Assembly: GCA_963815115.1 (NCBI GenBank)
Contig: CAWFFN010000009.1
Coordinates: forward strand, 416,001-480,000
Origin: an uncultured delta proteobacterium
GTDB taxonomy: Bacteria > Desulfobacterota > Binatia > DP-6
Length of the DNA stretch: 64,000 bases
Direction: 5' to 3'
The position numbers and the translations under genes were made by a program. Positions within the stretch are counted from its first letter, which is position 1. Every line of letters starts with the position of its first letter. This document shows, in pieces, positions 1 to 64,000 of the stretch. Below the pieces are notes generated by a model. That model was given only the letters and a program-made list of their open reading frames with translations. It ran no database searches and had not been told where the DNA came from.

Positions 1-562
1 CGCACGACACCGCCCGGACCACGACGCCGCCCTGCACCGCACAGTCGTCCGTGGTGCGATCTTCGCACTCCGGGCCGCTGTCGTGCGGGATGCAGCAGAT
101 CACGTCGCCACCCGCCGGCGGCGATCCGCCCGCACACGGGTTCGGTAGACACGACGTCGCGGTCGATACCGTCCCCCCTTGCGCCGTGCACTCGGCCGGC
201 GCCCGGTCCTCGCACTCCGGGCCGCTGTCGTGCGGGATGCAGCAGATCATATCGGACCCGTTGTCGGCGAGCGCCACGGCGAGGACGTCGCGTCCGGAGT
301 CATCGCGAACGACGAGCAGCGCTCCGCGCGGGTCGAAGCCGAGCAGCACGTCCTTCGCGGAGCGCGGGCGGCTGCGGAACCGGATGCGGCCGATGCCCTT
401 GGCGGTCGTCGTGAACCGGCCGACCAGAACGCCGTCGACCAGCACTTCGTACGGCGCACTCGAGACGAGTTTCTGCGCCTTGACGACGAGGCGGCCGTTG
501 GAAGCATCGCGAACCTTCAGCCTCACTGTGCCGCGTGCGTTGTCGTCGACGCCGGTCGACGA
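1..562 (-). pseudogene. 5'-truncated Cys-rich (probably secreted) protein running off the window start
   Basis: Manual translation: SSTGVDDNARGTVRLKV...ICCIPHDSGPECEDR...CLPNPC...ICCIPHDSGPECEDR. The Cys repeat is visible as a DNA duplication at ~66-102 and ~213-249. The 5' end is replaced by the 91-bp repeat. Confidence 0.7.
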
Positions 563-653
563 GCTGATAGGCACGACGAAGGGCCTTTTGCCGCGGAGGC
601 TTACAGAACGCCCCATCCCGGACCTTCGCCGCATTTTCGCACGCTCCGTAACA
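563..653 (-). repeat. 91-bp direct repeat, copy 1 (candidate IS91/ISCR oriIS-bearing unit)
   Basis: 90/91 identical to 12602-12692. Minus strand reads TGTTACGG...GGCAAAAGGCCCTTCGTCGTGCCTATCAGC. Confidence 0.9.
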
Positions 654-1436
654 GAAGAGCTCGAGCATGATCAGCTCGAAGACCCCGAGGCCTCCCGGCA
701 GGTGACTCGCGACACCCGCCACCTGCGCCACGACAAAAACGATGACGAAATCGCTGAACACCGGCCGGTGCGCCGGGAGAAGCACGAAGAGTACCCCTGC
801 GGCGAGCACCCAGTCGACGGTTGACAAGCAGACGTGTGTCAGCGCGAGCTGCACTGAAGGCAGCCGGACCCGCCAGCGCCGCCGGCCGAGCCGGGGAGGC
901 GCGAGCGCGCATACTAGCAGGTACGCGCCAACGGCGATCAGGCAGGCAGCGCCGATTGAGGGCAGCGACAGCTGGGCAGGCAGCCCGGTGGCCGGGATCG
1001 AAGAGGCAACGAGGAACGAGAGTCCCAGTAGCACGAGGATCCCGAGCCAGAACGTGACGGAGTTCAGTCCCGCCACGCCCGCCACGGCGCGTGGTGACAG
1101 ACCCCATCCTGTATGGATGGGGAGGCGCATCGCCGTGCCGCTGAGAAACGAAGCGCCGACGCTGTGCGCGAAGGCGTAGCTCACGAACGACGCGAAGGCA
1201 GTCCTGCGATACGGCAGCGGCTTGCCGACGAAGCGAAGCCCGAGCACGTCGTGGATCGTCAGGATCAGATAGTTGAGAGCGGTCAGCACGATCGCGAAGC
1301 CGACGGAAGACGCCGGCACCACACGCAGCCCCGACATCACCTGCGGCCAGTGATATTCGCGAAGTTGGTGTGAAAGGAGCACCGATGTCGCCGCGAGCAG
1401 CAGCAGGCTGACGACCACGTTCGCCCGGTGCCGCAT
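654..1436 (-). pseudogene. mprF: MprF-like lysylphosphatidylglycerol synthase/flippase membrane domain, 3'-truncated
   Basis: MRHRANVV...LNYLILTIHDVLGLRFVGKPLPYRRTAFASFVSYAF...SHLPGGLGVFE. Similarity stops exactly at the repeat. Confidence 0.7.
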
Positions 1437-1636
1437 CCGCACTATCCCGTTCCATGCCGCATGCCGGACCCCGACCGCTTTCGCTCGATGAGAGATCCGT
1501 GACCGCCAGAGTGACGACCATGACCCCGCGTGACCGTCCGCGGAAGGGGTACGATTGGCGCGCACGCCGATCCCTCGTTGAGCTGCATGCTGGGCCGGCA
1601 CGTACTCGTGATCGGCACGCCGCGATGATTGACCCA

Positions 1637-2827
1637 TCATCCTCTCGCGTTCCGGCGGCCGCCCCCTACAGCTCCCGCCAGTGCCGTGGCTCGGGCGAGG
1701 ATCTCGCGAGAATGCACGTCGGCGACTTCCCGCAACCGATCCAGCTTCGCAGTGATGCTCCGCACGAAGGCGGACGCATTTGCTCCGAGGTGCATACGTC
1801 CCGACTCCCTCGTGGCGATTCGCTTGAGCCGGGCGACCTCCTCGAAGACCGGGTCGTTCGTCCGCTCCCGGTATGCGGACACGACGGTTCGCGGAGCCGC
1901 TACGGTGAACAGAGCCAGGTAGGACTCCTGTGCGGCCGCGCGAGCGGCGAGGGCCACGTCTTGGCGCGGCGCGCGGGACCCCGTGCCGAACGCGCATACC
2001 AGCTGCGCGCCCTCGAGCCCCGCCTCCTCCTTCGCCTGGAGGAACGCAAAATGGGGCACCGTCAGCCGTACGAACTCGGAGTCTTGGGCGGTCCGAACCA
2101 CCGCGGCGACGACAGCCAGCAGCTCCGCGTCGATCCGTGAATAGTGGGCTATGATGTCTTCCGCGGATCGCTTCAGGCCAGCCGCGTCTGCGCGAACGGA
2201 GTCGATCGCGGCGAGCAGGTGCGCCGACTGGTCGGCGTGATGCAGGACCTGTTCGGGGAGGTCCTCCCTCTGAACGGCAACAAATGTCGCGAATCGCGCC
2301 ACGGCGCGATCGGTCTCCTTCGCCTGGGTTCGGAACCGCTCTGCCGTCCACTCACCACCGCCAGATGCCGCCAGAAGTGACACGAGAACCCGCTCCCTCT
2401 GCAGCTCGTGCAGAAAGCTCCTCACCGCGACGATGAGTCGGGTGGACGGGCACGACGCGTTGCTCCCGGACGGGGCCGCGCTCGCTGGCGGGACGGGTTC
2501 CTCGTCGCGACCCTGGTCCCGACTCTCACGCAGGACCGAGACTCCGACACCCGCAACCCGGAGCCGTTCGAAGACTGCGTCGACAGACCGAAGATCCGAG
2601 GCGGGCGTCCCGACGGGGACCGCGATCTGCAAACGAGCCGCTCGCCCTGCACGCTTCCCATCTTCGATGATTGTCTCGAGCCCGTAGGGGGTGAGCAGGA
2701 GCACCCGGCGCACCATCGCGCGACCCTCACGGTCGAAAGTGACGGTTCGTGCTGGAACGCTGTGACTGCGGGCGGCCGCAGTTACTCGCCGGCGGTCGGC
2801 GAGAAGACCTCGGACGAAGGTGACCAT
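1637..2827 (-). CDS. NIT (nitrate/nitrite-sensing) domain protein without an evident output domain; start may be ~2716
   Basis: FLHELQRER...QAKETD and FLQAKEEAGLE motifs typical of the NIT domain. Confidence 0.65.
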   Translation of the reverse strand: MVTFVRGLLADRRRVTAAARSHSVPARTVTFDREGRAMVRRVLLLTPYGLETIIEDGKRAGRAARLQIAVPVGTPASDLRSVDAVFERLRVAGVGVSVLRESRDQGRDEEPVPPASAAPSGSNASCPSTRLIVAVRSFLHELQRERVLVSLLAASGGGEWTAERFRTQAKETDRAVARFATFVAVQREDLPEQVLHHADQSAHLLAAIDSVRADAAGLKRSAEDIIAHYSRIDAELLAVVAAVVRTAQDSEFVRLTVPHFAFLQAKEEAGLEGAQLVCAFGTGSRAPRQDVALAARAAAQESYLALFTVAAPRTVVSAYRERTNDPVFEEVARLKRIATRESGRMHLGANASAFVRSITAKLDRLREVADVHSREILARATALAGAVGGGRRNARG

Positions 2828-2881
2828 GTCAGCGTACGTTGGAAGCCTCCGCTGCGGTAGCTCTCGGCATCTCTTCTGACG

Positions 2882-3160
2882 TCACCAGTCGCAGGCAGTA
2901 CGAGTAGCGAGACGCTCCAGGACTCGCGGCTCTCGACGGGCGAGGTGCGGAGGTGGGCGGCGGTGAACCAGAGGCCGTGACTTGAGGCCGACGAACCGCG
3001 TGCCGCACGGCGCAGAGCGCGAATGAGCTCCCGTGGCACTCGGGATCGCCCGGATCGAGCTGGCACTGAGTCCCGCGTCGCGCCGGGCGAAGAAGACCGC
3101 CTCGTCGGCGCGTTCCATCTCGGCAAGCTTCGCGCGCAACGAAGTGACTCGGTCGGCCAT
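2882..3160 (-). pseudogene. Degenerate paralog of the Zn-ribbon protein at 10165-10502
   Basis: MERADEAVFFARRD, DPECHG and HGLWFT...ESRESW fall in three different frames and match the paralog. Confidence 0.65.
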
Positions 3161-3162
3161 AT

Positions 3163-3180
3163 CCTATTGGGGCCAATATA
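3163..3180. promoter_or_regulatory. Palindromic operator candidate (TATTG-N4-CAATA)
   Basis: CCTATTGGGGCCAATATA between divergent genes; recurs at 10590, 10791 and 10805. Confidence 0.6.
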
Positions 3181-3255
3181 TCTTCGATCGTCGGGTTTGG
3201 CCACCCACAGGGAGCCTTGATTCGCACGGGTGCGGATTGTATTGGTACTCATGAG

Positions 3256-3819
3256 ATGGAGGCCGTTCCACGGCGGACTGGGGGGAGGGTGCGCGCCAGG
3301 CAGGCCAACAGGGTGCACGTCCGAGCGGTGGTCGATTCCCTCCGGCGTATCGTCCGTGCTTTCCGCATCTCCGCGCGGGCGCTGGAGAACCGGCTCGGGA
3401 TCAGCGCCGCACAGCTCTTTGTGCTGCACCAGCTCAAGGAGGATGACGCGACGTCGATCGACGAGCTGGCTGCACGAACGATGACCCACCAGAGTTCCGT
3501 GTCGGTCGTGGTCGGACGCCTTGCTGAGCGCCGGCTCGTGACCAGGCGGGTGGCTGCCGACGACGCCCGGCGCACCGAGATCGCCCTCACGGCCAACGGG
3601 CACGCGCTATTGCGGAAAGCACCAGAGGTCATGCAGGAACGGCTGATCGGAGCGCTCGCACGACTCGGCCCTGATCAGCTACACAGCCTCGCGCAGCAGC
3701 TGACCGCCCTCGTTCGAGAGCTCGAGATAGATCGGGGCGAGGCAGGGATGTTCTTGGAGGAGGAGTCCGCCGTCGCGAGCGGCAGGGCGGTGCGGCGGCA
3801 GGCGCTACATCCGCGTTGA
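3256..3819 (+). CDS. MarR family transcriptional regulator
   Basis: GISAAQLFVL...SIDELAARTMTHQSSVSVVVGRL...DARRTEIALTANG. Confidence 0.9.
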   Translation: MEAVPRRTGGRVRARQANRVHVRAVVDSLRRIVRAFRISARALENRLGISAAQLFVLHQLKEDDATSIDELAARTMTHQSSVSVVVGRLAERRLVTRRVAADDARRTEIALTANGHALLRKAPEVMQERLIGALARLGPDQLHSLAQQLTALVRELEIDRGEAGMFLEEESAVASGRAVRRQALHPR

Positions 3820-3909
3820 CACGAGCCGTCTCGAAGCTTCGCGTCGCGACGCAGACCTACCTCGCCGAGCGAAGCCGCTCTGATCCAGGATAGCTGTGAC
3901 CGAGCGCCT

Positions 3910-4578
3910 TCAACGCCGCAGAGTAGGGTGGGGCGTATCTCCCCGGCCGATGAACCGCTGCTCCACGATCGGCCAGTTCACGTTGGCGAAGAATGCGTCG
4001 ATGTAACGACCTCGCTCGGTCGCCCTATAGTCGACGAGGAACGCGTGTTCCCAGACGTCGAGGACTAGGAGCGGATGAAAGCCGGCCGGGTGTCCGTGTT
4101 CGTGTAATGTGATCCAGTGGTTGCTCAATCGTCCAGTCTCGGGATCCTCATAGAGAATCGCCCAACCTACTCCCCGCATCTTCGCCACGTTGATGAAATC
4201 TCGGCGCCATGCCTCGAAGCTCCGGAAGTGCCTCGACAGCTCGCCATACAATGCCGCATCACGATTCTCGCCCTGCGCTGGGGAGGCCAGGTTCTCAAAA
4301 TACAACTCGTGCAAGCGCATCCCGTTGTACTCGAATCCGAGACGGCGAGTGAGTTCGCTGTATGCAGGAGTGCCGGCCTTGCCCTCCTGGACCAGTGCAG
4401 CGAGCTGTTCGTTGAGCTGGTTCGTGTTCCGGACATATCCGGCGTACAGCTCCAAGTGAGTTTCGATCTGCAGATCTGAGATCCCCTCGAGGTCTTTGAG
4501 CTTGAACACCTTGATCTGGTACGCCTCGGCGGCGAGTTCCTTCATCGCCTGCCCCCGTCTTTCGGAGGGTGAAAGCAT
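3910..4578 (-). CDS. sod: Fe/Mn superoxide dismutase family (ChrC-like)
   Basis: ETHLELY, NGMRLHELYFENL and DVWEHAF metal-ligand motifs; AAAGGAG RBS. Confidence 0.9.
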   Translation of the reverse strand: MLSPSERRGQAMKELAAEAYQIKVFKLKDLEGISDLQIETHLELYAGYVRNTNQLNEQLAALVQEGKAGTPAYSELTRRLGFEYNGMRLHELYFENLASPAQGENRDAALYGELSRHFRSFEAWRRDFINVAKMRGVGWAILYEDPETGRLSNHWITLHEHGHPAGFHPLLVLDVWEHAFLVDYRATERGRYIDAFFANVNWPIVEQRFIGRGDTPHPTLRR

Positions 4579-4906
4579 TGCCAATTCTCCTTTGATCCTC
4601 GAGCGACACGTTGTGTTGCACTTCACACAACCGGTCGGTGATGAGCTCCTGGCTAGTGAGACGTCGCGGTCCTTGGAGGCTTCATCGGCGGTGAGGACCG
4701 GCTTCCTGAGATGTGTCGTTCGCCTCTCGTGCTCCTTCGGAGACCTATCGGATGAATGATCCCGTGAATGATCCCGGGTTTCGGCTCGTCAGATCATCAG
4801 GGAAATAGCGCTCGTGCCCCGGGGTTCTCGACGGCCGATGGAGAGCTCTGGCGCCGGACGGCAAATTCCTTGTCTCGATCATCGGGACAACGTGGTCGGG
4901 AGAGAC

Positions 4907-5893
4907 ATGCGAAGCGCTGCCCTCCGGAGCATGTCGGTTGTTGTCGCCTCGATCGTCCTGGCGAGCACGCCGATCCCTGGCGCAGCGCCCAAGGCCTCCG
5001 CCCTGAAGGGGCTGCGGAGAAGCAGCGCGCGGGTGCTGATCTTCGCACCGCACCCCGACGACGAGGTGCTCGGCGCCGCCGGCCTGATCCGGCGCGTCGT
5101 CGAGGGGGGCGGCAGCGTGCGCGTCGTCTTCATGACCAGCGGAGACGGGTTCGCTGCCGGCGTCACGCGCGAGACGCACAGCCCGCATCCGAGCGCAGAT
5201 GACTATCGCCGGTATGCGCAGCAGCGCGAGGCGGAGGCGGTTCGTGGCTTGGCGACCCTCGGCGTCGGGCGCGATCAGATGGTCTTCCTCGGGTTCCCCG
5301 ACCGAGGCTTGTGTCCGATCCGCCGTCTCTATCAGATCGATCGCGCACCCTACTATCGCTCGCCGTTCACGGCGGCCGACCGTCCGCCGCCCGCGGAGGC
5401 CCTCATCCGCGATACCGAGTACGATGTCGCCGATCTCGAGCATGAGCTGCGACGCCTGATCCTGCACTTCCGGCCCACGCTCGTCCTCGTCCCCCATTGG
5501 GCGGACACGCATCCCGATCACTGCACCACGTTTTTCTTCGTACGGGACGCGCTCCGCAACGTCGAGGGAGAGCTCCCGGGTTTTCATGCCGATCTGGTCG
5601 CGTACCTGATCCACTTCGGTGGCTGGCCCGAAGGCGCCACCTCCGCGCTGGCGCCTCCACACGACTTCCCGGCTTCGGCCAAGTGGGTGAAGTTCCCGCT
5701 CACGCCTCGCGAGGCGACGCTCAAGCGGGACGCGGTGGCACAGTATCGGACCCAGATGGACGTCATGGCGGGCTATCTCCTGGGTTTCGCGCGCTCCAAC
5801 GAGCTCTTCGTCCTCGACCCCGAGCGACTTCCCACCGACGCCGAGCGGCGCTGCTGCGAGCCCCCGACGAGCCCGGAGGGGAGGGGATCATGA
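4907..5893 (+). CDS. PIG-L/LmbE family deacetylase with signal peptide
   Basis: APHPDDE, R.EA, LGFPD, DTHPDH motifs. Confidence 0.9.
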   Translation: MRSAALRSMSVVVASIVLASTPIPGAAPKASALKGLRRSSARVLIFAPHPDDEVLGAAGLIRRVVEGGGSVRVVFMTSGDGFAAGVTRETHSPHPSADDYRRYAQQREAEAVRGLATLGVGRDQMVFLGFPDRGLCPIRRLYQIDRAPYYRSPFTAADRPPPAEALIRDTEYDVADLEHELRRLILHFRPTLVLVPHWADTHPDHCTTFFFVRDALRNVEGELPGFHADLVAYLIHFGGWPEGATSALAPPHDFPASAKWVKFPLTPREATLKRDAVAQYRTQMDVMAGYLLGFARSNELFVLDPERLPTDAERRCCEPPTSPEGRGS

Positions 5894-7017
5894 CGAGCCA
5901 GCCGGGCAGGGGCGAGCGAATGCGTCTGGTCTCGCTCGACGTCTTCCGGGGCGTGGCGGTGGCGGGCATGATCCTGGTCAACCATCCCGGCGACCCGGAG
6001 CGAGTGTGGCCGCCGCTGGCTCATGCGGCATGGGACGGCTGGACCGCCGCCGATCTGGTGTTCCCCGGCTTCCTCTTCATCGTCGGGGTGGCGATCGCGC
6101 TGTCGCTCGGCCCGTGGGAAGGTTCCAAGGGCATCCGGGGGCCGCTCGTGCGCCGCATCATCCTGCGTACCCTGAGCCTGGTCGCTCTCGGGCTCCTCCT
6201 GAACGCCTTCCCGTCCTTCGATTTCGCCACTCTGCGGATCCCGGGGGTGCTCCAGCGCATCGCGCTCTGCTATCTGCTGGCGTCGCTCGCATTCCTCGCT
6301 CTGGACGTTACCGGGCAGGCGGTGCTGCTCGTTGCGTTGCTGGTAACCTACTGGCTCCTGATGACGCGCGTCCCCGTGCCCGGGACTGGACCCGGCGTGC
6401 TCGAGCCGGGAGCCGACCTGGCAGCCTGGCTCGATCGCCTGATGCTGGACGGACATCTCGGGCACGGGTCGTGGGACCCCGAAGGCTTCCTTTCGACCCT
6501 CCCCGCGCTCGCGAGCACGCTCATGGGCGTGCTTGCAGGCCAGTGGATGCGCGGCGCGCGCAGCATGAGCGCGAAGAGCGCCGGCCTCGTCGTCGCTGGT
6601 CTGGCGGGAGTGGTCCTCGGCGAATGGCTCGGTCGCTGGTTCCCGATCAACAAGAACCTGTGGACGAGTTCGTTTGCGGTCCTCACGGGCGGAATGTCGG
6701 CCCTGCTGTTCGGCGTGGCCTGTTGGCTGGTCGACGTGAAACGACATCGCCGCGCCGCCATTCCCTTCCTGATTTTCGGCCGGAACGCGATTGTCCTCTA
6801 CGTTCTCGCGACCCTCGTCGCGAAGCTCCTCGACGCCGTCAGCGTCGCAGAGGGTGATGCGACCAGGTCATCGCTTCGTGAGGTGATGTACCACGAGGGC
6901 TTCGCGAGCTGGGCGGGCCCCACGCTCGGTTCGTTCCTCTTCGCGCTGGTCTTCGTCGCGGTATGGCTGCTGCCCATGGCCGTGCTCTACCGCCGTGGCG
7001 TATTCATCAGGGTGTGA
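5890..7017 (+). CDS. Heparan-alpha-glucosaminide N-acetyltransferase-like membrane acyltransferase
   Basis: RLVSLDVFRG...MILVN...HAAWDGWTAADLVFP...GVLQRIA...DPEG...PINKNLWTSSF. Confidence 0.85.
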   Translation: MTSQPGRGERMRLVSLDVFRGVAVAGMILVNHPGDPERVWPPLAHAAWDGWTAADLVFPGFLFIVGVAIALSLGPWEGSKGIRGPLVRRIILRTLSLVALGLLLNAFPSFDFATLRIPGVLQRIALCYLLASLAFLALDVTGQAVLLVALLVTYWLLMTRVPVPGTGPGVLEPGADLAAWLDRLMLDGHLGHGSWDPEGFLSTLPALASTLMGVLAGQWMRGARSMSAKSAGLVVAGLAGVVLGEWLGRWFPINKNLWTSSFAVLTGGMSALLFGVACWLVDVKRHRRAAIPFLIFGRNAIVLYVLATLVAKLLDAVSVAEGDATRSSLREVMYHEGFASWAGPTLGSFLFALVFVAVWLLPMAVLYRRGVFIRV

Positions 7018-7020
7018 GCG

Positions 7021-8076
7021 ATGGCCGAGCATCCCCTGCACGTCGGTCTGGTGGCCCCGCTCTGGTACCCGATCGAGCCGGATCGTGGCGGCATCGAGCA
7101 GGTCGTCTCGCTACTTGCGCGCGAACTGCGCACCCGAGGGCACCGCGTTACCCTGATCGCCGCGGGCGGCTCTGTTCCCATCGGGCGGCTCGTTCGCGTG
7201 TGCCCGGAGGGGATTGCCACCGCGATGGACCGGGGCACTGCGTGCGAGTATCCGCTGTACGAGGCCGCCGCCGTCGGACGCGCGCTGCGAGTCGCGCGGG
7301 AGGTCGACGTGCTGCACAGTCACCTCGGCGCGCGGCTGGTACCGATCGCGGCCTTCGCGCAGGCACCGATCGTCCATACTATCCATACCTCGATCAGTAG
7401 CGACATGCGCTGGCTGCTCGGTGAGTTCCCCGGTGCCCAGCTCACCGTCGTGAGCCGGGCGCAAGCAGCAGCGCTCGGCAGCGTCGGCAGTCCAGAGGTG
7501 ATCACCAACGGGATCGACATGGAGGCAATGTCGTTCTCAGCCGTGGCGGACGACTACCTGCTCGTGCTCGGACGGATCGAAGCGCGCAAGGGTGTCGACG
7601 TGGCGATCGACGTCGCACGTGCCACACGGCGCCGGCTGGTCATCGCAGGTCGAGTCGCCGACCGGGCCTTCTTCGAGGAGCATATCCACCCCCGCCTGAA
7701 CGACCAGGTCCGCTGGATAGGTCCCGTGGGCGGTACGGAGAAGATGCGCCTTCTCAAGCGCGCCCGTGCGCTGCTCTTCCCGGTGCAGTGGGAGGAGGCG
7801 TTCGGCCTCGTCATGATCGAGGCCATGGCGTGCGGCACTCCGGTCGTCGCGCTGGCGCGGGGGGCGGTGCCGGAGATCATCACGCCGGGAGAGAACGGCG
7901 CCTACGCCGGTGATGCCGGAGAGCTGCCGTTCCTGGTTGACCGCGTTGCGGCGCTCGATCGGGCACGCGTTCGTGCAACCGTCGAGCAGCGCTTCTCTCA
8001 CCACCGCATGGTGAGCGCATATGTCGACCTCTATCGGCGCGTGTTGACCGAGAGAGCGGCGAATCGGGAGGTCTGA
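7021..8076 (+). CDS. GT4 family glycosyltransferase
   Basis: GGIEQVV, GRIEARKG, EAFGLVMIEAMACGTPV. Confidence 0.9.
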   Translation: MAEHPLHVGLVAPLWYPIEPDRGGIEQVVSLLARELRTRGHRVTLIAAGGSVPIGRLVRVCPEGIATAMDRGTACEYPLYEAAAVGRALRVAREVDVLHSHLGARLVPIAAFAQAPIVHTIHTSISSDMRWLLGEFPGAQLTVVSRAQAAALGSVGSPEVITNGIDMEAMSFSAVADDYLLVLGRIEARKGVDVAIDVARATRRRLVIAGRVADRAFFEEHIHPRLNDQVRWIGPVGGTEKMRLLKRARALLFPVQWEEAFGLVMIEAMACGTPVVALARGAVPEIITPGENGAYAGDAGELPFLVDRVAALDRARVRATVEQRFSHHRMVSAYVDLYRRVLTERAANREV

Positions 8077-8096
8077 TCCGGGCGTAGGGGACCGTG

Positions 8097-8870
8097 TCAG
8101 CCGCGCGGTGGCAGATCGGATCGCAAGCGCGCCAGGCCCTTCGTCGCGAGCCCCCGCACACCCGGGTCCGATGCGCGTGCCGCCAGGAGCGAGAGCGCGT
8201 CCGTGGCATGCGCCCCACCCCACGAGCGCGCCAGCGTGACAACCTTTCGGTCGTCGAGCGCAAGGAATGAGGTGCGGAGCGCGGGTACGGTCTGGAGAGT
8301 ACGCAGGAAAGTGCCGACCACCTCGCCCCGGAGGGCTGCGTCATCGAGCCGGAGCCCGCGCAGGACCCGGGCCAGGGGAAGCGGTCCGTGGACGGCGCCG
8401 AGGGCAACGGCGAGCCGATCGGAGATGGTGACCGGCGGTTGCCGCGCCACGACGACCTCGAACGAGGCACCGGGCGGCATTTGCGACCCGCGTGTAACGG
8501 GAAGCGCCGGAATCCCGAGGAGCTTCACACGCTCCGGCTGACCGCTCGCGCCGTACACGAGGGTGAAGTTCTGACGACCAATCAAGCGGCGGAGCGCTTC
8601 GGCGAGTGGGACGTCGTCAAAGCGCTTGAATACGTCGCGCTCGTCGAGAGGCGTCCCGTCGAAGCGCAGGCCGGTCTCCGCCGACACCGCGTGCAGGACG
8701 TCATCGAGCGGCAGGCCGTGGATGCGGGCGCTCAGGCGGCCGTCGTGGTAGCGGATGACGGGTGCTGACACGTCGTCGGCCTGCGCCGGCTCGGCCGCGA
8801 AGACGTCAGCGGCGAGGAGGAAGACCGCTACGGCAGCGAGCCACGGCGCGCGCCGGATCGGGACCGGCAT
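8097..8870 (-). CDS. Secreted hypothetical protein
   Basis: Signal-peptide-like N-terminus followed by an STN-like segment (PLDDVLHAVSAETG...FDDVPLAEALRRL). Confidence 0.6.
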   Translation of the reverse strand: MPVPIRRAPWLAAVAVFLLAADVFAAEPAQADDVSAPVIRYHDGRLSARIHGLPLDDVLHAVSAETGLRFDGTPLDERDVFKRFDDVPLAEALRRLIGRQNFTLVYGASGQPERVKLLGIPALPVTRGSQMPPGASFEVVVARQPPVTISDRLAVALGAVHGPLPLARVLRGLRLDDAALRGEVVGTFLRTLQTVPALRTSFLALDDRKVVTLARSWGGAHATDALSLLAARASDPGVRGLATKGLARLRSDLPPRG

Positions 8871-8951
8871 GACACGACGATGCCCCGTCCGGCTGCGGGG
8901 CGCAAGCGGTTTTCGGCCGCGCGGCGGATCCGATCATCAATGCTGCCAGGC

Positions 8952-10112
8952 TCATTCAGGTTCGACGGCAAGTAGGCGTCTCAGAAGCGGCGCGACGAGA
9001 GCCGAACCCGCCATGCGCATCACGAGGTCGCGTACGGCAAGCCGGATGCGGCCGTCGGGCACGAACCAGCGTGCCATGGTCCGGCCCGCCTCCTGCGTTC
9101 GCTCGACAGCGGGCCTCATTCGGCGTTCGTAACGCTCGAGGGCACTCTCGATGTCATGGCCAGCGCCGCGGAGCTCGGTGGCCAGGGCGTCCGCACCGGC
9201 AACCGCCAACGAGGCACCTTGACCTGCCAGCAGCGAAACGCACTGACATGCGTCGCCCACGAGCGTCACGCGACCTGAACTCCACCGGGGCATGACGATC
9301 TGCGACACCGCGTCGAAGTACAGACACTCCGGATTGCACCGCACGAGAAGTTCGGGAACGATCCAGTCGAGGGTCCGGTAGGCTCGTCGCAGCTCGTCCA
9401 CCGCGGCAACGGTCGTCAGCGCGCCGAGGCGGCGGTGATCCTTGTGCAGGAAGAACGTCGCGAGACGACCGCCTCGGATGGGATACACGCCGACCTGGCA
9501 TCCGGGCACCGTCATCAAGGAGAACACATCGGAGGCGACCGGGAGTCCCGAGGGATCATCAACGATGAACGCCGCAGTATAGTGATCCAGGAATCGTGCG
9601 AAGCTCTCCTCGGTGCCGAAGGCGAGTTCGCGGACGTTCGAATGGACGCCGTCGGCTCCCACCGCGAGGTCGACGCGCCGGCGTTCTCCGTCTGACAGGC
9701 TCACCTCCACGCTACCACCGTCGTCCGTGAGGGATTCGATCTTGGTCGCGAACCGAGTCTCGATGCGCGCGCCGACCCTGTCGCGAAGGAGCCGTTCGAG
9801 GTCTCCCCGCATGAAATTGAAATGGCGGCCGCCGAACAACCGCCTGAGACGCGGATATGCCACCGAGTACTTCTCGCGGCCGCGACCGTCGAGGAAGGCG
9901 AGCCGCGCGATAGAGTAGTGGATGTCCTGCAGAGCCGGTAATAGCCCCCAGGCTTCGCACACGGCATAGCCGGGCCCGAAGAAATCGACCATGTAGCCCG
10001 CGTCGCGCCAGGACGGTGCCTGCTCGATGAGTGTCACGGCATGGCCATCGCGCTGCAGTGCGAAAGCCAGGCTCAGACCGGCGATTCCCGCCCCCGAGAT
10101 CAGAACGTTCAT
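8952..10112 (-). CDS. FAD-dependent monooxygenase
   Basis: ISGAGIAGL, GADGVHS, VTLVGDA...GQGASLA. Confidence 0.9.
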   Translation of the reverse strand: MNVLISGAGIAGLSLAFALQRDGHAVTLIEQAPSWRDAGYMVDFFGPGYAVCEAWGLLPALQDIHYSIARLAFLDGRGREKYSVAYPRLRRLFGGRHFNFMRGDLERLLRDRVGARIETRFATKIESLTDDGGSVEVSLSDGERRRVDLAVGADGVHSNVRELAFGTEESFARFLDHYTAAFIVDDPSGLPVASDVFSLMTVPGCQVGVYPIRGGRLATFFLHKDHRRLGALTTVAAVDELRRAYRTLDWIVPELLVRCNPECLYFDAVSQIVMPRWSSGRVTLVGDACQCVSLLAGQGASLAVAGADALATELRGAGHDIESALERYERRMRPAVERTQEAGRTMARWFVPDGRIRLAVRDLVMRMAGSALVAPLLRRLLAVEPE

Positions 10113-10164
10113 GAGCCGGGCAACACGTCCTGAGCGCTGTGCGTCGGGCGAATCCCGCCCGCGC

Positions 10165-10502
10165 TCACTTCTCCTTCAGGCGCGGCCGGAAGAAGTACCG
10201 GCCGATCCAGGAGTTGCGCTCGCGCTTTGCCAGCGCGTGGAGCTCCGACTCGGTCATCCACAGGCCGTGCCCGTCGGGTAGTGCTCGACAGTGACGCCGT
10301 GAAGTGCCACCCGATCCAGCGCCTTCCCGCAATCGGGACAGCGCATGTGCACCAACTCGCGGATCTCCCGGTGCTGTGCTTCCTCTCGCGCCCCGCGCAG
10401 GTGCTCCACGAGCGCATGGTCGCGCTTTCCGAAGAACACCGCCTCCTCCGCCCGTTCCTTCTTGCGGAGCTTCTCGTCCAATGAACCGGTTTCGTTGTGC
10501 AT
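10165..10502 (-). CDS. Small Zn-ribbon (zf-TFIIB-like) protein, 1-nt frameshift near 10275
   Basis: MHNETG...ERAEEAVFF...CPDCG...VTVEHYP continues in a second frame as DGHGLWMTESEL; GAGGAG RBS. Confidence 0.7.
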
Positions 10503-10589
10503 GACTCCTCTGTCCGTTCGCGCGCGACTCGGCCGCCCGCCCGGCGGCGCCACTGGCGGTCAGCCGATCGCCGGCCCGTCGCCCTGCGA

Positions 10590-10607
10590 TGTATTGACTC
10601 CAATATA
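10590..10607. promoter_or_regulatory. Palindromic operator candidate
   Basis: TGTATTGACTCCAATATA. Confidence 0.6.
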
Positions 10608-10629
10608 ACACAGGACGCGGGGGAGTACA

Positions 10630-10730
10630 GTGACCAAGAGCCAACGGGCATCCCGCCCGGATGCAAAACGGCACGGACGTGCGTGCGGTGATGGATGCGC
10701 TCCGGCGGATCGTGCGGCGCCGTCTGAATC
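10630..10730 (+). pseudogene. N-terminal remnant of a second MarR gene
   Basis: DVRAVMDALRRIVR matches HVRAVVDSLRRIVR of the MarR at 3256. Confidence 0.65.
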
Positions 10731-10782
10731 GCCGCGAACGCGCCGCGACCGGAGCTCCCTGGACATCCGCGAGTTTCCCCTA

Positions 10783-10822
10783 TTGACCGTTACATGGGTC
10801 TCAATGTATTGGGGACAATGTA
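10783..10822 (+). promoter_or_regulatory. Probable sod promoter with two overlapping operator palindromes
   Basis: TTGACC followed by TACATGGGTCTCAATGTA (10791-10808) and TGTATTGGGGACAATGTA (10805-10822). Confidence 0.55.
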
Positions 10823-10918
10823 ACTACGCGCCGACGTGCGACGCCACGTGGCACGGCGTCGACCGCGAGAACCCGAAGAAGCCCTCATGGCAATGGATCC
10901 GTTCGGTTTCAGGGAAAC

Positions 10919-11560
10919 GTGTTGAAGCAGCCGGCGGCGCGAGAGTACAAAGTGAGGCTCTTCGAGCTGAAGGGCCTCGACGGCATCTCCGATCTGCAGA
11001 TCGAGACCCACCTCGAGCTCTACGCCGACTACGTGAACAGCACGAACCGCTTGAACGAGGAGCTCGACGAGCTCGTCCGGAGGAGGAGGGCGAGTACCCC
11101 GGCATATGCCGAGCTCACGCGCCGCCTGGGCTTCGAGTACAACGGGATGCGGCTACACGAGCTCTACTTCGAGAACCTCGCGCCGCGCGCCACCGAGCTG
11201 GGCAGGGGCTCGGTTCTCCATGAGCGGCTGTCCAGCGCCTTCGGACGCTTCGAGAGGTGGCGGCGGGACTTCGTGACGGTGGGCCGGATGCGCGGTGTCG
11301 GCTGGGCGATCCTGTACGAGGATCCCGAGACCCGGCGGCTCAGCAACCACTGGATCACCCTACACGAGCACGGCCACCCGGCGGGATTCCGGCCGCTGCT
11401 CGTGATGGACGTATGGGAGCACGCGTTCATGGTCGACTACGGCCCGACCGAGCGCGCCAAGTATGTCGACGCCTTCTTCGCCAACGTCGACTGGGGTGTG
11501 GTCGAGCGCCGGTTTCGCGCGTCAGGGGAGGCCGATGTGCGCACGGCGGTCCAGCGTTGA
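10919..11560 (+). CDS. sod: Fe/Mn superoxide dismutase family, close paralog of 3910-4578
   Basis: Same motifs, with long identical peptide stretches shared with the first copy. Confidence 0.9.
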   Translation: MLKQPAAREYKVRLFELKGLDGISDLQIETHLELYADYVNSTNRLNEELDELVRRRRASTPAYAELTRRLGFEYNGMRLHELYFENLAPRATELGRGSVLHERLSSAFGRFERWRRDFVTVGRMRGVGWAILYEDPETRRLSNHWITLHEHGHPAGFRPLLVMDVWEHAFMVDYGPTERAKYVDAFFANVDWGVVERRFRASGEADVRTAVQR

Positions 11561-11602
11561 GCCGAACCTGCCGCTCGGTGCACACCGCGTCCGGGCGGAG
11601 CG

Positions 11603-12118
11603 ATGACACGGATCGTGCTGCCGCTCCTCGTCGTCCTGCTGGCGGTGGGCGCGGGCACCGCAGCACTGTCCCAGCACCCGTGGTCGCCCCGGCGCGACGT
11701 CGTGCAGCCCGTGCCGTTCAGCCACCGCGTGCATGCGGGCGAGAACCAGATCCCCTGCCAGTACTGTCACGAGTACGCGCGCCGTTCGCAGACCGCCGGC
11801 GTGCCTCCGATTCAGCGCTGCGTCGGCTGCCACGCGCACGAGGGGCGGGGCGGTTCGCTCGAGGCCGTGACCCAGCCGTGGAGCGACACGCGACAGCCAG
11901 CGTCCGAGATCGTCTGGAACCGCGTGTACACCCTCCCCGACTTCGTGCGCTTCGCGCACCGTCCCCACGTGCTTGCCGGCGTGGAGTGCCAGACCTGCCA
12001 CGGGCCCGTCGAGACGATGGACCGCGTGGTGCCGGTCCACGACATCAACATGGGGTTCTGCATCACCTGCCACACCGAGCGCGGGGTCACGAAGGACTGC
12101 TCGGTGTGCCACTACTAG
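11603..12118 (+). CDS. Pentaheme cytochrome c (ActA/QrcA-like c3 family)
   Basis: Five CxxCH (CQYCH, CVGCH, CQTCH, CITCH, CSVCH); QPVPFSHRVH; N-terminal hydrophobic anchor. Confidence 0.85.
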   Translation: MTRIVLPLLVVLLAVGAGTAALSQHPWSPRRDVVQPVPFSHRVHAGENQIPCQYCHEYARRSQTAGVPPIQRCVGCHAHEGRGGSLEAVTQPWSDTRQPASEIVWNRVYTLPDFVRFAHRPHVLAGVECQTCHGPVETMDRVVPVHDINMGFCITCHTERGVTKDCSVCHY

Positions 12119-12601
12119 GAAGCTCTACGCCGCATGCTTGATGTCGACCTCACAGCCGAGATCGCGCAGCCGCCGCACGAGGCGGCCGATGGTCTTGGCT
12201 GTGTCGCGGCGCGCGCAGCGAGCCGCGCCGAGGTCGCGGTACGGTACGGCGTCGCGGAGCATGTAGTAGCACGCGCCGAGCATGGAGGCCGCAACGGCGA
12301 GGATGGCTCTCCTGGCGCCGCGGCGGGCTTTGAGGCGCAGGAATTGCGCCTGGAGATAGCAGTCCTTCGTGCGGACGGCGGCCCAGGCGGCGGTGACGAG
12401 GGCATCGCGACATGCGTGCAGCCGTGCGCCGTGAGCCAGTCGGCCAGGGCGAGCAGGCGGGTGGTAGCCGTCGCGAAACTCCGGACCTCGTGATGACGCG
12501 GCTCGGACATGCAGCGCACCGCTGTGACGACGGTGTCCTTGTGCACGTCGAGTCCTGCGCACCGCGGATGCAAGATGTCCATCGCGTCCCTCCTTGCCGC
12601 G
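12112..12601 (-). mobile_element. Internally deleted IS110-family element
   Basis: MDILHPRCAGLDVHKD...HVAM joined at ~12403 to LVTAAWAAVRTKDCYLQAQF...KHAA*. Right end TTCCTAGTAG resembles TTACTTGGTAG of the intact IS110. Confidence 0.85.
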
Positions 12602-12692
12602 GCTGATAGGCACGACGAAGGGCCTTTTGCCGCGGAGGCTTACAGAACGCCCCATCCCGGACCTTCGCCGCATTTTCGCCCGCTCCGTAACA
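12602..12692 (-). repeat. 91-bp direct repeat, copy 2
   Basis: 90/91 identical to 563-653. Confidence 0.9.
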
Positions 12693-12694
12693 AG

Positions 12695-12911
12695 TTCCCA
12701 CCGACCCCGGGGGTCGACCCGCGATGGAGGAAACTGGTACGGCGCCGCTGCCGGCACCGAGGTCGAGCAATGTCTGGTGCGCGAAGCCCGCTAACAAGTT
12801 GGACCCGACGTCCCGTGCGCACCCGTGATTGTCGCCACGGACCGCGCGGTCCGCGAGCACGCTTGGTAGACTGCTGCCCCCAGGGACGTCACGCCGGCAG
12901 AACGGGAGGAC
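12695..12911 (+). ncRNA. Candidate IS110 bridge RNA
   Basis: Expected location for IS110-group elements. Hairpins such as CGGACCG-CG-CGGTCCG, and guide-like matches at 12792-12800 and 12862-12871. Exact ends unknown. Confidence 0.7.
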
Positions 12912-12917
12912 GTGACG

Positions 12918-14144
12918 ATGGAGGTCATCCATGCCCAGTGCGCGGGGCTCGACGTACACAAGCAGACCGTGGTGGCCTGCGTGCGGATCACGGGCGCGGG
13001 GGGCGTGCGGCGCGAGGTGCGGACGTTTGCGACGACCGCCGCCGAGCTGCTGGCCTTGCAGGAGTGGCTGGTGGCCGCCGGCTGCACCCATGCCGTGCTG
13101 GAGTCGACGGGCGTCTACTGGAAACCCGTGTGGCACGTGCTCGAGGACCACCTGACCCTCGTGCTGGCCAACGCGACGGCGGTGCGCAATCTGCCCGGGC
13201 GCAAGAGCGACGTGAGCGACGCGCAGTGGCTCGCGGATCTGCTCGCCCATGGGCTGGTGCGCGGCAGCTTCGTGCCGCCCGCGCCGATTCAGGCGTTGCG
13301 CGAGCTGACGCGGACGCGCAAGCAGCTCGGGCGGGAGGTCACCGCCCACAGTCAGCGGATCGAGAAGGTGCTGGAGAGCGCGGACGTGAAGCTCGCCGCG
13401 GTGCTCCGCCCGCTGCTCGGCGTCAGCGGGCGGGCGATCATCGCGGCCCTGGCGGCGGGCGAAACCGATCCCGAGCGCCTCGTGGCGTTAGCCCACCCGC
13501 GGCTGCGGCCGAAGCGGGCCGCGCTGCGGGCCGCGCTGCCCGGGCACGTCCGGCCGCATCATCGCGTCTTGCTGGGTCAGCACCTGCGGGTGGTCGAGAC
13601 GCTGCGGGCGACGATCGCGGAGCTGGATGCCGCGATCGGGGCCGCCGTCGCCCCGTATCGCGCCGCCGTCGACCACCTCGTGACGATGCCCGGCGTGAGC
13701 ACGACGGCGGCGCAGATCCTGGTCGCGGAGATCGGCACGGACATGAGCCGCTTCCCCAGCGCGGGGCATCTCGTCTCCTGGGCGGGGCTGTGTCCGCGCC
13801 AGGACGCGAGTGCGGGCAAGCACCGCTCCACGCGCCTCCGCAAGGGGGCGCCGTGGCTCAAGCCCGTGCTCATTCAGGGCGCGTGGGCAGCGGTGCGAGG
13901 CCGCGAGGGCTACCTCCGCACCCAGTTCCTGCGCCTCAAGCATCGCCGCGGTCCGATGAAGGCCATCGTCGCGGTGGCCGCCTCCATGCTCACCGCCGCC
14001 TATTACATGCTGCGCGACGACCAAGACTATCACGACCTCGGGGCCGCCCACTTCCAGCGCGGCGACCACAACCACCTCGTCGCCGGACTCACCCGCCGCC
14101 TCCACCACCTCGGTTACGAGGTCACGCTCCGCCCCGCCGCCTGA
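12918..14144 (+). CDS. IS110 family transposase/recombinase (DEDD RuvC-like + Tnp domain)
   Basis: GLDVHK, LESTGVYW, RKSDVSDA, CPRQDASAGK; GGAGG RBS. Confidence 0.95.
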   Translation: MEVIHAQCAGLDVHKQTVVACVRITGAGGVRREVRTFATTAAELLALQEWLVAAGCTHAVLESTGVYWKPVWHVLEDHLTLVLANATAVRNLPGRKSDVSDAQWLADLLAHGLVRGSFVPPAPIQALRELTRTRKQLGREVTAHSQRIEKVLESADVKLAAVLRPLLGVSGRAIIAALAAGETDPERLVALAHPRLRPKRAALRAALPGHVRPHHRVLLGQHLRVVETLRATIAELDAAIGAAVAPYRAAVDHLVTMPGVSTTAAQILVAEIGTDMSRFPSAGHLVSWAGLCPRQDASAGKHRSTRLRKGAPWLKPVLIQGAWAAVRGREGYLRTQFLRLKHRRGPMKAIVAVAASMLTAAYYMLRDDQDYHDLGAAHFQRGDHNHLVAGLTRRLHHLGYEVTLRPAA

Positions 14145-14173
14145 CGCCGCGTACCGAGCGAGTTACTTGGTAG

Positions 14174-14394
14174 ACGGCGGGCGGGTCGCGGTGATGCGGC
14201 AGCGGCTGCGGCGCGGCGGGTGGCGGAGTCGCTATCGCTTGCGGAAGGGGACCGTAGAGCCGGTGTTGGGGATCGTGAAACACGTGCGCGGCTTCCGCCA
14301 ATTCCTCCTGCGCGGCGCGGCGAAGGTCGCCGGCGAGTGGAGCCTGGTCACCACGGCGCACAACCTGCACAAGCTGGCGGCCGCATGGGCCTGA
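14174..14394 (+). pseudogene. C-terminal fragment of an IS1182-like DDE transposase
   Basis: YRLRKGTVEPVLGIVKHVRGFRQFLLRG..KV.GEW.L...AHNLHKL. Confidence 0.8.
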
Positions 14395-14500
14395 AGAGGG
14401 GCGCCGAAGAAATCGGGCAGCGAGGGCGGGGTGCCAGCAGGCCATGGTAGACGACCGAGTTGATGCGCGGGCGAGGAGTCAACGCCGCAAGCGTCTCGAG

Positions 14501-14544
14501 GAGCTAGACCAGAGCTAGACCTGAGCTAGGCCAGAGCTAGGCCG
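14501..14544. repeat. Four tandem 11-bp units GAGCTAG(A/G)CCN
   Basis: GAGCTAGACCA GAGCTAGACCT GAGCTAGGCCA GAGCTAGGCCG. Confidence 0.9.
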
Positions 14545-14815
14545 GCGTGAAGACGAGGTAGGTCGTTCCGTCGTGCCACTCACCCTTCAGGGTGGCGAGG
14601 ACGAGGCCGTCGGGTGTGAGGCGAGAGACGGTCCCGTGCAACCCGCGGGCGGAGCACGTAGCGACAGAGGCGCTCGACGCCCGCGCGGTCGTCGGCCGCG
14701 ACCGTGACGTTCATGTGGAGGTCGAAGCCCTCGAGGTGTGCCTGGCACGGGCCGCGGGAGGTGACCCCCACGGCGTCGGGCTCGCGCCCCGCCTGGAAGA
14801 CGCGGGTGCCGGCAC
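14545..14815 (-). pseudogene. Internal fragment of an IS91/ISCR-family rolling-circle (HUH) transposase, frameshifted
   Basis: GFDLH...DRAGVERLCRYVLRP...RLS, then in a shifted frame TPDGLV...LK..WHDGTTYLVFTP. Confidence 0.8.
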
Positions 14816-16924
14816 CTACCGCGGCGTCGCGTCCGGCAGGCCGCCGTCGACCGGGATCGTCGCCCCCGTCGTGGGCGTCTGCCGGGTGGCGAAGAACAGG
14901 ACGGCGCGGGCCACGTGGTCGGCGGTGATCCGCGCCTTCAGGAGGTTGCGGCTGCGGTAGTATTCCTCGAGGCCCGCCTCATCCAGCCCGCGGGCCCGCA
15001 TCCGGTCCGGACCCACCTCGGCCCAGAGGCCCGACCTGCGCGCCCCGTGCGAGAAGACGGCGTCGGGCGCCACCATGTTCACGCGCACGTCGATCTCCGC
15101 CAGCTCGAGGCTCGCGATGCGGGCGAGCTGGTGGGCCGCGGCCTTGGTCGCGCTGTACGCGCCGAACTTGGCGCCCGGCGCGAACACGTTCTTGGTCGAC
15201 ACGAGCACGATGTCGCCCCCCGTTCCCTGGCGCTTCAGGTGGCGCGCCGCCTCGCCGAGCACGGTGAGCGTTCCCTCGACGTTCACCCGCTCGACGCGCC
15301 GGAACGCCTCGAGCTCCAGGTCCGCGAGCCCCGCGACGTGCGCCACACCCGCGTTGACGACCACCAGGTCGACCCCGCCCCAGGTCGTTGCGATGGTCCC
15401 GAACGCCTCGGCGACCGAGGTCGGGTCGGTGACGTCGAGTGGCACCGCCCTGACGCGCGGCCCGAAGGTCGCCGCGAGCTCCGCGACCAGCTCGTCCAGC
15501 GCGTTCCCGGGGAGGTCGGTGGCCGCCACCACGCAGCCCTGCTCGAGCAGCGCCCGGCAGAGGCCGGAGCCGATCGCGCCCGCGGCGCCGGTGACGATCG
15601 CCACCTCGCCCTCGAGCGCGGGCCCTCGCGCCGTGCCCAGCTTGGCGTGCTGGAACGTGTGGTACTCCATGTCGAAGAGCTCCGCTTCCGGCAGGCCTTC
15701 GTAGGTGCCGATCGCGGCCACCTGGCTCTTCACGGCGAGCGTGTGGGCGGTGACGTCGCGTGCGATGGTCGCCGCGCGCAGATCGGGCGCGGCGCAGAGC
15801 GCGCCGAGGCCCGGCAGGAGGACCACGCGCGGCAACGCGTCGATCCGGCCGACGCCGTGGCCGAGCCGGTTCGTGTGCCGCTCGAGGTACGCCTGGTAGT
15901 CGGCGGCATAGCGCCGCACGGCTGCGCGGATCTGCTCGGCCAGCGCGGCGTGGTCCTGGTACGCCGGTGACTCGATCCAGAGGGGGAACGCCTTGGTGCG
16001 GATCAGGTGATCCGAGGTGAGCGGCGGCGTCAGGGCGGCGGCACGACCGCCGTCGCCGTCGACGAACTCGAGGACCTCGGGTGTGACGAGCGGGAGGACG
16101 ATCACGCGACGATGCGGCCGGTCGGGATCGCCCGTGGGCTCGGCCAGGGCCCCGCGCAGCACCGGGGCCACCGCGCGCACGCGCGCCAGCGCCGTCTCCA
16201 ACCCGCCCGGGATCGCGACGATCGAACGTCCGGTGCCCTTCCGCGCCAGGTACTCCTCCGCGCGCGTCACGAGGTCGATCATGGCCTCGTAGGAGGCCCG
16301 TGCGCTCGGCCCCCAGGTCACGAGCCCGTGCCGCATCCACACCATGGCTCGAGCGTCCGGGTGCGCCTCGTACGCATCCGCGACGGCGCGCGCGAGCTGG
16401 AAGCCCGGCCGCACGTAGCCCAGCACCGCCACCTGACCACCGAGCGCCTCGCGTACCACCCGCTCCCCGTCCGTCTGGTTCGTCAGCGCCAGGACGGCGT
16501 CGGCGTGCGTGTGGTCGACGTACCTGGCGGGGAGGAACGCGTGCACGAGCGTCTCGACCGAGGGCGTGGCGCTCCGCGCGTCGAAGAGGTGCGTACGCAG
16601 CTCGTTCGCCATCGCTTCGTCATCGAGCCGCGGCAGCGCCCGCAGCCTCCGCAGGTAGCCGAGGTCGAGGCCGGGAAGCCCCTCCGGCTCGATGGTGGCG
16701 AGATCGTGGCCCGAGGCCTTCACGTAGAGCGCGGGGACCTGCTCGCCGAGACGGTTCACGAACGTCCCCTTGACCGACGTGTTGCCGCCGCCGTGGAGCA
16801 CGAGGCGGTCGTCGGCGCCGAGCAGGCGGCTCGTGTAGGTGCGGAGCGCGAGGTCCTCGCCCCAGCGCGCGCCGTAGCGCGCGACGAAGCTCGCGGCCTC
16901 GTCGTCCGACCAGCGTGAGCGCAT
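14816..16924 (-). CDS. Bifunctional class II aldolase / short-chain dehydrogenase (rhamnulose-1-phosphate aldolase-SDR type)
   Basis: LVLHGGGNTSVK, PSVETLVH, VDHTHAD; C-terminal TGAAGAIG and YSATK. Confidence 0.9.
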   Translation of the reverse strand: MRSRWSDDEAASFVARYGARWGEDLALRTYTSRLLGADDRLVLHGGGNTSVKGTFVNRLGEQVPALYVKASGHDLATIEPEGLPGLDLGYLRRLRALPRLDDEAMANELRTHLFDARSATPSVETLVHAFLPARYVDHTHADAVLALTNQTDGERVVREALGGQVAVLGYVRPGFQLARAVADAYEAHPDARAMVWMRHGLVTWGPSARASYEAMIDLVTRAEEYLARKGTGRSIVAIPGGLETALARVRAVAPVLRGALAEPTGDPDRPHRRVIVLPLVTPEVLEFVDGDGGRAAALTPPLTSDHLIRTKAFPLWIESPAYQDHAALAEQIRAAVRRYAADYQAYLERHTNRLGHGVGRIDALPRVVLLPGLGALCAAPDLRAATIARDVTAHTLAVKSQVAAIGTYEGLPEAELFDMEYHTFQHAKLGTARGPALEGEVAIVTGAAGAIGSGLCRALLEQGCVVAATDLPGNALDELVAELAATFGPRVRAVPLDVTDPTSVAEAFGTIATTWGGVDLVVVNAGVAHVAGLADLELEAFRRVERVNVEGTLTVLGEAARHLKRQGTGGDIVLVSTKNVFAPGAKFGAYSATKAAAHQLARIASLELAEIDVRVNMVAPDAVFSHGARRSGLWAEVGPDRMRARGLDEAGLEEYYRSRNLLKARITADHVARAVLFFATRQTPTTGATIPVDGGLPDATPR

Positions 16925-16931
16925 CCGTCTT

Positions 16932-17657
16932 CTACCCGCCCCGCAGCGCTGCCAGCATGTACCGGGCGTTCTCGGTCGGCGTCTTGCCGTCGAAGACCGC
17001 GCTGCCCGTCACCACCAGATCGACGCCGGTGCCCGCGACGCTCCGGATGTTCTCCTTCGTGATGGCGCCGTCCACGCCGAGGAGGATCCGCCGTCCCGCC
17101 GTCTCGAGCATTCGCCGGGCCCGGGCGATCCGGCCGATCGTCGCCGGGATGAACCGCTGTCCGCCCCAGCCCGGGTTGACGGCGAGCAGCAGCACGAGGT
17201 CGACGTCGTCCAGCAGGGGCTCGATCGCCTCGAGCGGCGTGCCGGGATTGAGCGCGATGCCGCGCACGATGCCGCGCGCGGCGTCGTTCGCGTTCTTCAT
17301 CGTGCCGAGCTGCTGGAGCACGCGGTGGACGTGCGTGCACGACTCGACGTGCACCGTGACCACGTCAGCGCCGGCCGACACGTAGTCGGCGAGCTTCTCG
17401 AGCGGGTCGCTGATCATCAGGTGCACGTCCTTCAGCAGCGGCGTCCGGAGCGCCTTCACGAGCGGAGGCCCCACCGTCATCATGGGCGTGAAGCAGCCGT
17501 CCATGACGTCGACGTGCAGGAGGGGCACACCCGTGCCGTCGAGACGCGCGAGATCGGCCCCGAGCGCCATCAGGTCCGCCGTCAGGATGCCGACGCTGAT
17601 CGTCGGTGCGAGGCTTGCGAGGCGCTCGAGGGTGCTAGCCGGCGGCGCGTCGCCCAC
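16932..17657 (-). CDS. lsrE: Ribulose-phosphate 3-epimerase family (LsrE-like)
   Basis: HVDVMDG, DVHLM, LNPGTP, VDGAI; directly downstream of lsrF. Confidence 0.7.
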
Positions 17658-18540
17658 GCTGCTGCTCGTGCCGCAACGTCTGGTACAGGTCGTAGGCCTG
17701 CTCCGGCTTTGCCTTCTGGTGGACGACCGACGCGACGGCTTGGATCATCGCCACAGGTGCCTCGGACTGGAAGATGTTCCGGCCCATGTCGACCCCGGCG
17801 GCGCCCTCGGAGATGGCCCGGTACGCCATGGTGAGCGCCTCGAGCTCGGGCAGCTTCTTCCCGCCGGCCATGACGATCGGGACCGGACAGGAGGCGGTCA
17901 CCGTCTCGAACCCGTCCTCCACGTAGTACGTCTTCACGAAGTGTGCGCCGAGCTCGGCGCAGATGCGGGTTGCCAGCCGGAAGTAGCGCGCGTCGCGCGT
18001 CATCTCCTTGCCGACCGCGGTGACGCCGAGGGTCGGAATGCCGTAGCGCAGACCCAGATCGACGAGCCGGGTCATGTTGTGGATCGACTGCGTCTCGAAC
18101 TCGCCGCCGACGAAGACCTGGACCGCCATCGCCGCCACGCCCAGCCGCGCCGCATCCTCGACGTCGACGGCGAGCTGCTCGTTCGAGAGCTCCTTCAGGA
18201 TGCTCGGGCCACCGCTCGCGCGGAGCACGACGCCGCTCGCGAGCGTCGGCGGGATGGTGGTGCGGAGGATCCCGCGGGTGCACATGAGCGCATTGCCGTA
18301 GGGCAGCAGCGGCAGGATGTTCACGTCGACGCGCTCGAGACCCGCGGTCGGGCCCTGGAAATACCCGTGGTCGATCGCGAGCATGAGCGTGCGCCCGGAG
18401 GCGGGGCTGAAGATGCGAGCGAGGCGGCTCTGCATGCCCCAGTCGAGCGCGTTCGAGCCCTTCAGGAAGAAGCCCTCCTGCCTGACCGGCACGTCGAGGT
18501 GGAAGTTCTTGGTGTCCTTCACATCGTCCAGGTCGGCCAC
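17635..18540 (-). CDS. lsrF: LsrF thiolase / class I aldolase
   Basis: MADLDD...[13 protein letters not shown]...DHGYFQGP...KTYYV...[11 protein letters not shown], very like enterobacterial LsrF. Confidence 0.9.
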
Positions 18541-18714
18541 GGTGGGTCTCTCCTCTGCTACGGCGGCCGGTCCGGCCGTCTGGGACGCGGACGATTGCAG
18601 GAAAGGTCCGCGTGCGTCAACCTTCCCCGGTCCTCACCCGGTCACCGGGTCCAGGTCCTGCAGTATCTGCCGCCTCTGGTGCGCCCGGCACACAGCGGTG
18701 ATACACGAGTTCGC

Positions 18715-19716
18715 ATGGGCGCCGTCCGCTGGGTCTGCCTCGATGCCGACGACCTGATGCACGAGAACACCGGCGAGGAGAACTACAACGAGAGCGCGTA
18801 CTACAACTTCTACGACCCAGCGCAGCGTCTGGGCGGCTTCGTGCGCATCGGCAACCGGCCCAACGAGGGCTACGCCGAGATGACGCTCTGCCTCTACCTG
18901 CCCGACGGCAGCGCCGGGTTCATGTTCGGTCGCCCCAGGATCCCGGACAACGCCCGCTTCGACGCCGGCGGCATGCGCTTCGAGGTGCGCGCGCCGATGC
19001 GCGAGCACGCGATCCGCTACGAGGGGACGGCGTGCCTGCTCGAGCGGCCGCTCGACCTCCTCGATCCCCGGGCGGCCTTCACGCAGAACCCGCACGTGCC
19101 GGCACGGGTCGCACTGGACTATCACGCGCTCTCCCCTGCCCACGGCGGCGAGCTGCGCGAGCAGCGTGACGGACGCTGGGTCAGCGTGCGAGCGGAGCGC
19201 GCCGGGCTGGAGTTCGCACGCGGCCATCTCGAGCAGCACGGGCGCGCGACCGGCAGCGTCGCGGTCGGCGAGCGGACCTGGACGATCGACGGCCTCGGGC
19301 TGCGCGACCGGTCGTGGGGGCCGCGCTACTGGCAGGCGCCGCGGTACTATCGCTGGCTCACCATGAACTTCGGCGCCGGCGCCGGCATCGCCGCGGCGCT
19401 CACCGTGCAGCGCGACGGCTCGCAGATCCAGGGCGGCTATCTCTACGCCGACGGGCAGGCGAACCGCCCCATCGGCCGGGTCGAGGTCTCCAGCGACCAC
19501 GCGGGACCGGAGCAGCTGCACTGGGGGCTGCGGGCGCGGCTGCACCCGGCCGACGGCGGAGCGCCCGAGGATGTGACCGGGCGAGTGCTGTCCATGGTCC
19601 CGCTGCGCAACCGTCGCAACGGAGTCACCACGCGAATCGCCGAGGGGCTCACCGAATGGCACTGGGCCGGCCGGGTGGGCTACGGCTGGTCGGAGTTCCT
19701 CGATCACGTCGACTGA
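18715..19716 (+). CDS. Conserved hypothetical beta-barrel protein (tocopherol cyclase/hydratase-like)
   Basis: NESAYYNFYD...HLEQHG...GLGLRDRSWGPRYW. Confidence 0.6.
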   Translation: MGAVRWVCLDADDLMHENTGEENYNESAYYNFYDPAQRLGGFVRIGNRPNEGYAEMTLCLYLPDGSAGFMFGRPRIPDNARFDAGGMRFEVRAPMREHAIRYEGTACLLERPLDLLDPRAAFTQNPHVPARVALDYHALSPAHGGELREQRDGRWVSVRAERAGLEFARGHLEQHGRATGSVAVGERTWTIDGLGLRDRSWGPRYWQAPRYYRWLTMNFGAGAGIAAALTVQRDGSQIQGGYLYADGQANRPIGRVEVSSDHAGPEQLHWGLRARLHPADGGAPEDVTGRVLSMVPLRNRRNGVTTRIAEGLTEWHWAGRVGYGWSEFLDHVD

Positions 19717-20707
19717 TCTCGCCGAGCGGCTCGCCGCGAGCGTTCGCGTCCGGCTCGGCGCCGACGTCACGGTCGAGGGTCTCAAGCGGCTCGCGGGAGG
19801 CGCCTCCCGGGAGATCTGGCTCTTCACGGCGTTGCATCCCGACGGCCGTCGCGAGCCGCTGGTCCTGCGGCGTGATCCGCCGGGACACGTGATCGAGTCC
19901 AGCCGTGCCGGGGAGTTCGCGCTTCTCGAGGTGGCGGCGGCCGCGGGCGTCCCGGTGCCGCGGGTGCGCTGGTGTGCCGAGGAGACGGAGGGCCTGGGAT
20001 CGGCGTTCGTGATGGACTTCGTCGCCGGCGAGACCATCGCCCGCAAGCTGCTGCGTGACGCCGAGTACGCGCCGGCGCGGGATGCACTCCCGGAGCAGCT
20101 GGCAGGGGCGCTGGCGTGCATCCACGCCATGGATCGCGACGCCTCCACGCTCCGCCACCTGACTCGCCCCGAGACCGGGACAGCGCCCGCGGCCGCCGAG
20201 CTGGCGCGCTTCGACGACATCCAGCGCGCCATCGCTCCCGATCCGCACCCGGCGTTCGAGCTGGCCTTGCGATGGCTCGCGGCGCGCATCCCGCCGCTCG
20301 AGCGCCTGACCGTGGTCCACGGAGACTACCGTGTGGGCAACGTCATCGTCGGGACCGAGGGGCTGCGCGCCGTGATCGACTGGGAGCTGACGCACGTGGG
20401 CGACCCGATGGAAGACGTCGGCTGGCTCTGCGTGCGCTCGTGGCGCTTCGGCGCCCCCTTGCCGGTGGGCGGACTGTGCGAGCGCGCGCGCTTCTTCGCC
20501 GCCTACGAGCGCGCCGGCGGCGCGCCGGTCGATCCCGAGGTCGTGCGCTGGTGGGAGGTGTTCGGCAACCTGCGATGGGGCATCATGACCGTCATGCAGG
20601 CGCAGACGTTCCTCGGGGGCGTGCGCAACGTCGAGCTGGCGAGCCTGGGACGGCGGACGTGCGAGATGGAGCTGGAGCTGCTCGAGCTGATGGAGGGAGG
20701 AGCCTAG
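19706..20707 (+). CDS. APH/ACAD10-like phosphotransferase; start codon atypical (ACG?)
   Basis: LAGGASREIW, VHGDYRVGN, IDWEL...GDPMED. Confidence 0.8.
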   Translation, partial: TSTDLAERLAASVRVRLGADVTVEGLKRLAGGASREIWLFTALHPDGRREPLVLRRDPPGHVIESSRAGEFALLEVAAAAGVPVPRVRWCAEETEGLGSAFVMDFVAGETIARKLLRDAEYAPARDALPEQLAGALACIHAMDRDASTLRHLTRPETGTAPAAAELARFDDIQRAIAPDPHPAFELALRWLAARIPPLERLTVVHGDYRVGNVIVGTEGLRAVIDWELTHVGDPMEDVGWLCVRSWRFGAPLPVGGLCERARFFAAYERAGGAPVDPEVVRWWEVFGNLRWGIMTVMQAQTFLGGVRNVELASLGRRTCEMELELLELMEGGA

Positions 20708-20709
20708 CG

Positions 20710-21141
20710 ATGCAGGATCGGCCTTCGGCGCTCGAGCTCCTCCGTGCGGTGCGCGAATTCCTCGAGGACGATCTCGTGCCCGCGCTGGAGGGGCGCCGCC
20801 GCTTTCATGCGCTGGTGGCGGGCAACGTGCTCGGCATCGTCGAGCGGGAGCTGCGGGGCGAGGAGGAGCAGCTCGCACGGCAGTGGGACCGGCTCGCGGA
20901 GCTCTTCGCGCTCGATCACGCAGCGCGCCCGGCGGCGGCGAGCACGCTGCGGGCCGCGGTCCGGGACCTGGAGACCCGCCTCGCCGGGCGGATTCGTGCG
21001 GGCGAGGCGGACGCCGACGACTTCGCCAGGCGCGTCCGTGCGCACGTCCGCGCCACCGTGGCGGAGAAGCTCGCGGTCGCGAATCCGAGGTATCTCGAGG
21101 CCGTCGGGCGTGAACCGGCGCGGACGACCCGCTCGAGCTGA
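20710..21141 (+). CDS. DUF6285-like small protein
   Basis: MQDRPSALELLRAVREFL...KLAVANPRY, the usual partner of this phosphotransferase. Confidence 0.7.
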   Translation: MQDRPSALELLRAVREFLEDDLVPALEGRRRFHALVAGNVLGIVERELRGEEEQLARQWDRLAELFALDHAARPAAASTLRAAVRDLETRLAGRIRAGEADADDFARRVRAHVRATVAEKLAVANPRYLEAVGREPARTTRSS

Positions 21142-21187
21142 TCTCCGGGACCACCGCCTCCAGCGGCGGGCGTCCGCGACGCTACGG

Positions 21188-21580
21188 TTACCGCTGTTCT
21201 CCCCGGCGCTGGTGGTCAGCGACGAGAAGCAACACGGCCACGGCAAGCATGACGCCGGGCAGGACGAGGTCCGCAGGGGGGTTGTCACCTGCGACCACAT
21301 GCCCGATGCGCACGAGAGCATGACCACCTTCGGCAACGACGCCCACGGGAATGATGATCGCTGCATAGCGCTGGACATCTGTGGCTGCCGCAAGGAACGC
21401 CGTCGCCATCGAGAGGTCGAAGACGCCGGCAATCTGGATCTGTCCGACGTGGAGCGGAGGCCATGGCGGAGCGGCGCTGAAGAACCAGCGCGGGAGTGCC
21501 ACTCCAGCGATACCCACGACGAGATGACCGAGCCCCAGCAGCACGAAGAAGATCCTCAAGAACGGCTCTCGTCCGAACAC
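21188..21580 (-). CDS. Small membrane protein
   Basis: About four hydrophobic segments; GTG start after AGGAG. Confidence 0.55.
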   Translation of the reverse strand: MFGREPFLRIFFVLLGLGHLVVGIAGVALPRWFFSAAPPWPPLHVGQIQIAGVFDLSMATAFLAAATDVQRYAAIIIPVGVVAEGGHALVRIGHVVAGDNPPADLVLPGVMLAVAVLLLVADHQRRGEQR

Positions 21581-21708
21581 TCCGACTCCTCTAGCGCCTG
21601 ATGAGAGGGTACGCGAGCGTCGGGGATCGGATCGAAGAGGCACCGGGCGATCGGACTCGCGGATACGCGACCCGAGATCGACGGCCCGCCGGGCGAGGAT
21701 GAGCGGCG

Positions 21709-23125
21709 CTAGTCCTCGAGGCCGCGCAGCAGGTGCGCGCGGCTGCGGTGGCGCAGCTTGCGCAGCGCCTCGCCCTCGATCTGCCGGATGCGCTCGCGGG
21801 TGATGGCGAAGTGCGCCCCGACCTCCTCGAGCGTGTGGTCCCTGCGCTCCCCGATCCCGAAGCGGAGGCGGAGCACCGTGGCCTCGCGCGGCGTGAGGGA
21901 GCCGAGCGCGCGCAGCAGGGCGCGGCGCACGCTGTCCTTCGCGGCGATCTCGGCGGGACCGTCGGAACGCTCGTCCTCGAGCGCGTCGGCGACGGTCCGC
22001 GAGTCGTCATCGCCCATGGGCTCGTCGAGCGACACCGGCTCGTGGCCGATGCCCAGCAGCCACTGTATCTCGGACGCCGGCAGCCCGGCCCGCGCGGCGA
22101 CCTCTTCGGGCGAGGGATCGCGCCCCAGCTGCTGGCCGAGGTGGCGCGCCAGCTGGGTCACGTTGCCGAGGATCTCCGTCACGTAGACGGGAACGCGGAT
22201 GGTGCGCGCCTGATCGGCCAGTGCCCGGGTGATCGCCTGGCGGACCCACCAGGTGGCGTAGGTGGAGAAGCGATGGCCGCGCCGCCAGTCGAACTTGCTG
22301 ACCGCGCGCATGAGGCCGATGTTGCCTTCCTGGACCAGGTCGAGGAGCTGGAGGCCCAGGTGGGCGTAGCGCCGGGCCACCCAGACGACGAGGCGCAGGT
22401 TGGCCTCGACGAGCTCCTGCTTGGCGGCCCGTGCCCGCCGGTCGGCATCGCGGACGTTGGACAGCAGCCTGGCGACCGCCGGCTGTGTGAGGCCGCACTG
22501 GCGCTCGAGCGTGCGCACCGCACCGGCGCCGCCGGGCAGCCCGCGCTGGCGCGCCATCGTCTCCGCGAGCCCCTCGAGCTCCGCGGCGAGCCGGTCGACG
22601 TGAGACTCCGCGATGCGGAGCGCCAGCAGCGCGTGCGCGAGCGGGTCGCGAGCGTTTGCCCGGCGACGGCGCGCGGCGCCGTGACGCACGAGGCCACGGA
22701 CGCGAGCGATGCGACGCAGGAGACGGCGGCGTACCTGCGCCGCGTCCTCCTCTTCTTCCCCTTCGGGTCCCTCCGCCAGGACGTCGAGGAGATCGAGACT
22801 GCCGTCGCGCTCGGCGGCGGGAAGGCCGAGCACCCAGCGAAGTCCGGGCGGTGAGCCGAGCACCGCCACGATGCGCTCGCAGCGAGCATCGTCGATCCGA
22901 CGCGCGATGGCGAGCTCCTCGTCGCGCTCGAGCAGTCGCGATCGAGCGGCCTGGCGCATGTAGAGCCGGACCGGGTCGAGCGCCTCCCAGTGTTCGCGAT
23001 CTCGCGCCTCGGCTGGCCGAGGCGCGGTCGGCTCGGACCCTCTCGCCGATCCTCTCGACGTCCAGCATGAGCTCGCGCTCTGCGGGAAGCTCGTGAGCGA
23101 GGGCGTTTCCGTGGTCGTCCGACAT
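21709..23125 (-). CDS. Sigma-70 family group 1/2-like sigma factor, probable frameshift near 23040
   Basis: DPVRLYMRQ (region 1.2), [42 protein letters not shown]. Region 1.2 begins upstream of the first in-frame ATG (22959). Confidence 0.8.
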
Positions 23126-23194
23126 CACGTGATTGCCAGGCACCAACTCGCACGTCGAGCAAACTCACCGCAATTGTGAACATTCCGGACGGAA

Positions 23195-23818
23195 CTACGG
23201 GTTTTCCCTGATGGCACCTGCGAGGAGCGCGATTCGGATCAGCTCCGCCAGCGAATCGACTTGCATCTTCGACATGACGTGGGCCCGGTGAACCTCGATG
23301 GTTTTCGGGCTCACCCCGAGCTCGAAGGCGATCTCCTTGTTCGCCTTGCCGGCGACCACGAGATGGAGCACCTCGCGCTCCCTGGCGGTGAGCGCCGCCA
23401 GGCGCTGGCACGCGTCCTCGCGCCGACTGCGCACCTCGCGCGCGCCGCGGTCGAGGGCGAGCGCCTGGCGCACGCGATCGAGCAGGAGCTGGTCGCTGAA
23501 GGGTTTCTCGATGAAGTCGATCGCGCCCGCCTTCACCGCGCGCACCGCCATCGGCACCTCGGCGTGCCCGGTGATGATGATGGTGGGGAGCTCGACGCCG
23601 CGACGGGTGAGCTCGGCCTGGAGATCGAGGCCGCTCATCCCCGGCATGCGAACGTCCAGGATCAGGCAGCCCGGCTGGGCCGGATCGTGATCCGCCAGGA
23701 AGTCCGCGGCCGTGGCGTAGGTGCGCACGGGGAGGCCGACCGAGTCGAGCAGCCAGCGCAGCGAATCCCGCATGGCTCGATCGTCGTCGACGACGAAAAC
23801 GACGGGCTCAGGCGGCAT
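23195..23818 (-). CDS. FixJ/LuxR-type response regulator
   Basis: VVDDD, LDVRMPGMSG, FIEKPF, LTAREREV...KTIEVHRA. Confidence 0.95.
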   Translation of the reverse strand: MPPEPVVFVVDDDRAMRDSLRWLLDSVGLPVRTYATAADFLADHDPAQPGCLILDVRMPGMSGLDLQAELTRRGVELPTIIITGHAEVPMAVRAVKAGAIDFIEKPFSDQLLLDRVRQALALDRGAREVRSRREDACQRLAALTAREREVLHLVVAGKANKEIAFELGVSPKTIEVHRAHVMSKMQVDSLAELIRIALLAGAIRENP

Positions 23819-25118
23819 CGCGCCTTCCTCGTGCTGCGGGGAGAGCGACGTGGAACGCGGCACCCAGTGGCGGGTCCTGCGAAGCCCACAGCCGTCCCCC
23901 GTGCGCCTCGACGATGGAGCGGCTGACCGGGAGTCCCAGCCCGAGCCCGTCGCGCTTGGTGGTGAAGAAGGGCTCGAACAGCCTCGCCGACACGTCGTGA
24001 GAAACGCCGACTCCCGTGTCGCGCACGACCAGCTGGACGGTTCCCTCGTCCCCCTCGCCGGTCTCGATCGAGAGCTCGCGCGGCCTGCCGTTGTTGTCCG
24101 CCATGGCCTCGAAGCCGTTGCGGACGAGATTGAGGATGACCTGCTCGAGCTGCATGCGGTCGACCTCGACCTCCAGCGGTCCGGGGGCGAGGTCGAGCCG
24201 CAGCGTGATGCCGAGCTCGTCGGCCTCGCCCTCGGCGAAGTGGAGCGCTTCGCGGACGAGGGCGTTCAGATCGGCGCGCGAAGGCGCCACGTCGCCGTGA
24301 CGGATGAACTCCCGGATGCGGCGGAGGATCTCGCCCGCCCGCAACGCCTCGTCGGCGATCAGGTCGACCGCGTCCAGGAGGGCGGCGGCGCTCATCTCCC
24401 CGGACCGGATGCCGCGCGCGCTGCCGCTGGCGTGGCTGACGATCGCCGTCAGGGGCTGGTCGATCTCGTGCGCCAGCCCCGCTGCCATGCCGCCGAGCGT
24501 GCTCAGCCGCGCCGCGTGGGCGAGACCTGCCTGGTGCTGGCGCGCACGGAGCTCGCGCTCCGCGGCCTCGACGCGCTGGCGCTGGCGCTGGTAGCGCTCC
24601 GCGGCGTGGGCCGCGTACACGGAGGCGAACGAGCCCACGAGCAGCGCCAGCGGCAGCGACGAGAGCCGCGACCCGCCTGCGATCGCATACCGGTTCCAGA
24701 TGACGCAGCTCACCACGATCGCCTGCACCGCGAGCTGCGGCAGGACCCCCCACGGGAGCAGGGTCGCGGTCCCCATGCTGAGCACCATCAGGAGCACCGG
24801 CGTGGTCGCCGGATCGTCGGTCACGACGCCGGAGGCGGCGGTCATCACCGAGAAGACGGCGACGGCGAGCAACACCGCGCTCACCACCTGGGTGCGCGTC
24901 GCGGGACGTCGCAGCACCCGGAACAGGCCGATGGTCACCGCGATCATGAACGCCTTGAAGACGTACAGCGGGCCCAGGAGATCGGCGTGGAGGAACGGGT
25001 CGACGAGCGCGAACAGCGTGATCGACGTGAGGCTGAGCCAGAGGCCGACGCGCGCGCGCTGGGCGAGAAGCGCGACCGACTCGGACGGCTGATGACCTGC
25101 GGTTTCGACCGTGGGCAT
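23808..25118 (-). CDS. Membrane-bound sensor histidine kinase
   Basis: About six TM segments; LAHEIDQPL, QVILNLVRNG, DTGVG, FEPFFTTK, GLGLGL. Confidence 0.9.
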   Translation of the reverse strand: MPTVETAGHQPSESVALLAQRARVGLWLSLTSITLFALVDPFLHADLLGPLYVFKAFMIAVTIGLFRVLRRPATRTQVVSAVLLAVAVFSVMTAASGVVTDDPATTPVLLMVLSMGTATLLPWGVLPQLAVQAIVVSCVIWNRYAIAGGSRLSSLPLALLVGSFASVYAAHAAERYQRQRQRVEAAERELRARQHQAGLAHAARLSTLGGMAAGLAHEIDQPLTAIVSHASGSARGIRSGEMSAAALLDAVDLIADEALRAGEILRRIREFIRHGDVAPSRADLNALVREALHFAEGEADELGITLRLDLAPGPLEVEVDRMQLEQVILNLVRNGFEAMADNNGRPRELSIETGEGDEGTVQLVVRDTGVGVSHDVSARLFEPFFTTKRDGLGLGLPVSRSIVEAHGGRLWASQDPPLGAAFHVALPAARGRRDAA

Positions 25119-25172
25119 GGGCGACGTCGGCAGCCGAGGACTACCGCGACGCCTCCTTTATGGCAACGCCGT

Positions 25173-25880
25173 TCAGTGGCTCTGATCGAGCAGGACGGTA
25201 CGTGCGTCGTTCAGGATGAGCGCCGGATGGAGGAAGCCAGTGCTGTAGACGTTGCGTACCCGGTGTCGTGCATCGACGAGGAACACCTTGAGCACGTGGC
25301 GGTAGAGACCGGTCCACGAGCCGTCCGCGAAGCGCAATCGTGCCACCGGCTGGCCGAAGTCCGCCAGCAGGGGCGTCAGCTCCGCCTCGTCTCGGGTGGT
25401 CGCGAAGGCCCAGTCGGTGCGCGGCTCGTGCAGGGCGCGCGCCGTCGCGAGGCGTTGCGGCGTGTCGCGCGCCGGGTCGAAGCTGACGGTGATCAGCCGG
25501 ACCCGTCGTGCGAGCGCCGCGTCGGCGGCCAGCTCGCGATCGAGCTGGTGCAGGACGCCGAGGCTGACGGGACATCCCGTCGCCTCGGCGCAGCTGGTGT
25601 AGATGAAGGCGACGACCGCGACGCGCTTCCCGGCGAGGGCGTACAGGGTGGTCCGTCGGCCGTCGCTCCGTAGCAGGGGATGGTCGGCGATGTCGTCGAT
25701 CGGCGGCAGCTGGTACGAGCCCGGCGGCGGCGGTGCGTATTCGGGCACGAAGCGACCGACGCCGTAGACGTACGCCAGATCGCTCGGAGCGACGCCGTGC
25801 TGCTGGCCCGGCGCGCCCCCGCCCGGTGACGCTCCGGCGAGCGCCAGCAGGAACGCCGCGGCCGCCGTCGCCCGCGTCAC
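25173..25880 (-). CDS. SCO1/SenC copper chaperone family
   Basis: FIYTSCAEATGCP, SFDPARDTP, conserved His in YRHVL. Confidence 0.85.
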   Translation of the reverse strand: MTRATAAAAFLLALAGASPGGGAPGQQHGVAPSDLAYVYGVGRFVPEYAPPPPGSYQLPPIDDIADHPLLRSDGRRTTLYALAGKRVAVVAFIYTSCAEATGCPVSLGVLHQLDRELAADAALARRVRLITVSFDPARDTPQRLATARALHEPRTDWAFATTRDEAELTPLLADFGQPVARLRFADGSWTGLYRHVLKVFLVDARHRVRNVYSTGFLHPALILNDARTVLLDQSH

Positions 25881-27197
25881 GGCGCCGTCGTGCCGGCGCG
25901 TGCCAGGCGAGAGCCGGCGGCCGAGTAGATCTGGTTGCGATAGAAGGCGTCCTGCCCGAAGTGCATGATGTGCGGGCGACCGAGCTTGGCCTCGAGGAAG
26001 TCGACGCTGAAGAGCGGGGCGAGACGTTTGCCGTCCCAGCGATACGCCTTCAGGTACTGCTCCCCGTCCGCTCCCTTCTTGTCCCAGTTCGCCAGCAGGG
26101 ACGAGGTGACGTACAGGCGCTCCCCGTCCCAGGTCTCGGACACCATGTTGGCCTGTTTCCCGATCTTCTCCTTCATCGCCTCCTTCGGATGCTTCGGGGT
26201 CGGAGACGTCGAAGACGTGGAGCGTGCCGTCCATGAAGGTCGTGACGAAGAGCCAGCGGTCGTCGGCCGACAGGCTGATGTCGACCGCGAGCGGCGTCTT
26301 CTTCGGGTCGCCGATGTCTCCCACCGCCGTGGCGGCGAACGTCCCGTCGGGCTGCTGGGCGATGAGCCAGATCTTCGACGTCAGCGCGGTGGCGGTGAAG
26401 GCGTAGTTGTGCCGGGGCTGGAGAGCCCAGCGGATCTCGAGCGGGGCGCCAGGAACCTGCAGGGTCTGGATCGGCTTGCGCGCGTGGAAGTCCCAGACGA
26501 CCATGGTGTTGCCGAAGTGCTTCATCGCCTCGGCGTCGCCGATCAGCTTCCCGAGGTCCGCCATGTAGTTGGTCTTGCCGGTGAAGGACGAGGTCAGCAT
26601 GCGGTTCAGCCGCGGCTGCACGCGGACGTCGTAGCCGTACTCGGCGTTCTCGGGCATCCACACGGTCTGGATGAACTTGCCGTCGTTGTTGTACTCGACG
26701 AGCGCGGTGCGGCCGCCGTCGTCCTTCGAGTTGGAGAGGGCGGCGATGAGCATCCGGCCCGGCAGGGCGAAGAAGGTGTGCGGACCGACCACGCCCCCGC
26801 TGTCGGCGACGAACGTATCGATCGTCCTGACGAGCTTCGGGCCGGCGGGATTGCTGGCGACGTCGAAGACGTAGATCACGCTGTCGTCGAGGCCGCCCAC
26901 CCAGAGATAGCGGCGGTCGTCGGTGAAGCCGGCATGGTGTGCCTCGTGGCGGCCGCCCACCGGGGTCGAGGACACCACCTTGCCGTACGTCGGCGAGCCG
27001 GGCCTGGCGCCGATCGTCACCAGCTTGTCGGCGCCGTCGCCCACGCCGTCGACGCCGAGCGTCCAGACGTAGACGTAGTCCTCCTGTCCGGTGATCTTCG
27101 GCAGATAGGGGGACATGCAGGTCTCGTCGGCCGGCGCGATGCGCGGGCCGACAACCACGGCCATCACCACGAGGAGCGCGACCCATCGTCGTGCCAT
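25877..27197 (-). CDS. mtoX: Methanethiol oxidase / selenium-binding protein 56 family, 1-nt frameshift at the G-run 26196-26199
   Basis: Signal peptide then DETCMSPY..KITGQEDYVYVWTLG, RHEAHH.GFTDDRRYLW, GPHT, WDG.RLY.TSSLLANWDK; adjacent SCO gene. Confidence 0.8.
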
Positions 27198-27255
27198 AGA
27201 CGTCACCTCCGCCGCCGACCCTACGCAGGGACCGCGGGCGAAGGCAATCCGTCGG

Positions 27256-29577
27256 TCAGCGCGCCGCGACGCCGAGCGCGGCGTCGGGTGCCGTCTCCTC
27301 GGCGAAGATGAACCGCGGCCGGAAGCGCAGGACGAGCACCGGCATGACGCTGAGCGCCGCCAGGCAGGACACCACCATGGCGGCCGGCATGAGCGTGCCG
27401 AACAGCCGCATGCCGAGGTACGGGGACCAGGCCATGCAGGCGAACCCCGCGGCGATGCTCGAGGCCACGAAGAGGACGGCGCGTCCCGAGGTCTGGAGCG
27501 CGACGCCCACGGCCTGGGCGTCGTCGCCCAGACGGTGGTGCTCCTCGCGCAGGCGAAAGAGGAAGTAGATCGCATAGTCGGCGCCGACGCCCGCCGCCAT
27601 GGCGATGACCGACGCCGACCCCATGTCGAGGCGCACGCCGGTCCAGCCGAGCGCGCCGAAGAGCACGATCATGGTGACGACGATCGGGGTCACCACGTAC
27701 AGGCCGGCCGCGGCCGAGCGCATGATCAGCGACGACACCAGGTAGATCACCGCCAGCACCACCAGCATGTTGAGCAGCTTGCCGTAGGTCGTGTGCTCGT
27801 TCACCGCCAGCACCGTCGGAGCGGCGCCGCCGGCGATGAGCACGTGCTCACCGGCGGGCGCGGGATGGGCGTCGACCCACTGCTGCAGGTGGCGCACCAG
27901 CGGACCGACCAGGGCGGAGTCGTCGGTGCGGAGGTACGCGGTGACCACGGAGCGCGACTGGGAGCGTTCGACGAAACGCTCGAAGGCAGGCGAATCGCCC
28001 AGGAACAGGAGTTGCGACACCATCTCCTGGTCGTCGGGCAGGCGATAGGGATGTGGGTCGTCGCTGACGAAGGTCTTGTGGAGCGACTTCACCAGGTCGA
28101 CCTCCGACGCCGTGCGCACCACCAGCGGGTCGCGCTCCATCTCCTCCTGGAGCGCCGCGATGTGGCGCAGCACCGGAAGCGACTTCGTGCTCTCCGGGGG
28201 GCCGTCGTACAGCACGGTCATGGTCACGGTGCCGGGAAAGTGCTGCTCGAGCGCTTCCAGGTGCCGGCGCGACAGGCTGTCGGGCGGCATGTACTCGCGC
28301 GTCGGTCCGAAGGTGCGGATGCGCAGGACCCCGACGGCGGAGAGCGCGAGCACGATCGCCGTGCCGATCAGGACCGCCCGGCCGTGCCGTCGCAGCACGG
28401 CACGCTGAAGCGACGCGAGCACGCGCGCCGTCCAGCCGCCCTCCGTCGGCGCGTGCCGCGGCGCCGGCAGCACGGCGCGCAGCGCGGGGATGAAGGTCAT
28501 CTCGAGCAGGACGGCGCTGCCGATGCCGTAGGCGCACGAGAGGCCCAGATTGGCGATCGAGCGGACGCCGAAGAGCGCCAGCGAGGCGAAGCCGAGCGCG
28601 GCCGTGAGCCCGGCCGCGACCATGACCGGACCCATCTTGACGGTCGACTCGATCACCGCGGCCTGGTTGTCGCCGGTGCGCACGACCTCCTCGACGTAGC
28701 GCTTGAGCATCTGCGCCGAGTGGGCGGCGGCGACCGCGATCAGCAGGATGGGCGCCGCCACGTTCCAGGAGTCGATCACGATGCCCGTGTGCCCCATGAG
28801 GCCCAGCGACCACACGGTGCTCAGCACCGCGGTGAGCATCGGGATGAGCATGCCCTGCACGTTGCGAAACGACGCCAGGAGCATGAGGGAGATCACCAGG
28901 AAGACGAGCGGGATGCGGCGTCCGATGAGGGCGGACTGCCCGAGATCGATCAACGCCATCATGGGCTCACCCGCGACGGAGAAGTCGACGCCGCGATTCG
29001 CGAAGGTGTCGGTCAGGTCGAGGACGCGTTGTGCGACGACGTGCGACTGCGGGCCCTCCCAGAAGTCGAGCACCACCAGCGCCGCCCGCTGGTCCGGCGT
29101 GACGAGCATGCCGCGCAGCTGCGGTTCGTCGTCCACCAGGCCGCGCAGCCGCGCGATCTCCTCGGGCGTCTTCGGCGGCTCGCGCATCAGGTAGTCGACA
29201 CGCGTCGAGCCGCCGGTGTCCTCGACGTGGCGGACGCTGGGAGCCGCGAGGCTGACCACGTTCTGCGCCATGACGTCGGGAAGCCGGAGCGCGTCCAGGG
29301 TGAAGTCGTGAACCACCGCGAGGACCTCGGGCTGCCAGACGTCGCCGGTCCGGGGCACGATCCCGACCAGCAGGGTGCGGCGTCCGCCGAACTCCTTGCG
29401 GATCGCCTGATCGATCTGGACGAAGGGATGACCGGTGGGCAGGCTCGCCTCGACGCTGAACTCGGTGCGCAGATGGCGCATGCCGGAGGCGACCACGACC
29501 GTGGCAGCGACGACGAGGGCGAGGACGAGCCAGGCGCGGCGGACGAGCCAGCGGGCGTAGCGGTCGAGGAGGCGCAT
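27256..29577 (-). CDS. MMPL/RND family transporter
   Basis: Two repeats of TM + large periplasmic domain + 5 TM; GVGADYAIY. Confidence 0.85.
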   Translation of the reverse strand: MRLLDRYARWLVRRAWLVLALVVAATVVVASGMRHLRTEFSVEASLPTGHPFVQIDQAIRKEFGGRRTLLVGIVPRTGDVWQPEVLAVVHDFTLDALRLPDVMAQNVVSLAAPSVRHVEDTGGSTRVDYLMREPPKTPEEIARLRGLVDDEPQLRGMLVTPDQRAALVVLDFWEGPQSHVVAQRVLDLTDTFANRGVDFSVAGEPMMALIDLGQSALIGRRIPLVFLVISLMLLASFRNVQGMLIPMLTAVLSTVWSLGLMGHTGIVIDSWNVAAPILLIAVAAAHSAQMLKRYVEEVVRTGDNQAAVIESTVKMGPVMVAAGLTAALGFASLALFGVRSIANLGLSCAYGIGSAVLLEMTFIPALRAVLPAPRHAPTEGGWTARVLASLQRAVLRRHGRAVLIGTAIVLALSAVGVLRIRTFGPTREYMPPDSLSRRHLEALEQHFPGTVTMTVLYDGPPESTKSLPVLRHIAALQEEMERDPLVVRTASEVDLVKSLHKTFVSDDPHPYRLPDDQEMVSQLLFLGDSPAFERFVERSQSRSVVTAYLRTDDSALVGPLVRHLQQWVDAHPAPAGEHVLIAGGAAPTVLAVNEHTTYGKLLNMLVVLAVIYLVSSLIMRSAAAGLYVVTPIVVTMIVLFGALGWTGVRLDMGSASVIAMAAGVGADYAIYFLFRLREEHHRLGDDAQAVGVALQTSGRAVLFVASSIAAGFACMAWSPYLGMRLFGTLMPAAMVVSCLAALSVMPVLVLRFRPRFIFAEETAPDAALGVAAR

Positions 29578-29685
29578 CGGCCCGCCATCTGTCCCGCTTC
29601 GCGCGTACGATGCAAGCCGCGCGCGATCCAGCCGGATGCGCGCCGTCGCGTCGGAATCTCGCGGTGTTACCTGGACGATGCGCCA

Positions 29686-30486
29686 TCAGGGAGTGCCGTG
29701 GGCGAGCCCCTGGCGCACGCGGCGAACCCGCCGGCCGCGCCGGTAGCCCTGCACCGCGGCGACCGCCGCGCCGCCGAGGACGGCGGCGATGACCCACAGG
29801 CCGCCGTGCGCGAACACCGCGTCGTGTCGCGTGCGCAGCAGGAGGGCGACGGCGATGCCCGCGGCGAGCGATCCGAACGGCAGCTCGCGCCAGACCAGGT
29901 GCTGGCGTCCCGACAGGATGGCGGCGAAGGGGATCATCGAGGTGACGGCGAGGTAGGCCGCGTAGGGCTCGCCGCGCAGCCGCAGCAGCTTGCGGTCCTG
30001 ATGCCATCCGCCGACCAGCCCGAGCACGGCGAAGCCGGCCGCGAAGACGGCTCCGGCGAGATGCGGCGCCAGCAAGGCATGCGCCGTGCCGATCAGCGCC
30101 ACGGCGGCGAAGAAGGAGTGCCGCGTGATGCGCTCGAGCCCGCGGGGCGCCCCCGCGCCCTCGGCGAAGACGGCCATGGGCGAGCGCGGATAGACGACCA
30201 GCGAGGCGGAGCCGAGGGCGAACCCGACGACGATCAGCGTCACCAGGAGCCCGTGCAGCAGCGGCACGCCGGCGAGCGCGAGCCCGGCGGGCCCCTCCAT
30301 CCGGTGCGCGGCGTAGAAGCGCACCAGCGCCGTGAAGGACAGGGCCGCCACGAGCGAGAACGCCGTCAGGTAGCCCTGCTCGCCCAGGCGCCCGACCAGG
30401 GCGTCGCGCGAGCGACGGGAGGCGAGCCCGAGGTGTGTCCCGATCAGGACGAGCCAGAGTGTGGTGGTACCGAGCACGGCGTCCAT
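29686..30486 (-). CDS. NnrU family membrane protein
   Basis: R..LVGRLGE.GY...FSLV, GLERITRH, QDRKL, TSMIPF. Confidence 0.75.
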   Translation of the reverse strand: MDAVLGTTTLWLVLIGTHLGLASRRSRDALVGRLGEQGYLTAFSLVAALSFTALVRFYAAHRMEGPAGLALAGVPLLHGLLVTLIVVGFALGSASLVVYPRSPMAVFAEGAGAPRGLERITRHSFFAAVALIGTAHALLAPHLAGAVFAAGFAVLGLVGGWHQDRKLLRLRGEPYAAYLAVTSMIPFAAILSGRQHLVWRELPFGSLAAGIAVALLLRTRHDAVFAHGGLWVIAAVLGGAAVAAVQGYRRGRRVRRVRQGLAHGTP

Positions 30487-30553
30487 GACGACCTCCTGCC
30501 TTCAGCGGCGGCGCCGGTCGGGCATCTGACGAGCACCGCGGCGAGCCATGATG

Positions 30554-30590
30554 TACTGAACGTTTAGTAAATTCTGAACGTTCAGTCAAC
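30554..30590 (-). promoter_or_regulatory. Sigma70-type promoter overlapped by tandem palindromes
   Basis: CTGAACGTTCAG (30574-30585, perfect) and TACTGAACGTTTAGTA (30554-30569); minus strand TTGACT-N17-TAAACG. Confidence 0.65.
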
Positions 30591-30624
30591 ACGTCGGGTG
30601 CGAGAGGCGCCGCCCTGGTGCGGA

Positions 30625-33369
<2,745 letters not shown>

Positions 33370-33488
33370 GCCGCTCGTCTAGCGCCGCGCGACATCCCCG
33401 GCAACCCGCGCGGCAGCGTACGTCGGCCCGCTTCGCGGCGGGCGCTCGACCTTGCCGCCCCGGGAGCCTGTGATAGGCAAGGGCCCCG

Positions 33489-34103
33489 ATGAAGCCGGTG
33501 CTCACCTCGCTCGTTCTCGCGCTCGCCCTGGCCCTGGCGAACTACTGGGCGCTCTGGCAGCTCGGCGGCGCGCCGCTGTGCATCGCGTGCGCCCTGGTGC
33601 TCCTGGGCGGGCCCTTCGTGCTCGCGATCGCGCTCGCGAGCGTGCTGCCGCTGCTCGCGGCCCCGGCCGCGCCGGCGCAGGCGAAGCCCGCTGCCGCCGC
33701 CGCCCCGCCCAGGCCGAGCGAGCCGCCGGAGAATACGGCGCTCAGGCTGCTGGCGTCGCTCCAGGAGGACGGCAGGCTGGTCGACTTCCTCACCGAGGAG
33801 ATCACGGCCTACTCCGACGAGCAGATCGGCGCGGCCACGCGCGGCATTCACGCGACCTGCGCCAAGGCCCTGCATGCCTGCGTGAAGCTCGAGGCCGTCC
33901 TCCCGGGACGCGAGGACGACACGGTCACCGTTCCGGCGGGCTTCGACCCTGCGAGCATTCGACTGACCGGCAACGTCCAGGGCGCGCCGCCGTTCACCGG
34001 CACGTTGCGCCACGCGGGCTGGCGCGCGGCCGGCATCACGATCCCCGTGCGCGCCGGACTCGACCCGAGGATCATCGCGCCCGCCGAAGTCGAGATCGCC
34101 TGA
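33489..34103 (+). CDS. DUF2760 family protein with two N-terminal TM helices
   Basis: ALRLLASLQEDGRLVDFL.E.I..YSDEQIGAA...PPFTG.L.H.GW...IIAPAEVEI. Confidence 0.8.
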   Translation: MKPVLTSLVLALALALANYWALWQLGGAPLCIACALVLLGGPFVLAIALASVLPLLAAPAAPAQAKPAAAAAPPRPSEPPENTALRLLASLQEDGRLVDFLTEEITAYSDEQIGAATRGIHATCAKALHACVKLEAVLPGREDDTVTVPAGFDPASIRLTGNVQGAPPFTGTLRHAGWRAAGITIPVRAGLDPRIIAPAEVEIA

Positions 34104-34109
34104 CGCTTC

Positions 34110-35900
<1,791 letters not shown>

Positions 35901-35906
35901 TCGCGC

Positions 35907-38633
35907 ATGCCCTCCCGCTATCTCGTCGGCATCGACCTCGGTACCACCAACACGGCATGCGCGTGGGTCGATACCCGCGCCGGGCGGCAGATCCATGTCT
36001 TCGACGTGCCGCAGCTCGTCGCGCCGGGTCAGGTCGCGCCCCGTGCCACCCTCCCGTCGTTCGTCTACCTCGCCGGGACGCACGACGTGCCCGCGGGCAG
36101 CCTGGACCTGCCGTGGGCTGCCGGACGCGAATTCTGCGTCGGATGGCTGGCGCGCGAGCAGGGCGCGCGCGTTCCCGGCCGGCTGGTCGCGTCGTCGAAG
36201 TCGTGGCTCTGCCACGGCGGCGTCGATCGCACGGCGGCCATCCTGCCCTGGGGTGGCGGTACGGACGTGCCCAAGATCTCCCCGGTCGACGCGGCGGCCC
36301 GCGTCCTGGCTCACCTGCGCGACGCGTGGGACGCGAGCTTTCCGGAGCCGCTGGCGGCGCAGGAGATCGTGCTCACGGTGCCCGCGTCCTTCGACGAGGT
36401 GGCGCGCGAGCTGACCGTCGAAGCAGCGCGCGCGGCGGGCCTTGCCGAGGCGGTGCTGCTCGAGGAGCCGCAGGCGGCGTTCTACGCCTGGCTGGTGGGT
36501 CACGAACGCGACTGGCGCGAGCGCGTCGCGGCGCTTCCGCTGGTCCTGGTGGTCGACGTGGGCGGCGGCACCACCGACCTCTCGCTCATCACCTCGCGCC
36601 AGGGACGGGGTGAGCTGGCGCTGGAGCGCGTCGCCGTCGGCGAGCACCTCCTGCTGGGCGGCGACAACATGGACATCGCGCTGGCGCGCGGGCTCGAGGC
36701 GCGCCTCGTTCCCGACGGCCAGCTCGACCCGATGCGCTTCCACGGACTGGTGAGCCAGTGCCGCTCCGCCAAGGAAGCGCTGCTGGGAGCCGGCGCGGGC
36801 GAGACGGCCCGCATCACCGTCGCCGGCCGCGGCGGCGGCGTGATCGGCGGTGCGCGCAGCGCCGATTTGACGCGCGCCGAGGTCGAGCAGACGGTGCTCG
36901 ACGGCTTCTTCCCTGCCGTGCCGGCCGATGCGCGGCCGCGGCGCGCCTCGGGTGCCGGATTGCGCGAGTGGGGGCTGCCGTTCGCGGCCGACGCCGAGAT
37001 CACCCGCCAGGTGGCGGACTTTCTCTCGCGCCAGCGCGAGGCCGCGGGACAGCCGGAGCGTGCGCTCGTCCGGCCCGACGCGCTGCTGTTCAACGGCGGC
37101 GCGTGCGAGCCGCCGGCCGTCCGGGCCCGGATCGCCGAGGTGATCGGCTCGTGGCATGCACCCGACGGCGGCTGGAAGCCCGTGATTCTCGAGGGCGAAT
37201 CGCTGCAGCTCGCCGTGGCGCGCGGCGCCGCCTACTTCGGTCTCGTGCGGCGCGGCCTCGGGGTCCGCATCGGCAGCGGGGCGGCGCGCAGCTACTACCT
37301 GGGTCTCGGCGACGAGAGCGCGCTGTGCCTCGTTCCGCGCGGCATGGAGGAAGGGGAAACGGCCGCCATCGAGGGACACGACCTCGAGCTGCTCACCAAC
37401 CGCCCGGTCGCGTTTCCGCTCTTCACCGCCACCGATCGCAGCGGGGAGCAGGCCGGCGATCTCGTGGCGGTCGGGGGTGCGGCGCTCGGGCAGCTTCCGC
37501 CCATCCGCACCGTGCTGCGCTTCGGGCGCAAGCTCGAGGAGCGCGCGCTGCCGGTGCAGCTCGAGGCGCAGCTCACCGAGATCGGCACCCTCGCCCTGTG
37601 GTGCCGGTCGCGCACCACCGACCATCGCTGGCGGCTCGAGTTCCGCCTGCGCGACACCGTCGGGGCCGAGGCTCCGTCGCCGCAGGCGGCGGGCGCGCTG
37701 GTAGTCGACGCCGGTCGCGTCGCGGCCGCCGCGGCCCTGCTGCGCGCAGCCTTCGAGGGCACCGACGATCCGGTCACGCTCTCGCGCCGGCTCGAGGACG
37801 CGCTCGACGCCGCGCGCGACGCGTGGCCCCTGCCGGCGATCCGTGCGCTCTGGGACGTCCTCTGGACGTACGAGAAGGCTCGCGGCCGGGGTCCGGACCA
37901 CGAGGCGCGCTGGCTCAACCTGGCCGGCTTCCTCCTGCGCCCGGGCTTCGGGGATGCCGGAGACGAGATCCGCGTCAACCGGCTGTGGCGCGTCCTCGGA
38001 GAGGATCTCCGCCACGGCCGCGCGACGCAGTGTCGGGCGGAGTGGTGGAACCTGTGGAAGCGGGTCGCGGGCGGGTTGAATGCCCGCCAGCAGCAGCATC
38101 TCCTCCAGCTGGTATCACCGGCCCTGCTGCGCAGGGGAAAGCCGAGGGGTCCGCGGCCGGGGCCTCAGGAGATGCGCGAGATGTGGCAGGCGGTGGGAAG
38201 CTGCGAGCGCCTGTCGTCCAGCGCGCGCGCCGAGCTCGCCGAGCAGCTGGCGGCCGAGGCGGCCCGCGGTCGCACGACCGAGCAGGAGCTGTGGGCCCTG
38301 GCCCGGCTCGGCGCGCGTGTCCCCGTCTACGGTCCGCTCAACTGCGTCGTGCCGCGGGAGCGCGCGACCGCCATCGCGGAGCGCCTGCTCGCCTGCGCCT
38401 GGCCCCGGGAGGAGGCCTACGGGTTCGCGCTCGCCCAGGTCGCGCGCGCCTCGGGCGACCGCGAGCGCGACCTGGACCCGGCGCTGCGCGAGCGCGTCGC
38501 CGGACGGCTCGAGCCGCTTGCGGACGGCGTCCACCTCGCCCGGGTGGTGCGGGAGCCCGTCGCGCTCGAGGCCCGGGAAGAGGCGCGACTGCTCGACGAA
38601 TCGCTCCCCGCGGGACTGCGCCTGCGCGCCTGA
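35907..38633 (+). CDS. Hsp70/DnaK-related protein with C-terminal helical (DUF3731-like) domain
   Basis: Same ATPase motifs plus WLNLAGFLLRPGFG...W.RVAGGL...WALARLGARVP.YG. Confidence 0.9.
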   Translation: MPSRYLVGIDLGTTNTACAWVDTRAGRQIHVFDVPQLVAPGQVAPRATLPSFVYLAGTHDVPAGSLDLPWAAGREFCVGWLAREQGARVPGRLVASSKSWLCHGGVDRTAAILPWGGGTDVPKISPVDAAARVLAHLRDAWDASFPEPLAAQEIVLTVPASFDEVARELTVEAARAAGLAEAVLLEEPQAAFYAWLVGHERDWRERVAALPLVLVVDVGGGTTDLSLITSRQGRGELALERVAVGEHLLLGGDNMDIALARGLEARLVPDGQLDPMRFHGLVSQCRSAKEALLGAGAGETARITVAGRGGGVIGGARSADLTRAEVEQTVLDGFFPAVPADARPRRASGAGLREWGLPFAADAEITRQVADFLSRQREAAGQPERALVRPDALLFNGGACEPPAVRARIAEVIGSWHAPDGGWKPVILEGESLQLAVARGAAYFGLVRRGLGVRIGSGAARSYYLGLGDESALCLVPRGMEEGETAAIEGHDLELLTNRPVAFPLFTATDRSGEQAGDLVAVGGAALGQLPPIRTVLRFGRKLEERALPVQLEAQLTEIGTLALWCRSRTTDHRWRLEFRLRDTVGAEAPSPQAAGALVVDAGRVAAAAALLRAAFEGTDDPVTLSRRLEDALDAARDAWPLPAIRALWDVLWTYEKARGRGPDHEARWLNLAGFLLRPGFGDAGDEIRVNRLWRVLGEDLRHGRATQCRAEWWNLWKRVAGGLNARQQQHLLQLVSPALLRRGKPRGPRPGPQEMREMWQAVGSCERLSSSARAELAEQLAAEAARGRTTEQELWALARLGARVPVYGPLNCVVPRERATAIAERLLACAWPREEAYGFALAQVARASGDRERDLDPALRERVAGRLEPLADGVHLARVVREPVALEAREEARLLDESLPAGLRLRA

Positions 38634-38658
38634 CGCGCTCCGAGCGCACTGGAGAGAG

Positions 38659-40247
38659 ATGCCGGCCTCACGTACCCTTGGCGCGATGCGTCTACCGGCA
38701 GACGAGCTGGCCGAGCCAGGTTTGCTGAGGCAAATCACGGCCTTGGCGCTGATTCCGGCGAACGCCGCCGGGGCCGCGGCGGTCTATCTCTACTTCAGCT
38801 ACCTCGACCCCTGGGGAGGCCGCCCCCAGCCCGATGCGGCGACGGCGTTCCTCCTCTTCGCGGCCATCACCGGCGTCCTGCTCGTGGTCACGACCCGCCT
38901 CGGCGACCGCTGGACCCGTCCCGTGCACCGCTGGTCGCGCCGGCTGCGGGCCGGGGCTCCCCCCGCGACCGTACCCGTCGAGGTGCGCCGGCGCGTCCTC
39001 AACGCGGCCCTGATGATCGGGCTCCTCAGCCTGGCGGCCTGGTTCGCTGCCGGGCTCTTCTATCTGGTGATTCTCGGGGTGGGCTACCGGATCGGCGCGT
39101 TCGAGACGCTCCGGATCTTCCTCAGCATCGTGCTCGTCGGCGGTCCGGTCGCCTCTGCGCTGGCCTTCCTGGTGAGCGAGTACCACTGGCGGCGCGAGAT
39201 CCCCTCTTCTTCCCCGACGGCGACCTGGAGCGCGCCGGCGTGCTGCGGCTGCCGATCCGCATCCGCCTCCTCGTCACCTTCCTCCTCACCTCGATCCTTC
39301 CGCTCCTGCTCATGCTCACGCTCGATCTCAGCCTGCAGCGGCGCGTCCCCGAGACGCTCGCCGTGGTCTGGCGGGAGCTGGTGCGCGCGCAGCTCTTCCT
39401 GGTCGGGATCACGGCGGTCGCCTCGACGACCATGGCCTTCCTCGTGGCCCGCTTCGTCCATCGGCCGATCCAGGCGCTGCGCCACGGCATGGCGGAGGTG
39501 GCCGCAGGCAATCTGACGACGCGGGTGCCGGTGCGCAGCACCGACGAGCTCGGCGAGCTCAACTGGCACTTCAACGCGATGGTGGAGCAGCTCCGCCTGG
39601 CCGCCCAGGCGCGCGAGCTCTTCGGGCGCTACGTCAGCCCCGCCGTGGCGCGCCAGGCGCTGGAGCGCGGCGACGGCCTCGACAGCACCGTGGTGCGCGC
39701 CACCGCGATGTTCGTCGATCTGCGCGGCTTCACCGCCCTCGCGCAGCGCGCCGCGGTCCAGGACGTGGTCCGGGTCCTGAACACGTTCTACGCCACGGTG
39801 GAGCGGGTGTGTGATCGCGAGAGCGGCGTCGTGACGCAGTTCCTGGGCGACGGCGTGGTGGTGGTCTTCGGCGGGCCGCTGCGACCGGCGGACGATCACG
39901 CGCGACGGGCCGTGCGCGCCGCCATCTCACTCCAGTGGGCGCTCATCAACCATCCCGCCCTGCCCGGTCTGGGACGGCTGCAGGCCGGCATCGGCATCTG
40001 CACCGGCGACATGGTGGCCGGCAACATCCGTGCGAACGAGCGCGTCGTCTACACCATCGTCGGCGACGCGGTGAACCAGGCGGCGCGGCTGCAGGTGAAG
40101 ACGCGCGATCTCGGCAGGCCGATCCTCGTGACCGCCAGCACGCGTGACGTGCTGGGTGACTCCGACGGAGTGTGGCTCCGTCCCTGCGGCGCGCTCCCGC
40201 TGCGCGGCATCGAGGCGCCCGTGGAGGTCTTCGCTGTCGAGATCTGA
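38659..40247 (+). CDS. Membrane-bound HAMP-class III adenylate/guanylate cyclase, 1-nt frameshift at the C-run ~39201-39204
   Basis: TM region, DELGEL..HFN, FGRYVSP, FVDLRGFT, FLGDG, VGDAVNQAARL. Confidence 0.85.
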
Positions 40248-40308
40248 CCGCGGGGCGTTGTTCGCAAAGCTGGTCAGACGCTTCGCGAACGCGGTATCGA
40301 GTCCGGCC

Positions 40309-43092
40309 ATGGTCCTCGGACGATTCGCAGTGGCCGCGGTCATCGTGCTCGTAGCCGCGCTGGCATCCGCGCCGGCGCGCGTTCCCGAGCGCCGCTGCCA
40401 GGCGGCGATCTCGGAGGCGGGGCGGCGGCTCTTCGACGCCTCCCTCATCACCCTCGCCTCGTGCCGGCGCGCGATCGCGCGCGGTGCGCTGCCGGCGGGA
40501 ACCGACTGCGCTGCGGTGCGAGGGACGACGCGGAAGCAGGCCAGTGCCAAGGCAGATGCCGCGCGCCATCTGCGGCGAGCCTGCAGCGATGCCGAGGTCG
40601 TCTCGCTGGCTCCGGCCGGCGCGTGTGCGGGCACCGGGACCGTCGCCGGCCTGACGACGTGTCTCGCCGGGAGCAATGCGGCCGACGCCGAGGCGCTGCT
40701 CGCGGTCGCCGATGCCGCGCATGGCTCCCTACCGCGCGCCGCGCGCAGGTGCGCCGCGCGGGCATCCCTCCATGTCCGGCGCTTCGCGCTCGAGCGCGTG
40801 GGGCTGATCCAGCGGTGCAAGCAGGGCCCTGCGCACCTGCGCCTTCCGCCCGGCGAAACGTGCAGCAGCGAGCCGGATACGCAACGGCGGATCGCGCGCC
40901 GGCGCTCCCGTGCAGCGGACCGGATCGCCGCCGCCTGCAGCCCGCCCGCCCTGTCCGCGACCCCCTTCGGCGCGCCGTGCGACGCGGCGGCGAGCGGCGC
41001 GGGCCTGGCCGAGTGCCTGCTCGAGCAGGCAGACGCCGCCGCGGGGGAGGCGATCGCGACGGAGTTCCGTGACCCCGGCGCGTGCGGGGACTCGGCGGAC
41101 GCGGTCGAGCAACGGGTCGATGCGCTCCTGGCAGACATGACGCTCGCGCAGAAGCTCGATCAGATGCGCGGAAAGACGCTCGGCACCGGCGGCTGGCGCA
41201 CCCCGGACGAACCGTCGCTGGGGCTCCCCGGCTTCGGCATGCTCGACGGTCCGCGCGGCGTGAGCGCGCTCATCGGCGGGCACGCGACGGCGTTCCCGGT
41301 GGCAGTCGCACGGGGGGCGTCCTGGGATCCGGCGCTCGAGGAGCGCGTGGGCGAGGCGATCGGCGCCGAGGCGCGCGCCAAGCAGGCGAGCGTGCTGCTC
41401 GCGCCGACGGTGAACATCCTGCGGCACCCGCGCTGGGGGCGGGCGCAGGAGACCTACGGCGAGGACACGCTGCACCTCGGCCAGATGGGCGCCGGCTTCG
41501 TCCGCGGCGCCCAGCAGCACGTGATCGCGAGCGCGAAGCACCTGGCGCTGAACAGCATCGAGGACACGCGGCTCGATCTGAACGTCACCGTGGACGAGCG
41601 CTCGCTGCGTGAGGTCTACCTTCCCCACTTCCGCATCCTGGTTCAGCAGGCGCACGTGGGCTCGGTGATGGCGGCGTACAACTCGGTGAACGGCCAGTAC
41701 TGCGCGGAGAACGTCCACCTGCTGCACGACGTCCTGAAGGGCGACTGGGATTTCCAGGGCTTCGTCGAGTCGGACTGGATCTTCGGCATGCACGGGACGG
41801 CGACCTCGGCGAACGCCGGGCTCGACATCGAGATGCCGGTGCCCAACTTCTACGGGCCGCCACTGGCGAGCGCGGTCACGGCCGGGACGGTCTCGCAGGC
41901 CGTGATCGACGATGCCGTGCGCCGCGTCCTGCGCGCCAAGCTCTGCTTCCGCCTCGACACCGATCCGCCCGTCGCCGACCCCGCCACGATCGAGAGCCCG
42001 GCGCATCTCGACCTCGCGCTCGAGGCGGAGCGCGAGGGCATCGTGCTGCTGAAGAACGCCGGTGCGTCACTCCCGCTCGATCGCGCCCGGATGCGATCCG
42101 TGGCCGTCCTCGGCGGCCTCGCCGCCACCGTCAACCTCGGCGACCACGGCAGCAGCGACGTGTCCCCGTCCTTCGCCGTCACGCCTCTCGACGGCATCCG
42201 GAGCCAGGCCCCCGGCGTCAGCGTGACCGACCTCTCGGCGTCGACGATGTCGGATGCCGATCGCGCGACCGTGGCATCGGCAGACGCGGCCGTCGTCGTC
42301 GTGGGGCTGACCGCCGACGACGAGAGCGAGCGCGTCTTCACCGTCGGCGATCGGAAGTCGCTCGACCTGTCGCCGGCGCAGAACGAGCTGGTCGCGACGG
42401 TGGCCGCCCTCAACCCGCGCACGATCGTGGTGCTGGAGGGCAGTGGCGCAGTCACGATGCCGTGGGTGAACGACGTCGGCGCGATCCTGATGGCGTGGTA
42501 CCCCGGGCAGGAAGGAGGACGGGCGATCGCGGACGTGCTGTTCGGCGACGTCAATCCGTCGGGAAAGCTGCCCGTCACCTTCCCGGTCCGCGAAGCCGAC
42601 CTGCCGCCCTTCGACGACCACAGCACGCAGGTGACCTACGGCTACTTCCACGGCTACCGCTGGGTCGATCGCCTGGGCATCGCGCCCCTCTTCCCGTTCG
42701 GCTTCGGGCTCTCCTACACCACGTTCCGCTACGCGAACCTGACCCTGGAGCGCTCCAGCTTCTCGCCGGCGGGACGGCTGCGCGCCACGGTGGAGGTGAC
42801 GAACACGGGGAGCGTCGCGGGTGACGAGATCGCGCAGCTCTACGTGAGCTATCCCGGCTCCCGGGTGGAGCGCGCGGTCCAGGACCTGAAGGCCTTCGCC
42901 CGCGTGCACCTGGAGCCGGGCGAGACGCGGACGGTCGTCTTCGGGGTTCGCGCCGCGGATCTCGCGTACTGGGACGTCGCCGCCGGTGGGTGGACGGTCG
43001 AGCCGACGACCTACGGCGTTCGCGTCGGCGGATCGTCGAGGGACCTGCCTCTCGAAGCGACCTTCACGGTCGCCCGGGACGCCCAGCCATGA
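40309..43092 (+). CDS. Secreted GH3 beta-glucosidase with Cys-rich N-terminal domain
   Basis: DGPRGV, WGRAQETYGED, AKH, VESDW, WYPGQEGG, PFGFGLSYT, Fn3-like C-terminus. Confidence 0.9.
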   Translation: MVLGRFAVAAVIVLVAALASAPARVPERRCQAAISEAGRRLFDASLITLASCRRAIARGALPAGTDCAAVRGTTRKQASAKADAARHLRRACSDAEVVSLAPAGACAGTGTVAGLTTCLAGSNAADAEALLAVADAAHGSLPRAARRCAARASLHVRRFALERVGLIQRCKQGPAHLRLPPGETCSSEPDTQRRIARRRSRAADRIAAACSPPALSATPFGAPCDAAASGAGLAECLLEQADAAAGEAIATEFRDPGACGDSADAVEQRVDALLADMTLAQKLDQMRGKTLGTGGWRTPDEPSLGLPGFGMLDGPRGVSALIGGHATAFPVAVARGASWDPALEERVGEAIGAEARAKQASVLLAPTVNILRHPRWGRAQETYGEDTLHLGQMGAGFVRGAQQHVIASAKHLALNSIEDTRLDLNVTVDERSLREVYLPHFRILVQQAHVGSVMAAYNSVNGQYCAENVHLLHDVLKGDWDFQGFVESDWIFGMHGTATSANAGLDIEMPVPNFYGPPLASAVTAGTVSQAVIDDAVRRVLRAKLCFRLDTDPPVADPATIESPAHLDLALEAEREGIVLLKNAGASLPLDRARMRSVAVLGGLAATVNLGDHGSSDVSPSFAVTPLDGIRSQAPGVSVTDLSASTMSDADRATVASADAAVVVVGLTADDESERVFTVGDRKSLDLSPAQNELVATVAALNPRTIVVLEGSGAVTMPWVNDVGAILMAWYPGQEGGRAIADVLFGDVNPSGKLPVTFPVREADLPPFDDHSTQVTYGYFHGYRWVDRLGIAPLFPFGFGLSYTTFRYANLTLERSSFSPAGRLRATVEVTNTGSVAGDEIAQLYVSYPGSRVERAVQDLKAFARVHLEPGETRTVVFGVRAADLAYWDVAAGGWTVEPTTYGVRVGGSSRDLPLEATFTVARDAQP

Positions 43093-44030
43093 GTGGACGG
43101 CGATCGCCGCTCGCCCTCGTGGCGGCGCTGGCCCTGCTCGCCGTGGGCCGCACGGCAGCGGCCGCGTTCCCGGTGGGCACGACGACCCGCACCTTCACCA
43201 CCACCTCGGTCGGCGGCACGCCACGAACCCTGAGCACCATCCTGTGGTATCCGGCGGTCCGGCGCACCGGCACGCCCGACGCGCTCGGGCTGCGCGACGC
43301 GACGGTGCGCCGCGGCCGCTTCCCGCTCGTCGTCTTCATGCACGGGACCTGCGGCCTGCCGGACGAGGCCACGTACCTGACGAAGGGGCTGGCGAGCCAG
43401 GGATTCGTGGTCGCGGCGCCGGCGCATCCCGGGCTCACGCTCGACGACCTTCCGGGCTGTCTCTCGCTCGGAGCGACGATCGAGGCGGGGGCGAACGCCC
43501 TGCCCGACGTGCGTGTCGTGATCGACGCGATGCTGGCCGAGGCCGGCGACCCTTCGTCACGCTTCGGGAAACGTCTTCGGCCCGACGCCATCGCAATGGC
43601 CGGCCTGTCGTTCGGTGGCTGGGCCACCCTGCTCGGGGCGCAGGAAGAGCCCGGCGTGCGGGCCGCGCTCGCGCTCGTGCCGGGAGGAACCGCGCTGCTC
43701 CCGCCCGGCGACATCGCCGTCCCGACGATGGTGATCGGCTCGGAACGCGATCAGGTGGTCGGCTTCGCGGAGTCGGAGACGGCCTACCAGCGGCTGGCGG
43801 GCCCGCGCTTCCTCGTCGAGCTGCTCGGGGGCAACCACCTCAGCGTCGTGGATTCGTGCTCCAACCTCTGCGTTCCCGGGGACATCTCGCAGGACGATGC
43901 CCACCGTCTCGTCCTGCACTACGCCGTGCCGTTCCTGCGGCGCTACGTGGCGGGACGAGCGGTGGCAATCCGGCGGCTCGCGCGCCCCGTGCGGGGCGTC
44001 ACGGTCGAGGCCGAGCAGCGGCGCAGGTGA
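43089..44030 (+). CDS. Secreted alpha/beta hydrolase
   Basis: FPLVVFMHG, GLSFGG nucleophile elbow, ERD, GNH. Confidence 0.85.
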   Translation: MSGRRSPLALVAALALLAVGRTAAAAFPVGTTTRTFTTTSVGGTPRTLSTILWYPAVRRTGTPDALGLRDATVRRGRFPLVVFMHGTCGLPDEATYLTKGLASQGFVVAAPAHPGLTLDDLPGCLSLGATIEAGANALPDVRVVIDAMLAEAGDPSSRFGKRLRPDAIAMAGLSFGGWATLLGAQEEPGVRAALALVPGGTALLPPGDIAVPTMVIGSERDQVVGFAESETAYQRLAGPRFLVELLGGNHLSVVDSCSNLCVPGDISQDDAHRLVLHYAVPFLRRYVAGRAVAIRRLARPVRGVTVEAEQRRR

Positions 44031-44043
44031 CGTCCGGCCGACC

Positions 44044-45174
44044 TCACGCGTCGGCGGCCGACGAGAGCTTCTGGAGCCGGTCGACGGCCTCGAGATACTC
44101 CTGCACGAGATCGTAGATCACCTCGCGCACGGGGCGCACGCGGTTCATCTGTCCGACGATCTGGCCGACCGGGTTGAACATCACGTCTCTCGCCTTGTCG
44201 GCATAGCGATGGACGCGTGCCACGGCGTCCGCGGTGACCATGAACTGGAGCGGCATGCCGAGCGGCTTCGGGGAACCGGGAGCCTCCCAGGCCTCGGTCC
44301 AGTCGTTGCGCAGCATGCGGCACGGCTTGCCGGTGAAGGAGCGCGAGCGGACCGTGTCCCTGCTGCTGGCGGCGAGAAGGGCGTCACGCTGTGCGGGCGG
44401 CGACTCGGCCTCCTGGACGGTCAGCCAGATCGAGCCCGTCCACACGCCCTGCGCGCCGACGGCGAGCGCCGCCGCGATCTGGCGGCCGGTGCCGATGCCG
44501 CCTGCGGCCAGCACGGGGGTGGGCGCGACCGCGTCGATCACCTCGGGCCACAGCACGACGCTGCCGATCTCGCCGGTATGCCCGCCGCCCTCGGAGCCCT
44601 GGGCGACGATGATGTCGACGCCGGCGGCCTGGTGCGCGCGCGCCTGCTTCGATGAGCCGCAGAGCGCCGTCACCAGGCGCCCGGAGTCGTGGATGCGATC
44701 GATGACGTCGGCCGGCGGCGTGCCGAGGGCATTGGCGATGAGGCGGACCTTGGGATGACGGAGCGCGACGTCGATCTGGGGATTGGCCGTCGCGGCCGTC
44801 CAGCCCAGCAGCTCGCCGACGGGCCGCTCGCCCTCGGGCAGCCTCGGGACGCCGTGGTCGGAGAGAAGCTTGTCCGCGAAGCGACGATGCTCCTCGGGGA
44901 CTGCCGCCCGCAGCATCTCCTCGAGCTTCTTGGGATCGACCTCGCCCATGCCCTCGTACTTGCCCGGGATGACGACGTCGACGCCGTAGGGCCGGTCGCC
45001 GACGTGCTCGTCGATCCAGCGGCACTCGACCTCGAGCTGGTCGGGGGGAAACCCGACCGCGCCGAGGACGCCCAGACCGCCGGCGCGGCTGACGGCCGCG
45101 ACGACGTCGCGGCAGTGGCTGAACGCGAAGATGGGAAACTCGATGCCCAGGCGATTGCAGAGCTCGGTGCGCAC
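44044..45174 (-). CDS. Nitronate monooxygenase / FabK-like FMN dehydrogenase
   Basis: PIFAFSHCRDVVAAVS, AQGSEGGGHTG, LAAGGIG. Confidence 0.9.
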   Translation of the reverse strand: MRTELCNRLGIEFPIFAFSHCRDVVAAVSRAGGLGVLGAVGFPPDQLEVECRWIDEHVGDRPYGVDVVIPGKYEGMGEVDPKKLEEMLRAAVPEEHRRFADKLLSDHGVPRLPEGERPVGELLGWTAATANPQIDVALRHPKVRLIANALGTPPADVIDRIHDSGRLVTALCGSSKQARAHQAAGVDIIVAQGSEGGGHTGEIGSVVLWPEVIDAVAPTPVLAAGGIGTGRQIAAALAVGAQGVWTGSIWLTVQEAESPPAQRDALLAASSRDTVRSRSFTGKPCRMLRNDWTEAWEAPGSPKPLGMPLQFMVTADAVARVHRYADKARDVMFNPVGQIVGQMNRVRPVREVIYDLVQEYLEAVDRLQKLSSAADA

Positions 45175-45237
45175 GATGGACTCCTCTCCGATCCCCCTGG
45201 CCATTCGGGGGTGTCATCCTGTAAACCTCGACGTGAC

Positions 45238-45957
45238 ATGTCGTCAACCAGGAACGGGAAGCCCGGCCGGCCCCGACCCCGCGGCCGGGGTGCGCCGGCC
45301 AGGCTGGCGTCGGGCGAGCGGCGGAGAGACCTCCTGCGCGTCGCCGCCGACCTGCTGACGCGGCACGGAGTCGACGGGGTGCAGATGGCGGAGGTGGCGA
45401 CGACCGGCGGGGTGAGCCGCCAGCTGGTCTACCGCTTCTTCCCCAGCCGGCCCGCGCTCCTGCGGGGCGTGCTGGAGGATTTCGCCGCCGCGCTGACCCG
45501 CGAGTTCGGCCGCCATGCCCTGGATCGCCTGCCGGCGGACATCGAGGAGGCGACGCAGGTGTACGTGGAGGCGGTGTGCGACACCATCGGGGCCCAGGGA
45601 GTCGGTGCCTGGCACCTGCTCGACTCGAAAGGTCCGGATCGGGAGATCGGGCGCCTCGGCCAGGAGATCATGCAGCGCCTCATCCTCCCCTGGCACACTC
45701 GCATCTCGCGGGTGACGGGAAGCGGGGAGCGCGAAGCGGCGATCGTCGCGCGCATGCTGGTGGCGGCGGCGCGAGCGACGCTCGATCTGTGGTGCAGCGG
45801 CGAGATCTCGCGCGAGGAAGCCGTCAGGCACGCGACGCGCGGGGTGACGGCGCTCCTCGCGACCCTGCCGCCGCCGTCCGCTCGCCACGACCGGCTCGCA
45901 TGGCGTCCGCCGACACGCCCGCGGTCGACTCGACGATCCGGATCGCCGCCCGCGTGA
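45238..45957 (+). CDS. TetR family regulator
   Basis: RRRDLLRVA...VSRQLVYRFFPSR; divergent from the monooxygenase. Confidence 0.85.
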   Translation: MSSTRNGKPGRPRPRGRGAPARLASGERRRDLLRVAADLLTRHGVDGVQMAEVATTGGVSRQLVYRFFPSRPALLRGVLEDFAAALTREFGRHALDRLPADIEEATQVYVEAVCDTIGAQGVGAWHLLDSKGPDREIGRLGQEIMQRLILPWHTRISRVTGSGEREAAIVARMLVAAARATLDLWCSGEISREEAVRHATRGVTALLATLPPPSARHDRLAWRPPTRPRSTRRSGSPPA

Positions 45958-47233
45958 CCGGCTCCAGGCTCGGGCGGTGGATCTTGTCCAGCGTGTCCAT
46001 CGCGTCGAAGAGGTAGAACGGCGCGGTCAGGAAGTTCACCAGGGGGACGTCCGCGAGATGGAACGGTCCGCCGTCGGTCGTCGGGTGCGGGCCGAAGATG
46101 TCGGGCGGGAGCACGAGCGAGCGCGTCAGACCCTCCGCCTCGATGGCGTGGCGGACGGCGCCCTCCAGCCGCGGGATGCGGCTGGTGAACCACCAGCGCG
46201 CCTCGGGGTGCCCGGTCGCCGCGAGCACCCCGTCGCGCTCGGCGAGCTCGCTGGCGGCGTGCTCGAGATGGACCTCGAGCACCACGCGGGCGAGCGCGTC
46301 GCGATGTCTCGCGATGAAGGCATGCACGCCGGCGCCGCCGGCCATGTGACCGGCGTTCAGCAGGAAGACGAGGCGGTGCGGGCGCGCGGCCTGCGGCAGG
46401 CGCGACCAGTACGCGGCCTGCGCGAGGACCAGCGCGACGCCCGAGCCGTCCTCGACCGCCGAGGCCCAGGGCCCGTCGTGGTGCGACCCGATGATGACCG
46501 CCTCGTCATCGGCTCCGGGAAGCTCGCCGACCACGTTGTCGCTGGTGATGGTCTCGCGGGCGGCGTCGATCTCGAGCCGCGCCCGCACCGGTCCGCGCTC
46601 CGCGAGCGCTCGCAGGCGCGTGCCGTCGCTTCCCCGGATCCAGACGCCGGGAATCGGCCGCGCGACCCCGTCGTAGGGGACGTAGTAGTCCTTCGAGTCG
46701 CCCGGGTAGTCGCGCAGGACGCCGACGAAGCCGGCGGCGCCCGCCGCGATGGCGGGCTCCATCACCGCCATGAACTCGTGGCCGAACGGCAGGATCTGCG
46801 CGGCGCCGGCGAACGACTCCTCCGGGTCGTACGACCAGGTGGCGCGGCCGGCGAGCGCGGCGTGCGGCATGCGCATGAGGGAGACCTCGTGCAGTGCGAT
46901 GGCGCCGCGCACGCGTTCGGGCGCTGCCGGGTCGAACGGCACCAGCGCGGCCTCGGTTCCCCGCGTGGCGCTCGCGTGGGGAAGCGGGAAGCAGTCGATC
47001 GCCCGGGATTCTCCCTCGCCGCCGACGGTCAGCGCGCACCGCTTCGGTTCCCAGTAGGGCAGCGTGACCGGTTCGCGCCGCACGTCCTCCAGGCCGAGCT
47101 CGCGCAGCGTCCGTTCGGTCCATCCCTCGGCCCAGCGGTCGGCCGGATACCCGGGCCGGCGGATGCCCCGGCTGAAGACGTCCTCGATCCAGCCGAGTAT
47201 CCGGCGCTCCGGGGGAACGAGATCGCCGCGCAT
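45824..47233 (-). CDS. M28-like metallopeptidase with PA domain
   Basis: IIGSHHDG, AVEDGSG, HLEH. Confidence 0.7.
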   Translation of the reverse strand: MRGDLVPPERRILGWIEDVFSRGIRRPGYPADRWAEGWTERTLRELGLEDVRREPVTLPYWEPKRCALTVGGEGESRAIDCFPLPHASATRGTEAALVPFDPAAPERVRGAIALHEVSLMRMPHAALAGRATWSYDPEESFAGAAQILPFGHEFMAVMEPAIAAGAAGFVGVLRDYPGDSKDYYVPYDGVARPIPGVWIRGSDGTRLRALAERGPVRARLEIDAARETITSDNVVGELPGADDEAVIIGSHHDGPWASAVEDGSGVALVLAQAAYWSRLPQAARPHRLVFLLNAGHMAGGAGVHAFIARHRDALARVVLEVHLEHAASELAERDGVLAATGHPEARWWFTSRIPRLEGAVRHAIEAEGLTRSLVLPPDIFGPHPTTDGGPFHLADVPLVNFLTAPFYLFDAMDTLDKIHRPSLEPVTRAAIRIVESTAGVSADAMRAGRGERTAAAGSRGAPSPRASRA

Positions 47234-47330
47234 CGTGCGCCAGCCTCTGCCGTCGGCGACCCGCGGGTGTCAAGCGAATGGCGGCCGCTTGTGGCCACCG
47301 GCGGGCGAGTGCTAGGCGGGCGGCGGGAGG

Positions 47331-47606
47331 ATGAAGCGCACCCTCAGGTTCATGCTCGTGGGCGCGATCGTCGGCGTGCTGGTGGCGTCGGTCGTCGTTC
47401 CGCCGCTGCTGATCTGGTACAACGAGCCGGGCGCGGTCACGCCGGGACATCAGACGGAGATGATCTGCAACGTCCCGACCCTGATCCGCTACACCACGAG
47501 GCGGCTGCTCCTCGGCCAGGTGATCGGCGGCGTGCTAGGCGCGATGTTCTTTCTCGTGATCACCAGCGTCGCCAGCCGGCGCGAGGATCGAATCGCTCCC
47601 GCCTGA
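47331..47606 (+). CDS. Small two-TM membrane protein
   Basis: GGGAGG RBS; two hydrophobic helices. Confidence 0.6.
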   Translation: MKRTLRFMLVGAIVGVLVASVVVPPLLIWYNEPGAVTPGHQTEMICNVPTLIRYTTRRLLLGQVIGGVLGAMFFLVITSVASRREDRIAPA

Positions 47607-47705
47607 GCGGCCCGCGTACCTGGGTCGACGCGCGCCATCCCCCACGCGGCCCTTCGTCCGCCGTACTTGCCGCTCGGCGGACGGGCGGGCATCCTATCCG
47701 GCTCG

Positions 47706-49373
47706 ATGCTGTCGCTGGCCGGAGTGAGCAAGCGCTACGGGTCGCAGGTAGTGCTCGACGAGGTGAGCTGGGGCGTTCCCGATGGTGCCCGGGTGGGCCT
47801 CACCGGCCCGAACGGTGCCGGCAAGTCGACCCTGCTGCGCATCCTGGCGGGCGAGCTGGAGGCCGACGGCGGGACCATCGCCTTCCCGCGCGGCGCACGC
47901 GTCGGCCATCTGCCGCAGCACATCCTGGGGCTCGGAGGCGAGAGCGTCCTCGGCCACGCCCTCGCCGCCTTCGCCGATCTGCACGCGCTCGAGCAGCGTC
48001 GCGCCGACCTGGAGCATCAGCTCGCCACCGTCGATCCACAGCGCGAGGAATACGCGGCCATCATGGATCGCTACGTCGCGGTGTGTGGGGAGTGGGATCA
48101 CCGCGGCCGCTACGACGTCGAATCGGAGACCGAAGCCGTGCTGCACGGGCTCGGCTTCACCGACGCGGATCTCGACCGGGACCTCGCCGAGCTGTCCGGC
48201 GGCTGGCAGATGCGGGCGGCGCTGGCGCAGCTCCTGCTGCGTCGCCCCGACGTCCTGCTGCTCGACGAGCCGACGAACTATCTCGACCTCGAGGCGCGCA
48301 CCTGGCTGGAGGAGTTCCTGGTCGCCTACCCCGGCACCCTCATCATGGTGGCGCACGATCGCTACTTCCTCGACGTCGCGGTCGATCACATCGCCGAGGT
48401 CCTGCACGGCAAGGTCACCGACTACCCGATGAACTACAGCCGCTACCTCGACGAGCGCGAGACGCGCCTCGAGCAGGCCCGCCTCGCCTACGAGACGCAG
48501 AGGGAGGAGATCGAGCGCATCGAGGCGTTCATCTCCCGCTTCCGCTACCAGGCCTCGAAGGCGGCGCTGGTGCAGAGCCGCGTGAAGCAGCTCGAACGCC
48601 TGGAGCGATTGCCGCCACCCGACGGCCACGACCGCACCCTCAAGATCCGCCTGCCGGAGGCGCCGCGGGGCGGACGGGTCACGCTCGCGCTCGAGGGCGC
48701 CCGCCAGCGCTACGGCGAGCGCGAGGTGTACGGCGGCATCGACGTCACCATCGAGCGCGGCACCCGCGTGGCGCTCGTGGGACCGAACGGGGCGGGCAAG
48801 ACGACCCTCCTCAAGATGCTCGCCGGCGTGCTTCCCCTCGACGGCGGGACGCGGACCGTCGGGCACAACGTCCGGATCGGCTACTTCGCGCAGGATCACG
48901 CCGAGGCGCTCGACATGAGCCGGAGCGCTCTCGCTGAGGTGATGAGCGTGGCCACGATGGAGACTGCGCCGCACGTACGCGGGCTGCTCGGCGCCTTCCT
49001 CTTCTCGGGCGACGCGGTGGAGAAGCGGGTCGGCGTGCTCTCCGGCGGCGAGCGCAGCCGCCTCGCGCTGGCCAAGCTCCTGCTCGAGCCGATGAACTGC
49101 CTGCTCCTCGACGAGCCCACGAACCATCTCGATCTCACCGCCAAGGAGATCCTGCTCGACGCCCTCCTCGCCTACCGCGGCAGCATCGTCATCGTGGCGC
49201 ACGACCGCTACATCCTCGACCGGCTGCCGTCGCAGATGATCGAGGTCGGCCACGGCCGCGCGACGCGCTACCTCGGCAACTACGAGGACTACCTGCGCCA
49301 GAAGGCCGCGGCCGAGGAGGCCGCGGTGGCGGCAGCGGCGCGTCCGTCGAAGGCGCCGGCGCGGGCGCGCTAG
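47706..49373 (+). CDS. ABC-F family ATPase
   Basis: Two NBDs (GPNGAGKS, LSGG, LLLDEPTN), no TM segments. Confidence 0.95.
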   Translation: MLSLAGVSKRYGSQVVLDEVSWGVPDGARVGLTGPNGAGKSTLLRILAGELEADGGTIAFPRGARVGHLPQHILGLGGESVLGHALAAFADLHALEQRRADLEHQLATVDPQREEYAAIMDRYVAVCGEWDHRGRYDVESETEAVLHGLGFTDADLDRDLAELSGGWQMRAALAQLLLRRPDVLLLDEPTNYLDLEARTWLEEFLVAYPGTLIMVAHDRYFLDVAVDHIAEVLHGKVTDYPMNYSRYLDERETRLEQARLAYETQREEIERIEAFISRFRYQASKAALVQSRVKQLERLERLPPPDGHDRTLKIRLPEAPRGGRVTLALEGARQRYGEREVYGGIDVTIERGTRVALVGPNGAGKTTLLKMLAGVLPLDGGTRTVGHNVRIGYFAQDHAEALDMSRSALAEVMSVATMETAPHVRGLLGAFLFSGDAVEKRVGVLSGGERSRLALAKLLLEPMNCLLLDEPTNHLDLTAKEILLDALLAYRGSIVIVAHDRYILDRLPSQMIEVGHGRATRYLGNYEDYLRQKAAAEEAAVAAAARPSKAPARAR

Positions 49374-49379
49374 GATGCG

Positions 49380-49404
49380 CGACCCGAGACTTCGTCTCGG
49401 GTCG
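49380..49404. terminator. Perfect hairpin between convergent genes
   Basis: CGACCCGAGAC-TTC-GTCTCGGGTCG; no U-tract. Confidence 0.45.
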
Positions 49405-49527
49405 AGGGGGGAGCGAGCGTGTGGCGTTGGGTGGATCGGCGGACGTCGTGCCGCGGCCGGCAAAGCCGGCGCGGCAGAACGTGGCACGCCCGAGGCCCGA
49501 CCCGGCGGAGTCTCGGGGCGCGCGCAG

Positions 49528-50511
49528 CTAGCCGTGCGCGCGGACCGCGGCGCAGCGGCCCGCGCCGAGCAGCCCGGCCTGGTCGTTCAGCACGACGCGC
49601 ACGGGCATCGATTCGAGCAGCGGGCGCATGCGTCCCTTGGCCAGGAAGCGCGCGCGGAAGGTGCCGTCTTTCAGCTTGGAGACGATGCGCGGCGCGATGC
49701 CGCCGCCCAGGTACACCCCGCCGGTGGCCATCACCTTGAGGGCGGCGTTGCCAGCCTCGGAGCCGTACAGGCCGACGAAGCGGTGCAGCGCCTCGACGCA
49801 GAGCGGGCTCTTCTCCTCGAGCGCCATGCTGGAGATGGTCGAGCCGGGGTCGTCCTGGCGGAGCGCGTCCGCGAGCCACGCCGGCTCCTCGCCCCGGCCG
49901 GTGTCGCGCAGGAACTCGTAGATCGACACCAGGCCCGGCCCCGACACGACGCGCTCCCAGCTCACGTGTCCCCCGAGGCGGCGCCGGAGCCAGGCGAGCA
50001 GCTCGGCCTCGACGTCGTCGTCGGGAGCGAAGTTGGCGTGGCCGCCCTCGGTGGCGAAGGGATGATGGCGCTGGCCGTCCCAGTACAGTCCCGCCTCTCC
50101 GAGGCCGGTCCCGGCGGCGACCACCGCGACGTTGCCCGCCGCGTCCGGGGCACCCGGCGACAGCTCCGCGAGCTCGTGCCCCTCCAGCGCCGCGAGACCC
50201 CACGCCGTCGCCTCCAGGTCGTTGATCACCCAGGTGCGAGCGCCGAGCTCGCGGGCGAGCTCGGCGGCGTCGATGACCCACGGCAGGTTCGTCGCCACGC
50301 TGCGCCCGTTCTTCACGGGACCGGCAACGCCGAAGCAGGCCGCGCCGACCCGCACGCCCGTCTCCTCGAGGAAGCGGCGCACGATGACGACGAGCCCGTC
50401 GTGCTCGCGGCTCGGATAGGTGTGATCGGGAGCATCGCCAGGCCGCCGCCCGTCGTCGTCGAACACGGCCAGCCGCGTGTGTGTGCCGCCGATGTCGCCG
50501 CCGAGGATCAT
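49528..50511 (-). CDS. glk: Glucokinase
   Basis: GDIGGT, GVAGPV, INDLEA, GTGLG, TEGGH, GGVYLGGGI. Confidence 0.95.
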   Translation of the reverse strand: MILGGDIGGTHTRLAVFDDDGRRPGDAPDHTYPSREHDGLVVIVRRFLEETGVRVGAACFGVAGPVKNGRSVATNLPWVIDAAELARELGARTWVINDLEATAWGLAALEGHELAELSPGAPDAAGNVAVVAAGTGLGEAGLYWDGQRHHPFATEGGHANFAPDDDVEAELLAWLRRRLGGHVSWERVVSGPGLVSIYEFLRDTGRGEEPAWLADALRQDDPGSTISSMALEEKSPLCVEALHRFVGLYGSEAGNAALKVMATGGVYLGGGIAPRIVSKLKDGTFRARFLAKGRMRPLLESMPVRVVLNDQAGLLGAGRCAAVRAHG

Positions 50512-52034
50512 GGTGCCTGGGGCTGGACCCAGGCACGGCCGTCACGCGCCACAAGCTCCTCGGCACATTCCGGGCCCCATGTCCCGGCGGCGTAGCTCGG
50601 AAACTCCACCGCCGAATCGGCCGCCCAGACGTCGAGGATGGGCGTCGCGACGCGCCAGGCCGCATCGATCATGTCGGCGCGGTGGAACAGCATCGCATCG
50701 CCGACCATGCAGTCGTAGAGGAGGGTCTCGTAGCCCGTGCTGCGGCTCTCACCGGCGAGGTCGCTGTAGGCGAAGGACATCTCCACCGGCGCGACGCGCA
50801 CCATCGGACCCGGGCACTTGGCGTGGAAGTGGAGCGAGAGGCGCTCGTCGGGCTGCACGTGGATGGTGAGGCGGTTCGGCGCCTGCTGCTGGGCGGCGGG
50901 CAACAGGAGCAACGGTGCGCGGCGGAACTGGATGGTGATCTCGGTGTCGTGCATCGGCAGGCGCTTGCCGGTGCGCAGGTAGAAGGGTACCCCGGCCCAG
51001 CGCCAGTTCTCCACCTCGAATCGCGCCGCTGCGAAGGTGTCGGTCGTCGAGTCGGGAGGGACGTCCGGCTCCTGGCGGTAGCCCGGCACCGGCTTGCCGT
51101 CGATCGTTCCCGGTCCGTACTGACCGCGGACGGCGAAGCGGCGGATCTCCTCGGCCGTCATCGGCTTGATGGCGTGCAGCACCTTCACCTTCTCGTCGCG
51201 CACGTTCTCTGCCGAGAACGAGATCGGAGGCTCCATGGCGACCAGGCAGAGGAGCTGCATCATGTGGTTCTGGAGCATGTCGCGCAGCGCGCCGGACGAG
51301 TCGTAGTAAGCGCCTCGTCCCTCCGCGCCGAGCGTCTCGGCGACCAGGATCTGCACGTGATCGACGTAGCGTCGGTTCCAGATGGGCTCGAACAGCCCGT
51401 TGGTGAAGCGCAGGAGCAGGATGTTCTGGACCGTCTCCTTGCCGAGGTAGTGGTCGATGCGGTGGATCTGGCGCTCGTCGAAGACCGCCAGCAGCTCGCG
51501 ATCGAGCGCCTGGGCCGACGCGAGATCGCGCCCGAAGGGTTTCTCGACGATGATCCGGGTCCAGGGACCCTCGCCGGAGGGCTTCACCAGACCGGCGGCG
51601 CCGAGGCCGGTTCCGATGGGACCGAACGCCTGGGGCGGCGTCGCGAGATAGAAGATGACGTTGCCCTCGGTGGCGTGCTTCGCCGCGATCTCGCCGAGCG
51701 GCGCGCGCAGCTCGTCGAGATCGCGTCCCTCGTTGAACTTGCCCCGGCGATAATACGTCGCGTGCTGCAAGCGCTCGAGGATCGTCGCGTCGATCGGCGG
51801 CGCGCAGAACTCGTGCACCGCCTTCGCCAGGCGCTCGCGCATGACGTCGTCCGACAGCGGCTTGGAGCCGAGCGCGACGATGGCGAAGTGCTCGTCGAGG
51901 AATCCGTTCCGCGCCAGGTTGTAGAGCGACGGAAGCAGCTTGCGCTGGGTGAGATCGCCGCTGCCGCCGAAGATCACCAGCTGGCAAGGCGGAGCGGGCT
52001 GGGCGCCGACGTCGTCGCAGGGCGAGGCGATCAC
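50508..52034 (-). CDS. zwf: Glucose-6-phosphate 1-dehydrogenase
   Basis: GGSGDL, EKPFG, RIDHYLGKE, RDMLQNH, WAGVPFYLRTGK. Confidence 0.97.
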   Translation of the reverse strand: MIASPCDDVGAQPAPPCQLVIFGGSGDLTQRKLLPSLYNLARNGFLDEHFAIVALGSKPLSDDVMRERLAKAVHEFCAPPIDATILERLQHATYYRRGKFNEGRDLDELRAPLGEIAAKHATEGNVIFYLATPPQAFGPIGTGLGAAGLVKPSGEGPWTRIIVEKPFGRDLASAQALDRELLAVFDERQIHRIDHYLGKETVQNILLLRFTNGLFEPIWNRRYVDHVQILVAETLGAEGRGAYYDSSGALRDMLQNHMMQLLCLVAMEPPISFSAENVRDEKVKVLHAIKPMTAEEIRRFAVRGQYGPGTIDGKPVPGYRQEPDVPPDSTTDTFAAARFEVENWRWAGVPFYLRTGKRLPMHDTEITIQFRRAPLLLLPAAQQQAPNRLTIHVQPDERLSLHFHAKCPGPMVRVAPVEMSFAYSDLAGESRSTGYETLLYDCMVGDAMLFHRADMIDAAWRVATPILDVWAADSAVEFPSYAAGTWGPECAEELVARDGRAWVQPQAP

Positions 52035-52166
52035 CGACCCGCTCCTTATCCGGTCGGAGCGCGCAAGGGAATCCCGTTACTCCGGGCGCGCCGCGGAGAA
52101 TTCAGCTTCCCGTAATCCGCCGGCCGCGCGGGGCAGCTACACGGGGCACCCAAGGAGGTTCACCCG

Positions 52167-52969
52167 ATGAGAAGTGGCATGCATCCACGATGGCGCCCGC
52201 TCGGAAGCGCGGTCCTCGGGCTCTTGCTGGCGGTACCAGCCGCACGAGGACAGGTGCTGGGCGATGATTTCACCGCCGGCGAGCTAGCGTGTCAGAACGG
52301 CACGGCCACGACGCTCGCGAAGATGCTCGCGGCACGGACGAAGTGTTTGACCAAGTGTCTGCAAGGGTCAGGAAGGGCACCACGCCGGCCACCGACTGCC
52401 AGGCGCCCGCGTTCGGGGGCGCCACCGCCCTGTGTATCGCGGACGCGGCGAAGGGTGCCGAGGCGAAGGCACGCGCCGGCATCGCCAAGGTCTGCGGCAA
52501 GGACTGCCCCGAGTGCTATGCGGGCGGCGACTGTGCCGCGACGGCGACGGCGGCGGTGAGCCAGGTCGCGAGCACCGCCGACGTCCAGCTCGTGCCGTTC
52601 GTCTACTGCGGGATGCAATCCGGCTTGACGTCGGGCGAGGCCAAGTGCGAGGACACCGCGGCCAAGAACGTCACCAAGCTCGCCGGAAGCCTCGCGAAGT
52701 GCGTCGCCAAGTGCAAGAGCGGCGAGGCGGCCGGGAAGGTCGCCATCGGGAGCTGCGGCCCGCAGGCCACCGATGTCGCGGCCACGGCCTGCCGCAAGAA
52801 GGCCCAGGACAAGTCGGTCGCCGCGATCGACAAGGCCTGCTCGGTCGAGCAGCCGGCCTGCTACCCGAGCTTCCCGGGACTGCTGTTCGCCGGGATCGTG
52901 ACCGCCACCGCGGACGCCCGCTACCAGGACACGTACTGCGGCTTTCCGAGCCCGGCGTTTCTCCGATAG
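52167..52969 (+). CDS. Secreted Cys-rich protein, 1-nt frameshift near 52365
   Basis: Signal peptide + ELACQ...KCLTKC continues in another frame as RKGTTPATDC...EAKCED...KCVAKC. Confidence 0.65.
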
Positions 52970-53023
52970 CGTGAAGCAGGCGGCGCGGGGACAGGAAGAG
53001 CCCCGCGCCGCCCACCTGCGCCC

Positions 53024-54271
53024 TCAGGGGTTCGACACCTGGGCCACCGAGCACGGGATCGACGTCGGATTCGGCACGTCGTTGCCGACCTGGTCCGAGG
53101 CGCTGAGCACCATGCACTGGAAGTTGGCCGGGCTGATGGCGCTTCCGGCGGAGCAGTCGAAGAGTACCCGCACCAGATCGCCGGCAGGGAACGTCGTGCC
53201 GGTCACGCCGTAGAGCAGATCCAGGGTGTCCTCGACGGTGTCGGCGTTGGTGTCGACGTCCTGCCCGACGATGAACGGGCTGCTCGACCCGGTGAGATCG
53301 GTGAAGCGCGACCCATCGACGAAAGGCCCGGATATGTTCGGCAGACTCACGGTGCCAGGGTAGTGCACCTGCAGGCGGATGCCCGACAGCAAAGGCGCGC
53401 CCACGGTGTCGTACGGAACGACGACCCGCACGTTGACACCCGCCGCCGTGCACGTGACCCCCCCGCCGAGCGTGGTGGTCGTGGTCGCCGAGGTCGACGT
53501 CGTGGTCGACGTCGTCGCGTTCGTGGTGCTGGTGGTCCCGGTCTGCGAGGTCGTGGTGGTGCCCGGCGACGTCGTCGTGGTCGTCGCGCCCGGGTCGAGG
53601 CGAGCGACGACGTCGGTGACGAACGCGTCCACCCGGGTTTCCACCGCGCCCGTGTCACCCGTCGTGGGGCAGCCGCCCTTCTTCTCGAGCTTCGCGAAGC
53701 AGCCCTTCGTCGGGTCGGCTCCGCCGTCGAACTTGGCCTGTGCCTTGGTGATGCAGTCCTTGTCGTTCGGCGAGATGCCCTTGGTCTCGGCCTTCTCGTG
53801 GCACTTGAGCAGTCCCACCGCCTTCGTCGAGATGCACTTCTTCTTGCCGGCGGAGCACTTGTTCACCACGATGGCGGGGTACGCCGGATCCACCACCCGC
53901 ACGATGGCGTCGACGAAGGCGTCCACCACGCCCTCGAGGGCATCGCGATCCCCGAAGGTCAGGCACGGCGTCTCGTCGCCTGCCGGGTACTTGTCCTCGA
54001 GCTTGGCGAAGCATCCCTTGGTCGGATCGTCGCCGCCGTCGAACTTGGCGATCGCCTTCGTGAGACAGTCCTTGTCGGCCACCGCCACGCCCTTGGTCTC
54101 CGACGTGACGTGGCACTTGAGCACGCCCGCGAGCTTGGTGGCCACGCACTTCTTCTTGCCCGCCGAGCACTTGTTCAACGTGAACGACTGCGCAGCCGCG
54201 AGCTCGGGAATTGCCGCGAGCAGCGCAGCGGCCCCCACCGACACGTACCACGCCGATCGGATCCTCATCAT
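53024..54271 (-). CDS. Secreted protein: two Cys-rich repeats, Thr-rich linker, beta-rich C-terminal domain
   Basis: NKCSAGKKKC...AKFDGG.DPTKGCFAKLE occurs twice; TTTT linker. Confidence 0.75.
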   Translation of the reverse strand: MMRIRSAWYVSVGAAALLAAIPELAAAQSFTLNKCSAGKKKCVATKLAGVLKCHVTSETKGVAVADKDCLTKAIAKFDGGDDPTKGCFAKLEDKYPAGDETPCLTFGDRDALEGVVDAFVDAIVRVVDPAYPAIVVNKCSAGKKKCISTKAVGLLKCHEKAETKGISPNDKDCITKAQAKFDGGADPTKGCFAKLEKKGGCPTTGDTGAVETRVDAFVTDVVARLDPGATTTTTSPGTTTTSQTGTTSTTNATTSTTTSTSATTTTTLGGGVTCTAAGVNVRVVVPYDTVGAPLLSGIRLQVHYPGTVSLPNISGPFVDGSRFTDLTGSSSPFIVGQDVDTNADTVEDTLDLLYGVTGTTFPAGDLVRVLFDCSAGSAISPANFQCMVLSASDQVGNDVPNPTSIPCSVAQVSNP

Positions 54272-54526
54272 GTCCGCCCTCCTCTGGCGTGCCTGTATTC
54301 CCAGCCGTCCGGGGCCAGGCAATACGAAAAGAGGGCAGAATCGCGCTCTTCAGGCGATCACGCCGGCAAATTCATGCGCCGGTAACGAAGCGGACGGTGC
54401 GGCCGTGGATTCAGCGCGCGAGATCGCTCTGGACCGTGAGCGCGCTCCACGCCAGCCATGCGGCGACGGTGAGCACGAGGCCGACGACGAGCCAGAGATG
54501 ATGCCGGCGGAGCCGCATCCCGGAGG

Positions 54527-54895
54527 CTACCGCCGGCCGCGCCCGGAGCCGCGCATGCCCCCGCGCGGCGCGCCCTGGCCCCCGGGAGGAGGCAGCGGCT
54601 TCACCGACAAGCGATGGTCGGGCATGGGCCGGAAGCGGAGCGTGTCTGCCGCGCGCTTGATGCGCAACCGCAGCTCGTTCCGCGCCACGGCGTCGGCCGT
54701 CGATGCGATCACCGCGCCGATGGCGAGCTCGATGTGCCCGTGACGTCCCGCCTGGGTGAGCGACACCTGCATCCGCTCCTGCCCCGGGACGTCGCGCACC
54801 TCGACCTCGAGCTTGCGGTCGATGGTCCGCGCGAGGTCGTGGATGATGCGGCGGGCTTCCTGCCTGGCCTCTGCGAGATGTCGTTCGTCAGCCAT
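54527..54895 (-). CDS. Hypothetical protein
   Basis: Protein-like ORF in an intergenic space, with a Gly/Arg-rich tail. Confidence 0.55.
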   Translation of the reverse strand: MADERHLAEARQEARRIIHDLARTIDRKLEVEVRDVPGQERMQVSLTQAGRHGHIELAIGAVIASTADAVARNELRLRIKRAADTLRFRPMPDHRLSVKPLPPPGGQGAPRGGMRGSGRGRR

Positions 54896-54969
54896 AGAAT
54901 GGAGCGGAGGTTAGGCGGAACCCGACGAATCCGCAACCGCGAGTCGAGGATGGCGAGCGCCGGCGACGA

Positions 54970-56190
54970 TCACTCGAGCACGTTCGACCCGCGCAAGCGC
55001 ACGATCTCCTCGGCGGACATGCCGAGCAGGTCGTGCAGCACTGCGTCGGTGTGCTCCCCGAGCCGGGGTGCCGGGGCGCGCAGGCGTGGCTCCATGGCGG
55101 AGAAGCGGATGGCGTGCGTTTCCGCGAGGTGCTGGCCCAGGACGGGATGGTCCACGCGCCGGAAGTGACCGCGGTGCGCGAGCTGGGGGTCGGCGTGCAG
55201 GTCCGCGAGGTCCGCGACCGGTGCTGCGTCCACGCCGGCGGCCTGCAGGCTCGCGGCGAGCGCGGTGGCGGGCTGCGGCCGCGTCCATTCCTCGAGCCGG
55301 GCCTCGAGGACGTCGACGGCGGCGAGACGCCCGGCCATCGTGGCGAGCCCCGGCTCGAGCGCCCAGCCGGGCCGTCCGAGCGCCTGGACGAGGCGCTGCC
55401 AGTCGGTGTCGTCGTGCAGCGCGATGGCGATCCAGCGCTCGCGTCCTGCTTCGTCCGCGCAGCGGAACACGCCGTGCGGCGCCTCGTGACGCGAACGGTT
55501 GCCGAGGCGTCCCAGGATCTCCCCGTTGGCGGTGAAGGTGGCGATGCACTCGCTCAGGCAGACGATGCCGCCCTCGACCTGCGCCAGGTCGATGTGCTGG
55601 CCGTGGCCCGTGCGCTGGCGGTGGAGCAGCGCGCTGGCGAGCAGGAGCGCGGCGAAACGGGGCGAGAGCGAGTCGGTGATGGTCCCGTACGGACCGACGG
55701 GCGCCCGGTCTGGCCAGCCGGTCAGGTGATTGAACCCGGACAGCGCCGAGCCCTGGCCGCCGAAGCCCGGATAGAAGCGCTGCGGGCCGGTCTGGCCGTT
55801 GAGACACGTGCTGATCATCACGAGGTCGGGCCGATCGCGGGCCAGGGAGGTGTAGTCGAGCCCCCACTTCGCCATGGCGCCGGGGGCGAAGTTCTCCGCC
55901 ACGGCGTCGACCCGCAGGGCGAGCCGGCGCGCCACGGCCACGCCGTCGGGAGTCGAGAGGTTCAGCGCGACGGACCGCTTGTTGGCGTTCAGCACGGCGA
56001 AGTGCTCGCCGCCGTCCAGCCCTCCGGGGGTGTTCGGCGTGAGCTTCAGCACGCGCAGGAAGTCCGGCCGTTGCCGCGACTCGACCCGGATGACGTCGGC
56101 GCCGTGATCGGCGAAGTAGCGCGTCGCCACGGGACCGGCCGCCCCGCCGCCGAACTCGAGGATGGTCGTGCCGGCGAGCAGATCGGTCAC
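54970..56190 (-). CDS. Class III (CaiB/BaiF) CoA transferase
   Basis: GADVIRVE, NANKRS, ENFAPG, GQTGP, Asp in ITDSL. Confidence 0.9.
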   Translation of the reverse strand: MTDLLAGTTILEFGGGAAGPVATRYFADHGADVIRVESRQRPDFLRVLKLTPNTPGGLDGGEHFAVLNANKRSVALNLSTPDGVAVARRLALRVDAVAENFAPGAMAKWGLDYTSLARDRPDLVMISTCLNGQTGPQRFYPGFGGQGSALSGFNHLTGWPDRAPVGPYGTITDSLSPRFAALLLASALLHRQRTGHGQHIDLAQVEGGIVCLSECIATFTANGEILGRLGNRSRHEAPHGVFRCADEAGRERWIAIALHDDTDWQRLVQALGRPGWALEPGLATMAGRLAAVDVLEARLEEWTRPQPATALAASLQAAGVDAAPVADLADLHADPQLAHRGHFRRVDHPVLGQHLAETHAIRFSAMEPRLRAPAPRLGEHTDAVLHDLLGMSAEEIVRLRGSNVLE

Positions 56191-57434
56191 ACCACGCCCT
56201 CCGCGCGCAGCCGCTCCAGCTCGGCCGCCGTCACGCCCAGCTCGGTCAGGATCGCCGTCGTGTGCTCGCCTAGTCGCGGCGCCGGACCGCGCACGGTGAT
56301 CGCCGTGCCCTCGGGATCGGGCGACGTCGTACGCGCGAAGGCGCCCGGCAAGCGCAGCGAGCCGCGTCCGGGGTGCTCGACGTCGATGAAGAATTGGCGC
56401 GCCGCCAGCTGCTCGGAGGCAAGGATCTCACGCGCCGTGTTGGCAGGGGCCAGCATCAGGTTGCGCGCGCACGCGGCCTGGAACAGCTCGGTCATGGTCC
56501 TGGTGCGGAAGAAGTCGCCGAACTCCTTCGACAGCGCGTCCACCTCGTCCTGCGAGAGCAGGTTGTGGTTGTACGCCTTCCAGTCCATGGCGCGCAGCTT
56601 CTCCGACGCCATGCCGTGCTCGCTCATGTAGGCGACCATGGCCACCAGTCCCGGGACGCGTGCCGGCCCTCCCCGGATCGCGAAGGACACCCAGCCGTCC
56701 TTGCACGGCCAGATCTCCCGCTGCACGCTGCGGCCCTGGCGGAAGAAGGCGCCGGCGCGCTGCCCGCGGTTTCCCGTCATGGCGGACATCGACGCCGTCG
56801 CCATGTTCGGCATCAGCATCGCCTCCTGGAGCGCGACGTCGACATGCTGGCCGGCGCCGGTGCGCTCGCGCGCGAGGAGCGCGAACGCGACCCCGGCCGC
56901 GGCCTCGAGGCTGCCGTGGTAGTAGGACACGGGGAGGGTGCAGCGGACCGGTGCGCGGTCGGGATCGCCGGTGCAGTGCAGGTTGCCGCTCATGGCGAGC
57001 ACCGTGAGGTCCGAGCCACGCCGGCCGGCGTACGGACCGGTCTGTCCGAACGGGGTCAGCGAGCACACGATGAGGCGGGGATTGCGCGCGCTCAGCGTCT
57101 CCCAGCCGAGGCCTCGCGCCGCCATCGCGCCCGGAGCCTCGGTCTCGAGAACGACGTCGGCCCGCGCGGCGAGGCGGAGGAACAGCTCGCGGCCCGCGGC
57201 ACGCTCCAGGTCGAGCGTCAGGCCGCGCTTCGATCCGTTGAGCGCGAGCCACAGCAGCGAGCGCTCGCCGTCGTCGACCTGGCCCCAGAACGGGGGTCGC
57301 CGTCGCGCCGGATCGCCGGCCGGCGGCTCCACCTTGACGACGTCCGCGCCGAGCTCGCCGAGCAGCATGCCGGCGAGGAAGCCGATCTCGCCGGTGAGGT
57401 CGAGCACACGAAGGCCGTGCAGGGTGCCGTGCAT
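56187..57434 (-). CDS. Class III (CaiB/BaiF) CoA transferase, probable non-catalytic partner
   Basis: LGADVVKVEPP.GD, NGSKRG, PFGQTGPY, APRLGEHT. Confidence 0.9.
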   Translation of the reverse strand: MHGTLHGLRVLDLTGEIGFLAGMLLGELGADVVKVEPPAGDPARRRPPFWGQVDDGERSLLWLALNGSKRGLTLDLERAAGRELFLRLAARADVVLETEAPGAMAARGLGWETLSARNPRLIVCSLTPFGQTGPYAGRRGSDLTVLAMSGNLHCTGDPDRAPVRCTLPVSYYHGSLEAAAGVAFALLARERTGAGQHVDVALQEAMLMPNMATASMSAMTGNRGQRAGAFFRQGRSVQREIWPCKDGWVSFAIRGGPARVPGLVAMVAYMSEHGMASEKLRAMDWKAYNHNLLSQDEVDALSKEFGDFFRTRTMTELFQAACARNLMLAPANTAREILASEQLAARQFFIDVEHPGRGSLRLPGAFARTTSPDPEGTAITVRGPAPRLGEHTTAILTELGVTAAELERLRAEGVV

Positions 57435-57509
57435 CGGTGGAGCGCCAGGCTCCTAGCCGCGGCCCCGAGCGAGTGTCAAGCGACGGCGGCCGTCGCGAGC
57501 GACGGTGGC

Positions 57510-58031
57510 TCAGCCGGGCGGGGGCGTGTCCGCCGCCGGGGCAGCGTCGGGTGGTGGTGCGGCCGCGCCGCCGGCCGGTGCGCCCGTTTCCGGTGCGGCC
57601 GCTGAGCCAATCGTTTTGGTCAGCGGAGCGATGGTCACGGCTCCGCCGTCGCGCGCCTGGTCGAGCGCAGTCACCGCGAACCCGTAGTCGGCGTCGTCGG
57701 CGGCATCGAAGAAGAGGATGTGATCGTCGCGCGCGGCGAACATGCGCTTCAGGCGTTCGGGAAGCTCCTCGAGCGTCACCGCGGTGCCGTTCACCTGGAG
57801 CGTCCGGTCCGCGCCCACCCGCAGCACCAGGGGCGGCTCGGGATCCGGAGGCTGGTCGGGCGGCACCTCCTCCTTCTTCTGCTCCGGCAGGTGAACCCAG
57901 AAGTTCTTGCTGAGCAGCGGCGTCACGACCAGGAAGATGATGAGAAGAACCAGGACGACGTCGACCAGCGGCGTCACGTTCATCTGCGGCGCGACGGTCT
58001 TGCCCGACGGTCCCCCGACGCTGATCGCCAT
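57510..58031 (-). CDS. exbD: ExbD/TolR biopolymer transport protein
   Basis: MNVTPLVDVVLVLLIIF. Confidence 0.9.
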   Translation of the reverse strand: MAISVGGPSGKTVAPQMNVTPLVDVVLVLLIIFLVVTPLLSKNFWVHLPEQKKEEVPPDQPPDPEPPLVLRVGADRTLQVNGTAVTLEELPERLKRMFAARDDHILFFDAADDADYGFAVTALDQARDGGAVTIAPLTKTIGSAAAPETGAPAGGAAAPPPDAAPAADTPPPG

Positions 58032-58034
58032 GGC

Positions 58035-58616
58035 CTAGCTCCCGCCCGTGGTCGCGTCGGCCGGCGCCGGCTCGGTCGGGGCTCCGCCTTGGTCGCCGGA
58101 CGCGGGCGCTTCTGCGGGGGGCGGACCGTCAGGTGAGGGGGCGCCGGACCCGGAGCCGTCGTCCTTCACCACCTCGTACTCGACGATGCCCGCTCCGGCC
58201 CGGTGCTTCTCGCCCACCATGAAGTTGAGACCCGGGAAGCCCACCTGCTGCGCGCGGGCCATGAAGTCGCGCACCTGAGCGTACTTGAGGCCCTGGTCGG
58301 CGCGCAGGACGAGCCGCCGGTCGGGATCCGCCAGGTGCTTGTCGACGAGATACTGCGTGACGCCGTTCAGATCGAAGTGCTGGTCCTCGACGTGATAGGT
58401 GCCCGCCGCGTCGAGGCTGACCTTGATGGGATCCATGTTGCCCTCGACGTCGGGGTCGGGGTTGAAGATGCCCGGCAGGTTCACCGGCACGTCCTGCTGG
58501 AGCTGAGGTGCGATCACCATGAAGATGATCAGCAGCACGAGCACGACGTCGACGAGCGGCGTCACGTTCATTTCGGGCGCGGGACCGCGCCGGGAGACTC
58601 GCCTATGCCAGGCCAA
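58035..58616 (-). CDS. exbD: ExbD/TolR biopolymer transport protein
   Basis: MNVTPLVDVVLVLLIIFMV, LRAD. Confidence 0.9.
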   Translation of the reverse strand: MAWHRRVSRRGPAPEMNVTPLVDVVLVLLIIFMVIAPQLQQDVPVNLPGIFNPDPDVEGNMDPIKVSLDAAGTYHVEDQHFDLNGVTQYLVDKHLADPDRRLVLRADQGLKYAQVRDFMARAQQVGFPGLNFMVGEKHRAGAGIVEYEVVKDDGSGSGAPSPDGPPPAEAPASGDQGGAPTEPAPADATTGGS

Positions 58617-59331
58617 GCCTCGCCCCGTGTCGCTCCTGCTTGACCTCCTGCTGGTGGATCTCGTCCTCGGCCCAGCCCTCGATCGAGTCGAGCAGCTCGC
58701 CCGCGGCGGCGTTCAGGGCGCCCTCGTCGCGCGCGATCTGCGTGGAGAGGTAGTTGTAGGCAAGCACGGCGGGGATCGCGACCGCCAGCCCGAGAGCGGT
58801 CTCGATGAGCGCCTCCGAGATGCCGGCGGAGACCGACGACAGGCCGCCCGAGCCGCTCGATGCGATGCCCTGGAACGCCGTGATGATGCCCAGCACCGTC
58901 CCGAGGAGCCCGACGAACGGCGCCACCGATCCCACGGAAGCCAGCACCGACAGCCCGCGCCGGAGGTCGCCTCCCATGTCCTCGAGGTAGCGCTCCATGT
59001 AGCGGCGCGTGCGCTCGGCGGGGGGTACCACCGAGACGTCGGCGGTGTCGCGGGCGTGCCGGTAGTGCGCCAGCGCGGCTTTGACGAGATGGGGCAGATG
59101 GCCGCGGGGGTACTTGCCGGCCTCCTCGATGACCGTCTCCACCATGTCGGCACGCAGGTGCCCCCCGGTCTCGGCGGCGAAGGCGCGCGACGCTTGCCGC
59201 GAGCGCCGCAGCGTCAGGATGCGCTCGATGAACACCGTGAGCGAGGAGAGACCCATGGCCAGCAGCACGATCGCCACCGTGACTGCCGGCCAGCCCATGT
59301 GCGACCACATCTCCCCGAAGCTGAATCCCAT
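58603..59331 (-). CDS. exbB: ExbB/TolQ/MotA proton channel
   Basis: APFVGLLGTVLGI, GISEALIETALGL.VAIPA. Confidence 0.92.
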   Translation of the reverse strand: MGFSFGEMWSHMGWPAVTVAIVLLAMGLSSLTVFIERILTLRRSRQASRAFAAETGGHLRADMVETVIEEAGKYPRGHLPHLVKAALAHYRHARDTADVSVVPPAERTRRYMERYLEDMGGDLRRGLSVLASVGSVAPFVGLLGTVLGIITAFQGIASSGSGGLSSVSAGISEALIETALGLAVAIPAVLAYNYLSTQIARDEGALNAAAGELLDSIEGWAEDEIHQQEVKQERHGARLGLA

Positions 59332-59353
59332 GCCGGTTCCTTTCTGGATGTCG

Positions 59354-60163
59354 CTACGCCGTTAGCTTGAATGGAATCTGGATGACCCGGTACACGGTGA
59401 TGGCTTGCCCCTTGTACTTGGCCGGCGTGTATTTCCACTTCTTCACTGCCTCGAGCGCAGCGCTCACGAAGGGCTCCTCGCCACGCATCACCTCGACGTC
59501 CGACACGGTGCCGTCGGCCTGGATGACGACCTTGAGGGTCACGACCCCGGTCTGGTTGGCCGCGATCGCGTCCTTCGGGTAGTCGGGCTTCGCGTTGAAG
59601 GACGAGGGAACGGGCGGGTCGGCGTCCTCGGGGATGGCCAGGTCGGCCCCGATCCTCCCCCCGGCGACGCCGCCCGCCCTGCCGCCCTCGAGCCCTGCCA
59701 CGTCTCCCTTGCCCTCCCCGTAGACCGCGATGCCCTTGTCCAGGGCCGCATCGACTTCCTTCGGAGCATCCGCCGGCATCTCCTTGGGTGCGGCGAGATC
59801 CTTCGGAGGCGGCGGCTTGTCGAGCTTCCGGATCTTCTGGCCGGGACGGATGATCGGCGCCGCCGCGGCCGGCGCCCTGGGCGCGGCGGCGGGCGCTGCC
59901 TGCTTCACCTCGATCTTCGGCGGCGTGACCGGAGGCGGCGCCGGAATCGGAATCGGCGGCGGCGCCTTGATGACCTTCTCGACGAATTTGACCTGCACCT
60001 GTCTGCGTTCGACGATGTGACGCGTCACCGGGATGCTCAGCACGAGCAACCCGATGGCGATGTAAATCACCGACGAGGCCGCCAGCGACGACAGCCAGCT
60101 GCGGGAGGTTTCGGCGTCGGTGTGGCCGAAGTGGCTGAACGCCTGATAGCCCTTCTCGCTCAT
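59354..60163 (-). CDS. tonB: TonB energy transducer
   Basis: One TM, Pro-rich linker, PDYP..A....G.V...WKYTPA. Confidence 0.9.
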   Translation of the reverse strand: MSEKGYQAFSHFGHTDAETSRSWLSSLAASSVIYIAIGLLVLSIPVTRHIVERRQVQVKFVEKVIKAPPPIPIPAPPPVTPPKIEVKQAAPAAAPRAPAAAAPIIRPGQKIRKLDKPPPPKDLAAPKEMPADAPKEVDAALDKGIAVYGEGKGDVAGLEGGRAGGVAGGRIGADLAIPEDADPPVPSSFNAKPDYPKDAIAANQTGVVTLKVVIQADGTVSDVEVMRGEEPFVSAALEAVKKWKYTPAKYKGQAITVYRVIQIPFKLTA

Positions 60164-60218
60164 CGCCTCCCCACCCACCGTGGACGCGTAGCGTCAGTAT
60201 CGCAGGCAGTACAGTCCC

Positions 60219-60251
60219 GTACGGTTACGAGCCTGTAAAAATCACGTGACA
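60219..60251 (-). promoter_or_regulatory. 11-bp-periodic direct repeats (PhoB/OmpR-box-like)
   Basis: Minus strand TGTCACGTGAT TTTTACAGGCT CGTAACCGTAC. Confidence 0.35.
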
Positions 60252-60292
60252 CCGGCCTATGACGGGAGCCGGGAGCGGCCACCCGGGCTCGC

Positions 60293-63229
60293 TCAGAAGC
60301 TGTATCCGAGCCCCAGCTTGAATCCGACACCGGTGGTGAATCGCTTGTATACGCCGTTCTTGACCCCTGGCCTGTCGAACGCCGGCCCCGCCTGCGATGC
60401 AGCGCTCGGCGACAATCCCTGGCCGAGGGTCCAGTTGATGCGGTCATTGAGAATGTTTTCGACGCTGAGATTGAGCGTGAGGGGAAGCCCGAGGAGGCGC
60501 TGCAGAGGCGTCGAAACGAGCACGTCGAGCTGGCTGTGGCGATCCTGGACGATGTCGGGAAGGCCCGACGTGCCGACGAGCGCGATGTATGGTCCGATCG
60601 TGTTGTAGTTCAGCCGGATCGATCCCCAGATCGGATGCGTGTAGTCGATCGCCGCGTTTGCGATGTACGGAGCCTGACCCTGAAGCGCGCGCCGGGTGTT
60701 GGTCTGAATCGTGTTGCCGAACCCCTGGATCCTGAGGCGCGGCGCGAAAACCTCGGACTGGGTGTACGTCACGTTCGCCAGGAAGCTGAGATGGCGGAGA
60801 TAGGGCGACAGGACGGTTTCCCCCGGAGACATGAACCCGAGGTTCTTGCGGCCCTCGAACTCGAACCCGGTGATGTGGCCGTCCACCGCGTTTGCCCACG
60901 TCTTGATGGAGTTCGACGACTGCGGGAGCACCGTCTCCTCGATCGGCTGCTCGAGCTTCTTGTGGAAGAACCCGAGCGAGACCAGCTCGAGCGGACCGAA
61001 GAACCACTCCCATCGCGCGTCGAAGCTCGCGATGGTCGCCTCGACGAGGTTCGGGTTGCCCTGCGTCTGCAGCTCGCCCAGGGGAGCGAGATACTGCGAC
61101 GGTGAGAGCTCGCGGAAATCGGGGCGCGATACCGAGCGGCTCCATGCGAAGCGCGCGTTCATGTCCTCGCGCGGATTGAAGATCACGTTCACCCCGGGAA
61201 GCGGATCCTCGTTGTTCTTGATCGTCTTGGTCGGCAGCGCTTCCCCGTTGGGGCCCGGGGTCTGGGAGAAGCCGTTCAGCTGGATGTAGGAGTACTCGTA
61301 GCGAAGGCCGCCAACCACGCGCAGGCGATCCCTGATGATGGGCAGATCGAACATGCCGTAGGCGCCCGCGATCTCCTGGGACACGGTGTAGTTGTCCCGG
61401 TCACGACTGTTGTCGACGAACTCCCAACCGCCGAGGCCGATGTTCGAGGGCGCAAACAGGTCTCCGGGTGGCAGTGTCGTGTCGAGGCAGGTCGCGTTGT
61501 TGCCGCCGCACGAAGGCATCAGCTCGAAACGCCTCTGCGTGAACACGCGGGACCGATAGGAGTAGGCCTGCCCGAACTTGAAGCTGGCCGGGAGGCCGGA
61601 CCACAAGCTGGTGAACGGCAGGGCCGTGTTGAAGGGGATGGTGAAGTCGAGCGCCGAGTCCGTCAGGTACTCGCGGAGGTCGTTGAAGAGGCGCGTTCCG
61701 CTGTTCGACAGCGGGGCGTACTGGAACGGCTGACCGTTGCCTCCGGTCTGGGTGAAGAAGCGCGTGTCGGGCTCCTTCTGGGTGCTGCGGGCGTAGGCCG
61801 ATCGCCAGTCGACGTTCACCCACGACCAGTGGTGCTCACCGGCCAGCTGGCCCCACTGCAGCTCCTCCATCACGTACCGGAAGGTCTGCTGCCGGGCCAT
61901 GACGGTGAGATCGTTGGTCCGGAAACCTTGACCGAGGTAGACCTGATCCGTGGAGTTGCGGTTGTAGAGACCGCGGAACGTGATCCGTTGGTTCGGTGCG
62001 ATGTCGTAGCCAGCGGTCAGCAGGCCACCGAGCTTGGTCTGGAAGATGCTGTTGTCGTAGAGCACCGTGTCGCTCAGTGCGAGCTCGGGGGGCGCGTCGA
62101 TCGACGGAGCCAGCGTGATGAAGTTGTTGGCGATCTCGTTCCGGCGGTGCTTGTACTCGTTGCCGTAGATGGCGGCGAGCTGGAAGCCGAGCGGTCCAAA
62201 CCGGTCGCCGACGGCGAAGGCGCCGCCGAAGTTGGGTGGCGCGTCCCACGTATTGATGTCCCAGATGTCGCGGAACTGGCGTCCGATGGCGTCGCGCTGA
62301 AGGGTGCTGAGCTCGCGAAAATCCGTCGCGCTTCCCGGAGTGCCGGCCGCCATCTCCCGGAAGCGGGTGCCGAAGCCGAGATAGTCGTAGTGGCTCCCGC
62401 GGTAGGTGTTGAAGGGACGGAACGTCGACTGTGTGTTGGCGCCGGTGGTGGCACCGAAGCTGTACGTGAGGGTATCGGGGAAGTCGCGCAGCTCGAGCGC
62501 GGCGAGACCGCCGGAGAAGTCTCCCGGCAGGTCGGGCGTGTAGGATTTCACGATCGACAGCGAGTCGAGGAAGCCTGCCGGGAAGAGGTCGAGCGGGACG
62601 ACGCGCCGCTGCGGGTCGGTGCTGGGGAGCCGGCTGCCGTTCAGCATCGCGCTGGTGTAGCGCTCCTGCAGGCCGCGGATGTTGATGTACTTGTCGTCCT
62701 TGACCACTACCGAGGGGGATGACGCGACGACGTGCGCAGCGTCCGAGCCGGCAGCCTTCTTCATCGCTTCGGCGCTTATGGTCTCGCCGACGGTCGCAGC
62801 CTTCTTGCGCTTGGCCAGCTGCGCCTGCTCCGTGGCCTTCTTGAGCGCGACGACCTCCACCACCTCCTGGGGGGCGTTGCCGAGCGCGGCCAGGCTGACG
62901 TCGGCCTGCAGCGCTTTGCTGGGCGCCACGGTCACGCGCTCCACGCGCATCGTCTGATACTGGGGACCGAAGAAGCGGACGTCGTACGTTCCCGGCTTCA
63001 CGTGGATGACGTATTTCCCGTCGACGTCCGTCCGGACGGGTGGTCCGCCACCGACCACCTCGACGCCGGCATCGGGAATCGGGTTGCCGGTGTCGCGGTC
63101 GATGACCGTCCCCCTGATCATGCCGGTCGCCTCGGCGGGCGCCGCGTTCTGAGCGTCGGCGCGACGCCCCGGAAACCCGGTGTGGAGCAGGGCCAGGCAC
63201 AGGAGTGCCTGCAGACAGCGACGCACCAT
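60293..63229 (-). CDS. TonB-dependent receptor
   Basis: Signal peptide, N-terminal extension domain, plug (IRGLQERY...VVPLDLFP...KSYTPD), SRPDFREL, terminal YSF. Confidence 0.92.
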   Translation of the reverse strand: MVRRCLQALLCLALLHTGFPGRRADAQNAAPAEATGMIRGTVIDRDTGNPIPDAGVEVVGGGPPVRTDVDGKYVIHVKPGTYDVRFFGPQYQTMRVERVTVAPSKALQADVSLAALGNAPQEVVEVVALKKATEQAQLAKRKKAATVGETISAEAMKKAAGSDAAHVVASSPSVVVKDDKYINIRGLQERYTSAMLNGSRLPSTDPQRRVVPLDLFPAGFLDSLSIVKSYTPDLPGDFSGGLAALELRDFPDTLTYSFGATTGANTQSTFRPFNTYRGSHYDYLGFGTRFREMAAGTPGSATDFRELSTLQRDAIGRQFRDIWDINTWDAPPNFGGAFAVGDRFGPLGFQLAAIYGNEYKHRRNEIANNFITLAPSIDAPPELALSDTVLYDNSIFQTKLGGLLTAGYDIAPNQRITFRGLYNRNSTDQVYLGQGFRTNDLTVMARQQTFRYVMEELQWGQLAGEHHWSWVNVDWRSAYARSTQKEPDTRFFTQTGGNGQPFQYAPLSNSGTRLFNDLREYLTDSALDFTIPFNTALPFTSLWSGLPASFKFGQAYSYRSRVFTQRRFELMPSCGGNNATCLDTTLPPGDLFAPSNIGLGGWEFVDNSRDRDNYTVSQEIAGAYGMFDLPIIRDRLRVVGGLRYEYSYIQLNGFSQTPGPNGEALPTKTIKNNEDPLPGVNVIFNPREDMNARFAWSRSVSRPDFRELSPSQYLAPLGELQTQGNPNLVEATIASFDARWEWFFGPLELVSLGFFHKKLEQPIEETVLPQSSNSIKTWANAVDGHITGFEFEGRKNLGFMSPGETVLSPYLRHLSFLANVTYTQSEVFAPRLRIQGFGNTIQTNTRRALQGQAPYIANAAIDYTHPIWGSIRLNYNTIGPYIALVGTSGLPDIVQDRHSQLDVLVSTPLQRLLGLPLTLNLSVENILNDRINWTLGQGLSPSAASQAGPAFDRPGVKNGVYKRFTTGVGFKLGLGYSF

Positions 63230-63527
63230 CGAATCCACACCCTCCGCGGCCATTCCATTTGGCAGCCGAACGTTTCGATTGCGTTACGAAACGACGAACT
63301 CCGGTTTCTGTCGTCGTGCGTTCGCGAAGCCGCCATCTGCCCGTAACAGAACGCCGCTACCGTGCAGGGCGAATCCGGCGCCATGGATCGGGGGCGATCC
63401 GGCGAGCCATTTTGTCTTGCCTCCTCCATCATTCTGTCACTCACAAATGGTAGGGAACGATAGGCAACACAAAACCCGCGTCCAGCATGCCGGGCGGCAT
63501 GGACGCCACACGGAAGAAGGAGAGGGT

Positions 63528-64000
63528 ATGACGAAGGACCTGGCCCCGAGGGGCAGGGAACGCTGTTGGCGGTTCGGCATCGACGGGCGACACCTCGCCG
63601 CGATCCTCGCCGGCGCGGCGATGCTGACGTCGTCCGTGGCATTGGCCGCGGACAACACGCCCATAGGGAAGCAGCTTCTGATCAAGCAGTCGGCCTCGAA
63701 GAAGACGATCAAGATCCAGTCCAAGGATCCCACCGGGTTGCCGCTGCCCAGCGCTTCGCCTGCCACGACCGGTGCCGCGCTCGAGGTCACGCTGACGTAC
63801 GGGACCGGTTCGGTCGCCGAGACCTTCATGCTGCCCGCCGCCAACTGGAAGGCGAGCGGTTCTCCGGTGAAGGCCTACAAGTTCAAGGACTCCTCTGGCG
63901 CACCCGGGACGATCAAGACGGTGACCTTCACCGGCGGAAAGCAGCTCAAGGTGTCCGGGTTCCCGTCGACGCTGACGCTGGCCAACGCGCCACACCTCGG
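63528..64000 (+). CDS. Secreted hypothetical protein (partial)
   Basis: GGAGAGGG RBS; MTKDLAP...SSVALAADNTPIGKQLLIK..., open to the window end. Confidence 0.65.
   Translation, partial: MTKDLAPRGRERCWRFGIDGRHLAAILAGAAMLTSSVALAADNTPIGKQLLIKQSASKKTIKIQSKDPTGLPLPSASPATTGAALEVTLTYGTGSVAETFMLPAANWKASGSPVKAYKFKDSSGAPGTIKTVTFTGGKQLKVSGFPSTLTLANAPHL

Follow-up and report, generated by a model that had tools for sequence, protein, structure and literature searches.

The window analysed here is a 64-kb stretch of DNA containing an apparently intact insertion sequence, which is present in the genome in four copies with 99-100% identity. It carries a single recombinase gene, preceded by a non-coding left end of 223 nt and followed by one of 27 nt (Table 1). 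Many soil sequencing runs contain small shares of the 64-kb stretch.

Table 1. Features of the insertion sequence and its left flank (window positions)
Feature	Position	Strand	Basis or remark
91-bp genomic repeat; its 3' end (CCGTAACA) forms the left half-site for insertion	12602..12692	+	
Left core dinucleotide AG (minus strand CT)	12693..12694	+	AG at both junctions in 4/4 copies
Insertion sequence	12695..14171	+	1477 bp excluding core; alignment of copies, flanks
Left terminus TTCCCACC with local hairpin (12703-12715)	12695..12715	+	Conserved pattern in 65 left ends
Box S1 (GACCCGCGAT), internal left-end segment	12716..12725	+	21-31 nt inside the left end; mirrored by donor-loop S2
GAAAC box, left subterminal inverted repeat, inside GGAGGAAACT	12730..12734	+	
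Outer stem P0, 5' arm	12748..12755 (with 12893-12900)	+	8 pairs; 85.7% of cells paired; 6 pairs changed on both sides
Stem P1 (GGUC), closes target loop	12761..12764 (with 12802-12805, GACC)	+	100% paired in 65 sequences
Target-loop 5' strand, ends in CU; complementary to plus strand at core and right flank	12765..12775	+	Family complementarity
Target-loop inner hairpin (UGGUGC…GCCCG)	12775..12790	+	98.5% paired; almost invariant
Guide A, target-loop 3' strand	12792..12800	+	Sense copy of TAACA (left flank), AG (core) and the element's initial TT
Stem P2, closes donor loop, 5' arm	12807..12813 (with 12884-12890)	+	7 pairs; 98.2% paired; 6 changed on both sides
Box S2 (CACCCGUGAU), donor-loop 5' strand	12820..12829	+	Sense copy of S1
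Donor-loop inner hairpin	12838..12853	+	6 pairs, all changed on both sides; 73% paired, poorly aligning region
Guide B, donor-loop 3' strand	12862..12871	+	Sense copy of right end (C)TTGGT and core AG
DEDD/serine recombinase gene, 408 aa	12918..14144	+	Pfam, NCBIfam, catalytic residues
GTTAC, right subterminal repeat (GTTTC in most relatives)	14162..14166	+	5 nt from the core
Right core copy AG	14172..14173	+	Flanks of 4 copies

The recombinase ORF matches PF01548 (87.3 bits, cut-off 29), PF02371 (76.8 bits, cut-off 21.3) and NCBIfam NF033542 (257.8 bits, cut-off 140), both the N-terminal DEDD domain and the C-terminal Transposase_20 domain being found, and NCBIfam names its family RNA-guided transposase. 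The DEDD residues and the Tnp serine, which an earlier note on this DNA had judged intact, are D12, E62, D98, D101 and S298, all invariant in an alignment of five sequences. E62, D98, D101 and S298 align with the matching residues of IS621 (8wt6), and D12, the first D, in the GLDVH motif, lies within the Pfam match and outside the 8wt6 alignment. The two proteins are very distant: a phmmer search of the recombinase against PDB chains, 8wt6 included, gave no match at 1e-3, and a profile of the five sequences reaches IS621 8wt6 with an E-value of 1.4e-11.

All four copies in the genome have AG at both junctions and the same left half-site, which bears out the ends and core proposed from the window alone. 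Directly upstream of each lies the same 91-bp repeat, and the right flanks differ (AG-AC, AG-GC, AG-AA and AG-CT). The repeat has 19 matches in the genome, grouped in two clusters on contigs C5 and C9, and TAACA followed by AG ends 7 of the 14 solo repeats among those listed. No fold signal of the repeat as single-stranded DNA was found on either strand, and inspection by eye revealed no integron attC-like core sites in it. A broken IS110-like gene (12115-12582, minus strand) adjoins the repeat, which could have been the end of the corresponding element; this candidate was rejected because the broken gene is unique in the genome. The insertion sequence itself accounts for the four identical insertions and marks the repeat as an insertion hot spot; it has probably been active recently.

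Two junction segments recur inside the left non-coding end, exactly as the earlier note had claimed: TAACAAGTT lies at the left junction (12688-12696) and again at 12792-12800, and CTTGGTAGAC at 12862-12871 and again at the right junction (14166-14175). Each occurs exactly twice in the window when both strands are counted, for chance expectations of 0.02 and 0.06, respectively, and two matches were reached in 0/100 dinucleotide shuffles for either segment. The internal copies, guide A and guide B, were followed in a set of 87 loci (the window, six loci of the genome and 80 metagenome loci). Guide A was recognised in 73 of them, with an upstream match of 9/9 in 56, 8/9 in 12 and 7 or fewer in 5, a count that is not independent, since guide A itself served to find the left junction; in every case, however, this junction adjoins the conserved left terminus. 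For guide B the right junction was found independently, through the motif G[TC]T[TA]C-N5-AG, and the 7-mer of guide B is identical to the right end plus AG at all seven positions in 48 of 62 loci and at six in the other 14. Guide-to-junction covariation gives per-position z-scores of 8 to 13, shuffle-based significance being inflated throughout by kinship among the sequences. For example, loci L068 and L111 have the rest of the RNA in common and differ in guide A, each guide A matching its own flank.

Both repeated segments had been read as a guide followed by a two-nucleotide handshake. The guides are confirmed and occupy the 3' sides of two loops; a handshake-like extension is seen in the target loop, where the two-nucleotide extension of guide A equals the first two nucleotides of the element in 58 of 62 loci (including TT/TT in 52, TC/TC in 3 and TG/TG in 3). 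In the donor loop, the base following AG is an invariant A that equals the flank in 16 of 60 loci, about as often as by chance, and the AC after the AG of guide B matches the flank of the window copy only. The CT-ending segment GCAATGTCT, put forward as a left guide, indeed forms part of the target loop's 5' strand, which displays a weak complementarity to the right flank across the family. At flank positions +1, +2 and +3 this amounts to 0.46, 0.48 and 0.41 in 56 loci, against 0.28-0.29 after shuffling (observed values reached in fractions of 0.001, 0.000 and 0.022 of 1000 shuffles), and a window scan of this strand against the right flank gave a z of 5.7. In the genome itself, the predicted target TAACA-AG-ACATTGC holds for its left half, kept in 4/4 copies, but its right half, ACATTGC, is matched by the four real flanks at 0-2 bases only. 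The right-flank requirement of the target-loop 5' strand appears loose.

The predicted core RNA fold spans 12743-12907. The alignment supports an outer stem, P0, around two tandem loops, with the target loop (12761-12805) followed directly by the donor loop (12807-12890). Over the whole fold 90.3% of the cells are paired versus 80.2% after shuffling, and the covariation score is 0.357 versus 0.172, neither value being reached in 500 shuffles; stem partners that were slid pair in 51% at most. Compensatory changes affect 6 of the 7 pairs of P2 and 6 of the 8 pairs of P0, and P1 and the target-loop hairpin escape covariation testing because they are almost invariant. P1 is the GGTC/GACC stem that had been drawn by hand, and the comparison of homologous left ends suggested at the time has yielded both guide-flank covariation and the tandem-loop stems. 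Folding of the single sequence showed no greater stability than that of shuffled versions (z 0.51), and an Rfam search of 11500-15500 returned three matches, all far below gathering scores, with no family matched.

Some conserved features of the left end lie outside the two loops or concern the donor side. The pattern TTnnCCACC with a hairpin of variable sequence is kept across 65 left ends. Boxes S1 and S2 are identical at 8 of 10 bases in the window element, and across the family their identity covaries in register at five column pairs (z 6.1-7.8; 500 shuffles per pair); relatives with the RNA downstream of the gene keep the relation with other letters (ACAACGAA). A search of the RNA for complements of S1 or S2 gave no antidiagonal signal, only scattered column pairs, and no match of the IS621-type guide kind was found between the donor-loop 5' strand and the left tip. 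Moreover, the left and right subterminal boxes pair as GAAAC/GTTTC in 50 of 58 loci, GAAGC/GCTTC in 6 and GAAAC/GTTAC in 2, and are complementary in 56 of the 58 over 5 bp, extended to 7 bp in some loci (ATGAAAC/GTTTCAT). The GAAGC/GCTTC double change occurs in six loci with a common large insertion and therefore probably represents one evolutionary event. The GAAAC-GTTTC pairing does not extend into the five bases beside the core (0.26-0.78 observed versus 0.30-0.76 shuffled). From these relations we infer roles for the boxes in donor recognition: in a joint reading that we put forward tentatively, as a possibility still on the doubtful side, the donor loop would read one strand twice, once at the right end plus core and once at S1, next to the subterminal repeat of the left end. 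Between these two places the left tip with its hairpin would loop out, and the GAAAC/GTTTC repeat would clamp the ends. If true, this geometry of donor recognition would be unlike the two-strand, core-centred reading of IS621.

The segment 12695-14171 is, with good confidence, an RNA-guided recombinase element of the IS110/IS1111 superfamily whose left end encodes a tandem-loop bridge RNA (seekRNA). The assignment to IS110 with an RNA-guide region in the left end, already made in the earlier note, is sustained by the Pfam and NCBIfam matches and by the guide covariation. The target loop would read the insertion site and the donor loop the element's own ends. The target-loop 3' strand is a sense copy and would therefore pair with the minus strand, over the left flank and core and, once strands are exchanged, over the left tip of the element as well. 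The 5' strand, ending in CU, would pair with the plus strand across the core and into the start of the right flank. In the donor loop, the 3' strand would represent the right end's last bases plus AG in the sense orientation, and the 5' strand would mirror S1, beside the subterminal repeat (GAAAC on the left, GTTAC or GTTTC on the right). On the model of IS621, the circle formed by excision would be brought to a TAACA-AG site, here the 3' end of the 91-bp repeat, and strand exchange would take place at the AG/CT core without target duplication.

The RNA is presumably transcribed, and bound by the recombinase. RNA-library contigs in relatives cover 12684-12873 and 12734-12943; they may come from read-through or DNA carry-over, and transcript ends are not visible in them. 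No sigma-70-like promoter or terminator was found in 12550-14300. In addition, one DNA contig of a relative of about 90% identity (depth 2.05) carries the right end joined to the left end through a single AG, as in a circle or a tandem copy.

Comparison with IS621, as far as the accessible text of Durrant 2024 (PMC11208160) and Hiraizumi 2024 (PMC11208158) describes it (the latter with the definitions of guides and handshake guides), reveals a largely common architecture. In both, the RNA lies in the left end, upstream of a DEDD-plus-serine recombinase, and has two tandem internal loops, target before donor; each loop has its own closing stem and an inner hairpin between a guide on the 5' side and another on the 3' side. 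In both, guides also contain the core dinucleotide, insertion leaves no target duplication in IS621 and probably none in the element, and the 3' guide of the target loop bears a two-nucleotide extension matching the donor. By the same partial accounts, the element differs from IS621 in its outer stem around both loops, in its gene-strand core (AG instead of CT), in a donor-loop 5' strand that mirrors an internal left-end box and not core-adjacent sequence, and in a reversed guide order: in its 3' strands the junctions are copied in the sense orientation, so that these strands pair with the gene's antisense strand.

In this order, the complement of the top strand comes first and the match to the bottom strand second, opposite to IS621 and ISEc21 and in agreement with the IS1111-type seekRNAs (ISEc11, ISPa11, ISKpn4 and ISPst6; Siddiquee 2024, PMC11187229, in the portions available; strand orders of the IS1111 and IS110 groups also tabulated in PMC13604230). 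The inverted polarity announced in the earlier note is real relative to IS621 and is not new, being already published for IS1111-type seekRNAs in the same portions of PMC11187229. From the IS1111-type order we infer that the first-exchanged strand is most likely the one antisense to the recombinase gene, cut after CT. According to that partial text, the IS1111 type also has subterminal inverted repeats, usually 11-13 bp long, at a distance of 7 bp on the left and 3 bp on the right from the respective tip, whereas those of the element measure 5-7 bp and are set back from the tips by about 35 nt at the left end and by 5 nt plus the core at the right. The RNA of the IS1111 type is downstream of the gene, as in some relatives of the element, whereas the element has its RNA upstream and lacks a long downstream non-coding region. 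ISMtsp17, compared by its description in the available part of PMC11187229 only, is an IS1111-family exception with an upstream non-coding region, as in the element. Judging from its sequence, the element would combine the upstream position and tandem loops of IS621 with the strand order of the IS1111 type.

Other interpretations of the left end were considered. In the architecture favoured by the earlier note, a multibranch donor loop encloses the target loop, GGAGGAAACT (12726-12735) guiding the left tip and CTTGGTAGAC the right end. Indeed, 8 of the 10 positions of GGAGGAAACT agree with the reverse complement of AG-TTCCCACC, and a long stem between 12705-12713 and 12877-12885 can be drawn in this one sequence. 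The conserved GAAAC box, which has a donor-side partner, also sits 5' of the target loop, so that part of the recognition of the donor would take place outside the donor loop itself. However, the family data contradict both the nesting and the proposed left-end guide: P2, a 7-bp stem, closes the donor loop on its own right after the target loop (98.2% paired, 6 of 7 pairs compensated), and 12703-12715, with the first arm of the long stem, forms a local hairpin in all aligned relatives, the second arm abutting P2. Across the family, the box within GGAGGAAACT is ATGAAAC plus any of the four bases, so that a CT core is not conserved, and the complementarity of its GAAAC to GTTTC at the right end holds in 56 of 58 loci; moreover, left-tip positions 3-9 covary with no RNA column outside the left terminus itself. 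We consider nested loops very improbable. Still harder to sustain is the idea that the internal junction copies are DNA-level sites, such as subterminal protein-binding repeats or relics of earlier insertions, and not parts of an RNA. The empty promoter scan of 12550-14300 and the non-significant fold z-score would be in its favor, but the copies occupy fixed positions as the 3' strands of two loops whose closing stems covary, which indicates a constraint at the RNA level, and they change with the flanks in otherwise near-identical elements (L068 versus L111). The protein, furthermore, belongs to a family named for RNA-guided transposition in NCBIfam, and the same bridge or seekRNA architecture is experimentally established in IS621, ISEc21 and ISEc11 in the accessible parts of PMC11208158 and PMC11187229.

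A less remote, although unlikely, alternative accepts the tandem-loop RNA and gives it the polarity of IS621. The plus strand would then be exchanged first, guide A would be an LTG-like guide placed on the 3' side, and its extension would have no handshake role. Guide A does pair with the same strand and half-site as the IS621 LTG (bottom strand, left flank plus core), and the pairing of the 5' strand, with the top strand to the right of the core, is that of the RTG. However, when the element is rotated by 180 degrees all features fit the IS621 pattern (CU end of the 5' strand, two-nucleotide 3' extension, CT core), extension and donor tip covary (58 of 62 loci, three letter pairs), and the IS1111-type seekRNAs share the order of the element in the text of PMC11187229 available. 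These observations speak against an IS621-like polarity.

Bridge RNAs and seekRNAs are under development as programmable recombinases, and nearly all mechanistic work so far concerns IS621-like systems. The family described here adds a natural series of more than 60 left ends with readable guides, including cases of natural reprogramming, in which the features that set the polarity of strand exchange and the recognition of the donor's left end become testable.

A covariance model built from the family fold, R1, finds the same fold beside related recombinase genes in other genomes, for example in a copy on a Cupriavidus necator plasmid (L160, 143 bits); a truncated Methylobacterium match (L159) gave no R1 match. 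No named IS1111 reference was found among 439 plasmid records, most of which are annotated only as 'IS110 family transposase'. In 13 loci, of relatives with 34-45% identity, the R1 match lies downstream of the gene; 8 other loci have it upstream, as do 2 weak matches. Types with upstream and downstream RNA are interleaved in a tree of 36 recombinases, which therefore requires at least two changes of side under parsimony; this tree is to be taken as a hint only, the badly extracted protein of locus L005 lying on a long branch that distorts the midpoint root. The whole RNA module may have changed sides of the gene at least twice among close relatives, with its fold and polarity kept.

The two junction repeats read from the sequence in the earlier note are each found exactly twice in the 64-kb window, with the inner copies at 12792-12800 (guide A, left junction) and 12862-12871 (guide B, right junction). 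Their chance expectations are 0.02 and 0.06 matches, and none of 100 shuffles contained two matches to either motif. The ORF at 12918-14144 codes for an IS110-family DEDD/serine recombinase (PF01548 and PF02371 above cut-offs; NF033542 at 257.8 bits, cut-off 140), and D12, E62, D98, D101 and S298 are conserved, in line with the intact catalytic residues noted before, four of them aligning with the sequence of the IS621 structure. The genome harbors four full copies of the element (99-100% identity), all directly 3' of one 91-bp repeat (3' end …CCGTAACA) and all with AG common to both junctions; from this alignment and the shared AG, the element is therefore defined as 12695-14171 with an AG core. 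The flanks to the right of AG differ (AC, GC, AA and CT) whereas the left repeat is shared, and the insertion site is therefore set mainly by its left half.

Five helices of the candidate bridge RNA (seekRNA) in the left non-coding end were obtained from RNAalifold and a column-pair scan, then counted across 65 sequences in a trimmed alignment. Among these related sequences, 90.3% of the cells are paired overall versus 80.2% after shuffling (0 of 500 shuffles as high), and sliding the helix partners left at most 51% paired. The nested loops proposed in the earlier note are not supported: the target loop (closed by P1) and the donor loop (closed by P2) are adjacent, both inside the outer stem P0, a tandem arrangement as in IS621.

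Helices of the candidate bridge RNA and neighboring features, in window positions
Feature	Position	Strand	Remarks
P0, outer stem	12748-55 with 12893-900		85.7% paired; 6/8 pairs compensated
P1, closing the target loop	12761-64 with 12802-05		100% paired; invariant
Target-loop hairpin	inside 12775-12790		98.5% paired; nearly invariant
P2, closing the donor loop	12807-13 with 12884-90		98.2% paired; 6/7 pairs compensated
Donor-loop hairpin	12838-12853		73% paired; 6/6 pairs compensated
91-bp repeat copies	12602-12692 and 563-653
Broken IS110-like gene	12115-12582	minus	intact N-terminus, then frame change and internal deletion
DDE transposase C-terminal fragment	14167-14394	plus	PF13751, 48.2 bits, profile positions 63-124 of 125
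ORF	11603-12118	plus	signal-peptide-like start and several CxxCH motifs

The family set comprised 6 relatives from genomes and 80 from metagenomes (the best 80 of 575; protein identity 54-64%), whose left ends align well. Guide A, on the 3' strand of the target loop, could be identified in 73 of the 87 loci including the window; its upstream copy, which agrees at 9/9 positions in 56 of these, at 8/9 in 12 and at no more than 7 in 5, always adjoins a conserved left terminus, TTnnCCACC. The right junction was located independently of guide B, the 3' strand of the donor loop, via the motif G[TC]T[TA]C-N5-AG, and the 7-mer equivalent to 12863-12869 is identical to it in 48 of 62 loci, with one mismatch in the other 14. 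Moreover, the 2 nt that follow AG in guide A are the first 2 nt of the element in 58/62 loci, involving three letter pairs. The metagenome loci L068 and L111 have RNAs that are near-identical even in the target-loop 5' strand; their guides A differ (…TTGTT-AG and …TGACT-AG), each agreeing with its own left flank, as if a single guide had been naturally reprogrammed. The variable 5' strand of this loop (12765-12775 in the window) usually ends in CU, and its complementarity to the plus strand covers the core and the first three flank positions (+1 to +3). The right-flank signal is weak (0.46, 0.48 and 0.41 at +1, +2 and +3 versus 0.28-0.29 when shuffled; 56 loci, 1000 shuffles), and a window scan gave a peak in exactly the core/+1-to-+3 register (z 5.7, significance throughout being measured on related sequences). 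Three of the four guides of the earlier note are correct in place, and the left-tip guide is unsupported; the note's predicted target TAACA-AG-ACATTGC agrees with the four copies in the left half, TAACA-AG, while the right flank ACATTGC is matched by 0-2 bases.

The polarity is inverted with respect to IS621, as had been proposed, the 3' strands being sense copies of the junctions and the target-loop 5' strand antisense. Passages of PMC11208158 and PMC11208160 describe the IS621 5' guide as pairing with the bottom strand left of the core, and the 3' guide with the top strand to the right, followed by the handshake dinucleotide; this guide order is reversed in the window element. If the DNA is turned by 180 degrees everything fits the IS621 scheme, the core then being CT. 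Sections of Siddiquee et al. (PMC11187229) and Table 1 of PMC13604230 give the top-strand match first for IS1111 seekRNAs and the reverse order for the IS110 member ISEc21. The polarity of the element is real, yet already described for IS1111-type elements, a few of which (ISMtsp17 among them) carry their non-coding region upstream, according to PMC11187229. According to Durrant et al. (PMC11208160), bridge RNAs are structurally diverse, and in many IS1111 RNAs the donor is bound by a multi-loop. Judged from its sequence, the element would be a new, well-supported bridge-RNA element of an already known type.

The core fold was turned into a covariance model, R1, and searched over 34 loci. It was found upstream of the gene in L005, L007, L040, L041, L042, L050, L055 and L058 (weakly in L053 and L056), and downstream in 13 loci with protein identity of 34-45% (L043, L044, L045, L047, L048, L049, L051, L052, L059, L061, L062, L064 and L066). 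R1 also matches L008, a solo left-end fragment; the window contains a single match, and a Cupriavidus necator plasmid carries another, which precedes the gene and scores 143 bits. The downstream type retains ATGAAAC as well as the terminus and hairpin at its left end, and GTTTCAT plus ~5 nt at its right end; both 3' guides have the same sense polarity, and the core is AA. The two types intermingle in a FastTree tree, which is unsupported.

On the donor side, GGAGGAAACT had been proposed as the left-tip guide; the family reads ATGAAAC followed by a variable base, and this sequence therefore lacks a conserved CT core. No RNA column covaries with left-tip positions 3-9. The GAAAC of the proposed guide is complementary to a GTTTC 5 nt inside the right end, the combinations in 58 loci being GAAAC/GTTTC (50), GAAGC/GCTTC (6) and GAAAC/GTTAC (2, the clade of the window element); the double change GAAGC/GCTTC is probably one event because its loci share a large insertion. 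Within the donor loop, the S2 box of the 5' strand (12820-12829) shows in-register identity covariation with S1, an internal box of the left end (12716-12725; z 6.1-7.8 at five column pairs), and this identity also occurs in downstream-type relatives with other letters (ACAACGAA at both places). A search for a complementary RNA partner of S1/S2 found none. Guides that are sense copies of element DNA are a hallmark of donor pairing. S1, however, is 21-31 nt away from the tip and belongs to the strand that guide B reads; in the proposed donor reading, the left tip would be looped out. The donor side of the element deserves experiments.

One low-depth DNA contig of a ~90% relative runs from the 3' end of the gene through the right end and a single AG into the left end, and may represent either a circle or a tandem copy. 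In RNA libraries, contigs of relatives span 12684-12873 and 12734-12943, the former preceded by dissimilar flanking sequence and running into adapter letters past 12873; these contigs possibly reflect DNA carry-over, and transcript ends cannot be read from contigs. A scan for a promoter-like site found none.

The 91-bp repeat (GCTGATAGG…CCGTAACA) has 19 matches in the source genome, in two clusters (G000 contig C5, 1.376-1.419 Mb; C9, 318-429 kb), mostly in one orientation and as two sequence variants, and 7 of 14 listed solo repeats end in TAACA+AG. The element uses it as its insertion site, and it shows no fold signal, Rfam match or obvious terminal repeats. The DDE transposase fragment forms the right flank of the window copy, which therefore lies within a patch of mobile-element debris. 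The broken IS110-like gene, a single occurrence in the genome, has a start codon separated by 19 nt from the opposite end of the 91-bp repeat and is adjoined by the end of an ORF whose motifs suggest a multihaem cytochrome c. In another copy (L004, G000:C9:364537-369100), the recombinase reads as having only 87% identity to those of the other three, and the right end plus AG is immediately followed by another 91-bp repeat, a joint also present in one contig of sequencing run X1. At L127, the target half-site and core are duplicated (…CCCGTCTCTAG twice) before the normal terminus, possibly a vestige of insertion in tandem or of repeated insertion. Finally, the insertion at L032, a locus of an Acidobacteria MAG, lies at the centre of a long imperfect palindrome, with CACAGAG-type repeats as left flank and their complement as right flank, suggesting a REP-like target.
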